Part shown: positions 1 to 64,000 of the stretch, in pieces
How positions within the stretch are numbered: the first letter of the stretch is position 1
How the letters are laid out: every line of letters begins with the position of its first letter
NCBI GenBank assembly: GCA_030704615.1
Contig: CM060733.1
Coordinates: 68,076,001-68,140,000, forward strand
Direction: 5' to 3'
DNA length: 64,000 nucleotides
From: Takakia lepidozioides
Lineage: Eukaryota > Plantae > Bryophyta
Made by a program: the position numbers and the translations under genes
Notes under the pieces: generated by a model
What the model was told of the DNA's origin: nothing
The model's database searches: none
Seen by the model: the letters and a program-made list of their open reading frames with translations, nothing else

Positions 1-3000
1 TATACGAAGTATCAGTAACCATTCTCAGAATGGAGGATGTGGCAGAAGGATATTCGCTACTACTTGGCCGATCATGGTTAACACAAGCCCAATCACACCA
101 CGATTGGGGAAATCAGACTCTCACGATCAAAAAGGGATCAGAACAAGTCATTATCACTACGAAGCAACGAGGTACCATTCCACGAGATAAACGACCTTGC
201 ATAGTGGAAAAGTATGACTGGTCCAGTGGACTATCGGATGAAGAAGAAGTCACGGTATATGCAGCACATCCACAGTTGGAACCCATTGGTCAATTAGTGG
301 TCAAACATACCACAACAGTAGGATGTCACATGGTGAACACCCAAAGAGAACCAAATACTCCAAGAATGGAAGATCCTGAGGAAGAAGCTATGGACACACC
401 TCAACACCCTGCCCGTTTTTATCAAGAAAGAGAAGAGGACATTAAAATCAGTGAAGTACCTGCCACGATTGCAACCATCGGACAGGAGATTGCAGGATGG
501 ACAGTAACGGAAGAAACTCAATTGATTCAAGTGAATCTGGGAACAGTGAACCACGGATAATACGAGTAAGTGCAGGTCTCAAAGAATCATTTCTACAAGA
601 AGCCACTGCATTATTCATTGAATACAAGGATGTATTTTCCTGGAACTACAAAGATTTGAAGGGTATACCTTCCAACATCTGTCAACACCGAATTGAATTG
701 GACGTTGACACAAAACCAATTTGTCAGAACCGTTACAGAATGAACCCCAACTATGCAGCTAAAGTTTGGGAAGAAATCAAGAAATTACTGGATGCAGGAT
801 TCATATACCCAGTAGAGACACCACAATGGTTATCACCCATTGTGATAGTACCCAAGAAGAATGGAAAATTACGAGTATGTGTGGACTACCGCAAATTAAA
901 CGCAGGAACCAAGAAAGATTCCTTTCCATTACCTTTCACAGAGATAGTGTTGGACACATTGGCAGGACATGAGATATACTCATTCATGGATGGGTTCAGT
1001 GGATACAACCAAGTGTAGATGGCAGAAGAAGACCGAGAAAAGACCGCATTCATCACTGAATGGGGAGCCTATGCTTACAAAGTCATGCCATTTGGACTTT
1101 GCAATGCACCAGCCACGTTTCAGCGAGCAGTATCTGAGATATTCAAGAATTATCTCAACGATTTTATACAGGTATTTTTGGATGATTTCAGTGTCTTCGG
1201 ACAGAAATCCAAACACTTGGCACAGTTAAAACTTTGCCTACACGCCTGCAGAAACAATGGAGTAAGTCTCAATCCGGAAAAATGTACATTTTGTGTGAAT
1301 TCAGGATTACTGTTGGGGGACATTGTGTGCCAACGGGGAATTCTGGTGGATCCAAAGAAAGTGGTTGTTATCCAGAAAATACCACCACCAGAAAATCCCA
1401 AGAAACTCAAGAGATTTCTGGGACAAACAAGTTATTACAGAAGGTACATGGCCAAATATGCTCACAGAGTGGCACCAGTCTATAGACTACTAAAGAAAGA
1501 TGCCGAATACCGATGGTCTCCAGCTTGCCAGGAATCATTTGATTCACTAAAAAGGGCACTCACAGTAGCACCAATTTTAATAAATCCAAGATGGGATCTA
1601 CCATTTCATGTACACAGTGATGCATCAGGCATTGCTTTGGGGGCAGTTCTGGCCTAGAATGTGACAGGCATAATAGATTCACCAATCTATTATGCAAGCA
1701 GATTGCTGACAGCAGCTGAGAAGAACTATAACACCACGGAAAGGGAAGCATTGGCAATGATTTATGTTGTTCAAAAGTTTCGGCATTATTTACTGGGCAA
1801 TCGCTTTAAGTTTATTGTTGATCATCAGGCTCTAGTTCATTTAGCAAGTCGACCACTAGCTAGTGGTAGGGTTGCTCGATGGTTATTACTTCTTCATGAG
1901 TATGATTTTGAAGTTGTTCATAAACCAGGAAGATTACATGTTACAGCAGATCATCTGTCAAGAAATACTACAGGAGAACCAGCCACAGGAGTAGAGGATC
2001 AACTTCCCGACGCATTTCTGTTTGCTGTTCAACCAGAAGCACAAGATGTAGAGACAGATCCTTTAGGCGCTCTGAGAGTGTTTCAAGGAGACTATGACCT
2101 CCCAGATTCTCTTAAGCTCATGGATGACACTGATGAAGAAGAGGACTCATCAGATGAAGATGAATCTCTTGATGAAGGACCTATTATTGAGGAAGAGCCA
2201 GATCCAGAAGAAGAAGATGACAAGGAAAATGAAGAGCCAAATAATCAAGAATTGGCCAATATCAGTATTGGAGCTTATACAGTTACCAAGGAAGAATCAG
2301 AAGACATTCAGAATCAAGATCAAGATCCAGACGATTGGCAATGGCCAATCAAATACTATTTGAACACAGGAAAATTTCCTGAAGACTACACCAAAGATGA
2401 CAGGAGAAAGCTTTCAATGAAAAGCAAGCCATACACAGTAATCAAGGGAATTTTGTACAAAAGAGGAATTGACTCCATAATGAGAAGATGTGTGAACAAA
2501 GAACAAGCCAAAACAGTGATGCAAGAGCTACACGAAGGAATTGCAGGAGGACACTTCAGTTCTGACTTGACAGTAAAGAAGATATTATTAGCAGGTTACT
2601 GGTGGCCTACTGTATTTGGAAACACTTATGAACACTGTCAACAGTGTGATGTTTGCCAGAGGATGGGACCAGTAGAACGAACTGGGAAGGGTACTATGCA
2701 CCCAATACTACCAACAGAACCATTTCAACGCTGGGGACTAGACTTCGTGGGACCAACCTCCAGCAAGGTACACATAGAACCAATACATCCTCACAGCTAC
2801 TGACTACACTACCAAATGGGTAGAGGCCAAGGCACTAAGAGACAACACTGCCAGGTCGACAGCCAAATTCTTATATGAAAACATCATCACACGATTTGGT
2901 TGCCCACTGGGAATTCGTCAGTGATCAAGGATCACATTTTATAAATGATGCCATAAAATGCTCGACGGAGGAGTTCATGATCGTACATCACAAGAGCACT

Positions 3001-3570
3001 GCTTACTATCCCCAAGAAAATGGCCAGGCCGAATCTACCAACAAGATATTATGCACTATCTTAACCAAGATAGTAAATGCCAATCGTACAGATTGGGACA
3101 CCAAAATGAACACAGCACTATGGGCATTCAGGACATCATACAAGGTGACCACGAAACATACACCATTTCAACTGGTGTATGGAGTAGAGGCACTATTACC
3201 CATTGAATGCATGATACCCACACTACGAACCGGAACTCATGAACGATGGGGTTTAGAGGAGACTCTATAAGTCAGGGAACACGAGTTATTTCATCTGGAA
3301 GAAGTTCGGGCAGCCGCTTGCAGATAACATGGCACAAATTCAAGAACAACGAAGAAAAAGAATATCCGAAGGGAAAGAAAAATCTTTCCAGGACGGGGAA
3401 ATTGTTTTATGGTTACCAAAAATCAAGAAGATCAAACTGGGAGGAAAATTGAAAATGCCATGGATGGGACCATTTCAAATAAAAAAGGTACATGACAATG
3501 GAACTGTTGATTTGCAGACCTTGGAACAAAATTCGTGGGATGAATAAATATTAACAAGCTAAAATGCTAC
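1..3570 (+). pseudogene. Ty3/Gypsy LTR-retrotransposon pol (end of protease, RT, RNase H, integrase), disrupted
   Basis: Motifs in Gypsy order: LLGRSW (protease end); CVDYRKLN, MDGFSGYNQ, MPFGLCNAPATFQR and FLDD (RT); HSDAS and YYASR..NY.TTERE.LA (RNase H); H..GH..C..C, WGLDFVGP, SDQGSHF and YYPQENGQAES (integrase); W.GPF tail. In-frame stops at 1016 and 1655 plus frameshifts. Confidence 0.95.
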
Positions 3571-3681
3571 AAAGGGATACATGACAGAGCCCTTATACAT
3601 GACTTATACGCCAACGAGGAAGACCAAACCACAGATGAGGAGCGTGAAACCGCCAGTGCATACTACATTCATCACGACACA

Positions 3682-4410
3682 GTGAATCGGCATGTACTAA
3701 GACAGGTGGCAATAGGAGTTCAGGGCACCGCTACGTTTAGACCACCATTCATTTGGAGGACAACATTACCACCCCGTATACCGTATGGTGAACCGTGGCC
3801 AGCACATATGCCCTACAGAACCGTGAACGAATACGAAGCAGCCAACGAGTCACTGCTTGTGTTAAACTCCGAGATGTACGCTCCAGATGACCCCACCGAC
3901 TATGGTAATCATACACCACTAACCATCGATCATAACACGGAGGAAGAACGACGGCGCAATCCAACGGATTGCCAAAAGATGGCGGACGATAAGGGCAAAG
4001 CCATTAAACCAATCTGCAAGTACTGCGCACACGCCGCTCATCTAAAAACAGACCACATACCAAAATGGATGACCACATCCAAGATGGATGAACGTAAACT
4101 AACCAAAATCGGACAATCATCAACAACCATCAATACAATCCAAGACAAACCACGAAGAAAACACCAACGGAAGAAAATCAGGCACATCCAGAAAAGGGAT
4201 GAGGTCTACTCAAAACCGTTACCAGAAGCTAAATGCTTCTTGGTAAGCACGGGCCCATCAATTAAAGCTAACTGCGCTTTAAACCTAGGCGGACAGCGGG
4301 ACATAATTACCTCCACGAGAACCTCGAGAGAAATTAGAGAAGAAGCCCACAGAAGAGAACCCCTACTTAAACCCATAAATGAACCCCACACCTTCTCTTC
4401 CGCAAACTGA
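3682..4410 (+). CDS. Uncharacterised 242-aa ORF downstream of Gypsy pol (probable element-internal extra ORF)
   Basis: Open 729-nt frame right after the integrase, with no recognisable domain. Confidence 0.3.
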   Translation: MNRHVLRQVAIGVQGTATFRPPFIWRTTLPPRIPYGEPWPAHMPYRTVNEYEAANESLLVLNSEMYAPDDPTDYGNHTPLTIDHNTEEERRRNPTDCQKMADDKGKAIKPICKYCAHAAHLKTDHIPKWMTTSKMDERKLTKIGQSSTTINTIQDKPRRKHQRKKIRHIQKRDEVYSKPLPEAKCFLVSTGPSIKANCALNLGGQRDIITSTRTSREIREEAHRREPLLKPINEPHTFSSAN

Positions 4411-4493
4411 AAATTGCCGTCTACACAACTTCCAGTGTGCTTCATACAGGAATTGGTGCTCCAATTCCTTACAACAATAACAAAACTAAGGGA

Positions 4494-5025
4494 AATGGCA
4501 GGCACCAAGCGGAAGACACCAAGTTCTTATGCGCAAGTGAATTTCAAAATCAGCCCGGCGTTGCGGAAAATCGAGCAGGACACAGGGACATAGGAGACAT
4601 TGGACAGTCTTGGCCTGCGGTACTTTGTCACCACGCTGGACTGGAACCTTAAGCACGACGAGCTATGCAGGGAATTCTTGGAGAATTACAACACCAGCAC
4701 CCGAAGCACAAATGTCCGTGACACACAGATTCTATTGATGGAGAAGTACTTGGCGGAAGTGTTTCACCTTCCTAGTCTCGACGTACCGGCGCACAGCGGC
4801 AAACCACCAAGGTTTGTACTTGCGGACCTGTTTGAGAATCTCAACCAAGCCGATCAGGGCTACACATGCAGTCACAGCAAAAACCCCGGCTTTAAGAAGA
4901 TAGCCCCGGTACTTAGCACGTTGCTTTGCCTCAGGCAAAACCACAGCTATTGCACCAAGGAGCTAATCGATCAAGTGTTGATTTGCCTCAATGGGCAACT
5001 CAGACTGGTCTTGCTATTACACTAG
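4494..5025 (+). pseudogene. Athila/Tat-type extra ORF fragment (putative plant transposon protein-like)
   Basis: LCREFLENY...VRDTQILLMEKYLAEVFHLP resembles the L.REFY.N...VRG..I......I...L.LP pattern of these ORFs; lies 3' of pol. Confidence 0.5.
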
Positions 5026-5176
5026 AGCCTTTTACTGAATTGGGCAGGTTTCTTATTGAAGAAGTTAACCCAAAACTTGACCAGGTTGACAAAGAAGAAG
5101 AAGGAAGTAACGGTTACCATGGTTACTCCCCTGTTACTCCAAATGATTCGACACGCTGTACTGCGTAAAAATAACT

Positions 5177-5875
5177 TGTTAGGGATGCAATGAGGATAAA
5201 GAAATATTGACAAATAGTTGGAAGTAATTCCCAGGGATATTTAGCTCAATGTAAGACAGAATACAACCTGATTTCCTTAATTTCAATGATGCAAGAGATA
5301 TGATGATCAGAAGAGTTGGCCTTTCTTTCCGCAGGATACGAAAAAGTACAAAGAGCTTAAAATAAGCGGCAATCTCTTTGCATTTAAAACCAAAAGAAGA
5401 AGAAACCAAAAAGATTTAGAAGCAGAAAAAGAGGAGAACATTATGTGTGGAGTGATGTTGACATGCTACTGCCAATGTGGCAACAGGGAAGTATCCAACA
5501 ACAGATAACAAAGATGAGGAGAAGCTTTGGAAATAAAATATTTCCGGCACCAATCAATGGTGGGACAATCGAGGCAAAAAGGTGAATGCCTGTTAAATTG
5601 CAGAGAGAAGCTGGCGGGTATTCAGAGGACAAACTAGTGTGATAGGTGGGGTTTAAAGGGTTGATATGGTATAGTGTTATTGTAGAGTGTGTCTATGGTT
5701 TTATTGGCAAGAGAGAGAAAGAGAAGAGGAGTGTGCACAAGTACGGTGATGCCGGGAGCTTAGAAACGCGTGGTCCTAGAGCCTCTCACGGGGACATGCG
5801 GAGCTCTCTGCCATAATCCCCTCTTATACATCATTTTTGCCGTCTTATTGAAAACTAACTCAGGCTGTATCAACA
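5177..5875. mobile_element. Possible LTR-like segment (TGTT...AACA)
   Basis: Starts TGTTAGGG and ends GTATCAACA, with a TATA-like TATAAGAG and CT-rich tract on the minus strand. No matching TSD (TAACT vs ATATT). Confidence 0.3.
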
Positions 5876-6107
5876 ATATTTATAGCCTCGCATTTGGCGT
5901 ACAAATTAACATGTGCAGCGATTCCAACCACGCACCACAAAATAAATATTATACCATATGGACAATTTCAAGGGCTCAAATTACAATTTGAGGAGCGGCC
6001 GGGGTTGGTCATTTTAGGGACTGGCATTACCAATTTTAAGGGCTTGAATTGCATTTTGAATTGCAATTCAAGGGTTACAATGGGCCACTGGGGGGCTAGA
6101 ATTACCA

Positions 6108-6665
6108 AAGCAATGACATCCAAAGCAATATAAAATCATTTGATAGCAGAATGATTGGTTCACCCTTTCAACCATTTTTTATTCACGTCATACTTGTCCG
6201 GTACTTGTAGGAGGGCATGTGGCTGACACTTGCAAAGCTTCAAAGCAATGTAAAATCATTTGATAGGGGAACAATTGGTTCACCCTTTCAACCATATTTT
6301 ACTGACCTCATACTTGTCCAGTACCTTTAAAAATGGCATGTGAAAGACACTTGCAAAGCTTTAAAGCACTCAAAAATCATTTGATATGTTCATGATTGAT
6401 TCACCCTTTCAACCATTTTAGATTGACTTGAAACTTGTGAAAGACCTGTAAGAGGGCATGTACAAGACATTTGCAAAGTTTCAAATCAATTTAAAATCAT
6501 TTGGTAGGGGGATGATTGGTTCACCCTTTAAACCATTTTAGATTGATATCATACTTCTCAAAGACGTGTAAGAGGGCATGTAGAAGACACTTGCAAAGTT
6601 TTGGAGCAATAAAAAATCATTTCATCGGGGAAGTTTCCGTTCACCCTTTCATCCAATTTTGAATT
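6108..6665 (+). repeat. ~120-bp tandem repeat, ~4.5 copies
   Basis: AAAATCATTTG...TTCACCCTTT..ACCAT...GGCATGT..GACACTTGCAAAG recurs at 120-bp spacing (near 6132, 6252, 6373, 6493, 6614). Confidence 0.9.
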
Positions 6666-7267
6666 GAACTGGATTTTTACTAAATAAAATGACTTAGAGG
6701 GCATAGGATTGTGGGGCGCAATGATGTCATTTTTGGCTTGATTTTGTTCTGTGAGTTGAACCCTCACACCACCACATCCTTGCCAAAAAATGTACCAAAG
6801 AAAAATGTTTGGAAAAAAACGTTCATCCTTTGCTCTATGCTCACTATTGCAAAACTCTCTATGAAGAGTGCATGAAGTTGAAGATAACTTCACCTTGGAG
6901 TGCAAGAGAGGGAATAAAATGTGTTTTGGATGCAGACGATGTCTGTTCATGGTGATATTTTGCATGCAACTCTTCATGTTGTTATCAAGCATATGGCTTC
7001 AGAATGGAATTAAAAACAATTCATGTGCAGGCGAAAGGTTGTTTCTCCTTATGAATTTGAATAACCCATTCAAACAACTTTGTTGAAGTTCAACTTTGGT
7101 CCATATGTGCTTAAGTACGTACAAAAGACAGCGCGAGACCCTCCACCATTGTTGGGGGCTCCTCTCCAGGGGTTCACGTAAGGGCGGGACAGTCGAGGGT
7201 CTCGGCCCTTGAGTGTCGGGCTGCGAGGGAGGGGGGGGGGGGGAGGGAGAGAGGCGCTTCGGTCGAG

Positions 7268-7821
7268 GGTCGTTGGCATGGGCGCTTTTGCACATCATGC
7301 TCAACGTCCATAATCACCACCTCTTGCACAACGACATGTCCCCCGACAACATCTTGTTGCATTTTCCACAAAGGTCTGGAGATGTGTATTTTGGGGGATG
7401 CGATTGGGGGATGGCCTCCACGACGGATGACCCAAAAACCACGTTGTACATTTTCGAGAGCAGAGACAAGATGATAAAGACTCTCGCACATAGATGGTGG
7501 ATTGCACCTGAAATTGTAATTGTTCATAATGTAGCCAACAACCAGTCAGATGGCACACCTCGTAGGCCCCCTCTAACCGTGCCATCAGAGACCTTTGCAA
7601 TTGGGAAGATAGCCCAGGCAATAAATGGGGGTAACACATTCGATGCAAGCCTGTTCAACGATATGTCTAATGGAACCTGTTTTGCTTCGGCTCTGGAAAA
7701 CTTGTGTGTAGACACAGTAGAGTTGCGGTACAAACTAGAAAATGTTGTGAAGCGTTTCATGACAGGGCTATTCAATTGGCCTGAGCCCAAAAATTGCTGG
7801 AGGATGGATAAAAACTTGTAG
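7268..7821 (+). pseudogene. Protein kinase-like C-lobe fragment (intronless)
   Basis: HNDMSPDNILL (catalytic loop), CDWG (DFG equivalent) and WIAPE (APE). No N-lobe is visible. Confidence 0.75.
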
Positions 7822-7984
7822 ACCTCTGACTGTACATCATGTTTGAATAAATGTTGTTTGCAATTGTGTTTGTCTCGTACCATAATGTTTTAATGGTTTA
7901 TTACTTGGCCATGGCACCTGGGTCCATCATATGGGATAATCAAGCACCACACCCGCGAATCTTGAAGAGTGACTGTGTACAAAG

Positions 7985-8200
7985 GGTAAATGAGTGAACC
8001 AATCGTTTCCCTGCCAAATGATTTTAGATTGATTTGAAACTTTGGGAATGTCTTGTACATGCCCTTTTTAAGTTATCGGACAAGTATGAGGTCAATCTAA
8101 AATGGTTCTAAGGGTGAACCAATAGTTCCCCTATTAAATTATTCATGATTGAAAATTGGTTGAAAGGTTTAACGAGTCGTTCGGGGGGCAAATGATAATT
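7985..8200 (-). repeat. Inverted copies of the 120-bp repeat
   Basis: GTGAACCAATC...CAAATGATTTT...GAAACTTTG...TACATGCCC is the reverse complement of the 6108-6665 unit; about 2 copies. Confidence 0.8.
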
Positions 8201-8216
8201 TCTTCGCTTACAACTT

Positions 8217-9142
8217 TGTGTACGTGCGGTCCCCTGAAAGGAAGGACATGGCGGTTCTAGGGCCGCCCGTCTCTAAGACCCTCGACCATTTGGTACGCAA
8301 CACTTGGTATCAGAGCTTAGAGTTCAGTACGCGATCGTCCTTGAGATCGGCCTCATCATGGGGTCGGGAAAGACTAAGCGAAAGCGAAATAGCCCGAAAG
8401 ATTATGATCCTGGTGAGGCCGGTGGGGGCAACGTGTCACCGAAGCGACAATTTGAAGAGGCGATTCATGCTTCTGAGAGCGAGGCCGCATAAGGACAGGA
8501 GGAATTTTGGGAGTCAAAGTCCCAGGACCTTCCAGAGGCTCCGCCAGACCAACAGATGTCTCCCATGCCAGCAGCCTTTTGGGAAGGGTTGTTGGCGTAG
8601 TTTGGCGGGACGTTGAAAGACGTGTTGAAGGCGGCTAATGCCACTTCCACTAAGGCAAAGTTTAAGGTGAAGCCTAAGGAACTCGACACCTTCGAGGGCA
8701 TCCAAAATCGGAAGGCACTCAACACCTGGCTCCTGGAGCTAGAGCAGTACTTCCGAGCGGCCAAGTTGAGTGACGAGGATCGGGTGGAAGTGGCTCCCAC
8801 CTATTTGAGGGGCTATGCCCAACAATGGTGGCAGAAACGTCTCCACGACCAAGGTCCAAACCCGGAAACCTTGAGCTGGAGTGGGTTCAAGGAACTTATG
8901 AAGAGACAGTTTGTGCCCCTCAACGCGTCCTGGCTCGCCGGGACAAGATGAAGAATTTGAAACAAACGGATGACATTCGGGGATATGTTCAGGATTTCAA
9001 TGTGATGTTACTCAAAGTCGCGGACATGGCAGAACCAGAAATGGTCTTCAACTTTGTGGCGGGACTAGCCCCATGGGCCAGGCGGAAGTTGGAGGAGAAG
9101 CCACCTAAGACTTTGAACGAGGCAATTGAAAGGGCTGAATGT
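8217..9142 (+). mobile_element. LTR-retrotransposon 5' fragment: LTR end, tRNA-iMet PBS, gag (3' part lost)
   Basis: ...GCAACA is followed by TGGTATCAGAGC (PBS, 8304-8315). Gag motifs WLLELEQYF, YLRGYAQQWW, W..FK..MKRQF and QTDDIRGYVQDF. Breaks at a GGGTTGAGGGTT motif near 9146. Confidence 0.85.
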
Positions 9143-10324
9143 TTCGGGTTGAGGGTTGACAAAAAGTGTCAAAACAAATGTAGCAGTACAACGCGGATGC
9201 ACCAAGTGCAAGATAAACACAATCCGTGCAAACAAGTTTTTAGGAGGGCCAGTTATGCACCCCTGGAAAAATTTCAGATCCTGTGAATCAAACCTAAAAG
9301 GAGAGATCCTGAGAGACAGAAAACTAGAATAGAAATATGCGAGGTATCATGAAATGCAACTGCAAACCTATGCAAGAGGCAAAAGTGCGTATAAGAACTA
9401 TTTCACTGGATGCACAGGAGAATAGAACCCTATCTCTATTTTGCAAGAGAATAGACACACTAGGAACAACTTAGATGCAGATCTCACATGCGCTACTCGA
9501 GAGGGAGTTTATGGCATGCACTATCGTATAGACACAGAGCACATAACAATGCAATGATCTAAAGCAGGGGATACAAACGCATCTTAAACTCAAAAACTTC
9601 GAAAAACTCAACAACTTCAAAGGGTGAGACCCCGAGGCAAGATCATGCAAAGTAGTGAAGCCAAATCTTTATAAACCCCAGACTAGTTTCGCTCAACACG
9701 TGAGCTCATCAGTGGGAAAGAAAAGGAATGAGATACAAAACCCACCCCCCGCTTATATACTACTAGGAGTGAATTGCCTCGTGTGGACAATCTTCCAGTG
9801 GATGTCTCATGAGGAGAAAAACCATCCAACAGATGCCTCGTACGGAGAAAATTGTCCAAAAAGTCTCAGTGGGAGAAAGTCATCCAGTGGATGAAAACAA
9901 GTTCTCGACTACAACTAACTCCGTGGGTTTAGGGTTGAGGGTTTAGGGTCTACAAAAGATCGGAACTATAAATGTAGCAGTACAACAAATTTGAACCGTG
10001 AATGCACCGGGTGTAATAGTAACACAGTGCAGACTAAAAAGTTTTTAGGAGGGCCGATTATGCTCCGAAAAAAACTTCAAGATATCTATAGAAAAACTCA
10101 AAGAGATGATTCTGAAGACACAAAAGTAGGATAAGAGTGATGTTGATATGTTCTGAAGTGCAATTGCAAAGACATGCAAATGACTAAAGTGTATGACTGA
10201 GACTGTTTCACCGTAAATACAAGATAGCGGAAACCTATCTCTTCTAGAAGAGAAAACACACGCTAGAGAACAAACCTAGCAGCAAAGGCAAGACTAGATA
10301 GACAGTCTAAACAATGCAACTGTA
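9143..10324 (-). mobile_element. Two 3'-terminal units of a Penelope-like retroelement, each joined via a telomere-like repeat
   Basis: Homologous to the sequence 3' of the PLE RT at 16218-16750; 9952-10324 is near-identical to 16218-16593. Junction motifs GGGTTGAGGGTT (9146) and GGGTTTAGGGTTGAGGGTTTAGGGT (9925-9949). Confidence 0.8.
9677..9716 (-). ncRNA. Minimal type I hammerhead ribozyme (copy 1, GUC site)
   Basis: Minus strand reads CCCA-CUGAUGA-GCUCA(CGUGU)UGAGC-GAAACUAGUC^UGGG: full catalytic core, 5-bp stem II, palindromic ACUAGU stem III, 4-bp stem I. Confidence 0.9.
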
Positions 10325-10449
10325 AGGGAGGGCCGGGACGGTCGAGGGTCGCGGCCGGCTGGAGACCCTCAACCAAGTCCGCAGGTTTCGCCCCTCAACG
10401 GCTTCCACGCCGCGACCCTCGACCGTCCGCCAACCGCACTTCCGCCCTC
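10325..10449. mobile_element. ~125-bp GC-rich fold-back insertion (MITE-like)
   Basis: GACGGTCGAGGGTCGCGG ... CCGCGACCCTCGACCGTC perfect 18-bp inverted arms. A related GTCGAGGGTC motif occurs at 7190-7271. Confidence 0.55.
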
Positions 10450-10450
10450 A

Positions 10451-10501
10451 TAGGGTTTAGAGGGTTTAGAATTCACAAGTTTAGGGTTTAGGGTTCAGGG
10501 T
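10451..10501 (+). repeat. Degenerate interstitial telomere-like (TTTAGGG) tract
   Basis: TAGGGTTTAGAGGGTTTAG...TTTAGGGTTTAGGGTTCAGGGT. Confidence 0.75.
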
Positions 10502-11157
10502 GGTCAACAAAGGCTTGCAAAGGTAACAAAAAGTAGGAAAAATACTGAAAAACGACACATTAAATTTTAAGGGGGGCTGGTTTGGAGGTTTACTATTTCA
10601 TGACCAGAAACCATGAGCCATGAGCCATGAGCTGCATGAGTAAGACACGCGGTTTTCATGAGCGGACTCCTCCAAATTTGGAAATGCGGCAGATTAAAAA
10701 AGTATTAAAAAATAGTTTTTTAATTTGACCTTGCCGTTTTTGGAAATTCCAGATCCTGTAATGCGGCGAAGATATGTCGTGTGTAACAACTCCGCTCATG
10801 GTTTTTTAGATCCGCTCATGGAAATGAGTGACTGTACAACGAGAAATCCAATATACCACGACAAAAGGACGTCACATACTGGCATGTATAGAGTATTCCA
10901 TGGTTTTACATGCCTTAACATTGGAATGAAGCTGACCCTTCTGTCGCGATTGAACCAATAGAGTCTGTACCAATAGAGTCTGCAGTACTTCACAATTCTG
11001 TCATCTTCGGGTATTTGGCGGGAAAGGTTTGTAACTCAACTGGGAAATGCGGTGCCGCATTACGGTTCGTACGTGTGAAATTTCTGGGGGGTTTGGTGTT
11101 GGCGACGGTCGGCTCCTTGAAAACTGGGTGCGACTATCTTGTTATGACGAAGGCCAC

Positions 11158-11800
11158 AAATTTGGCGCCGTTTTTCCATCCGGGGGTGTTCTCTGTCGGC
11201 CAGGTGTCGGCCTCTTCCCCCGAGACGACTTCATCCGGGCGGCCTCGGTTGGAAATTCGGCGCCGTTTTTCCATCCGAGGGATAATCTATGTCGGCCAGG
11301 TGACCGCCTCTCCCCCTGAGACAACTTCATCCGACCGGCCCCGGATGGAAATTCGGCGCCGGTTTTCCATCCGGGGGATGTTCTCTATCGGCGTGGCCTC
11401 TCCCCCCGAGACGACTTCATCCGGGCGGCCTCGGATGGAAATTCGGCGCCGTTTTTCCATCCGGGGGATGTTTTCTGTCGGCCAGGTGTCGGCCTCTCCT
11501 CCCGAGACGACTTCATCCGGGCGGCCTCGGATGGAAATTCGGCGTCGTTTTTCCATCCGGGGGATGTTCTCTGTCGGCTAGGTGTCGGCCTCTCCCACCG
11601 AGACGACTTCATCTGGGCGGCCTCGGATGGAAATTTGGCGTCGTTTTTCCATCCGGGGGATGTTCTCTGTCCAAGTGTCGGCCTCTCCCCCCGAGACGAC
11701 TTTATCTGGGCGGCCTCGGATGGAAATTCGGCGCCGTTTTTCCATCCGAGGGATAATCTATGTCGGCCAGGTGACCGCCTCTCCCCCGGAGATGACTTCA
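11158..11800 (+). repeat. Tandem array of ~6.5 units (90-96 bp), each containing a GGCGCC-centred hairpin
   Basis: Unit core CCTCGGATGGAAA-TTCGGCGCCGTT-TTTCCATCCGAGG. Core spacings 96, 90, 96, 96 and 93 bp. Confidence 0.92.
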
Positions 11801-13043
11801 CAGTGGGGCTTGGGGCCGGACAGGCAGGAAATGCTGATGCGGACTGCCTCCAGATCGAAGAATCCTCGGAAGTGGGTGGCAGCCTTGCGAGAGGGCCTTC
11901 GGGACACGCCATTGCTTCGAAGAGGCCAACACTTGGAAGGAGATGTTCACACCCGTCCAGTGAGACGAAGATTTGACGAGGCACTTGATGGAGAAGAGGA
12001 TTCATGGCGAGCTGACAAGAATATTCGCACGCTCCCTCGTGGTCCCGTGATGTTGCCCGAAGAGGTCTCGTCGAGCACCGCAAGTCCTACACGTTCAAGA
12101 TCGCCATCTCCTTTGAGCACATGGCACGTGCCCGAGGAACATAACGAGCCATCTGTAGTAACGCAGTACAACATACCCATTGTGGAGACAAGAGTGTCAG
12201 AGTCACAGTGGAGAATTGGAAGGACATTGCCGGCATTTCGAGGGAAGTGCTGCGCCATCCGGGTGGATACGAGAGCACGCTGTGGTGAGATGATTCGGAG
12301 GAACCCTCACGGTGCTGTACCTGCACCTTGTTTCAACGGCAGATTTTTGACTCCCACATTTGCTCACGCCACAATGCAGACGTTTTGGTTCTGTAGGCAC
12401 GACATAATGACTTGTGTATTTGGCAAGCCCAAGTATGGGATTTAGGGAATGCCGGAGCCTCCGGGCGTCTGGCCTGTTTGCACCGGGTTGCAAGCTCTCT
12501 CAGAATGAGGCGGATGCTCTTTCTGCAGCAGGATATTGAATGGTGCAACGTACAGACGTCCCGGCCCACGCATTTCCATTTCCTCAGACCCAGCCATTGC
12601 AGACTGCTCGGTCCAGTAGAGACGGATTGGACAATTCTGCACATCCCACAATGCGATTCGGAAGAGTGAAGAGACGACACCCTCCCAACAAGTTGAATGA
12701 AATTCGGATTGTCAATGCTTTTGGGATGGCTTGTACTATTCAGAGCTCCGTGGACGTACCCCCACCCGGCCTTGGGCGTGTTTATCGGATGGCAACGGCC
12801 GGCTCAGCTGTACGCGACGACGTATACACAATTACGATTGGAGTGGAACCGACTTGCAATTGTACGGACTTCTCGTTGATGGAAGCAAAGAAAGGTTCAA
12901 AGTATTATCCGTGCAAACATCTGTATTACATTTACCTGAAGAGGTTGAGGATGAACTTGACTATTGATGACTTTATTCATGCACCAGCGTTGAGCGTGAA
13001 CGAGCTGCACAAACTCCTCCGCCGGGATTCCAGAAATCATTGA
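11801..13043 (+). pseudogene. C-terminal part of a MULE-like transposase with SWIM zinc finger
   Basis: Y.ITIG..PTCNCTDF...YYPCKHLYYIY is a SWIM CxC-xn-CxH finger. Stop at 12443 and a frameshift upstream of the finger. Confidence 0.8.
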
Positions 13044-14218
13044 TGGGGCAAAAGGAATCCACCATATGGATATTTTCAATTGCATTTTGATGCATTAGAT
13101 TTTGTTTTGCAGTGTAATGAAATGCACCCCAAAACTCCTGGAATGAGACAGACAATATTAAAGTAATATCTTTTAAACACTATGGACTGCTGGATATCCG
13201 TTGACGTCTAGTGGCAATTCCATGTCGAAACAAAATCAATACTAAGATGGCGGCAGGAAAAATTTGAAAATCTTCCAGAAAACTGAGTTCCAACAGTAGC
13301 AGTTGTGGGGGCCATTTCTGGAAAAATGGCGCCGAATTTCCCTATTTTGGGCCGAAAACTGGCTAAGTCCCAACATGCACGGGAACGATGTCTGGAAAAA
13401 TGGCGTTGAATTTCCACTTACATGGCCCAGAACTGCCCAACATTTGTGCAATCCCCGGCACCATGTACCAAAATTCGACGCCACATTTCCAAATTTTGGG
13501 CTTACACACCTGCCGTGTTGGGACCTATAGCCGCAAAATTCGGCACCATTTTTCGCCGAAGACACTTATTACCGCGAAATACGTCACAGATTTCTCCGGT
13601 TGCGGAACCTATTACCGCGAAATTCGGCGCCATTTTTGCAAATGTCGCTCGGAATTCGCATGAGCGAAAGACGAAATATCATGAGCATGGCTCTCAAAAC
13701 TACAATTTTTCCTTCAAACAATGAATATTATATTGGTTTTTTCTGACACATTCCATTAAATTAATGTTTTTAATGTTTTTTTAATTTCCGGAATTTGTAC
13801 TTCTGCTCATGAAAACCGATTGTATTGTTACCATGCTCGTGAAATAGCTAACCTCTTCCCTCGCTGTACTTGTTCGCTATCGGTCTCTTGCGCAAGTGTG
13901 CACTGCAGCCCTATAGTTCATTACTGCATGTTAGCCACACCTTACCGTGGGCCCAGGATATGTAGATTCTTGGCACCTTGACTTCAGAATTTTTTGCTTG
14001 ATTATGACCTGTTGTTCTACGAGCCCACATACTCATGCGGGTATGCTTTAGGACCGTGTAGGTGAGATTCTTCCGGAGCTATTAGGGTTTTGTGCTTAAA
14101 TGTGTTTTGCTAGCTCTTTGAATGTCCAAGTTTTCCAGACTTAAAGGACAATTATTTTCTTAAGGTTGATCAGATTGCGGCAGATGAGGGCAGGTTTAAA
14201 GGTGTATTCCCAGTCTAT

Positions 14219-14259
14219 CCCCAAACTAGTTTCGCTCAGCAGGTGAGCTCATCAGTGGG
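14219..14259 (-). ncRNA. Minimal type I hammerhead ribozyme (copy 2, GUU site)
   Basis: CCCA-CUGAUGA-GCUCA(CCUGC)UGAGC-GAAACUAGUU^UGGG. Confidence 0.85.
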
Positions 14260-14558
14260 AAAGAGAAGGAAAAAAGATACAATGTGCACCCGTCTGCACC
14301 CAGCTTATATACTGCTGAAAGTGAACTTGTCTCGGGGGGGAAGAAAATATCTAATGGATGGAAAACATCCAAAATTGTCTCGGCTAGAGAGATCATCCAA
14401 CACATGAAAACTTAAGATGAAAAACATCCAAAGTTTTCTCGGTAGGAGAGAAATATCCAACGCATGAAATTCTAGATGAAAAACATCATAATGTTCTCTC
14501 TAAAATGGATAATCATCCAGACTAGAAGCTAACTGCATGTCTCAAATACAACTAGCAT

Positions 14559-15480
14559 CTAGATTTGTAACTTAGCACGAACTAGATAGGAACGCAAGTT
14601 CCGTGCCCTCTTCCAACATACCATAGGTCTGTCAAAGGACGCTAACTGCGGAACTTTCAAAAAGCCCTCATGAAGTTTAGGATTTAGGACTCCCCCAAAG
14701 CTTAGAGCTTGAGTATAATGCGAATGCTCAAGTTTCAGAACCAAGGGGGCCCGCTTGCCCGTCAACTTACGAATGGACTCTGAAATCAACAGTGTAGCAC
14801 GCTGTGCATAATCACAAAGCATAAAACACTCCAAGATAAAATACTTTGGATAGCCTCGAGCACGCAATCGCTCATAGAACAGTTGCCTAATCTCAGAAAA
14901 ACCTGCACGTGTGCTCTCCCTCAAAGTGTAACGTCGTAATTCGCCCATGATGAATGCTCGTTTTTGGTGTCGTGGATGACACGAGGTCCATGGCAAATAC
15001 TGGTATCTGTTGAGTGTCTTTTGATGTCATCTCGAAGATAAAATCCCATGGTTGACAAAATCAACTCCCTTGAAGAACTGAATATCAAGAATGTCAACCG
15101 TAGACTCAGAGATTACCCTTTGAATCCGAATTGTGGGACTAAGAGAGTTGTATCCATTGAGCCAAGCCTCCAAACTTGCCTGAGATCCTGCCCAAATTCC
15201 AAATCCATCATCAATGTATCTCTTGTAGTATAGAGGCCACATACCTCCTCCAGCACCAGCCAACTCTTTTTCTAAGCTACAAAGAAAGAGACAAGCATAA
15301 ACAACAGCAAAGTTGCTACCCATTGCCGTGCCTCGGATCTGATGCCAAAAGCTTGAGCCAAATTGAAGATAGTTATTCTCCAACACCGTGCGAGAAAGAC
15401 TCACGACGAATCTTTCAAACCGAGGTGACTTGAACTTGCCGACAATCATCTCCTTCAATCGTTGAAGCCCGTCCCCAGTA
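14559..15480 (-). pseudogene. Penelope-like element reverse transcriptase, 5'-truncated, no C-terminal GIY-YIG
   Basis: QIRGTAMGSNFAVVYACLF, YKRYIDDG and LDI motifs, then YLPWTSCHP..K..FI.GEL.RY...L.ARGYP, ending LRSYLVRAKLQI*. One internal stop at 15027. Confidence 0.9.
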
Positions 15481-16217
15481 GGGTTTAGGGTTTATAAAAG
15501 AGTGGAGACAAATGTAGCAGTGCAACAGGATGCGGACCGCGAATGCACCGGGTGCAATAAGAACACAATCCGAACCAAAAAGTTTTTAGGGGAGGCCGAA
15601 TATGGGCGCCTTGAAAAAACTTGTAGATATCTAGATCCTGGGAATCAAAACTAATAGCGTTGATCCAGAGAGACAGAAAGCTAGAAAAGAAGTGATGTTG
15701 AGATGTTCTAAGATGCAACTGCAAAGATATGCAAAGAGACAAATATATGTGATTGAAACTATTTCACTGAGATGACAGGAGAATAGTACCCTATCTCTTT
15801 TGCTAGAGAATAGACACAGTAGAGAACGACTTAGATGCTCATCTAACATGCAACACTCGAGAAGGAGTTTAAAGCATGCAATAGATGATAGCAAACCTAA
15901 GGCTCAACAGCATAGAAGAAACATTGAGACAAGAACCCTTAGATGTAGAATAGTAGCCAATCTTTATAAAGTCCCACACTAGTTTCGCTCAACAAATGAG
16001 CTCATCAGTGGGAGAGAAATGAAATGAGGTACACATAGCCTCACCCCCAGCTTATATACTGCTGTAAGGGGTTGTCTCAAATGGGCACAAGACCAAAATA
16101 GGTAAAAGAAAGTTATTTCTATGTCTGGAATAGGAATTTTTATTTTTTTTTGTGTCTAAGAAATAACTTTATGCCTAAATAGAAAAAAGATAACTTTTAA
16201 AGCCTAAAACTGGCTTG
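15478..16217 (-). mobile_element. PLE 3'-terminal unit with a telomeric tail
   Basis: TATA, hammerhead and ~480-nt tail ending AAACCCUAAACCCUA (plus strand TAGGGTTTAGGGTTT, 15479-15493). Confidence 0.8.
15973..16012 (-). ncRNA. Minimal hammerhead ribozyme (copy 3; GUG triplet, probably inactive)
   Basis: CCCA-CUGAUGA-GCUCA(UUUGU)UGAGC-GAAACUAGUG-UGGG. The triplet violates the NUH rule. Confidence 0.75.
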
Positions 16218-17310
16218 ACAAAAGATTGGAACTATAAATGTAGCAGTACAACAAATGTGAACCGCGAATGCACCAGGTGCAATAGTAGCACAGTGCAGAC
16301 TCAAATTTTTTTAGGGGGAGCCAGTTATGCTCTGAAAAAACCTTCAAGATATCTATAGAAAAACTCAAAGAGATGATTCTGAAGACACAAAGGTAGGATA
16401 TGAGTGATGTTGATATGTTCTAAAGTGCAATTGCAAAGACATGCAAATGACTAAAGTGTATGACTGAGACTGTTTCACCGTAAATACAGGATAACAGAAA
16501 CCTATCTCTTATGGAAGAGAAAACACACACTAGAGAACAAACCTAGCAGCAAATGCAAGACTAGACAGACAGTCTAAACAATGCAACTGTAAGGTACAAC
16601 AACACAAATGAGAAAGTGAGACAAAACACACTTATATGCAGAATACTAGCAAATCTTTATAAGCTCCAGACTAGTTTCGCTCAAAATCTGAGCTCTTCAG
16701 TGGGAAGAAAAAAATGGAGTGAAGTACAATGAGTCTCACCGCCAGCTTATATATTGTCGAATAAGTGTTGTCTAAAAAAAAGCATAAGATAAAAAGACAA
16801 CTAAAAACATCTTTTAGCCGATAAAATGTTTTTTTCTAAAAAAAAAAAAAATTCTTTTTTCCAACTTATGCCTGTAAGCCAAGAATATCTCCTTCAATAT
16901 AATTGACTCTATTGTAACTTAGCACGAACTAAATATAAACGTATATTTCTCGTTTTTTTTCCAACAAACCATAGGTTTGTCAAAAGATGCTAACTGCGGA
17001 ACTTTAAAAAGATGCTCATGCAGTTTAGGGTTTAGGACTCCCCCAAGGTTTAGAGCTTGAGTATATCGAGAATGCTCAAGTTTCAGAACCAAGGGGGTCC
17101 GTTTACCCATCAACTTACGAGTGGATTCTGAAGCTAACAGTGTAGCCCGTTGTGCATAGTCACATAGTCTAAAACACTCTAAGATAAAAAACTTCGGATA
17201 GCCTCGAGCACGCAATCGTTCATAGAACAGTCGTCGATCTCTGAAAAACCTGCACATGTGCTTTCTCTCAAAGTGTATCGCCGTAGCTCACCAATGACGA
17301 ATGCTCGTTT
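16218..17310 (-). mobile_element. Second 5'-truncated PLE: RT C-terminus, 3' UTR, hammerhead and tail
   Basis: 16909-17310 encodes a paralogue of the 14559-14970 RT C-terminus (LFYERLRARGYPK.FILECF..CDYAQR...RAKLQ*). Confidence 0.88.
16665..16704 (-). ncRNA. Minimal type I hammerhead ribozyme (copy 4, GUC site)
   Basis: CCCA-CUGAAGA-GCUCA(GAUUU)UGAGC-GAAACUAGUC^UGGA. The N7 position tolerates A. Confidence 0.85.
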
Positions 17311-17548
17311 TATAAAAGAGTGGAGACAAATGTAGCAGTGCAACAGGATGCAGACCGCGAATGCATCAGGTGCAATAAGAACACAATCCGAACTAAAAAG
17401 TTTTTAGGGGGGGCCGGGTATGGGCGCCTTGAAAAAACTTGTAGATATCTAGATCCTGGGAATCAAAACTAATAGCGTTGATCCAGAGAGACAGAAAGCT
17501 AGAAAAGAAGTGATGTTGAGATGTTCTAAGATGCAACTGCAAAGATAT
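17308..17548 (-). mobile_element. Short PLE 3'-tail copy
   Basis: Near-identical to 15491-15729. Confidence 0.85.
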
Positions 17549-18189
17549 ACTACAGTTAATACATGTGCATAGCATGCATCACTTTTGTGTGTTTGGGTGA
17601 TTGTGCCTTACCTCTACATAACTTGCAGAACATATGTGATGTAGAGTTCAAAGGATCCACTTATCAACTGAAGCAATGGTCATTCCGGATGGTGAAGCAC
17701 TATGATTTATACTTCCTTGGGGAGGAGTCTCCAAAGAAATAGTAACAACTAGGCATGTATGTACATAAAAGACTAACTATGATAAGTTATATATATGGTT
17801 TTATTGCGGGTAGAAAATGATTATATATGCAATTTTTTGGAATACACAATACAATCGTATGAGGCATTTCTCAAAGATACAATCTTTATCTCGGTAATCT
17901 AGTTCCTATGGAAGTCAAAATTACTATAAAATATAAAATATGAGGTGTATTTTTTCCAAAATATTATTATCTAAAGCGTATTTTGAGTCAGTGACAATAC
18001 ATTAACTTATATTCCCCCTATTATCACAATTAATTAATTAATTAAATTTTCAGTTCTAAGATTATAACTTTCAATATACTTAAAACCATGTATAGAAAAG
18101 GAACATTACAAGACAAATGAGTTATAGCAGTTTAGTAATGTACAAATTCAATTGACCAATTTGAAGTCGTTTGGTTAAAGTCCACAAAG

Positions 18190-21100
18190 AAAAAACATTC
18201 AATATTTACACGCGGCATGTTGTCATTTGCAACATTTTTGTTTGTGATACTTATTGTATAATATAGAAGTACATAAATATATTAATGATACATATATACA
18301 ACGTCTACAACTCTGACAACCTATGCTATCTGAGGTTATATATAAGGTCTTATTGATTATACGATATACTTATAAATGACCTACATAATATTGGGGGTTA
18401 CATGTACATTGTAAAAACCCTAACTGTCAACGTTTTTCATCCAGCACATGTGCATCATCCAACGCACCGACGTCATGATGATCACCTGAGATCATCCATG
18501 GACCATCCATCCATCCATCCATCATCCATCAACCGACATCATCAATCATCCACTGACATCATCCACCGCACAAACATCATCTTGCGCACATTTAACATCC
18601 AAAGCACCTTTATCATTGTGTGCCATTTGTTTTTTATACTGCATGTTTAAAGACCTGGCCAACTGCAAAAATGCGTTTCGTCAGTGGTGGGTCCTCCATC
18701 GTCATGTGTCATTTGTTGTTTATACTTTTCTAAGCATGGACCCGAATAGCATAGATGCCTTCAATTAGTGGTAGAGATGTCATGAATCAGCGTTGGGTCC
18801 TTGATCTGGTGGTCTTTTCTGAAGCTGTTGGGGAGAAACTATTTATATTAGCGACCATGTGCACTGCGCTTCTAGTATCTACAAAGGCATCGAGGGAGGG
18901 AGTTTCACGGATTGGGGCATCCAGAGTGGTGCTGGTAGAAGTTCCCTGAAATGGAGTAGTTTGTCGGCAGGAATTTTGTGAATCGGATGGTACAAAAAGG
19001 TTGTACTTTGAAGACTGGTGGCTGCGTACACTACTATCACTTTGATGAATCGTGCATTTTTTGTCTCTTTCTGTACACACAAGCTTTAGAGCAAAATGCA
19101 TGATTCATCAATAGAAAAGCAGTGAGTTTTGAAACTGCTGTTTGACCACACTACTGCTGGTGAGGGCTATATCAGTATGCTCCGGGATGTGAAGTAGAAT
19201 TTAGGGACAGGTTCTTCAAACCTAGTCATCTTCCGGATTCTTGGACTAACAGTTGATGTTTTTTCCTCGAATTCAAGGTAGGTTCTTCACCTATCATGAA
19301 GCTCCAGATCAACCCTTCAACCTGCACAACACCTTAACAATAACCATAATATCCTCTGTAGGCTCATGTGTGGTCTGATTTCGCAGTTAAGTTCCAATTC
19401 AAAGAGTGCAGCCGATGTACCATGTTATCATCCATTCTATTTAATTTCTTTAAATTCCAGTTCCCTGTCCACGTTGAACTGGGCGCCATTATGTAAAATT
19501 GAATTTGTTAAGTCTTGTATGTATTTATGAATGATGCTATATAATATTTTATATACATAAGAAAGGAATTCATAAATATTTTTAATTATTTTCTTGACAA
19601 AAAAAAAATATTAACCTCAATAATTCATTGTAGTGGATTAGGTGACAGACATCAAGCGTTTCCTACGAATGGCTCAAAATTCAAATGCGTTACGTTGCAG
19701 CGTGGTTTTCAATTCATATTTGTACAATGCCTAAGTCTCTAGTTGATTTTGTCGTCGGGGTGTGTAAATCAGAATGTCACATGTAAATGATGTTGCACCA
19801 GTCCCACGAGGAGTTGAAATCATGAAGAGAAATTGATTGTCTCTTTTCAAAATATCTAATCTAATAGATGCAAAACACACATCCCTCGTTTTATCTCTTT
19901 TAACAAACATATAAACAAAAATCATGTGCAAAGCTATTGTGGTCGGTGGATCTTTATGAGATCGGACACGCTTACAACAACTTTTCCATAAGTGCTAGAG
20001 AGCTATGACATGGCAACACGAGAACTCCTGATGCATCAATCAGATGCAACTCCATCCAAACAGGACAAAGGTTGAGTTACTCAAATTAAAAAAATAGAGG
20101 AAAAAATGAAACATGGCCATAATGTAATATTAATTGAAGAAGATTTTAAAATTGAACTGCATGTCATTTCTAGCCATGTGATATAGGTAGACCCCGCCCA
20201 TTCATTTACTTTTGGGTTTTAGTACTTCAATGTGCAAAGAAACATTGTTTTTGGGATTTAGGTGGGTGGGCATACCTTTATGTAGTCTAGTGGAGGAGAC
20301 GATAGCCCCATGAAGAAAAAGCACACAATATTTACAAGTGACATGTTGTCATTTGCAATATATATACATATATATATTTTGTGACGTTGCTTGTTTGTAT
20401 AAGTACTTCATCTTGGTTATATGATATACTTATTATAAATGACCTACATAATATTGGGGGGTACATGTGTCATGTACATTGTAGAAATGAAAATTAAATT
20501 ATTAAATATTATACGTATTTATAAATGATGCTATATAATTTTTTTTATTTCGTTTGTCACATCGTTGTGATTTTTTATTGAGAACATTGCATTGCATGTC
20601 TAGCAATATAAAACATTCTAAGTTTTATGAGCACAGTATTTCAAACATTTATAAGTATTTAAGTACAGAAATGCATTGACTATATATCTATACATCATCT
20701 CTAAATCATGCAACCTATGTATAGGTCACTCAGGATATTTTTGAGTTCATATGATACACATAAATGATCAATATAACAATAGGAGGTGCATGTTAGAACT
20801 TAGAATGAATATTGAATTATAAAACGAATCTGCATATTAAAATGATATTTGCTATTCATTTTTTCAATTTGATCTCCCAAATCCACGTGTTTAAAAAAAA
20901 AATTAAAACAACTTATGCACAACAATGAAAAATATTCTACTTATGAGACTCTATACTCATAAATGATCAATATAATAATAGAAGGTACATGTAAGAATGA
21001 ACAGGGAATTGTGATATTTTATATGCATTTAAGAAGGCTGTTATAGAATAGATTTTAATTGGATCTGTCACATATTTGTAATTATTTTTAGTTAAAAATA

Positions 21101-21615
21101 TTTCACTGCATATCTGTCAATACAAAAATTCCAAGTATTATGAACAAACTAGAAAACTATAGAGTATACGTGCACACATGTTATTAGATCCAATTGTTCT
21201 TTATCACAATTCCTATGCATCCATCCTATGCATAGGTTACTCATAATCTTCTCAAATTCATGGGATACAAATAAATGATATATATATAATAATAATAATA
21301 GAAAATACGTGTACGAGTAATTATTTAAATTATGAAATCTTCTCTGCATTTTAAAATTATTTTTTATTTTTTTTATAATCCGGTCTCACACATCTTGTAT
21401 TTTTAATTAAAAATAACTTATTGCAGGACAATGAAAATATTCTACTTATGAGACTCTGTACACATAAATGACCAATATAATAATAGAAAACACATGTAAG
21501 AGTGAACACTGAATTGTGATATTTCATATGCATTTAATAAGGCTGTTATAGGATAGATTTTAATTCAATCTCTACCCTTTGTGATTTTTTAATTCACAAT
21601 ATTTTATTGCATATC
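18190..21615. repeat. AT-rich region with degenerate dispersed/tandem duplications
   Basis: CATGTTGTCATTTGCAA and TATAAATGACCTACATAATATTGGGG occur at ~18215/18371 and ~20342/20434. The AAATGA.CAATATA.TAATAG block occurs at ~20762, ~20961 and ~21466. Confidence 0.65.
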
Positions 21616-24425
21616 TCATATATATATATATAAGAAATTAGGTTGTGCCAATTTGAACTAAGTTGTTCCAACAATGTGGCGTCGCCTCCCTTAGTGGCCC
21701 CACTAATCTTGTTGGCGCCACTAAGGTTGGCGCCACCTCTTTAGTGGCGCCACCAACCTTGGTATTTGAAGACATTGTCGCAGTGGACGTATAAGAAAGC
21801 TTTCTGGTTGGGCATCGACGGTCGTTGCCATATACACTGCAGTACCTCTTCGCGCACTCGAAAGCACCTGCAATACGACTTGGAAAAGTGGAAGCGAAGG
21901 ATGACAGTACGCACGTTCTTGGCAAGAGAGAAGCGCGTTGGCAGGAACAGACCAGAGGGAGGAAAAGATCGATGAAACAGTCTTCGCCCACAATTGGCAG
22001 CGGCTGCCATGCCCTAAATCTGGGTGCAGTGCGGCATCACGGTAAGATGGGCGCCACATCATCTTGGGTGCGTTTGGGTCTGCCGGATCGGGCTGCTTGG
22101 CGGCAGACCCACCAGCAGGCAGATCGAGCTTGGGCAGACCCCAGCCCGAGCAGACCCACTGGGGACCCCACGGCGGGCGGAGGCCGCGTTCTTGGGGCAG
22201 GCCGGGCGGCGTGCGAAGCTGCCGACGGGTTCAAGTCCTTTAAAAGCCGCCCCTTTCCTTTTAGTTACAGCAAGCAGGTGGGGGTGGGCGGGGCGGGGGA
22301 GGGCGACCCCGCGTCCGTGTGGACGTGCGCGCCCTGTCCCCACACGCGAGACATAAACTCCCAATTATTCAAAAATGAGAGGCTGATTTTACATGTTTAA
22401 GAACATTGTGTAGTTACAAGTGACTGGTTGTATAAAAGTTAAATTTTGAATATTTTTATTTTTATTTTTTTTTAATAATAAACATGTGTTGATTTAATTC
22501 GTACAGTAATATAACTTTTAATTATTCTAATAAGGTTTATTGTGAGCCAGGATTTTTTTTTTTTTTTTTTTCCGGGGTTTTAATTTTTTCCCCCATCAAA
22601 TAATTTATAATAAATATATCAGGGATATAACCCCCTGTTCTATAAATAAAATAAAATAAAATAAAATAAAAAAGGTTATGACTAAAAAGATTAATACTAA
22701 AAATAACTAAAAATGATTAAAATATAAAGATAAACTATTAAATCTTTTATTGCTATATGCAACTCGTTCTTCCACTTAAGTCTAGACTCAAGTGGTCTGG
22801 CATCCTTCTATCTTTTGTAACTTCATGCCGTCGGATTCGTAATGATCCAATGGTGCGGATTGAGGGTTATGACTACCCTCGAGGGAGGGAGGCTAACATA
22901 TGTGCTCGCATGGTCCCTCTCGCTCTCTCGCTCTCAGATCGCTCTTTTCTGGTCTCCGATCTGTGAGCGCTGCACTGTCATATGATCTGGTGTTTGTGTC
23001 AGGTGAGGCTAGGTTTGCGCTGCACTGTCATATGATCTGGATGCATTCATTTAGTAAGTCTTCGGACTTGTAGTGGTTGCAGCTTTACGCCTTTTCTCTG
23101 CGCCCCTTTGTCGCGTTGTGCTCATTTCAAGTGAATTTTGTGTGCTTTCTCTCTTGGTGCCTTTTGAAAACGTTGTCCGTCACTGCACTGGCTGGTTAAA
23201 CCCTAATCAGCTCAAATTCCAATTTCAGGTCGTTCAACATTGCGCTTGTAATTTCGATCGGAAGCATGGACTGGAAAGATACGTTGAAGTCACTCATCCC
23301 AAACGGTAAGAAGAGGGCAAGAATCAAGCTGAAGTTGCTCCAGCAAAACGATGAGTATCGGAATGCAATATTTGATGATGACGATGATACTGTGACAGAA
23401 ACTCTTCTTGCCCTTATTGAACCCGCTGCTGATGCAGGTGCGTTTTCTTTCCTAAAGAATGGTCAAGAAAGTGTTAGCAATTCTTGTTGTTAGCAACTAT
23501 CTTTATTATTTTGATGCTTATGAGATGCGTGGGTCTTTTGACAGACACGGTTGTTTGTTATTTATATGTGGAATTCTGGTTGTGCACTACATGATAGATG
23601 CAACTCAACAACATGGGATGATGGTTAGAGTGTGAGATCGCGTTGCCTAGGCCAGTCTGAGCTTGTCTTTTTTTATGTCATAAAGTTTGATGATGAGGAG
23701 GCTCCTTTAATTGTTGTTATTTCGTTCAGTTGTTTTCCGTTGAACCCGGTGTTGTTGCTCCTAAGGTATGTGTTCCTTCGTAGGGTTAGCTTTGAAGGCA
23801 GCTGCATATACAGAAGGTTAGTGTTTGTTCTTGTTTTGCGAAATAGATAAAGCCTATGTGCTGAAATCATGCCGATTAGGGTTTCTTGCTTCTTGGTTGA
23901 ACGCCGTCATGTCTGTCTTCGCAGCCTACTTTCTTTGCTGCACGACATCTTGTATGATGATCTTGTATGATGACATCTTGTATGTCCCCTTAGATTTCCT
24001 TTCTAAGCTTCTCCGTCAGCTCCGTAGGGTTTGTGTTATTGTATGGCAGCGTCCAATTTATATTCTTAGTCATTTTGTTGGTTGATAGATTGTTGCGGGC
24101 AGCGCCTCCTACCCGCAGAGAATGGCTGAAGAAAAAGTTGCTGGATCATGTTCTATGGTTTTGAGTTGCCATTTGTTGAGCTTGCTGCATTGCACTGCTT
24201 CTTGGAAATGTTTGGCCGTGAACCTTTGTGGGCACTTTTCGTGCGAGGTCAGAGGGCAAGCCCTTCTGAATCTCTTCAAGCGCAGTGGTCGGTCAGATTG
24301 CGGCAGATGATGGCAGGTTTAAAGTGTTGTGTGGCCTGAAATCCTAACTCTAAACCGTCATTTTGGTAGTTCACTTGTGAGTGATTGCCGTCCTTGCATC
24401 CACTTCTATTTTTATTGTGAGGGAG

Positions 24426-25157
24426 TGTCGCGGCCCTTTGCCTTGAGGGCAGGGGGTCGGGACACATGAGGGGCTGCCCCTATGGTGGGTGGGGCAGCGG
24501 CAGCGATAGGTATGGGGGGGGCTGAAGCACCCTTGAGTGCCCAAAGCACTCAAGGAGGCGGAGGCACTCACTAGGTGGAGCCCCGCACACCGGGTTGCGG
24601 TGGGGGGGTGGCTCCACAAGGGGTGGTGGTAGCTTAGCGGGACTTAGTGGGGGTGGCATAGGACTCACCATGGGGTGGAGACCTCGAGGTGGGAGTCGTG
24701 GGGAGTCTTGGGACTCGTCACGGTCCATTGGGGCCGCGGTGAGTGGGCCAAGACTCACCGCGACTCACCACCGGGAATCGAGGGTCTTCGTGGTGGTTCG
24801 CCATAAAATGGCATGGCTGGTTGTGGAACCCCCGCGGACAGCTACAGAACTATATATAGGGAGTAGTAACCCCGAGAACGGTGCAAGCCCGTTGGTGTCC
24901 AAAAACTAGTGAGTAAGCGAGCGAGCCGGAAAGCGACCAAAGAGTGGGGAGCTGTTCCGGACTGCCATCTACCAAAGGGAATTCTCCTAGTCCCAAATAG
25001 GTGGAGGGTCGAGAGGGAAGTGAAGGGGGACCGTTATGTCCCGGTGAGCAGCCGAAGCTCCAAGTTGGCCCGGGCGGCCAGGTTGGGAGTCAGGCGCGCG
25101 CATCAAAGCGAGTAACTATGACTTGAAGGGGAGCTTATCGAAGTGAGGTGCGCGACA
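24426..25157 (+). mobile_element. Solo LTR (732 bp)
   Basis: TGTCGCG...CGCGACA termini and a 5-bp TSD GGGAG on both sides. Same family as the LTRs at 48372-49100 and 50314-50698. Confidence 0.93.
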
Positions 25158-26899
25158 GGGAGAGGGAGTCTTCCTTTGTGTCTCTGGAGCTCTCTTGGAT
25201 TTTTTGCATCCATAACCATAACCGTAACAGTTTTGGACGGGCTCAATGGCATCCCAAGAATATGTACAGGGTTAGGGTTTCAAATCTTCATCTGATTTTT
25301 GTTACGTCTCTTGCTTCTTGGTTGAACAGTGTTGTGTCTGTCTTCGCAGCCTACTTTCTTTGTGGGATTGTTGGTTATGGAAACCATGGTTGATGGTTTA
25401 GGGTGTCAGATATTGCGTCAAGGAGGGAGTCTGGTGAGTGTAAGTTTGTAGGGTTTGCTACCAATGTGTGAAGAATGAGTTTATGCCAAAGAACTCTTGC
25501 AAGCCGCCGCATGCAACGAGGAACGATGTTTGTATCTCGGTGACTATCTCCTCAAGTTGGCGCGATAGGAAGGCTCCCACTAAACAAGGAAGTCTTGAAC
25601 CATCTGTCTCGATTAAAACATTCGCCGCCAACTCGGGCATTGTTGCTGATACATACTCGTAGGTCTGCGGCGTTACAGGAAGCTTCCGATGCTGCTCAGG
25701 GAGCAATACCTTTTCAAGACCGGCCTTATTTTGGGGGAGCTCAGGTAGCTGTGGGAGCAGCATGTACCTAATCCAAGCTTCGGAACGATCTTTGCGGTAA
25801 CCTGCTTGAGATGTATCACAAACAACAGCAACAAAATGACTCAGAATAACAATAGAAGTGGATGCAAGGACGGCAAGCACTCACAAGTGAACGACCAAAA
25901 TGACGGTCAACTACCAGAATATCAAGGCAGAAGTTACCACGATCCGGTGACAAACGAACCCCTCACTATCAACAAACTCAGGCCACAGGACCCTAAGAAT
26001 CTCAAACCACCACAAGGCAACTTGTTACTCTAGCTAATCATTGTCCAGACAAACTCCAGAAACAAAACCTAAGTATCAAGAACTCCACAAATACTCGATG
26101 CAACAAATAAAGACAACCCTAGGCACTCATGAGAAATGAGGGGTTTGAACGATACTACTCATATTTGCAGCCACGCATCAAACAAACCCTAGCTATGAAA
26201 AGAATCAAGAAAAGATCCCAGCATCAGCAACCTAGGTGCAAAGAATCTTGTCTAACCGTTTTAACTAACAGTCCTGGCTCTTGTCAGTGCGAACGTTCAT
26301 GTCTGCACCGCAAATACTGGTTGATCCACCCTCAAGAGAAACTGTCAGGAGATGTTATTTCGTCGCCGAATCGGCCATCATTGTCATACTTAGTGGATAT
26401 GGAATCACACCTCCCACCTTCATGTATGTAGCTTGAAACAATACTTTCCACTTCAATGTGCGACTTCCAATCGTCGATGGACTCCGCAGATCCACTTAGA
26501 TGGTGCCTGTGAGCCTTGGTATGTCGCTATACTGAACCTCGCACTTGCCAATTTCGTGCGGTGTTCGATGGCTCCGAATTCCTACGCTATAGTTTGCTGT
26601 CCTCCGCAACTTGGGAGAGCCTGGATCCCAAACGAGGGAGGACTTTGCAGAGTGACTGAAACTTACCTTTGTTCTTAATTCAAGCTCAAACCGGGCACAG
26701 TTTATTTAGAAGAAGAAAGGAAGGATGTTCCTGGACAAGTTGACGAGACCATTGTCGTGCTAGGTGACAACGGAGGTTGCGAAATCGAATGGCACGTACC
26801 TCCATCAGACACCATCCTGTACCGAGCTGTGGGAATGCCCATTCCCTTTCCGAATCAGTCGCTGCCCACACCATCCACAAAGGAGTCGGGAAACCGACA

Positions 26900-28062
26900 G
26901 GCGGCCACTGCCAACAGAGGTATGCAACGATAATTATTCCCGACCTGGACCGTCAAGACCCTCCATAGCTTCTCGTGTGGACGTATTCGACATTTCCGAC
27001 GAGGAAGATGAGTGCATTGAGGTCCCCATGTCCTCCACACGGTCGTTCAAATCCGACATGGACGTCTCTGCAGGTGCTACGCATGTACCCTCGAGCATAA
27101 CTCCAACCCGGTCCATTGTGCAGCTCTTACGGCAATATCACCTCGATGGTTCTCGCTCCGAGCTGGCTGCTCTCGACTATGCCAAATTTCCAGTCAGGAA
27201 GATAACGTATCTGCCTCCCAAAGTCGATGGCAATGTCATCTTCAAGTTTCCACCTTCGTCAAACAAAGCCTCAGGGATGTTAATAGACATGGATCGAAAG
27301 CATGACGGACACCCCTGGTGTGTGGCGAAGACCAGTAGCACGAAAATTGCTGATGGTGTTCGTGTACGATACGTCCTCTGTGCGGGGAAGCTGAGGTGCC
27401 TCAATCCCGCCTGCTTCCACTGTCTCTCCAAAGGAGGGCGGAAAAACGAGACGGATTGGACTGGCACAACCCATCATCCATTCATTGTCTCCAGCCAAGC
27501 TCCTGTAGGTACTTTCAAGTGCGCACATTGCAAAGAACCACCGACGTGCATGTCCATGTGCAGAGCCAAGCAATATTACGTAATCCATTTGCTCCCGGAC
27601 TTGACTAGAGCTTGCATACACGTTGGGGTCCACTGCCACCCCTTGGCGAGAGGCAACATGCGTGAGGCTGTGCAAGAAGCACACGACATCATAAAAGAGG
27701 AGGTAAAATTGAGCCTCGGAGCCAGACCAAAGCAGATTCAGCTGAAGGCAGCCCACAAGATTGCTCTTGGCAAAATCATGTCTGAAGATGGTTCAGACCG
27801 AGTGCCCTTGAACGAAGAGGAGATGCTTGACTTGTTGGAGTCCGTCTCGCACGTTTGTAGTCTGAATGTGCGGAATCACATCGTATCTTGCAAGCAGGAG
27901 TTCAACCGGGGGTCGGACATGCACTCAATCCTGGAGGTGAAACGAATGACTGGATATGACTACATCCAAGGTAGCAGGTTTTCAGGGCAAGGTAGCGAAT
28001 CCGATCGTTGTTACATTTTTAAAATGTCGACGTGTGGGCCTGGGAGTGGAGTCGACTTGGTC
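26900..28062 (+). pseudogene. N-terminal fragment of a GCM-finger MULE-like transposase (paralogue of 51472-53899)
   Basis: HDGHPWC..KTSS...VRVRYVLCAG.L.C....C...FKCAHC...C...C...TRACIH.G.H.HP, then FIFKMSTCGPG.GVDLV, where it breaks. Confidence 0.8.
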
Positions 28063-28539
28063 AGCAGTTCCACCAGGTTGATGTCCAGAAGGACAGGTAC
28101 ATCTTTGAGTTGTAGTAAACCATCACAGTACGGGACAATGAACTTTCTGTGAGTGAAAAAGCTTGGAAAGAAGCCAACAATCTGTCAGCTACCTATGCAG
28201 CTCTGGTTGAGCTTCATGCGAAGCGCATGGAGAGTTTACAACAGCAGTTGGAAGCATACCGGTTCAAGGAGGAGCAGGATCTCCGTGGTGTTACACAAGA
28301 CTTGGTGGATAATCATCTTTTGCAAGAGTGGGTAACACAAGGGCCAGCGGAAGGGAAAGCACCAAGAAAGCTCACCCAAGACGAGATGAATGATTATCTT
28401 CTTCTCCAACATCCGCATCTGATGGAGCCTCATCGTATAGGATCCGGGATGCATTGTCCGGGGCGTCATCATTCTCTTGTACCCTCTCTATCCAACCTCG
28501 GCCAACATCAGCGTCATCATGACCAGTCTCTTCCTCCTC

Positions 28540-29030
28540 TGCTTCCTCCCTCCTTCTTTGACATCCAAGTGCACTTGGTAGTGCACTTAGTGGAAGAGGC
28601 TTCAATTGCCGGCCCCGTTCATTCTCGGTGGATATACTACCTTGAGCGATACATGAAGACTTTGAAAGCACATGTAAGACAAATGGCACACCCGGAGGGC
28701 AGCATGGCGGAGGGGTATACATTGCAAGAGGCTATGTTCTACTGCATAGAGTACTTGGCAATGGTAGATAAGGAAGCCCTTCCGATGTGGAAGGAAGATA
28801 AGGATGTACGAACCAATGACATCGTTTTGCCCAAAAATTCAAAGAGGGTAAAATTACCCATCATGGTGATTAACCAAGTGCATGAGTTCATACTGAAGAA
28901 CACCCCATCCATACATAAGTGGGCGGCAAGATACAATAACCTTGTTCAGCAACGACAGGAGGAGACGGTTGCGTGGAGGCGGAACCATGCAAGGGCGACT
29001 ACACGCGCTCCGCGAACAAGGGCCGTCGTA
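28540..29030 (+). pseudogene. CACTA/En-Spm transposase fragment (DUF4218-like)
   Basis: LPPSFFDIQVHLVVHLVEEA..AGPVHSRW.Y..ERYMKTLK.HVRQ.AHPEGSMAEGY. Confidence 0.88.
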
Positions 29031-30301
29031 GGAATGTGTCTTCACAAGATTTGCCCATGGAATTGCAGCCTCTAAGTTCATTCCGCCTTTTTTCCAAGTC
29101 CGCCAACCGTCCTGATGTTGCCATGCTATGCGGAGGCTGCAGCCAGAGAGTTTAGTCTGCAGACATCTCTCTCTCCTCTGCTTTGCCACCGTAAGGCAAA
29201 TGTGCACAACAGAACTAGGATCTATATAGATAGTAGTGCTTCAGAATCGGATGCAAACTCCAGTTCCAGTGGATAGTCTTATTCCAAATAACTCACCGTG
29301 TTTCAAAATATCTATCAATGAGTCTGTGACGGGGTTGTTTGCTCTTTGTCCAGTGTCTGCCTCTCTTTCAGTTCTTCTCTCCATAACTCTTTTCATCCAT
29401 ATAACTCCTTACAACCACATTCACAACTCCATTCATTCATTTTTCATGTGCCGATTTTTCATTTTTCATTCCTTCATCCAGTCTTTGTCCATCCTCTCAT
29501 CCATTGTTCATCCATCGCTCTGCATTATGTCCATCCAAAATTCATCTTGCATTCATCCATTCATCAATTATTCATCCACCATTCATCCAATATCCAACAA
29601 ACATTCATCCAACACTCATCCAAGTACGCACAATATGTATTCTAGAAAATTCTGCACCACTAGGTTGTATGCACTCAGTCCCGCGGAAATAGGTCTCCCG
29701 GGGCTTCTTCATCCGCGGTTGTAGGCCCATGCACCCTATTACGTGAGCATCTTCCCGCTCATGGATTAGCATCTTCCCGCTCACAGACTAGCATTCGCCA
29801 CCGGGGCACCATTTGTCCCTCTTGCACTGACTACACCATTCTCTAGAGGCAGCTGTGGGTGCACTTGATCTTGTTCCTTGTTATCCTCACGCACAACTTC
29901 TAAACCAGGAGTGTTGATAGGACAGTCATTGGCTTGTGGGCATGTCACACCTCTGTCATCTTCACTGACTAACCCTGCACTGGAGTTCATTGCTCCACAG
30001 CTTGCACTGTGTTCAACAGTTTCTTGAGAAACCCCCCCACTTCTTGAGCAGCTACCCCCTGTGGTCCCGCATGCAGAGAATAAGATGTTTCACCTTCAGC
30101 ATCATTTACCGATCATTGAAGCTTCCTGGACTATATGATGGCAAAGTCATGATGCGATGGATGTACTTCTTGCATTCATGGGGCATGCATGATGGATGCG
30201 TGCAATAAGGTAGTGGTATCTAGAGGTGTGCATTTAACCAGTGTGCACTGCTCAAAGGGTGCAGTGTCTCAAAAATTACATGAGCAGAATAGCAAATGAA
30301 G

Positions 30302-30852
30302 GGGGGCTGAAAATCCATGAGCAGTGAGCAGTGAGCAGGTTTTGCCGAACGTCACCGAACCGCCCGGACTTGTTTGCTGAACCACTTCCAGATTCGAGAT
30401 AGGTTCGAGATAGGTTCGGGATAGGTTCGGTTTATAAAATATTCCCATTTTGGATTCTAAATGAGATTTTTACTAAATTTATATTGCATATAACCCCTCA
30501 AATGTTGAAGGTTCGGCACCGAACACCATTTCATACACTAAAAATAAAAATAAAAATAAAAAAAATAAAAAAAAAAAAAAAAACTGTTTCTTAGAAAACG
30601 TAGGTGCCGGCACTGTTCGCCGCCGAACAGTGCCATAGGTTCGAAAGTGGTCCGAACTGGTTCGGCATAGGTTCGGCACAGGTTTGAAAGAATATTCCTC
30701 GACAAAATATTCCTCCATATAGGCTCTGCACTGGTTCAGAAGAATATTCTTTGGATATTTGATATATTCCGTGAATATTCTCTTAAGTTCGGCATTGTTC
30801 GGCAAAACCTGCTCACTGCTCATGGAGTTCTGCACATGGAAAACTCAACCTC
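30302..30852. mobile_element. Mutator-family MITE
   Basis: Imperfect TIRs GGGGGCTGAAAATCCATG / CATGGAAAACTCAACCTC, 9-bp TSD CAAATGAAG, and internal GGTTCG/CGAACC repeats. Confidence 0.88.
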
Positions 30853-32298
30853 CAAATGAAGCAACAATTACGTGTGCAAAACACATAATTTTCCAATCAC
30901 GGATGTATTACATATGAATTATCAAAGTCAAACTATATACTATCCCACTTTTGCTTAGTAGGTCCCTCCTCTAATGCCATATATTCATCCCTGATATGTG
31001 CTTAAAGGTGCTTAAATGCACAAAGTGTGCACCTACACCTTTATCAAAGAATTACCAAAACCAGGCCATGTGTAGGCCCAGAAGTCCGTGCCTCCAAACG
31101 CGGAATTCGGCGCATCTACCGATGGAAAGACCCATAGCTTTCCTTGCATGGATGATGACTTGGGCAAAATCTGACCATACACGGAGAAGTAGGCCCCCTA
31201 AGTCCGCCCTGAGTTGACCTACATCTCCTAAGACACGGCCATCCCAAAACCCTAAACTAGCCGACCTCGTGGAGAGAGCTGGAACACTCGACGGCTCCTT
31301 CATTTCCCATTCTCCCGTAAACTGAAGCATGATAAAAGTGTGCACCGTAGTAGTATCTAAAGTGAGCGATGCATCCCATTTGCATTCATGCTTGGCTGTT
31401 GTATTAACCGGCCATTGTCCCGAAATACCTGCCTCCACTTTCAAAAACGAATGGGGAATTTGAAATGAGAATCACTAGGTGGCTGTGTAGTTAGCTTCAC
31501 TAACCCACCATTAATTAAGCTCCTCGTACTCCCAAAACACTCCATGCTGTACCTAATCCAAAGCAGTAATTAACCTTGAACTGCCTCCATGGCAAGAGTG
31601 CACAGTACTGGGATGAAAGCAGTGACTTCATTCATCAGAAATAGGGGACAGATAAAGGCAACGCACACTTCTAGATGCCACTACCTTACAGTAATACTGA
31701 GTTTATCAATGTGTGGCAGTATTTTGGCGAGCAATGGACCTGGTGGGGGGCGGCCGAGGCGCTGCTGGGGGGGGGGGGGGGGGAAACAGAAAGGCGGGGG
31801 TAGGGGGTGGGGAGAGAAAGGCGGGGGTAGGGCCACGCAGGCAGGCCCGCTGAGGCAGCATTGAACTCCCGGGCCTCTTTTATCACTTGCCATCTATCAT
31901 CCCTTTCCTTTAGGAATATATATATATATATATAGATGGTAACAACGAAACCGGTCCAGCTCAACACAGGCTTCACTGGAAATCATGCACGGTCTTTTTA
32001 CTGGTCAACATGGAAAGAGGGTGCATTTTTGCCTGCTACAAAGGTGGGACATGCATCCCGTTTAGCCTCGTGGGTGTGATGTGCAGCCTGGTGATGGGTT
32101 GGATCTGCTGCGGACATGTAGGCTATAATAATAGATGAACAATGTGGATTGTGCTATTGCGATGTTGACTGAGAGTTCGAAAGTCGTGATCCACCACCGA
32201 CTTGTTGTCATAAGTTCCTTCTCACTTTTCTTCTGACGTGCTGATTTGCAGGGAGAGAGAGAGAGAGAGAGATCCAGCAATTCAGGAGCGCGGAAGCC

Positions 32299-35200
32299 AT
32301 GGGTGCCCAGCCGGGACTCTCAAAAGAAGAGAAGGCCTTCTATGATTCGGAAGGTAAGTTCGCGTATGACATCGTCGGTCAGATATTCGATTTTGAGAGC
32401 GGGACTGTCTCTCTGTGTATTAGGATGCGAGGTGCTCGTGACTGGAAGCTTCTCCCGAACGTAGAGATGACAGTAAGTAGCACACTATCTGGGAATTCGT
32501 GCTGACACTAAATTGCGAAGGCACGGATGACTAGCAAGGTGTTTTGTACAGAAGTGAGGATGTCTCAGGATAGAAGGACTCAATGGTGAGTAGTCGATCT
32601 GCGTGTGGCCCTCTCAAATCAATCATGGAGTGGCAAGCAGCCTAATTGCTTGGATTGGGATTCGGAAGTAGCCCAGCGGATTCTGAACGAGGGATGTGTG
32701 AGTGGAAGCTTCGCAGAGAATCAATGCGGGCGGTAGGGGGAGGGTGCAGGATATCTGGTTGTGCCAGAGTTCGCGAGTGGTGAGGAGCGCTCTGGGCTGA
32801 TAAGGCGCATGGAGCAGCTCGTGGACGGTTTTGATCCTTCCACAATCTCCTTATTTTCGACCAAGAATCAGGTGCCCACCTGCCTGTGCCGTCAGCTGCT
32901 AGGCATAGTGTAGATGGTCTTCTCAGTCGCATGGGGATCGAAGGAACATAAATTTGGTCCATCACAATCGTCAATGCTTTGGCACACCAAGATGGTATCA
33001 TCTCTGTGTTAGCGTTTCCAGAATGGACTGGCAACATTGGCTTCTTTTGAAGATGGTGCCATCAACCACCCGAAGTGAATGGGCGCACATGGTCTGGTGA
33101 GGCTGACTCCTGTGTGTGAATTGTGCTTTCAGAAGCAGCACACGGACACATACTTTTATGACAGTGCAAATAACATCTCCTTCTTCTTTGAAGGTACAAT
33201 TCAGTTCGGTCAAACATCCACTCATACTTGATGCCCAGTAACACTTGTTCTTGGTGGTTCCATGCTGTGTAGCGAGATTCAGGAGTAGAGATAACACATC
33301 CATTAGTTCTTTGGAAAGGTGGGGGAATTCTGGGGTACAATATCTACTTTTTCACTGTTTCTGTGTCGCTTTTTCACGGTAGTGTTCTCCCATGGAATAG
33401 GTTTTTTACGAGTATACCTTTTTGGAGGATAGGGAATTGGTTCCACCAGGACAGGGAGGCACTTACTCTGCTGTTGGGGTTGCCCAGAGAAAGGATTTGA
33501 TGCGGAAGGAGCACTGAAGCAGCCCAAGGCTGTGTCCATCAACAAAGTTGGTCATGGTATGTTGGTTCACTTGTTTACCTACTTAATTCCACAATAGGCT
33601 TGGATCTACGTGTCAAACGAACTGAGAGTGACACCAGATATATTAAGCTATTATAAAAGCTCTGAAAGGCAAGAAAAACCTGTTCAATATATATGTTGAA
33701 TATTGGTGGAGTGGGGGTAACTCAATCACAACGATGCTCACGTATATTGGACTTGCAAAAGCCGGTTGGATCTTGTTCAATGTGGGTTTGGCAGGTTGGA
33801 TAGCACAGTGGAGGGATGATGATGAGGGCATTGTGGGTGGGTGATTCAGCCCTCCATGACTTGGACCCAGATTTTCGTAGATTTTCCCGATCAGAGAAGT
33901 TTTCAGCTCTGATGGCTTCCCTCAACTACAAGAGGCCTGCACCTGTTCAGTCAATGTACATATTTAAGGTGTTTTAGTCCCCAAGCTCCCTTTCTATCTA
34001 AAATATGTTTGAATTCATTGCACGACCTTCCATTTCGTTTTGCATTGTTTACATGGAGACAGCTCACTGTTGTTCGCTTCCAGTAGTTGGATATGAAGAG
34101 GCTGCATTTCAGACAGAAGCTATACATATTCCGAGCAAAAGTTTCTGTTTGGAGTGAAATGAACTTGGTCATCCCAACAGGGCTTTGAAGCAGTTGGCAG
34201 AGGGACATTATTGGAAGATTACTGTTAACAAGCTGGAACCCGAGGTTTACAGTATGATGGGTGCAGAGGATGTATGCTGGATAATATCTACCATATTGGC
34301 TAGCATTATGCACAGAAGCACCGACCAGAATAAATTGATTTTCCAAAGGATCTAGGAATCAGGAAATATAGATTTAAAAGAAAAATAGAATCTCTTGGCT
34401 TGAGAGCGCGCATGTGGATAGGTACTGAAGGAGTTTGGATTGTGCTGGTGCAGCAACCTGGCATAGGCGGGGAGGTAGTGCCACATCAGGACAACTCATT
34501 TTTGTACACAGACCCAACTTCCTGTACAGGTTTGTGGTTAGCACTGGAGGATGCCACCATCCAGAACGGCTGCCTCTGGGTTCTGCCCAAATCACACAAA
34601 GGTCTTGCCTACCCCCTTGAAGGCTACATTCTGGGAGTGGGTGGATGCCTATGCAAAAGCCTCTGGCTTGTCCTGATTGTCTTATGCCATTGCAAGCTTT
34701 TTTGCCAGGGAGGTGGATAATGATGTGATTCAACTTTCTGGCAGGAGGACTTGCCAGGAGATTTTTAAGGGAGCCTAACAGTGTGAAGTTTGACAAAGAA
34801 CCTGGCACTTATGACTTAACTGCCTTTGTGCCAGTGGAAGTCAAGGCAGGGTCACTCGTCATTATCCATGGGGACCTTGTCCATCAAAGGTGTAAGCCCA
34901 CAGTCTCTTTCACTCTTTCACTCGTGTCTTCTCTTCCCTGTGCTCCTTTGAGCTCAGCTAGCTTTGCAAGTCCATTTAAATATTAGATTGACCTTAATAT
35001 GCAGCATTGACATGCAAAGATTGTGCTTGTGCTTGCATGTAACCAGCTATGAAAACACATCACCCAAGTCACGGCAAGCCTACAGTGTGCATGTTGTGGA
35101 GACAGTTGGTTGTTCTTGGGCCCAAAATAACTGGTGAGTGTAGATGTTAGTGTCAATGTGTGTGTATTTACTTTTGTCAGTCAAAGCGGAGTTCTTGGTT

Positions 35201-35471
35201 ACATGCATTAGTGTTAAAAGTTATGTGCATCTTGCATCATCTTTGTAATCCGATAAGAAAAGGTGTAGGTGCGTTCGTATACACCAGTGTATGTCTGTTT
35301 AATGTTTTTGGCCCTTCATTTGGGTGTCCAAGAGAGTTGGTATTATTTCATAAAAGGTTGATAGCAATCACGTCACCCTCCTGTTGGGTGTGGTTCAGGC
35401 TGCAACGGGATCCAGGTTTCCCAGTGGAGCCTTTATTTTGGGAAAAGGTGCAACCAGAAGCAGCTGCTTGA
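32299..35471 (+). CDS. Phytanoyl-CoA dioxygenase family protein (PhyH/PHYHD1-like 2OG-Fe(II) dioxygenase), 9 exons
   Basis: GT-AG exons at approx. 32299-32353, 32750-32871, 33133-33193, 33488-33557, 33850-33968, 34454-34601, 34746-34889, 35048-35133 and 35399-35471. They give [98 protein letters not shown] and NWLQR. HxD...H triad intact. Confidence 0.93.
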
Positions 35472-37352
35472 AAGATTCACGTTCAAACTTAACTTTCAAT
35501 AATTGAATATATTTCCTTATGCCCAGTACAAAGTGGCCACTGGTTGATTGAATAGTACAGGCCTGTCTGAATCTAAGGCAATATTTATTTCACTTGGGCG
35601 GCTTGGTTAAAGTACTTGCTACCTGTCAACTCCTCCATTCAAAAGCCCCTCCCGGCCTGAGTGTTTGAAGCCTGTAAGCTTGCCCATACACTCCGGTAAC
35701 CCGCCATTGTGTTGCTACCGATATCACGAGAAGCATACAAGAGCAGTGTTTCCAACTTGGTGAGTTGAGCGGTACACTGGTAAAGCTCACAACACCCTCA
35801 CATCCCCTCAAGATGCACACCAGGAGCAATTGCATAACCGGCTTGCTCTTTTGAACTCCACTTTCCCGAATGTTCCCAGCAGCAATTTTCGAGTCTTTGA
35901 GCCAGGCTAACCACTTTTTCCAACAGGTAGCTTGGCTTGCTCTTTTGAACTCCACTTTCCCAAACGTTCCCAGCAGCAATTTTCGAGTCTTTGAGCCAGG
36001 CTAGCCACTTTTTTCAACAGGTAGCTTACTGAACGTAATGTCCTCCTAGTGTGGCATGTGCCATTGAGCACATGTGTACCAAAAGAACAATGAAGGGCCA
36101 ATATTCCAGAAAAACCCAATTTGCTATTTTTATGAATTTTCAGTGACAAAAAATGCTTGAAATTCAATATCTCCCGGAGGTCCAAAAATTAAAAATTATG
36201 AAATCGCCTCAATGCACCCCTTACTCATGGAGGGCTTTCCAGTATCAAGACCCTGGGCGGCGACTTTGCGGTTCGGAAGGTCTCAACGACCAAACAAAAC
36301 AAAACAAAACAACACAAATGCATGTAATCCATGCAAGCCCTGCCATACAGTTTGTGACTTGTGACGGATGTCCTGATGGTTGAGTTGAAGTTATGGAGCC
36401 TTCTTGTTCTTTCCAATCACTTAATGCAGAAATTGCCCCAAGAAAAATACCTTTATTCTCTCTTTCTCTGTTCTTTTCGCTTCTTCTTTTCCTGCCCTCT
36501 TTACTATGAGATCCATGGGAGACTCAACCGTTTTCACAGAAGTCTTCTTTTTTCTTTTTCTTTTCTTTTTCTTTAAAAAAAAAAAAACGGAGCCTTGATA
36601 CTAAAATTAAAGGACGAGGAAAAATTAACCTCGCGGAGGCCCAAAAGGCAAAACAATCGTGGGGAACCTCCAAGATCAACACAACGGGTAGCAAAAGAAC
36701 CAGCCATGGTCACCAAAAGGAATTCAGCTACCAAGAACCAAGCGACCAGGAACAGACAGCTCATAAATCTAGGACTAAGATCCGCCATCTATGGATCCTC
36801 ACTAAGAAACATCAATGCAAGTAAGAGAATACAAGAAACTAGCGCTTGGATCTAAGAGGTTCAAAATTGAGGTGAGCCTTGATTTTGGAGTTTATATTCT
36901 TCCTATGCTTCCAGATAATGTCGTCCTCCAACTGCACAAGAGAAGGTCAGGGGCTAGACGGGCCATCATGGATTGGGGATGGCAAAGTGGAAAGAGCAGC
37001 ATTCTCCATCTCTCGAGCAGATGATGTCGCGCCATCTCCAAGTGTCATCGAATTCTTGAAATAGCTTGGTCCGTTTTACTCCAGAACATCTGCAAAATAT
37101 AGCGGTCAACAAACAACCCCAAGCCTTAAATCTCCCCTCAACCAACAGATCAAAGCAGATCCTCCTGAGCACCGTCCTAAGAGAAGACCAGACTGGGCAT
37201 CTGTGCTAGACTTTTCTAGCCTATAGGTTCAGCAAGTGAATGGAGATGGAGTTAGGAGTGATTTCCAGGGAGCATAGAAGGCTCGAATCCTGGACCAAAT
37301 CGCTTCAGCTAGGCAGCAGTAGAAGAAGCCATGCTCCAAAGTTTCAACCAAG

Positions 37353-37815
37353 GAGGTTGAGTTTTTCATGAGCAGAGTTCCATTAGCAGAGGTATATTCA
37401 AAAGTACATTCTCACGAATATCCTGGGAATATTCTTCCAAACCTGTGCCGAGCCTATGCCGAACCAGTTCGGACCACTACCGAACCTATGGCACTGTTCA
37501 GGGCTGAACAGTGCGGGCACCTACATTTTTTAAGAAAAAGTTTTTCTTAAAATAAAATAAAATAATTTTTATTATTAATGTATGAAATGGGGTTCAGCGC
37601 CGAACCTGCAAAAAAAATTCCAGTAAAAATCTCATTTTTTTTAAGTCAATGTCATGGATTTGTTTTACCTCTACAATATTTTCAATCCAAAATGGGAATC
37701 CATAAACCGAACCTATCCCTAATCCCGATCCTATCCCCAACCTAGAAGTGGTTCGGCAAACAGGTCCGTCTCTCTGCTCACTGCTCATTGTCACTCCTCA
37801 TGGATTTTAGCCCCC
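37353..37815. mobile_element. Mutator-family MITE, inverted relative of 30302-30852
   Basis: Termini GAGGTTGAGTTTTTCATGAG ... CTCATGGATTTTAGCCCCC with TSD CAACCAAG. Confidence 0.87.
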
Positions 37816-38488
37816 CAACCAAGTTAAGACTACACAACTTACAGCAAAGAGGTTGGTCAGAGATGAAGGCCCCGAAGGGCAAAATCTTATGAGTAAGCCT
37901 CCGCAGAAATCCAGAGAGCTGTTTAGCAGAACGGTGCTTAGACCAGACATCTTTCCACACCGCAGTCCAGTCAGTACCAGCAACCAGAGTTCCAGCCCAT
38001 TTCTTATCCCTTTACGAGGAAAAGGGTTGGTAGGGTGAATAAGAGAGTAGCCAAGCTTGGCAGAGTAAGCAAAGAAATGATCTTTATTCTTGGAGAGCCA
38101 TCTCCATTCGCCAGGGTCAAAAGGCAACTCTAGGAGGGGCAATCCCTGAAACCACAGAAGATCAATTGCCAATCCCACCATCCCACCATTGGTGGCTTTG
38201 GGTTTGTACAACCATAAATGGAATCAACCACCCTAATCCCAAAGAGAAGACTTTCAGGATAGATGATGTGGCAGGAAGAGGGGACAGCCTGCCCTGAGAT
38301 AAGGTGAAACCAATACCTATGCAAGAGCCAAGAGAGACAAAAAGAACATACATAACCTGGAAAGAAGAGGGGATGCTACATCCTTGCCACAAAGTACAGT
38401 ATGTGACATTGCTCATAAAGGCAATCCACGAAGGAGGGATTTATGACAGAATGCAGGAGCCCGGGAAGCAAGCCCTGGTGTTTCCACC

Positions 38489-39277
38489 GGGTCTGTATTT
38501 TCCATGAACGATGAGCAGACGAGCCATGAGCCATGAGCAGAGTTTTCGAACCTACACCGAAGCTAACCCGAAGCCAGATTCCAAGTTCGGAATAGGCTTG
38601 GGATATAGCAAAGCTGAAGGACCAAAGTTATATTCCTAAATAGAAAGTGTACCACCTATACCCGCGCGGGCCAAACGGAAAATGTACAGCCGGAAGTCTG
38701 TGCTGACTTTTCAAAAAAAAAAAAAAAAATCGAAAATTGGGAAGCTGAAGTCTGTGCCGACTTCTCAAAAAATATTTTATATTAAAAAAAACTGAAAATT
38801 GGGAAGCCGGAAGTCTGTGCTGACTTCTCATATAATATAATATTTAAAAGTCTGTGCCGACTTCTCAAAATATAATATAAAACTCAAAATTAGGAAGCCG
38901 GAAGTCTGTGCCGACTTCTCAAATAATAATAATAATAATAATAATAATAATCTGGAAAATAGGCAGCCGGAAGTCTCTGCCGACTTCTCCAAAAAAAAAA
39001 AAAAAAAAAAAAACGGAAAGTAGGCAACCGGAAGTCTTTGCCAACTTCTCAAAAAAAAAGGTACCGACGCCCAAATAGGGGAATTCCCGAACCTAGCTTT
39101 GCATCCGAACCTAACCTGATTGTTCTATGATGAGGGAAAATCGTGCACTTGTAACACTAAAAAACAGGTTTGGATGGTCGAAAACCTGGAAATATTCGCA
39201 GAAATATGCAAAAAAATTCTGTTTTGTGGTTCTGCTCATGCTTTTTGGTGCTTACTGCTCATAGAAAAACAACCCCC
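38489..39277. mobile_element. Mutator-family MITE with an internal tandem repeat
   Basis: Termini GGGTCTGTATTTTCCATGA ... CATAGAAAAACAACCCCC and 9-bp TSD GTTTCCACC. About 7 copies of GAAGTCTGTGCCGACTTCTC at 38690-39050. Confidence 0.88.
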
Positions 39278-40833
39278 GTTTCCACCCAAAGGAGTGAAGT
39301 GTCTGTAAGGAAGCAGAGTCTGGTCAGAGTGTGATTAGAGGTTAGAAAACAAGGTGATTCCTGCATTTTCCCAAGGAGCCCATCTGCCAAAGCAAGCTAC
39401 CAGAGTCTCGTTGTCCGCACTGAAATTGCCAAAAAGGGGTTGCCTCTGCACTTCTTCTTTGATCACATGAGAAGATTGGATAAGGTGCTCCCGAATCTTG
39501 TGCCAGGCTTTCCAGATCGCCGCCCAAGCCTCCGACCCACAGGAAGCCTTGGAATTAGACTTACCTCCCTACATGAGCCAACGAAGAGAAGGCTTCCAGA
39601 GAGAAGAAGAGATAGGAATGGAGTTAGAAGTATAGTTGCGAAGCAGCCAAGACCAGTGGGCAAGGCCGGGGTTGAGAAGAGCTCAAGGGAGCCATTTAAC
39701 AAGAAGAGAGCGGTGACTTGCGATTCAAAGTCAAGAATACCAAGACCCCCATGCTTATTACTCATACAAAGCTGCTTCCAGTACTAGACCAGCAGAGCTC
39801 TACGATTATGGCCGATTGTGGGAGCCCCCCAAATAAAATTCTTGATGAGCTACCTGATTGCTTACAGAGCTGAGGGCCCGGGTCCCAGACAGAGGCAATG
39901 AACCAAGTGGAAGCCAGGAGGATTTGATTGGCCGTAAGAGCTCTTCTTGTAATTGTGAGTCATGCGGAGCTCCAGTAACAGAGCTTTGATTTAAGCTTAG
40001 CAATTACAGGGCTGAAACCTTGCTACCAAGTGAGCCATGTGCCCACCTGATGACCAAGGAAGATAAAGGCCTCACTGTCTCTGAGCCAGCGGATGCCCAA
40101 ATCCTCACCCCAACAGGGAGGGTGAGGGTTAGTTGTTGTTAAGACGGGAGAGCAGACCAACCATTTGGCTCCAGTTAACAGATAAGCCAGAGGCTGAGCA
40201 AAAAAACCTTACTACAATTGAGAGCAGCCTGGACAGGGGACATGGTATCATTCCTAAGAAACAAGACTGAATCATCAGCACACATGGAAGCTTTCAGGTG
40301 ACCCGCTGGCCCAAGATGGAGGTTTACTATTTCATGAGCCCATGAGCCCATGAGCCTATGAGCCCTCATGAGCGGGCATCCGCGGAATTGGAATTTTCGT
40401 GCCTTTATTGACGGTATTATGTCCTCATACCTCGATAATAGGGTCCGTTTCTCCTGGTCCAGGATGCGGAATGAGGTATTTCGGCACCGTTATTCCACGT
40501 CGCGACCGTAAAACATTGTGCAAGACAGGAAAGAGACACAAACTTGTAGCCCTCACAAGCCATTATGCTGACAGGGTAATATATTTAGGGTCAGACGACA
40601 GTTCAACTTGCAAACCCCATTCAACACAGCATCAACACCACATTGACATGACAGAAAATTGTCATACACACTCGAAATACAAACATCAGGAAACTACAAG
40701 TTTTTATTTTGTACAGCAACAACTCCGAGCTTCCATCATCAGAAATGGACCACTGCGGCATAAGAAACCTGTGGATCTACCATAACCCGAAGCCTGTGCC
40801 CTCCAATCACCCTCCACAATGATCCTTAACGCT

Positions 40834-41460
40834 CTATGCTGCTGCGTTGACATCCACAACACGAACCACCGAGTCGTCGAACCACAGGTTCAGAATTAGG
40901 AGTGGTGCGGTAGTCGTCCACTGCACATTGCCGTTTTCTGGATTAAGATGACACACATAAAGATACAAGATATCTATAGAGGTCACGTTCGTGAAAACAT
41001 GCAGATATTGGAGACCTCCTATTGGGACCTCCTCCACAGCGTCGTGAAATTTGCAAACATCCAGGACAAACCTGTTCCGATTCTCCCTTAGTGTCAACAA
41101 TATATTCCCTGGCCCAGAAGAGTGAGTGAGCAACTCAAGAGCCCTATCCGGGAGCAAATACTGTGGAGGTGCAGTACAGTTATGGTAGTAAGACCTCCAG
41201 AACTCGCCGCAGCAACATCTCATGATAAAGAGACGAACACTCCGTCTTCCAGGTCTATCTCGCACAACAAGTATCCACTATTGTCCACTGGCAGGCCTCA
41301 CCCAAAGAGAATCCCACAGAAGTGCTCGGAAACTCGTCACCCTGCGTGTACCTTCACTGAAGTCCAACTCCACCATAATGTCTCCCATCACCGGCACACG
41401 CAATCGCGAACCTCGAATCCCGCTCCGTCGAATGCAGAAGGCATTTACATAGGGCGGCAT
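40834..41460 (-). pseudogene. Unknown ~208-aa ORF (one internal stop) inside the MULE
   Basis: ORFs 41278-41460 and 40834-41265 are in the same frame, separated by one TAG. No recognised domain. Confidence 0.35.
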
Positions 41461-42389
41461 TGAGGAAGTGTGCGCCCACCGGGAATGGAGAGGGACAAGT
41501 AATCACTGTAGTGTTTCAACACGGAGATGCAAACATTGAAAACCCACTGCGGAACACCCTGTCACGTGATCTTCTCTGGGGCAACTGCAATACGTGCCCC
41601 CATTGGCCGGCAACAGCTATCCACACAGGCGATCGAAAATGACTGGTGCTAGAAGGGGCTAGACAGAGAAGGTGCCACGACATTACAGGAAGAAATTGTG
41701 TTAAAACCACCAGCGTCCTAAAACCACCGACCTTGGTATTTCGGCGCTGAAATTCCCAAGAGCAGTGTGTTAAACTGGTGTTTTGAAGACTTCCACCGGG
41801 GTATTTTGGCGCCGAAATTTTCTTTTGAAATGTGATATACTGGCATATTTTATGGCGTAGAGCGGGCTATTTCGGCGCCGAAATACCCAAGTAGAATGTG
41901 CTGAAGTGCCTTGTGCTGAAGGTTTCCATCGTGCTATTTCGGTGCAGTAATTCCTACGTGGAATTTTATAAGGCCCATATTATGAAGGCGCACACTAGGC
42001 CATTTCGGCGCCGAAATTCCCAATAGGAATGTTAGAAACGGCAATGTTTTCATGGCTTTTAGTTCGCGGTTCGCTGGTGTGCATAAATTACTTGTAGGGT
42101 TCTTTACTTTATTTTGCGTCTCTTCTGCTTTTATTATTACATTTGTGTTTGCGGAAGAAATGTTGGGAATCGGACATGCACAGTCTGAACACAATGATTT
42201 CAAAAATTGTCAATATTTTCATTAAGTGATTCAGAACTGTACAACAGAAGGATCCAAATGAGACTTTGCTATGGCAAGGATCCGCGATCACTGTCCAATG
42301 CATCCCGGCCTCATGCAAGGATGGCTGCCTTCCACCTGCCTCCGAACCTGCACTGGTACTACCGCTGTTACTCTGAGAAGCCATCCCCT

Positions 42390-45300
42390 AAAAAATACCA
42401 TCATCACCAGCTGGAACTGTCCACCTGGGTGCGGAACTGTCCTCATCATCCCCCTCGCTCTCAGACGCGGATTCTATGACGAACTTGCCTACTCTGCCTT
42501 TCACAATTCCATGTTTGGCCTCACACCTCATTATAATTCTCTGCTCCTTCCCGAATATCAATTGCTCGAACCGAGTAGGCCTATCCTCCCTCCTGATGGC
42601 TTCTCTGGCAGTCGTGTCTGCATAGGGTGGTAGAAAAAAGGGCTTATGGGGACTCGCAAAAAACGATTTTCTGGCAAAGAATGGCCGATGCGATTCTGTC
42701 TCCTCCTCTGCAACAGGGTCCGATTCGGGCAAGTCTCCCAGCATTTCCTCGTCGGACGACTCTGCAAGGCTGAGTGTATGCACAACAAGAAATGAAGCAC
42801 ATTAGAACATTCAAACAGGGAATCATCGGCAGGTTGCATGGTCCCTACAACCAAAACCACTTACTATGGTGCAACTCACTCGAAGACAGGCATTGCAGGA
42901 AGCGGCTTCGGGCGCCCCTGCATCGGACGAATTTCCTGGACTTCATCCTCCTCCTCTTCCTCCTCCCCTTCCACGTCCTATTCTGCGTTGTTGGGATCCT
43001 CAGTAGGAGGCAGACGCTGTAGGCCCGCCAAATTGAAATCGTACAAGGCCGTATCCCCCTCAAATGAGAACACAAATCGGTTCGACATCCTTCCCGCCCA
43101 CATACAGGCACCTGCGAATTCATACGACACAACCAAAGCCGAAGTCAAGAATGATTCGCTTCCTCACGCAAGCAAACAAAGACAATTGGAAACTGTGTCA
43201 ATTTCGGTGCCGCAATCACTGAACACTCTCACCTGTATTTGCAGTGACGTCGAGGACCCTGCCTTCAACATCCGTACACATTTCCATGAGCATCTGGATG
43301 AATGCAGGAATCCTGGTCCTGCCATACCTCCAAGGCTTGCCCGACAAATCACAAAGCATGTACGTTATACTCCAGTGGATCAACTGTGGAATCAACAAGT
43401 CTGCCTGCTTGATGTAATTTGAATTTTGAATGTTCCTTCACGAAGCAGAATGCCTGAAAGATAAGAGTCTGCAAAGAAGGAAAGGAGAACGTGAGAGGTG
43501 GCCTACACGTACATGGGCAATTTCGGCGCAAAAATTGGCAGAACAGAGGAAAACCGCAGCATATCTTCTGACCATCGTTGACAAGACCCTGCGTGTTGAT
43601 GCAAGTCCAAATCTTCTTCAGGATGGGTGCTGCACTTCTCCCCATCCATACTTTGATATCATTCTCAGTGACTTCTCCATCGGCTGCTAGCACAACAACA
43701 CAGCCGTCGTCGTCCAACATGTTGGCTGCGAACCCGAATGTGTGGCTCCAATATCTTTCGTCGTACTTGTTCCACCACGGTAGTGAGCCCAGCCCCAGTA
43801 TCTCCTGCCCATCCGGGATATCCACAAGGATCATGTCAATGGAGGCTTTCACCACCCTGCCCCCGACTGTGCTCTTTTTGCCGTGGCTCATCGCCACAAA
43901 ATACTCCATCATCTTTGTGTAGCCAGGAGTGTCCTCGATATCATTGCCAGTGGCCTTCCCCTTCCCTTTCCCCTGGTGGGCCTCGATCGCCTTCCTCAAT
44001 CTCGTTTTCTCCAGCCTTCTGGTCAGAGCAGTTAGGAAATTTTCATTAACACACTCCACAATTGTGGGTGTATTGAGGACTTCCCTGCCCGCAATGTGCA
44101 CCGCACGGTAGGGTCTGCCAGGTGCATCCTCGTATAGTGATCTCTTTGCAGCTGAACCCCTGGAGTGCTGGCCCTTGTGAATTTTCGGACGAGGTGTGGC
44201 CCCCTGAGTGTTATCCTGCTGGAAATCGTCGTCAGAATCCTCGTCATCTGGCTGACTATGTTGCTGCTTCTTCTTCTTGGGTGTGGGGCTCTTCGTCTCT
44301 TGCCCCTGTTTGCGCGTTCTTTTCTTCTTGTCCTTGGGCTGCTCAGCTGCCTGCTTCTCCATCTCCTTCACCAATGCTGCCGCCTTGGCTGACTTTCTCA
44401 GTGCTTTCTACTTTGTTGCCTCCTCTACTTTCAGTTTTTCCACGTCCTCTGGTTGGGGATCCAAATGTGCCTTCATAGCCCGGGCATTCGCTTCCTTCTT
44501 CAAGTTAACCTCCGAGGTCAACGGTCCCACTTGGGAATCCACATACCAGGGACAGTCTACCAAATGCTCGGCATGCCACTCCTTCGCCATTACTTCTGTG
44601 TACATCGTACCACGACCTCCAGGTGTCCTCCACGCCAGGAAGAATGGTGAACCTTTGAATGGCTCCGGACGGAATGAGAGCAAAATTTATGTACCTGCAA
44701 TCACGAGTCAGTTCAACAAAAATCATGTTACTGATGCATCATGCAAGAGGAAGTTCTGAATGCAGAAGGTATTTCGGCACCGAAATACGCAATGGACCGT
44801 GCCCCAATTACCCAACATTCATCTAAAAGAGGGATATTTTGGCGCCGCAACCCACCGCTGCTTGGCTAAATTCTCAAAACTACTAACTGCTGGGCAAATA
44901 GGGGGGATTATTGGCAACAGATTACCTGAGCAGGACTCACATTTCCGCTTTGTCGGCACCCTCCTGCTCTTCGATGTATACGCTGCGTCTTTCTTTTGCA
45001 ATTATCTGAAAATAGGTTTGCGAAGCGCCCTCGCCAGGACTGCACGTATTCTTCTCCATTGTCTCCGGTTTCGTTCAGCTCGATCTGTAACTTGAAAGTG
45101 GTGGTGTTGCAATCCATTGCTCCTGGGCGTGTGGGTCAGTACCTACAGCATTGCAGGTCTCCAAAACATTCATGAATTTGAAATTGCGATGATGTCCAAA
45201 CACAGAAGAGGAGGAAATTATATACTGATGCCACCAAGTCATCACATTGAGCCAGTCGTTCATTTTGTCCGTCTGTTGGCTCGATGGGAAAGTGGTACAA

Positions 45301-47410
45301 CAGCTTTGTGTTTGTAAGGCCGTGCCAGATTCGCAGCCACCTCGTCTGCATGGCCTAACATCGGTTAGACAAAAGAACCTCATCATGAGAATCGCGAGAA
45401 GACACAAAACAAAAACAAATACATGCTAACCTTCTCCGCCGCTCAACACAGGACACTGCGATGTGATGAAGTTCTCCCTGGACATTTCCGGTTCATGGGC
45501 TGGAGTAATGCGTCCTATCTCCACCAGGAACTCGGCACCAAGACCAGGGTCAGCGATTGCAACTTGCTTCACAAGTTTGGACCTGTACTTGGTCCGTGAT
45601 TGCCTCCCTGCCTGCACAATGTGACTCTCTATCGACGCGTCCGCCTGTTTGGGGGCATCACTCTCAAAGAACTGCCTTTTGGCATAGGCCAAGTCATCCC
45701 TGATGTTCATCTGCATTCCCATATCCAGCGGATACAGTCAGGCCACTAATCCCTGCAACAAATAGCATTAGATCGGGAATTTTGATTGAACCTCACCAAA
45801 TAGAGGATCTCCACCATGGCGTCCAGTGTTGGTCGGTACCAGTGCGATCCGCTTTCGCCAGGGACTTCCGGTACAGCTCGGATCGAGGGATTTTTGGAAG
45901 TCCGTCAGCGGTGCTATGCCCACTTCTTGCACTTTGTAGAGCGTATGTGCCAGGTGAGTTTCCATGAAGGCCCTCTCTGTTACCCTGCCATGGAGAAAAA
46001 AAAAAAAAAAAAAACAACATGAAAATATGATACAAAAATAACGAGATTTCGGCACAGCAATCCAATTTCCAGTTCATAGAGTAGATGACAGTCAAGAACA
46101 TTGCCTATTTTGGCGCCACAATAGGCACTACACAAGGATGTAGTAATTATACTTACAGATTTATATCCGCCATGGCACCCTTCAGCAGTCCTCTGTCCCT
46201 CACGTCCACCTTCACGACAATGCAGTCCACTATGTAATCCAATTGATTATCTTGCGGATGCATTTCAGCAATGTACTATGTCCAGGCAAGCATCCTGTGG
46301 TTCTCGTCCCAGACGAAGAACATCTTCCCTGCCATGTGTGCGAATGTGGGATTAGTCTTCAGAGAGGCTTCAAACTCGGCATTTACAATGTGCCAGTGGG
46401 GGCTCCAATTCTGAAGCTCCTCTGCAGTGGGGCCCCTTGTGATACCCTGGTCATTCTCAATGGAAACGTAGAATGCTGCCGACCCCCGTCTGTACCCCTC
46501 TCTGAAGTTGTGCTTCAGTCGGTCGATGTCCCCTGGCAGTGCTTGCCTTACAACTGGAAGGCTAACCATGCGACACAAATGAACTTTGAGGTTCTCCCGA
46601 TACACCATAAGAGCCAAAACGCGGCCTATGTTGCTATGAGTCTCTGCCAGCAACCTGTTTGCTGTTATGTTCATGTCTCGTGCGTTCATGAGCATACCCG
46701 CCACCAGTTTCTGACTTCTATCACCTCTCTCACTTCTCTCACCTCTCTCATCAGCCTGTCTATTATCCTGGAGGTTTTGCTCCTCCGCAAGCTCCACCAG
46801 GTTCTGATCTCCTGGGAAGTCGTCAAGTCGCACCACGTTGTCGTCTTCTGTCAGCTCAATGGGCCGCCCTTCTGCAGATCCAAGTCCGATATCTCCAGCG
46901 GCCTCCACCGCATCCATGTTTTTTGAAACTGCCTGCAAACCCAATATCTCGGCTTCCAGTCTCCCAAGTGGTTTTACAGGCAGCCAAAGCTGGGCTCCTT
47001 TTGCTTCCTCCTCGGCTTCTGGACTCTAGGTGGGCTTTTCTGAGACGATTTCTGAGGTGTTCTGTGAGGAGTCGCCTGCCTCGATGCACTTCCAACTTGC
47101 GAGCGCAGCACCCGAGCAGGAGTATCCAAAGTTGACTGTGTTTGCTCGCCCTCCTGCGATCCCTCCCTAGCTCCCATGTCAAACAACAGGAAACCATGGC
47201 ACACTGCACGCAAAAAAAAAGGTGTAAAAAGAATAGTGCGTATGGAGTGCTTCACTTGTGGGCGATCCGAGTCTCCGGATAACAAGGTCTGCATTTCCTG
47301 CATGAGACGGAGCTTCAGTCGTGTCGTCGGCAGCTTCCCAAAATCTCGCGTCCTCCTTTTCTTCGCCGGAGTCGCCTGACCTTCCACAAACTCTATGCTA
47401 TCACTATGCT
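42390..47410 (-). pseudogene. Multi-exon cargo gene: ParB/Srx-like domain plus beta-class N4C/N6A DNA methyltransferase-like domain
   Basis: VVRQ....DI..LK..F...MFFVWDENHRMLAW (46282-46311; ParB DGxHR-like). IDMILVDIP (43814-43840; motif IV-like) and ML..DG.VVV. Then FIQMLMEMCTDVEGRVLDVTANTG, a GT-AG intron at 43232-43112, and ACMWAGRMSNRFVFSFEGD (motifs X-I-II). Stops and frameshifts present. Confidence 0.7.
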
Positions 47411-48371
47411 GCATAAGGAGAGGAAACGCAGGAGAATGTCACCGCAGAAGGGCAAGAGAGCAAGAGAGCGAAGCGGTGGAACAAGCAACCACTGTGCACG
47501 AGCAGATGCGCAAGCAGCCACGTCTCCCCAAATGTTGTCACCGTCCACCACTTTCCGCCGTATGGGTGATGAAGAGATTGCGACCCTTACACAGTTCGGA
47601 CGGATGAAGTCCCTTGGAACACGACGCGTGCCTGTTCAAGCCACCATTAGAAGACGCTTTATCCGAATTGCGGCACCGAAATACCGTTCCGTTCACCGGA
47701 TGTTGTTCCCGAAGCAGCCGGCATTGAATGCACTATCCGCACATCATGAACCAAACCGCCATGAAATCAAACCGCCAACCGACATTAAACAGTCAGGTCG
47801 GCACGTTTCATCAGCGGACGGATGAATTTCGGCGCCGAAATTCATCATATGCAAGTGCTTTCATACAAAAACATATGAATTCCGGCGCCGAAATTCATCG
47901 CTTCCCCAGTCCTCATCCGTCATGAGCACACCTGTCAGTCGGATATCAGATCCGGAATTAATTCCGGAACTGTGCAGAACGCTGCACTGGGGCACATTTC
48001 ATCCATATTTCGGCGCCAAAATTCATTAATAATATCTCCATCCGCGAGCAAACGAGCTGAAATCATCCATATTTCGGCGCCGAAATACATCCAGCCCGAA
48101 CAGTAAACCGGCACCATGCCACGCTTTGCTGCCATCAATGCCCCTCACGGTTGCTGTCCATGCCTGTTTGACGTGCCATGTCTCGACTGTTAAGTATAAT
48201 TTCGGCGCCGAAATTATACTTTATTTGCGGCAACCGCCTGTACGAGAAATGACCATGTAATGTATACAGTCAGTTTCAAATAAAAACAACGGCTAAAATG
48301 CAATTAAATTTTCCCTAACCTGAGAAAATATCCCCTTACGTCATTGGATAACGGCCTTTTGAAAGACATAA

Positions 48372-50698
48372 TGTCGCGCACCTCACTTCGGTAAGCTCCC
48401 CTTCAAGTCATAGTTACTCGCTTTGATGCGCGCGCCTGACTCCCAACCTGGCCGCCGGGCCAACTTGGAGCTTTGGCTGCTCACCGGGGCATAACGGTCC
48501 CCCTTTGTTCTCCCAAAGAACCCTCCACACCGATTTGGAACCAGCGGGAATTCCCTTTGGTAGTTGGCAGTCCCGGAACAGCTCCCCACTCTTTGGTCGC
48601 TTTTTCGGCTCGCTCGCTACTCACTAGTTTTTGGTCACCAACGGGCTTGCACCGTTCTCGGGGTTACTACTCCTATATATATACTTCTGTAGCTGTCCGC
48701 GGGGGTTTCACAACCAGCCATGCCATTTTATGGCGAACCACCACGAAGACCCTCGATTCCCGGTGGTGAGTCGCGGTGAGTCTTGGCCCACTCACCGCGG
48801 CCCCAATGGACCGTGACGAGTCCCAAGACTCCCCACGACTCCCACCTCGAGGTCTCCACCCCATGGTGAGTCCTATGCCACCCCACTAAGTCCCGCTAAG
48901 CTACCACCACCCCTTGTGGAGCCACCCCCCCGCAACCCGGTGTGCGGGGCTCCACCTAGTGAGCGCCTCCGCCCCTTGAGTGCCTTGGGCACTCAAGGGT
49001 GCTTCAGCCCCCGTACCTATCGCTGCTACTGCCCCCCACCACAGGGGCAGCCCCTCTTGTGTCCCGACCCCCCCTGCCCTCAAGGCAAAGGGCCGCGACA
49101 CACACCCCTACCAATAGAGAGTCGATGTCCTCATCGACTTGTCCATTTTGTAGAAACGAACATCCAAGTTGTGGTGTCCCACATCAAGGAGTTTGTTTCC
49201 GTACCATGGCGACCCATGGCAAAGAACCAAACCCCACACTTGACTCTACTCTCCACTAGCTAGTTCGGCCGACTTCCTCCAAGTCCCGGCCAGAGTGGAG
49301 CCTCTCAAGCTCCTCCCAGTGCACTCTTCTTGGCCTACTTCAAGGCCAAGGAACGATCCTCCCCGAGGATCGAATCGCCTTACTGCAACAACATTGCTTG
49401 CGACCGCTCATGATGCCGCTTTTGGCATCACCTTGAGCAAGGGTTCCTGGAACCCTCTTTGACTAGGAGGATAACCTTGAACCAACCGTGCGCCCCAATC
49501 ATACAATTGGGTCCGCCTTGGAATGCTGGCCTGAGGTACGGGAACACGCCGAAGCCGCACTACGACTTCGTCCCCGGGCTCCCCGCAATTGAAACACACT
49601 CCATCAAAGGTCGCCTTCTGTCCGCCATAAGCCGCTCCACCCGCTTTTCCTTTCGAAGCAACCGGGTGCCGCCTTGACGTGTGAAGGCCCTCCCTTCGAT
49701 TTCCACGTGCCATTGTCGCCGCGTGGCCTATCCCACTTCTTTTTCCGGTCGGAAGGAGTCACCTTCCCGCCGGTCTTCTTGTGGTTCAGCTCCGTACGGC
49801 CTTGTCTCTCACCCCTAGGGACATCCGAGAAACATTCAGCCTCTCAATTGCCTCGTTCAAAGTCTTGGTGGCTTCTCCTCCAACTTCCGCCTGGCCCATG
49901 GGGCCAGCCCCGCACAAGTTGAAGACCATTTCTGGTTCTGCCATGTTTGCGACTTCGAGCAACAGCACATTGAAAGCCTGGACATACCCCCGAATGTCAT
50001 CTGTTTGCTTCAAATTCCTCATCTTGTCCCGGGCAAGCCAAGATGCGTTGAGGGGCACAAACTGTCTCTTCATCAATTCCTTGAACCCACTCCAGTTCAA
50101 GGTTTCCGGGCTTGGGCCTCGTCGTGAAGGCGTTTCTGCCACCATTGTTGAGCATAGCCCCTCAAATAGGTGGGAGCCACTTCCACCCAATCCTCGTCAC
50201 TCAACTTGGCCGCCCGGAAGTACTGCTCTAGCTCCAGGAGCCAGGTGTTGAGTGCCTTCCGATTTTGGACGCCCTCGAAGGTGCCGGGTTCCTTAGGCTT
50301 CACCTTAAACTTAGCCATGCCATTTTATGGCGAACCACCACGAAGACCCTCGATTCCCGGTGGTGAGTCGCGGTGAGTCTTGGCCCACTCACCGCGGCCC
50401 CAATGGACCGTGACGAGTCCCAAGACTCCCCACGACTCCCACCTCGAGGTCTCCACCCCATGGTGAGTCCTATGCCACCCCCACTAAGTCCCGCTAAGCT
50501 ACCACCACCCCTTGTGGAGCCACCCCACCGCAACCCGGTGTGCGGGGCTCCACCTAGTGAGCGCCTCCGCCTCCTTGAGTGCCTTGGGCACTCAAGGGTG
50601 CTTCAGCCCCCGTGCCTTTCGCTGCTACTGCCCCCACCACAGGGGCAGCCCCTCTTGTGTCCCGACCCCCCCTGCCCTCAAGGCAAAGGGCCGCGACA
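48372..50698 (-). mobile_element. Gag-only, internally deleted LTR retrotransposon inserted in the MULE
   Basis: TSD CATAA. Complete 3' LTR 48372-49100, with PPT-like GGTAGGGGTGTG at 49101-49112. Gag with CFNCG knuckle at ~49260-50312. Truncated 5' LTR 50314-50698 is fused directly into gag. Confidence 0.92.
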
Positions 50699-51471
50699 CA
50701 TAAGGGGTTAAATGTGCCGACTTCTCCATTTAATGCAGAATATTCGTGTTTCTCTGTCTGAATGGGTTAGTTCATATGAATCTCGGAACCTTACATCATC
50801 CAGAAGCAAGAAGTAAGTGTCGGGTTCGGATGAATTTTGGCGCCGAAATTCATCGGTCGCAAGGAAAAAAAAAATTGAAGGGAGGACTTCGGATGAATTT
50901 TGGCGCCGAAATTCATCCCTACTGTCTATTCAGGGTTATTGTCATCCCGATTTCACCAAAGAAATCCTTACACGTACTGAATCATGACTCTAATCACGAA
51001 CACATTCATCCATATTTTGGCGCCAAAATTCATCCTTTATGTGCAGAAACAATTTCATGAAGAACATGTTCATCCGAATTTCGACACCGAAATCCATCCG
51101 TAGGCTGCTAGCTCAGTTTCATGAGGTGAACTAATTCCAAATTCTGTCGCTGGAATTCATTCCGTGGCTTCCAAATCTGTTACATGACAGAGATGTTCAT
51201 CCGGATTTCGGTGCCGAAATTCATGAGAAGACCTGATTTATTGTAGCCCAACTGGTGGTACATCACAATTCAGGCACCCAATTTCCGATGTGAATTTGCT
51301 GTGGTCGTCTGTATTTGTCACATATGTTACACACCTCCATCCATACGTGCACTGATCACCCATCCTGTTGGATACAGAATCCTCCAGAAAATTATTGTGG
51401 TATTATGTAGGACACACTCTTCTCATTGCAGGACTTCGCTGCGGAGCCTACCGAAAGTTGTTGTCTTCAAC

Positions 51472-53899
51472 ATGGACTCTCGTGTTTGGGTAAACGTGTA
51501 CTTCCATCCTGATTCTCTGAAAGCTAAAATACCCTGCGACCAAGGATTTGCGATTGTCACTGAGCAGTACTTGTGTGTGAAATTCTGGCTCCACCCGGGA
51601 ACGGTGTTTTTGGAAGATGAGACGAAAGATGCTTATGGGAATTTTCTGGAAAGTGCCGTCATTCTGCATGCAGATTTCGGAAAGGGCAAAGAGTGGCTTC
51701 TAAATCCATCCGGTGCAGTGCAATTGGTGAAATCGTGCCTAAAGAGTTCCCACACTGGAACTTGGTTGATCCTCCTTCCCAAGAGGGTCTGGCTGCAAGA
51801 TGTGAAGTCTGTCATGAGGGATGTGGGCACCTCTTCACAAGCAGAGAAGCCCAAACATGTGAAAATGGAAATCGAGGATTTGCCGCTCCGTAGCTCGTCG
51901 GTGGGTGCACATTCCAGGGAAACAGTCGTCCACAACTTATCCAGTGACGATGAAGAATGTATGGTCCTTCCATCGTATGTTTCAAAGTCGTCCGTCACTA
52001 GGAGTGTTCAGATGTCGGCAGACAATGAGCACACACCCTCGGACTCAACTTCCGTCCGCTCAGTAATCGACATATTGCGGAGGATGAAGACAGCGGGTTC
52101 CCGCTCTAGTGACCTTCTTAGGCTTGATTATGACAAAACTCCAATCCATTCTGTGGAAACTTTGCCTGAAGTTATGGATGGGAATGTTATCTACGAGTTC
52201 CCTCCAGTGCCGCCAGGCGCAGGCCCAGACGGCATGCTGGTAGGAATGAACAGGAAACATGATGGCCACCCATGGTGTGTCACCAAAACTTCATCGTCCA
52301 ACCTGGGTGATGGAGTTCGAGTGAGATATGTATTGTGTGCTGGACATCTTAAATGTTTCTCGAGCACATGTTACCACTACACGAGCAAAGGCACCCGGAA
52401 TGAAACAGACTGGATTGGCAATTCGTCGACCCCATTTTAGCCTCAAGGTAGGGTTCCTGCAGGGATGTTCAAGTGTGCCCATTGCAACGCAGCCCCTACG
52501 TGCATGGCAGTGTGCAACGCCAAGCAGTACTACGTCGGGACCGTCGGCCCAGCGTGCACCAGAGCATGCATTCACATCGGAAAGCATGACCACCCCGTCG
52601 CCAGAGGCAATTGCAGAGTCGCTTTAAGCCCACGATATTATCAAGGAGGAGGTCAGGTTGAGGCCGGGAGCAAAACCAAAGCAGATATAGCTCGCATCCG
52701 CACATAGAATTGTAATAGGTAGAATAATGTCGGAGGACGGAAGCACAAGAGAGAAGTTGGGCGAGGAGGACATGAAGGAGCTGTTGGAAGCTGTCTCCCA
52801 TGTGTGCAGCCCCAATGTCAGGAACCACATTGTCGGCTGCAAGAAACAAATCGGAAAAGGATCAGACATGCACTCCATCTTGGAAGTGAAGGGCACATGC
52901 GGCTACGACTTCATCCAGGGCAGCTTCTTTCCTGGTCAAGGCTCAGAGACGGACAGGTGCTTCATATTTAAGATGTCAACGTGCGGACCGGGGACCGGTG
53001 TCGATTTGGTGAAGCGGATGACCAGTAGAGACCTCTCAAATTGTTGGGTCATGTTCTACCACATCAGACGAATTACCAACCACGATTGGGTGACAATGGG
53101 GGCACATGTATACGACCCACATTGCAGAAAGTTGATGACCATTGCTATCTGCGAAATGAAAGGAGAAGACACAGATTCAGAGTTGCATATGTAGCGCGGA
53201 ATTAATGAGCAAATGGCGAGAGCGAAGTTGCCCCCTCCCGATTTTAGGGGCTTCATGGCTGACAATGCCCAGGCGAACTGGGCTGCAATGAGAAGGGTAT
53301 ATGGGGACGACCCAAAGACTCCAATGGAAGGTAAGGAGAGATCTTGCGGGTTTCACTTCATGTAGAGTTTGACGCAAAACACGAAAAGGTTCGTGGCGTC
53401 ACGCCACCGGCAGGATCATATCAGTATGTGTCTTGCGTGGAAAATGTGAATTCCATCGACGAGGCGGAGACCGAGTTTGCAACCATACGCGCCTAGTGGG
53501 TGTCTTCAGGGGCAGTGGATGTGAAAGATCAACCAGAACTGCAAACGTGGCTTGCGTGGTGGCACTATAGATTCCGCCACTTTGGAGACTACATGAGACA
53601 GGTAACAATTGTTCTGTTTTGTGCTTGGACATTCTCCACAATGAGTGACATTTCTAATTTCTTTCAACGGGACATGAGCTTGGAGGATGACACGGATATG
53701 CCGACGACGAACATGGCCGAATCGGTGCACTCTTCCTTGCGTGCTTCCTCTGCGGCACATCTCGTTGACATGTTGACAACAACAACAGAAGATATTGTGA
53801 GGGCCATCATACAACAATCTGGTTACTACCAATTTCTGGGAGGAAAGCAATGGGGTATCGGACCAGACAGGTAGGAGATGCTGATGAGGACGGCGCATC
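51472..53899 (+). pseudogene. MULE-like DDE transposase with N-terminal GCM/WRKY-type zinc finger
   Basis: CAG.L.C....C...C..C...IH.GKHDHP finger, WVMF(D>Y)H, GFMADNAQAN (D), CGFHF (MULE CxxH), WLAWW and TNMAESVH (E). Several stops and frameshifts. Confidence 0.8.
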
Positions 53900-54134
53900 C
53901 AGGGTTGCACACGTCAGTGACATCACGTCACGTCACGTCAGACCTGACTCTGACGCGATCAACGTCACGTCAGTTTTGCCAAAAAATCAATAAAGCATGG
54001 TTAGGTGAAAAATATGCCACGTAGGTGGACACGTTGTATTCCAAGCGACACCTTGGCAAGTGAATGAATTGTTTTATAAATTACTCCATCCGCCAATATT
54101 TGAGGTTATTTTTAAATCATTATTGTTAAATTGG

Positions 54135-54698
54135 TGCGACCTCCAAATGGTGGTGGTCGCAAAATTTCTCTTATTTTTTAATAGTTGCGACCACCAGCAG
54201 AGGGGTTGTCGCAGCATTTTTTGTTTTTTAAAAATAGATGCGACCACCAGTAGGGGTGGTCGCATTTTTTTCTTTTCTTAAACAGTTGCGACCACCGCTA
54301 CTGGTGGTCACACAATTTTTCTTCTATTTGTAATAGGTGCGACCACCATCAGGGGGGTGGTCGCAACATTTTTCTATTTTTTAGTATCTGCGACCACCAG
54401 CATGGGGGTGGTCGCAGCATTTTTCTGTTTTTTTAATAGGTGCGACCACCAGCAGGGGGTGGTCGCAACGATTTATTTTTTATTTTATTTTATTTTATTT
54501 TTAATAATCTCTGTGACCACGAGCATGGAGGTGGTCGCAACATTTTTCTTTTTTTTAATAGGTGCGACCACCAGCAGGGGGGTGGTCGCAGCAATTTTCT
54601 GTTTTTTAATATCTGCGGCCACCAGCATGAAGGTGGTCGCAGCAGTTTTTTTTTTAAAATAACATGCGACTTCCTCGTGCGACCTGGAGTGGTCGCAG
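54135..54698. repeat. Array of ~11 hairpins GCGACCACC-N6-8-GGTGGTCGC with AT-rich spacers (subterminal repeats)
   Basis: Period about 50 bp. A reverse-oriented array is at 63340-63933. Confidence 0.88.
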
Positions 54699-55064
54699 CA
54701 TTGGATTTTGATTCGTCGAGCGTATGAGGCTTGGAGGCTGGAAGGTATATAAGGTGGTCCCAATGCCCCTCACTTCTTTTGTGGCAAACACTTTTGTGGC
54801 GAGTGAATGTTCTCTATTCTTTGAGCAAGAGTGTAAGCCCAAGAGGAAGGTGCGGACCGTTTGTTGTTGTGGCTTCCACTAGAGCCACTGCAGCAAATTG
54901 TCGAAAAGCACAATACTACATGGTGCATTGATCCACTTGGATTGATGCCGTAGTGTTGGGCCATCGCATTCTGTTCTAACTTCTATTGCTTTTGACAAAT
55001 CTACCAAGTACACTAGTGTTCTTCGTTCAACCTTAAGTCTGTGGTTAGGGTTTTGGGTGTGAGG

Positions 55065-56979
55065 ATGAGGGAGAAGTGGATCCCTTGGTTCACCGTAGAC
55101 CCGCACAAAAAGAACGGTCTTCAATGCAATCTATGTGCATTGAAGCTGGCGGGTCGCAAAGATCGCATGTTATATCACCTTGGCTATAGAGATGGGAAGA
55201 ATGCAGGGGTTAGTTTGTGCCCAAAAGCCTCATGCGAGTGAAAGCCCACTTTGCCCAATGTGGAGGCAATATCCCACCATCTCTTGATGTGGCCGCGGCT
55301 TCTGAGCCAAACACTCCAGGTTCGAATCAAAATGTCCCTCAGAGTTGTACCCAGGGGGATTCTTGCGAGGCGTCTGCTGTTCGTGGAGAAGCCGGTGGGT
55401 CAGGAGCAACACCCAATTGTACGCCAGCACTTGTACGGACCAGACCATTGAGGCAACAATCAATGCAAGAAGGCTTAAATTTGTCGCACGAGAGGACTCT
55501 GGATAAGAAGTGGGCCCAATTTTTTTACGAGGCCAATATTCCGTTCAATGTCTCGAGGCTTCCTGCGTTTGTGGTTGTTATCAAAGCCACGTCCAATTCC
55601 AAGTCCACATACACACCTCCGAGTTATCGCGATCTCCGCACAGGATTGCTAGAAGAGGCTATGTCTGACCTCACCCAAAAGGTGAATGAAAAGAAAGATG
55701 ATCTCTCCGGAAATATGGAAGCACTATATGTGCGGATGGTTGGAGTTCTGTTACTAATCGACCACTGTTCAATGTCATGCTAGTCTGTCCTGCGGGGGAA
55801 CAATTTTTGGGATCCGTTGACACAAACGGGGAGAGAAAATATGCACGTTATCAAGCAGGGTTGTTGACGAGTTTCATCGATAAATTTGGAGCTGATAAAA
55901 TTGTCCAAGTGTGCACGGATAATGCATCTAACATGGTTAATATGGCCGATATTTTGAGGGTACGATAGCCCCATCTATATTACCAAGGGTGTGCTGCTCA
56001 TACCTTTGATCTCCATTTGGAAGATTGGGGAAAAGAATCATGGATGAAATAACTAGTAAAAATGGCAAAGTCGGTTGTGACGTTCATTTGTACACATCAC
56101 ATCCCTCTGGCATTATTTAGAAAGCATGAACCCAAATACAGCCTTAGGAACCCGGGTGAAACCCGTTTTGCCACAAACTTTTTGATGGTGGATCGACTGG
56201 TGACTGTGAGGGCGGGTCTGGAGCAAGTGATCATTGACCCTCAATGGAATGCGTATGTGGGCACCTTACGCGACTCTCGTAAGTCCAGGTCTTTGAGCAA
56301 AAGTTGGAGGGTCCGCGCAATCATTCGCTCCGACGATTTCTGGGCGAAATGTGCAAATTTTGTGTACATGGTGGAGCCGGTGTTGATTGCTTTGCGGGAG
56401 TTTGATGGAAAACAACCAATAATGGGTAAAACATGGTTGATATTTGAAAACCTTGAGAAGCACATGCAATCCTTGAGGCGTCCTCCATTTTCTATGGACG
56501 ATGATTTGGCGGCAAGGACCGAGGATGCATTTTACGACCGCAAACGGATGGTTCGCATGGACTTGCATTATGTGGGGACCTTGCTGAATCCATTCTTGCT
56601 GGACAATACAAATTTGAGAGACGATGTGGATGCCAAAGTCGGGCTTGTACGGGTCATCATGCAACTCGCACCCTTGAACATAGCAGAGTGAGCTTTGTCC
56701 GAGTACCGGTGCTTCTCGGATCGCCAGAATCCTTTCCATGACATGCCAGATCCAAAAGCAATGAACATGTTGCCACATGAATGGTGGGATCTGATTGGAG
56801 CTGGAGCAAGAACGTTAGCTCCCATTGCAAAGCGTATTCTTGCTCAAGTGTGCTCTGCCTCGTCCTGTGAGCGAAACTGGAGCAGTTACTCATTTGTTCA
56901 CAACAAGATTCGCAATAGGTTGAATCATGCCAGGGCTGACAAATTGGCTTATATCTACATGAATTGTAGGCTACTATGA
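55065..56979 (+). pseudogene. hAT transposase (BED finger, DUF659, dimerisation domain), disrupted
   Basis: QCNLC...HL, FFYEANIPFNV, CADGW, VQVCTDNA, CAAH..DL.LED, PGETRFATNF, WW and ILAQVCSASSCERNWS..RNRL. Probable left terminus CAGGGTTGCACAC at 53900. Confidence 0.93.
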
Positions 56980-57597
56980 GAGAGGACATCAAGTGACGCA
57001 TCTGCATGGTACGAGAAGAATCTATTGTCTGAAGAATCTGCCTCAAAGGTCCAATCTAGCAGCAATGATGACACCGACGCCGCGAGGGACTCCGACTCCG
57101 ACGGTTGGGATGGGTCCGATGATGTGGACAATCCTCCACACACTACAACAGATTGCGGCTTTTATGACTCCCATGGGTGCGCAGTCATGACAGATTTGTG
57201 GCAGAAATGCCATTTGTAGTCGTAAAATGCTTTTGAAGTCATAATGCAGGTCTGGAGAAGGCGTATATGCGACTGCATGGCTTCGGACTCTGCGCAACAC
57301 AGGTCAAACATGTTTGACCACGAATATTGGCATGGCAGATATGACTACCAGTCACGGTCATGGCTACACTAGAATGACGTGTGCATATTGCAAGACAGAC
57401 ATATGACTTCATGACTCTCACTCTAATGCATTATGCCAGATCATCACATGGATGAATCACTACATGACTACACGTGTCGACACATGCTTTTCTGGTTATA
57501 TATATAATATATGAGTATTTATATCTTAAAAAAACGGAGACTCTTACCACTAGAATGAATTAAAAAAACCCAAAAAAAACAAAGATTTAAAAAAAAT

Positions 57598-57806
57598 CAC
57601 ATCGGCTGGTAAGTGCACAGTGTGTCGCCCTTGTGGTTTGGGGTTCAAACCCGCTGCCCTTATCCCGTGTGTGGGATTGTTCGAGACGGTATGTCTTGAC
57701 GTTGATCGTCCTGTAGGTCTTATGGCCCATAAATGAAGGCGGGTGAAATTTCCCCCTCCTCAAGGGCTTGTGGTTTCCTTTAAGAAAAAAAAAAAAAAAA
57801 AAAAAT
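57598..57806 (+). mobile_element. Putative tRNA-derived SINE
   Basis: B-box-like GGTTCAAACCC (~57642), ~185-bp GC-richer body, ~21-nt poly(A), in an A-rich site with AAAAATCA on both sides. Confidence 0.45.
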
Positions 57807-58054
57807 CAAAAAGGGGCTTTTAGGGTTTACAAAAAGGTTAAAAAACTTAAAAAGTTGCCCATCACAGTAGCGTGAACAGACTTAGAGCGAGCGGGAGGGA
57901 GAGAGAGAGAGAGGGTTGGCACTTAGAGCGAGCGAGCGGGAGAGAGGGCAAACATGCATGGGAGGCCCACAGTTGGATCAACCTTCGCATCTGGAGCAAA
58001 CAACCCTAGAAACGCTAGGGTATGTGTGCGAGGAGGTTTCGGCTGGGAGCCCGC

Positions 58055-58960
58055 CGTTCTTGGGAGAGTCAGCTTCGTCTTAGCAGGCCGTGTTTCAATC
58101 TCTACCCGCTCGGCCCTGATTTTACAGCACGGAGCAGAGCTGGCATGAGTTTCTAAAAGATCCTTCACGATGGTGGGACAACCGCAATCGCAAGGTGTGG
58201 CTTTTTCTTAATGTACGATGTGAAGAAGTTTGTCCATCCTGCAAATGTGGGTTGGCTCTCCTGTTAGTACCATGATTTGGTATTCTTCCTGATGTTTACA
58301 AGGTTCTTGGGAGAGTTAGCTTGGTCTTAGTAGGCCGTGTTTCAATCTCTGCCCACTCAGCTGCACCGTGGTGGTTCTCACTGACCAATCCGACATTACC
58401 TAACTACAGACACAAGCAGCACACACTAGAGGTCATCTTGGGTTCATGTTCAGTCAAATCCTCCATGGGTCATGACACAAGGTTGAGGACAATGTGGTGA
58501 GGGCGACCTATTTCAGCCTATTTTGCCCTCTCATCAGACTCGGCCCTGAATTTGAATCATGGAGCAGAGCTGGCATGAGTTTTTTTAAGATACTTCACGA
58601 GGGTGCGATCGCAATCGCAAGGTGTGGTTTTTTTTTAATGTACGATGTGCAGAATTTTGTCCATCCTGCAAATGTGGGTTGTTGGCTCCTGTTAGTACCA
58701 TGATTTGATATTCTTCCTGATGTTTACAAGGTTCTTGGGAGAGTCAGCTTGGTCTTAGCAGACCGTGTTTCAAAGTCTGCCTGCTCAGCTGCACCGTGGT
58801 GCAGGTTCTCATTGACCAATCCGACATTACCTGACTACAGACACAAGCATCACACACAAGGTCAAATCCTCCATGGGTCATGACACAAGGTCAAGGACAG
58901 TGTGGTGAGGGCACCTTCTTCTTCGACCTATTTCAGCATGTTTTGCCCTCTCATCAGACG
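58055..58960 (+). repeat. ~430-bp tandem duplication
   Basis: 58110-58535 is repeated at 58540-58960, e.g. GGAGCAGAGCTGGCATGAG and GACCAATCCGACATTACC. Confidence 0.85.
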
Positions 58961-59362
58961 CCCTGAGATGCATATTGAATTTTGTAAGTTAGCTCATTGC
59001 TCGTTGATAAGTAGGGTTGGGGTGTTTGCTGGAACAATTCTAGGCTGTCATTGTCAGCTGCTAGCAGGAAGGCAAGGATGTATGCATAGATAGCTGAAGG
59101 ATTTTGTGCAGAGGCATAGATAGCTGAAGGAGCAGGGATAGAGTGTGGGCCCAAATTCGTCCAAGAGGGCCGGATTTCAAGCTCCATTATTTCAGTGTCA
59201 TCCATTCAGCCAGGGATTTCCTGGTGACATTGCCAAGGCTTTACTCGCAACACGATGCTTGTAAAGCTTCCTTAGCTTGAATGCTGATTATGCTTGAATT
59301 ATTAGGTTTGTAAAGCCAGTTTTGAAATTTTCATGGTAATCAGCTCTCTTGAAAATCTGTAG

Positions 59363-59449
59363 GTTGCAAGCCATTTACAGCGGGCCGTGGGTGGACTGGA
59401 AGACAGCCATTGAAAGTCCTGGTGCAAGTTAATATCAGTGGAGAGCAGA
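59363..59449 (+). pseudogene. Orphan exon of a PLP homeostasis protein (YggS/PROSC family)
   Basis: After an AG acceptor: VASHLQRAVGGL, frameshift, RQPLKVLVQVNISGE. The donor appears mutated (AT). Confidence 0.65.
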
Positions 59450-59749
59450 ATAAGCTTCATATGCCCTTTTGGTGCTAGTTATCTTCATGTATGGTACTGT
59501 TGAACACCAACAATCTTTTGGTGAGATTCTGTCTTGGTGCACATGTCTGATAAAGAAAGACGGTAATGTTTGTTCTGAAACCTAAAGGCGTGAAATGATT
59601 CAACACAACAAGAGCATTACGCGTGTCACAGTACAAGCTGTAAGAAAGCAAGAGATACATAGTTATACAGTCAAACAGACAACTATCAGTTTCTGTGGAA
59701 TCTCTTGCCAATGGCAGGATGGGTTGGGAATAGCCAAGTCAGGAGGTGA

Positions 59750-60241
59750 ATGCCTGTCAAATTACCACATGTCCTTTTGAACACTGCCCCTGCCCTGGTG
59801 GACATGTACGCCAATTGTGGGTGCATTGAGGATGCAAAGGGAGTGTTCAACACTGTGGCTGAACGAGATGTGGTGTCGTGGAGTGCGATGCTTGCTGGGT
59901 ATGCACAGCTGGGGTGCGGGATGGAGGCTCCAACCTTTGAGAAAATGATGGGGGAAGGGGTGAAGGCCGCCGACATAACGTTTGTGTGCGTTTGCAGTGC
60001 GTCTGCAGCCCTGGAAAAGGGCAAAGAGATCCCTGGTGACATCATCAAATCTGCAATTGTACCAGATGTCATCCTGAACATGGCTCTGGTGGCCATGTAT
60101 GCTAAATGTGGGAGCATTGAGGATGCCAAGGGAGTGTTCAACACTATGGCTGAACTAGATGTGGTGTCGTGGAATGCGATGCTTGAAGGGTGTGCAGAGC
60201 AGGAGCGCGGGATGGGGCTTTGGACACCTGAAAGCAAATGA
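59750..60241 (+). pseudogene. PLS-class PPR protein fragment
   Basis: Two repeats of ALV.MYA.CG.IEDAKGVFNT.AE.DVVSW.AML.G.A, degenerate and truncated. Confidence 0.88.
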
Positions 60242-63200
60242 TGGAGAAAATGATGAAGGTACCTTCTTCAACATATTTCACCCTGTTTTCCCTGCTAGTG
60301 TTTGCTTTGACAATTCTAGGCTGTCATTGTCAGCTGCTAGCAGCAAGGCGAGGATGTATGCATGATTTGTGCAGAGGCATGGATAGCTGAAGGAGCAGGG
60401 ATTTCGTGTGGGTCCAGATTCATCCAAGAAGGCCAGATTTCAAGCACAAGATTACCTGTGATTCCCTGTGGATCAATAGCTACAAGAAACCTGCATGGGT
60501 AGATGGTCAACTGGGAGCAGCGGCACAAGTGATAAAATCAGGCACTGCTAATGAAGGCATCTTCTTCAACACATTTCACCCTGTTTTTCCCTCTTATCAA
60601 AATCGGCCCTAAATTTACATGTTCAATTCTGCAAGTTAGCTGGTTGAGTGAATCTAGTTTGGAGTGACTTTGACATGATACTGCCAATGTGACAACAGGA
60701 AAGTGTCAAAAAATAGGTAACAGAGATGAGGAGAAGCTGTGGAATGAATACTTATCTGAGCCCAATCACTGATGGGTCAACCGGGGCAGAAAGGTGAATG
60801 CCTGCTACATTTCAGAGAGTAGCAGACGCAATTCAGCATAGGAACTAGTGTGCTACGCTGAGTTGGGTGTTTCCTAGAACAAATGTAGGCTGTCATTGTC
60901 AGCTGCTAGCAGCAAGGCAAGGATGAATGCTTGATTTGTGCAGAGGCATGGATAGCTGAAGGAATAGAGATAGAGTGTGGGTGACGCAGGGTGCTGGGCA
61001 ATGGGCAAGATGTCTTTGTATAAACGTGAGTGACCTTCCTATCATCCTGGGTTTCATTTTTAGTGCATGTTTCTTTGTGAAGTATCTGACGACTTCGCCA
61101 ATACACACCAACCTTTTTGCTTTGGTTTGTTTAGGACATGGGATAGAAGTTACCATAAACAACACTGGCATTGGTTTTTCATATATGGTATTAGATAATT
61201 CTCTTAATTGTTTCCGCCTTGGCAGGTTGCTCAGTGACCTTCCCTGGACGCTTTGGAGTATAGCGAGTGAGTGTCTCACAATGCAATATTGGTTGGTGCA
61301 TCTTATGCAAGAACTTGGAAAACAAACAAATGTCCTTGCTGTAGTAATTCTTAAAGCCATGCAAGCCGTTTTTGATGGGTTGCAGATTGATGGAATACAT
61401 GAGTAGTTAGAAGATTCTGGGTGAACACTTTTCAAAGTGTTATAGTTAGACAAAATAATTCACATGAGAACATGCGACTATTTAATGTATTTTTAGATCG
61501 CAACAAAAATGATAATGATAAATAGATTGGTAAATAGAGATGGTATGCAATCTCTTGGTTTTGCTCAGCTTGTTGCAGTTATGTCTTGCTGCCTTGTTCT
61601 CTTTGTATTATATATTATATTTCATTGTTGTAATAGACATGTACATGACTGCTATCATAGTCATAATAATGACTACATCTATTTTCACTCTCCAATAGTA
61701 CTACACCACGTGGCAGAAATACAAATATGTAAAAAAATAGCAATACACCCCAAAAAAACACCCATCATGACACATGTCAATCTGCTGATGGACCACGTGT
61801 AAAAACTGCAACGCGCCACGTGTTGCAACCGGATTAGCACACCCGTAGTCATAGTTCGCAGTCATGGAGAGCTAAACACTCTGCCACGTGTCATTTCCTG
61901 CATCGAGCACGTGCCACTCTTGCACAGCCGCTGACATGGACTACACTGTCCGTTCAGTCATTCAGTAAAGCCAGCGTGTATGACTACCCCCACAGCTGCT
62001 CTGGCGCCACGTGACAGCCAGCCTGGAGAGTCATATCTGCCATGTCACAACTGACTAGGTCTTACGTCTGCAGAGTCAGGAAGTCGTAAAATGGCTTCCA
62101 TGACTGCATTTGCAGTCATAACACAGAGACGTAAAAGCCGCAATTTGTTGTAGTGACATGACCCATATGAATTTAATGACGATGATACTGCAATGCATCC
62201 ATCCTTCGATGACCTTGTTGTTGATGAACTGTGACATGGTGTCATCCCAATTGTGGACCCCCTTCCCCCAGTGGAAGTTGAGGTCGACTCTCCCTCACCA
62301 CGAGTTCCACGGACTGCGGGAGATGTGCAGGTTGAATCGTCGGATGATGACAACCGGTCGTTGTCATTCCTTCACCGACATCGTGCCCCTGTGAATCGTG
62401 TTTCATCTTATGCCGCTCCATCTCATGTTTCTTTTTCTCAAGCCGGTCCATCCCATGCTGTTCCATCTAGTCTCTCTCCCCCTCATGTAATTCCTTCCAC
62501 CGCTACTCCGATCCTGGGAGATGCTTCTTCTGCTGCGGGACTTCTGCAAGTCGAACCATCGAATGACGACGACCGGCCATTGTCGTTTCATCTGGCCCGA
62601 CGACGTCCGCATGTGAATTGTGCTCCCTCGACCCTCGCTGGTCCATCTCATGCCCCTTCCTCTCATGTCGGCCCCTCTAATGTACGTGCAAGTAGCCTTT
62701 CTCATACGAGACCTGCTCCAAGGCCACCACGAAATTTGGGACAAGCCCAGAAACGGCAGAGAATTGTGCAACCTTTTGTTGGTGACCGACCTGTGAACAC
62801 GTCTGATACCCTAGATGGTATTCATGATAGGAGTGGAAATCGACCAGAGAGACAACTGAACGTACTCCGAGGACGTCTACAGGTCCAACGGCCAGTTGCC
62901 TCTAGAAACGAAAGAACAGATAGAGATCATGATTCTAGCACTGATCATGGGAACGGGGGTGAAGTGAGTGGGGACGAAGATTTTGTACTAGGCGTGAGAT
63001 TATACCATTGTCGTTGTGCCAGACGGAACTAGGTTCAGCTATAACTTCTGTCACATGATGTGTAGTATGTTTCCATGGATATCCATGTTTCAGTTTGGGT
63101 ACATGCATAAGTGTACGGAAATAAAAATGGTAGAATATGTGTACCCAAGAAAAGGTTTGGTGGTTGTGCGTGTGTTTGTGTTTCGTCATTACCTTTATAT

Positions 63201-63339
63201 TATTGATTTCCTATTATAGTTTCGAAAGCCACAAAGGCCAAGTGCAGCTCCCAACATTCATCTTCCCCTTCACAAATCCATAGGGAGTCGATACATGTGC
63301 TTTTCATCTGCCTCTCCAAAATACATACAGGTGCAAGTG

Positions 63340-63933
63340 GACCAACCTCCTGGTGGTCGCATCTATTTTTTTTAAAACAATTGTGCGACCACCAGTAACG
63401 GTCGTCGCAACTGTTAAAATAAAATAAAAATGTTGCGACCACCCCCCTGCTGGTAGTCGCACCTATTTACTGATTTAATAGGTAGTAAGTTAGTACGTAG
63501 TAAGGGGGGGGTTTCCCTTATATAGCCTCTCAGGGCAGTGGGACCCTTCTAGAAGCCCGCCGACCCTGGGAGCCTTCTAGAAGGCCCTGAACACGTGTCA
63601 ACCCTGCAGGACTCCCTATTCTAAATTTAGCCAATTCCTCCATTCTTTTTTTGGACCCCCTCATCTCATTCCTTAATACACGTGGCCTTCCCTTCATAGG
63701 CGCCCCACTCTAATTCCTGGGCCACAGTAATTCCTGGACCACTCTAGAATCAGGGCCCGAATGAAACTGCTCTACATATTATTCGCACCTATTTAACAAA
63801 AAGAAAAATGGTCCGATCACCCCCCTGCTAGTGGTCGCAGCTATTTAAAAATAGAAAATTCTGTGACCACCCCCTTGCTGGTGGTCGCCCCTTAAAAAAA
63901 ATGGTGCGACCACCACCCTGCTGGTGGTCGCAG
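63340..63933. repeat. Reverse-oriented GCGACCACC hairpin array, interrupted by a ~310-bp insertion
   Basis: GCGACCACCCCCCTGCTGGTAGTCGC and related copies are reverse complements of the 54135-54698 unit. Confidence 0.8.
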
Positions 63934-64000
63934 ATTTTTTATTTTTTATTTTTTGGGAAACACCTGGGAGCGACAACTCACAAATCAGGCCCCTTAGTAG

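Follow-up and report, generated by a model that had tools for sequence, protein, structure and literature searches.

This locus raises the question of what kind of element carries the four hammerhead motifs found on its minus strand, and what the ribozymes would do for it. When the whole 64,000-nt stretch of DNA (the window) was searched with a hammerhead pattern tolerating up to three mismatches, four matches were obtained, all on the minus strand and each with zero mismatches (9712-9682, 14255-14225, 16008-15978 and 16700-16670), where the original prediction had placed them. No match was found in 100 dinucleotide-preserving shuffles, and zero are expected by chance. With the CCCA and UGGG/UGGA arms included, the motifs spanned 9716-9677, 14259-14220, 16012-15973 and 16704-16665, and all hammerhead core positions were present in the four. 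The predicted near invariance of core and stems between diverged flanks was borne out: outside loop II, 32 of 35 columns were invariant and the mean pairwise identity was 95%, compared to 61% in the 5' flank and 48% in the 3' flank (65% without copy D). Tested against the invariant rate of the 5' flank, the invariance of core and stems gave a binomial P = 8e-12. As also predicted, the stem II loops all differed (CGUGU, CCUGC, UUUGU and GAUUU, in the order of the matches above; 43% identity), and position 17 was C, U, G and C, giving the triplets GUC, GUU, GUG and GUC, respectively.

The motifs were built of a helix I of 3-4 bp, a helix II of 5 bp with a loop II that is not conserved, and a helix III of just 2 bp, capped by a palindromic 2-nt loop (ACUAGU). 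A hammerhead search had been proposed as a check; the pattern search gave the four exact matches, but the window motifs were not called by Rfam at gathering thresholds, and three of them matched Hammerhead_HH9 weakly (15.8-19.5 bits versus a gathering score of 52). No loop-loop tertiary contact was evident in the window hammerheads, which, together with the short helix I and the unconserved loop II, predicts low activity at physiological Mg2+. We conclude that all four belong to the type I class of hammerhead ribozymes, with any cleavage putative.

The ribozymes lie in a stack of Penelope-like element (PLE) copies occupying 17548-9145 on the minus strand, arranged head-to-tail and linked by CCCTAAA telomere-type repeats. 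Within the stack the 5' ends of the units vary and the tail end is constant, followed by CCCTAAA repeats. The features are as follows:

17310-17548, minus strand: unit A, a tail-only fragment with its 5' truncation inside the tail, 97% identical to the unit C tail (15730-15491).
16215-17311, minus strand: unit B, a 5'-truncated endonuclease-less PLE with an RT C-terminal piece, 3' UTR, hammerhead and tail of ~450 nt.
15491-16214, minus strand: unit C, 5'-truncated in the 3' UTR, with a hammerhead and a tail of ~480 nt with terminal CTTTTATAAA.
15479-15490, minus strand: telomere-type repeat CCCTAAACCCTA, bridging the unit C tail end and the truncated 5' end of unit D.
14563-15478, minus strand: unit D RT fragment, with GTAMGS and YIDDG motifs in its translation.
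14202-14562, minus strand: unit D 3' UTR, with repeats of roughly 60 nt, a TATATAAGC box (14311-14303) and a hammerhead (14259-14220, GUU).
10451-10495, minus strand: a pair of telomere-type repeat clusters (CCCTAAA variants) closing a 3.6-kb non-PLE segment on its downstream side.
9960-10327, minus strand: unit E, consisting of tail sequence only, with 93% identity to the unit B tail.
9925-9949, minus strand: telomere-type repeat run with heptamer cluster ACCCTAAACCCTCAACCCTAAACCC, between units E and F.
9160-9924, minus strand: unit F, 5'-truncated in the 3' UTR, with a hammerhead and a tail of ~515 nt.

Unit A ended in CTTTTATAAA and directly abutted unit B, the telomere repeat being absent at this junction. 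The RT C-terminal piece of unit B (17311-16912) contained a frame break and had 84.5% nucleotide identity to the unit D RT. The TATATAAGC box was located at 16753-16745, 16058-16050 and 9759-9751 in units B, C and F, respectively. At the C/D junction, the heptamer cluster (15494-15479) overlapped the last TAAA of the unit C tail, and the unit D reading frame opened inside the telomere-type repeat at 15488 and was interrupted by an in-frame TGA at 15032-15030. Homology of unit D to the other units ended at about 14220; its tail, from 14219, was different and shorter, and the first 17 nt of it were able to extend helix I. Contigs from other sequencing runs shared 14100-14201. A degenerate telomere-like CCCTCAACCCGAAAC was found 3' of unit F at about 9159-9145. 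These findings show that the locus is a fossil stack of six 5'-truncated, telomere-primed copies of an endonuclease-less PLE, that the stack as a whole is non-autonomous debris, and that the direct repeats in the window come from stacking.

The absence of an endonuclease was indicated by the RT itself. The unit D RT aligned with residues 276-576 of a Selaginella protein (P0001, 580 aa) at 54% and 50% identity, terminated in LVRAKLQI-stop without an endonuclease domain, at the same point as its Selaginella relatives, and contained no GIY-YIG domain. A representative protein library gave 5235 matches to the RT at an E-value of <=0.001; six longer relatives were scanned, five of them 555-658 aa in length, and a GIY-YIG domain was found in none of the six. 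Because the RT ends where the Selaginella proteins end and GIY-YIG is absent, the host is an endonuclease-less PLE. The predicted PLE host in a plant-type genome was thus correct as to the PLE and the plant-type genome, but in place of a canonical pseudo-LTR, endonuclease-bearing element we found a telomere-primed, endonuclease-less stack.

The position of the ribozyme was compared among eight metagenome contigs with a related RT and two Selaginella loci. The metagenome scan returned 37 loci, seven of which also carried a PLE RT relative (L011, L013, L019, L031, L033, L037 and L038); the eighth contig, L003, was included on the basis of its RT. A hammerhead was present on the RT strand in all eight, about 260-340 nt past the end of the RT alignment in six of them and about 1.1 kb past the RT stop in L003; the sole ribozyme found in L033 was upstream of the RT. 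In the two Selaginella loci (L041 and L042) it was 870-890 nt past the RT stop, with a second upstream copy in L041. A TATA box was found 38-57 nt 5' of CUGA in every lineage examined and, in most, YTTGTA followed about 19-29 nt past it, with a spacing to the hammerhead of about 17-30 nt. The tail between the ribozyme and the 3' end or telomere repeats was 166-1214 nt across relatives. All core nucleotides were kept across lineages with RTs merely 40-55% identical, and position 17 was a cleavable C, U or A save in one decayed copy. Judged by sequence, the putative ribozyme is part of a conserved 3' module consisting of TATA box, YTTGTA, hammerhead, tail and, where the sequence reaches it, telomere repeat. 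No hammerhead core was found in the 2.2-kb 3' UTR of another Selaginella locus that is a close RT relative (L001), so the ribozyme is dispensable, at least for copy persistence. Selection on RNA structure, which had been claimed for the window motifs, holds for the master elements but not for the copies here, which are dead.

The helix III hexamers were ACUAGU, ACGCGU, ACAUGU and ACCGGU, depending on the lineage. Their centres (UA, GC, AU and CG) comprise all four Watson-Crick self-complementary types and no other, and a self-complementary centre was present in 10 of 10 aligned copies and in all three Selaginella copies. Helix I also covaried (CG/UA and CG/GC). The ACUAGU palindrome of the original prediction has such a centre, a design tied to dimeric cleavage by Cervera and de la Pena 2014 (PMC4209133), who take PLE hammerheads whose palindromic helix III is small to act as dimers and report low cleavage in vitro. 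Cofolding of copy D predicted a double hammerhead with an extended intermolecular helix III. The covarying centre supports pairing in trans of two ribozyme copies. As a source of the partner, tandem units had been suggested; this applies to one pair, the motifs at 16670 and 15978, which lie 692 nt apart and are the sole close tandem neighbours among the four; the downstream member carries GUG and is predicted to be uncleavable.

The reading that we regard as probable is that of an endonuclease-less, telomere-primed PLE with a hammerhead in its 3' module, used much as in a pseudo-LTR and cleaving inefficiently. G-rich overhangs of telomeres are where endonuclease-less PLEs attach (PMC8557442, PMC6431247). 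The junctions suggest that the RNA had a fixed 3' end (tail terminus CTTTTRYAAA) from which each copy would be reverse-transcribed onto a TTTAGGG-type G-strand end, and the module may then behave as a pseudo-LTR. In stacked elements, the motifs would have the TATA promoter of the upstream unit start transcription ~12-25 nt 5' of the ribozyme, which could base-pair with another copy via its palindromic helix III and remove the short capped leader, leaving a 5'-OH RNA spanning tail, telomere repeats and downstream unit. The ribozyme could also trim read-through multimers to unit length. As to the individual copies, the ribozymes of units F (intact core, GUC, 4-bp helix I), B (CUGAAGA core, GUC) and D look intact, with helix I of B weakened to 3 bp by UGGA and D bearing GUU, and that of unit C should be dead because of G17 (GUG triplet).

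All four ribozyme-bearing copies were uninterrupted across the cut site, a position at which no 5' end of the six units fell, so cleaved RNA did not template any of them. Contigs from two runs (type presumed) overlapping parts of the stretch likewise had no ends at the cut site. Because the copies are contiguous across their own cleavage site, their template RNAs were uncut, indicating that the ribozymes probably cleave inefficiently and depend on a partner to do so. The uncut templates would also suit an explanation in which the fold acts mainly in the 3' UTR as a structure for recognition, for instance as a site for RT binding or positioning, with cleavage incidental or unused. For a PLE with an endonuclease, the main in vitro substrate was unprocessed RNA, insertion in vitro was unchanged by hammerhead core mutants, and RNA-seq gave no reads ending at the cut site (PMC11167929); the Arkhipova group also terms the telomeric-PLE hammerhead a '3'-terminal fold' (PMC6431247). 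However, a pure protein-binding hairpin would not need the full catalytic core and cleavable position 17 that are kept across lineages, the retained palindromic helix III points to RNA-RNA pairing, and a ribozyme lying 166-1214 nt away from the 3' end does not qualify as a terminal fold. We consider this explanation unlikely.

A further candidate is a retrozyme-like non-coding RNA: cuts at 16670 and 15978 would free a unit-length RNA for circularisation by ligation and copying by the PLE RT, after a proposal made for animal non-LTR retrozymes. Two ribozyme-bearing units do lie in direct tandem, and animal non-LTR retrozymes have been argued to derive from PLE pseudo-LTRs (bioRxiv 10.64898/2026.07.22.740005), but the boundaries are a fixed tail end, telomere repeats and variable 5' truncation rather than hammerhead cut sites, the pair's downstream ribozyme carries G17, and an array of equal units is absent in the window, making this improbable. 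Trimming of the RNA 3' end to expose telomere-complementary repeats for G-overhang pairing, as published for Athena/Terminon with its reverse-complement telomere repeats immediately past the hammerhead (PMC6431247, PMC8557442), is very improbable here, since the repeats in the window and in all relatives are 166-1214 nt past the ribozyme and the cut would part the ORF from tail and repeats, yet inserted copies hold ORF/UTR, ribozyme and tail together.

Among known systems, plant LTR retrozymes such as NbRZ1 (PMC12029980; Cervera et al. 2016) are alike in logic, the terminal-repeat promoter firing into a hammerhead that takes off the capped 5' end, but have type III hammerheads, LTR, PBS and PPT, Ty3/gypsy mobilisation and circular RNAs, which the window lacks. 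The metazoan PLE pseudo-LTR hammerheads (PMC4209133) are likewise type I, with a very short palindromic helix III implying dimeric action, high variability outside the core and a location in the PLE terminal repeat region. In contrast, their hosts bear an endonuclease, with pseudo-LTRs that result from partial tandem insertion, whereas here the endonuclease is absent and repeats arise by stacking on telomere repeats; the 2-nt loop 3 places the window motifs outside the strict no-helix-III descriptor of that study, and its bulged base between positions 9 and 10.1 is absent from them. Athena/Terminon elements of bdelloid rotifers (Arkhipova et al. 2017), as described in PMC6431247, share the endonuclease-less PLE RT, head-to-tail chains of 5'-truncated copies with short telomere repeats between, a hammerhead close to the 3' end and foreign DNA caught between units; the telomere repeats that this account places immediately past the ribozyme are hundreds of nucleotides off in the window, which contains no giant multi-ORF units of the Terminon kind. 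The closest are the PLEs of the spike moss Selaginella moellendorffii that are endonuclease-deficient and telomere-associated (Gladyshev and Arkhipova 2007, as cited in PMC4209133 and PMC8557442), whose hammerheads were described by Cervera and de la Pena 2014. They share a related RT (50-54% identity), its end point and the lack of endonuclease, flanking CCCTAAA repeats, a type I hammerhead with a palindromic ACNNGU helix III about 57 nt past a TATA box (L041:7613; the remaining two copies have variant A/T-rich boxes at that position), and a tail between ribozyme and telomere repeats, although the tails in the window are longer (about 450-515 nt versus about 175 nt). The Selaginella ribozyme differs in being 'canonical': helix I has 6 bp and an internal loop, helix II has 4 bp, and loop II is conserved as CAAAAA. 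Its HH9 score is 45.9 bits, compared to the 15.8-19.5 bits of the window motifs, whose 4-bp helix I and unconserved loop II make the predicted label 'minimal' a fair one. The stack is therefore a well-preserved new example, with a few added details, of the kind of element first seen in Selaginella.

The whole window was searched with the consensus of the original prediction, up to 3 mismatches being allowed, and 100 dinucleotide-preserving shuffles were used as control. Exactly four matches were found, each with 0 mismatches and all on the minus strand, and none of the shuffles matched (0/100), which bears out the four minus-strand hammerhead motifs predicted at these positions. They lie in units B, C, D and F of the stacked, 5'-truncated copies (units A to F) of a Penelope-like element (PLE).

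Hammerhead motifs including the CCCA and UGGG arms, with the pattern match in brackets
9716-9677 (9712-9682), minus strand, hammerhead of unit F
14259-14220 (14255-14225), minus strand, hammerhead of unit D
16012-15973 (16008-15978), minus strand, hammerhead of unit C
16704-16665 (16700-16670), minus strand, hammerhead of unit B

The type I catalytic core (C3 U4 G5 A6 N7 G8 A9; G12 A13 A14) was complete in all four copies, reading CUGA(U/A)GA ... GAAA, and the A15.1-U16.1 pair was present in each. Position 17 was found to be C, U, G and C, giving the triplets GUC, GUU, GUG and GUC that had been predicted; it was of a cleavable kind (A, C or U) in three of the four, the copy at 15973 having G. 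Hammerheads with G17 are inactive. The ribozyme of unit C (GUG) should be dead, and those of units F and B (GUC) and D (GUU), with intact cores, are predicted to be cleavable.

To measure conservation, the four copies were aligned together with 85-89 nt of flanking sequence on either side. Excluding loop II, 32 of the 35 ribozyme columns were invariant and the mean pairwise identity was 95%, compared to 43% in loop II, 61% in the 5' flank and 48% in the 3' flank (binomial P = 8e-12 for the ribozyme invariance at the 5'-flank rate). The core and stems are near-invariant and the flanks diverged, as had been claimed, and all four 5-nt stem II loops do differ (CGUGU, CCUGC, UUUGU and GAUUU). At gathering thresholds, no Rfam match was obtained for any of the four motifs. 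In E-value mode, three of the four weakly matched Hammerhead_HH9, with 15.8-19.5 bits where the gathering score is 52, and this low score is expected because these variants are without the helix I and loop II features of HH9. The feature is real, and its identity is assigned with high confidence.

The topology was that of a type I hammerhead, with three helices around the core and helix I open. Helix II was 5 bp and invariant in the window copies, and helix I was 4 bp (3 bp in unit B). In the monomer, helix III comprised 2 bp (A-U, C-G) and a 2-nt loop; dimer formation would lengthen it to 6 bp. Four hexamer types were found at helix III.

Helix III hexamers
ACUAGU, window and metagenome contigs L011 and L019
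ACGCGU, metagenome contig L003
ACAUGU, metagenome contig L013; decayed to ACAUAU in metagenome contig L031
ACCGGU, Selaginella

The central two bases are adjacent and are therefore unpaired within one hairpin, and they were self-complementary in all copies (ten aligned and three from Selaginella). All four Watson-Crick self-complementary dinucleotides were found and none of the 12 others (0/12), the statistics being modest, with four independent types or roughly (1/4)^3 to (1/4)^4. Within that modest limit, such centres are exactly what an intermolecular 6-bp helix III would predict, and the palindrome originally recognized in the window as ACUAGU holds across lineages as ACNNGU with a self-complementary centre. 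Helix I was found to covary among the relatives (CG to UA, CG to GC), and the covariation score of the whole structure was higher than that of every shuffle; helix II was uninformative because the search pattern had fixed it in the relatives. Folding energies were treated as weak evidence. Minimum free energy folding of single copies did not reliably recover the hammerhead fold, and cofolding gave a textbook double-hammerhead for copy D only. PLE hammerheads with a small palindromic helix III have been described as selected for dimer action, with low activity in vitro (PMC4209133), and the palindromic helix III of the window and its relatives agrees with this dimer type. Only one ribozyme pair of the stack is in tandem, 692 nt apart. 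In a pairing of B with C, the intact core of unit C could cut the site of unit B, so that a tandem neighbour as the ribozyme partner would be geometrically sound.

The minus strand was examined from 17700 to 8900 and its pieces were compared by BLAST. From 17548 to 9145 it was found to be a head-to-tail chain of six pieces from one retroelement family. The 3' end was constant, the tail finishing in CTTTTATAAA, CTTTTGTAGA or CTTTTGTCAA, and the 5' ends were truncated at various points.

Unit 5' ends and telomere-type repeats
17548, minus strand, 5' end of unit A, in the tail
17311, minus strand, 5' end of unit B, in the reverse transcriptase (RT)
~16214, minus strand, 5' end of unit C, in the 3' UTR
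15490-15479, CCCTAAA run
15478, minus strand, 5' end of unit D, in the RT
10495-10451, two clusters of CCCTAAA runs
10327, minus strand, 5' end of unit E, in the tail
9949-9925, CCCTAAA run
~9924, minus strand, 5' end of unit F, in the 3' UTR
~9159-9145, degenerate CCCTAAA run

Priming of the RNA 3' end on a G-rich overhang would be expected to give just this combination of a fixed 3' end, 5' ends truncated at various points and C-strand telomere repeats in the sense orientation. Endonuclease-deficient PLEs are known to have their RNA reverse-transcribed onto the G-rich telomeric overhang, after which telomerase caps the new end (PMC8557442, PMC6431247). The head-to-tail, variably 5'-truncated layout with short reverse-complement telomere repeats, a feature of Athena and Coprina-type elements, was present in the window. 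The stack marks an old chromosome end or healed break, now internal.

Units D and E were separated by a 3.6-kb segment (14201-10500) of repeated DNA unrelated to the PLE, with a single AAACCCTAA (14090-14082) and the telomere repeats at 10495-10451 as its limits. Its end (CTTTGTTGACC) is loosely like the PLE tail end and its ORFs had no Pfam match; the segment may be captured DNA or a further passenger inserted by telomere priming. An array of repeats spaced ~96 nt apart was found at 11171-11860, each with a palindrome of the type GGATGGAAAAACGGCGCCGAATTTCCATCC, and similar GGCGCC-centred palindromes occurred at 13307-13440 and 13560-13640. Directly between the telomere repeats (10451) and the truncated 5' end of unit E lies an inverted repeat (10429-10335) that is GC-rich, with perfect arms of 20 bp and a ~50-nt loop. 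The window is transposon-rich: the matches at 1661-2803 and 28149-29075 comprised a DUF4218 domain (CACTA-type transposons of plants) together with fragments of Ty3/gypsy-type RNase H and integrase.

Unit D retained 308 RT codons in a frame from 15488 to 14563 (minus strand) with one in-frame TGA, its first codons falling within the telomere-type repeat, and the fragment carried GTAMGS and YIDDG motifs. It was queried as two pieces split at the stop, in a profile-free search of a representative library. The first piece matched 5235 proteins at an E-value of ≤0.001, the best being a 580-aa Selaginella moellendorffii protein (P0001), to which the two pieces aligned at residues 276-423 (54% identity) and 427-576 (50% identity). 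Top matches were in Selaginella and Ginkgo, and the loci of the matched Selaginella proteins bear telomere repeats and a canonical hammerhead, as described for Selaginella PLEs. By this homology the RT is of PLE type. The assignment of the DNA to a plant was based on these top matches, on the TTTAGGG type of the telomere repeat and on the DUF4218 domain. Unit B held a shorter, frame-broken piece of the RT C terminus, with 84.5% DNA identity to that of unit D by BLAST. Pfam returned nothing for the two RT pieces, fragments too short for RVT_1, or for ten ORFs from the region.

The unit D ORF stopped two residues past the aligned LVRAKL, which is residue 576 of the 580 of P0001 and near that protein's own end, and the 3' UTR that followed consisted of non-coding repeats. 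Pfam scans of the RT fragment and of six longer relatives (555-658 aa in five of the six) gave no match to GIY-YIG, and nothing downstream codes for GIY-YIG. Because the ORF ends where the Selaginella protein does and GIY-YIG is absent both downstream and in the relatives, the element is endonuclease-less.

Inside the RT gene, a telomere-like stretch (CCTAAACCCTAAAC) encodes L-N-P-K.

Telomere-like L-N-P-K stretch
17036-17023 and 14700-14680, minus strand, window
5615-5630 in L001 and 6615-6630 in L041, both Selaginella loci

Unit B has these codons intact, unit D differs at one base, and Selaginella retains them as well, the proteins being only ~50% identical. Their retention is a hint of selection on the nucleotide sequence itself, perhaps on an internal telomere-pairing site.

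Metagenome contigs were scanned with a pattern fixing only the core and helix II, and the loci of close RT relatives were fetched separately. The scan returned 37 loci, seven of which had a PLE RT relative by tblastn; L003 had come earlier, through its RT. The other 30 were excluded from the covariation count, having no PLE RT and being mostly other hammerhead architectures or chance matches. Two of these 30, L014 (5957-6010) and L020 (1616-1570, minus strand), have the same helix II and look like monomeric hammerheads because helix III is closed and stable. In all RT-bearing relatives that carry a hammerhead, it was on the RT strand. It was found ~260-340 nt past the end of the RT alignment in six RT-bearing metagenome loci and ~1.1 kb after the RT stop in L003; in L033 the single ribozyme found was upstream of the RT. 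L003 is a 4.7-kb near-complete element with CCCTAAA repeats on both sides, containing a second ORF, the RT, the ribozyme and a 204-nt tail with the same tail end (CTCTTTTACAA). In the Selaginella loci L041 and L042 the ribozyme lay 870-890 nt after the RT stop and ~175 nt before telomere repeats, and L041 had a second ribozyme copy in an upstream unit. No sense-strand hammerhead core was found in Selaginella L001, and a relaxed scan gave one chance-like antisense match inside its RT gene; L041 and L042, which belong to the same protein cluster, do carry the hammerhead.

A TATA box was found 38-57 nt before CUGA in every lineage examined, that of the window being invariant (TATATAAGC) and at 47-56 nt. 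In most lineages it was followed after 19-29 nt by YTTGTA, at the position where a start site would be expected. The distance from ribozyme to telomere repeats was ~450-515 nt in the window and 166-1214 nt in the metagenome relatives. By this recurring order, the ribozyme is a component of a conserved 3' module. Upstream of the TATA box, the window copies had only loose resemblances to a plant snRNA-type USE box (e.g. GTCCACACGAG), and none is claimed; L011 had two near-perfect ones (ATCCCACATTG) just upstream of a TATA-like box and the hammerhead (3490-3540). Two to three degenerate ~60-nt repeats, each with GAGACA and TTGGATG, made up the part of the 3' UTR that precedes the TATA box (14500-14340 and 9900-9790, minus strand), and a related copy in another sequencing run is without one 61-nt repeat (joint 14391/14453). 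These repeats may be enhancer-like or protein-binding.

Within the stack, the module of an upstream unit would immediately precede the downstream unit in the manner of a pseudo-LTR, as where the module of unit C is followed by unit D and its own module. To judge from the motifs, transcription driven by the TATA box would begin ~12-25 nt ahead of the ribozyme, and the ribozyme, paired with a second copy, would cut off a short capped leader or split read-through multimers. In a plant retrozyme, a terminal-repeat promoter fires into a hammerhead, so that the capped 5' end is removed and the transcript is untranslatable (PMC12029980). This mechanism is proposed with moderate confidence. The cut site was spanned without a break in all four ribozyme-bearing copies, and it coincided with the 5' end of none of the six units, indicating that the RNAs copied at this locus were uncut. 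The contiguous copies, the uncut templates and the ribozyme-less L001 count against an efficient or obligatory cut. In an endonuclease-bearing PLE, ribozyme mutants left insertion in vitro unaffected (PMC11167929), and this counts against such a cut as well. Among sequencing runs, no RNA run containing the stretch was found; contigs of two runs, whose type was guessed, contained related copies of 14100-15482 only, at 90-99% identity and without end or strand information, and are other copies of the family.

Beside leader removal or multimer splitting, an unlikely alternative that remains is that the hammerhead is a structural fold for recognition by the RT. It is doubtful, but conceivable, that the TATA-hammerhead-tail-telomere module is a transcription unit of its own, whose decapped non-coding RNA, with a telomere-complementary stretch, would be a dedicated, telomerase-RNA-like template for the telomerase-related RT. 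Plant-type endonuclease-less PLEs would then work with two RNAs, one a capped mRNA and the other a template processed by the ribozyme; on this same doubtful reading, such a system would predate the divergence between the lineages of this genome and of Selaginella and have been retained ever since. A retrozyme-like circular RNA remains as an improbable reading, but the unit borders were found at tail ends and telomere repeats and not at cut sites. Terminon-like trimming of the 3' end by the ribozyme remains as the least probable: in rotifer Terminons the hammerhead adjoins the telomere-complementary repeats (PMC6431247), a layout that neither the window nor any of the relatives shows.

Two further known systems do not match the window. 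Plant LTR retrozymes have type III hammerheads in LTRs, with PBS and PPT, whereas the window topology is type I and its units end in telomere repeats. Non-LTR retrozymes of the animal type form arrays of short, equal, hammerhead-delimited units, and the window has a single tandem pair and borders that are not cut sites. Drosophila Penelope has an internal promoter without TATA (PMC2377424), and a literature search that reached some of the key papers found no description of the TATA-to-ribozyme layout for PLEs. The role of hammerheads in PLEs has been called open (PMC8557442, PMC11167929). The present locus and its relatives lend themselves to concrete, cheap experiments on that role.

Among retroelements, the closest relatives of telomerase are the endonuclease-less PLEs. 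To our knowledge, they have been documented in plants essentially from Selaginella alone, and the present findings show the family to be wider. PLE hammerheads, endonuclease-less telomere-attached PLEs in Selaginella and chains of truncated copies are already published. The Selaginella ribozyme, as found in the L041 and L042 loci fetched in the present analysis, scored 45.9 bits on Rfam HH9; its helix I is 6 bp long and contains an internal loop, and its loop II is the conserved CAAAAA. In contrast, loop II is unconserved in the window ribozymes, which scored 16-19.5 bits, and the original description of them as minimal is fair. The hammerhead of this family can thus be far less canonical than the published plant example. 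What appears to be new, on comparison of the sequences, is this second form of the ribozyme in plant-type elements, less canonical than the first, the cross-lineage covariation for an intermolecular helix III, the conserved TATA box apparently aimed at the ribozyme, and the long tail between ribozyme and telomere repeats. The upstream TATA box, the palindromic helix III and the long tail travel together, although the RTs are only 40-55% identical.
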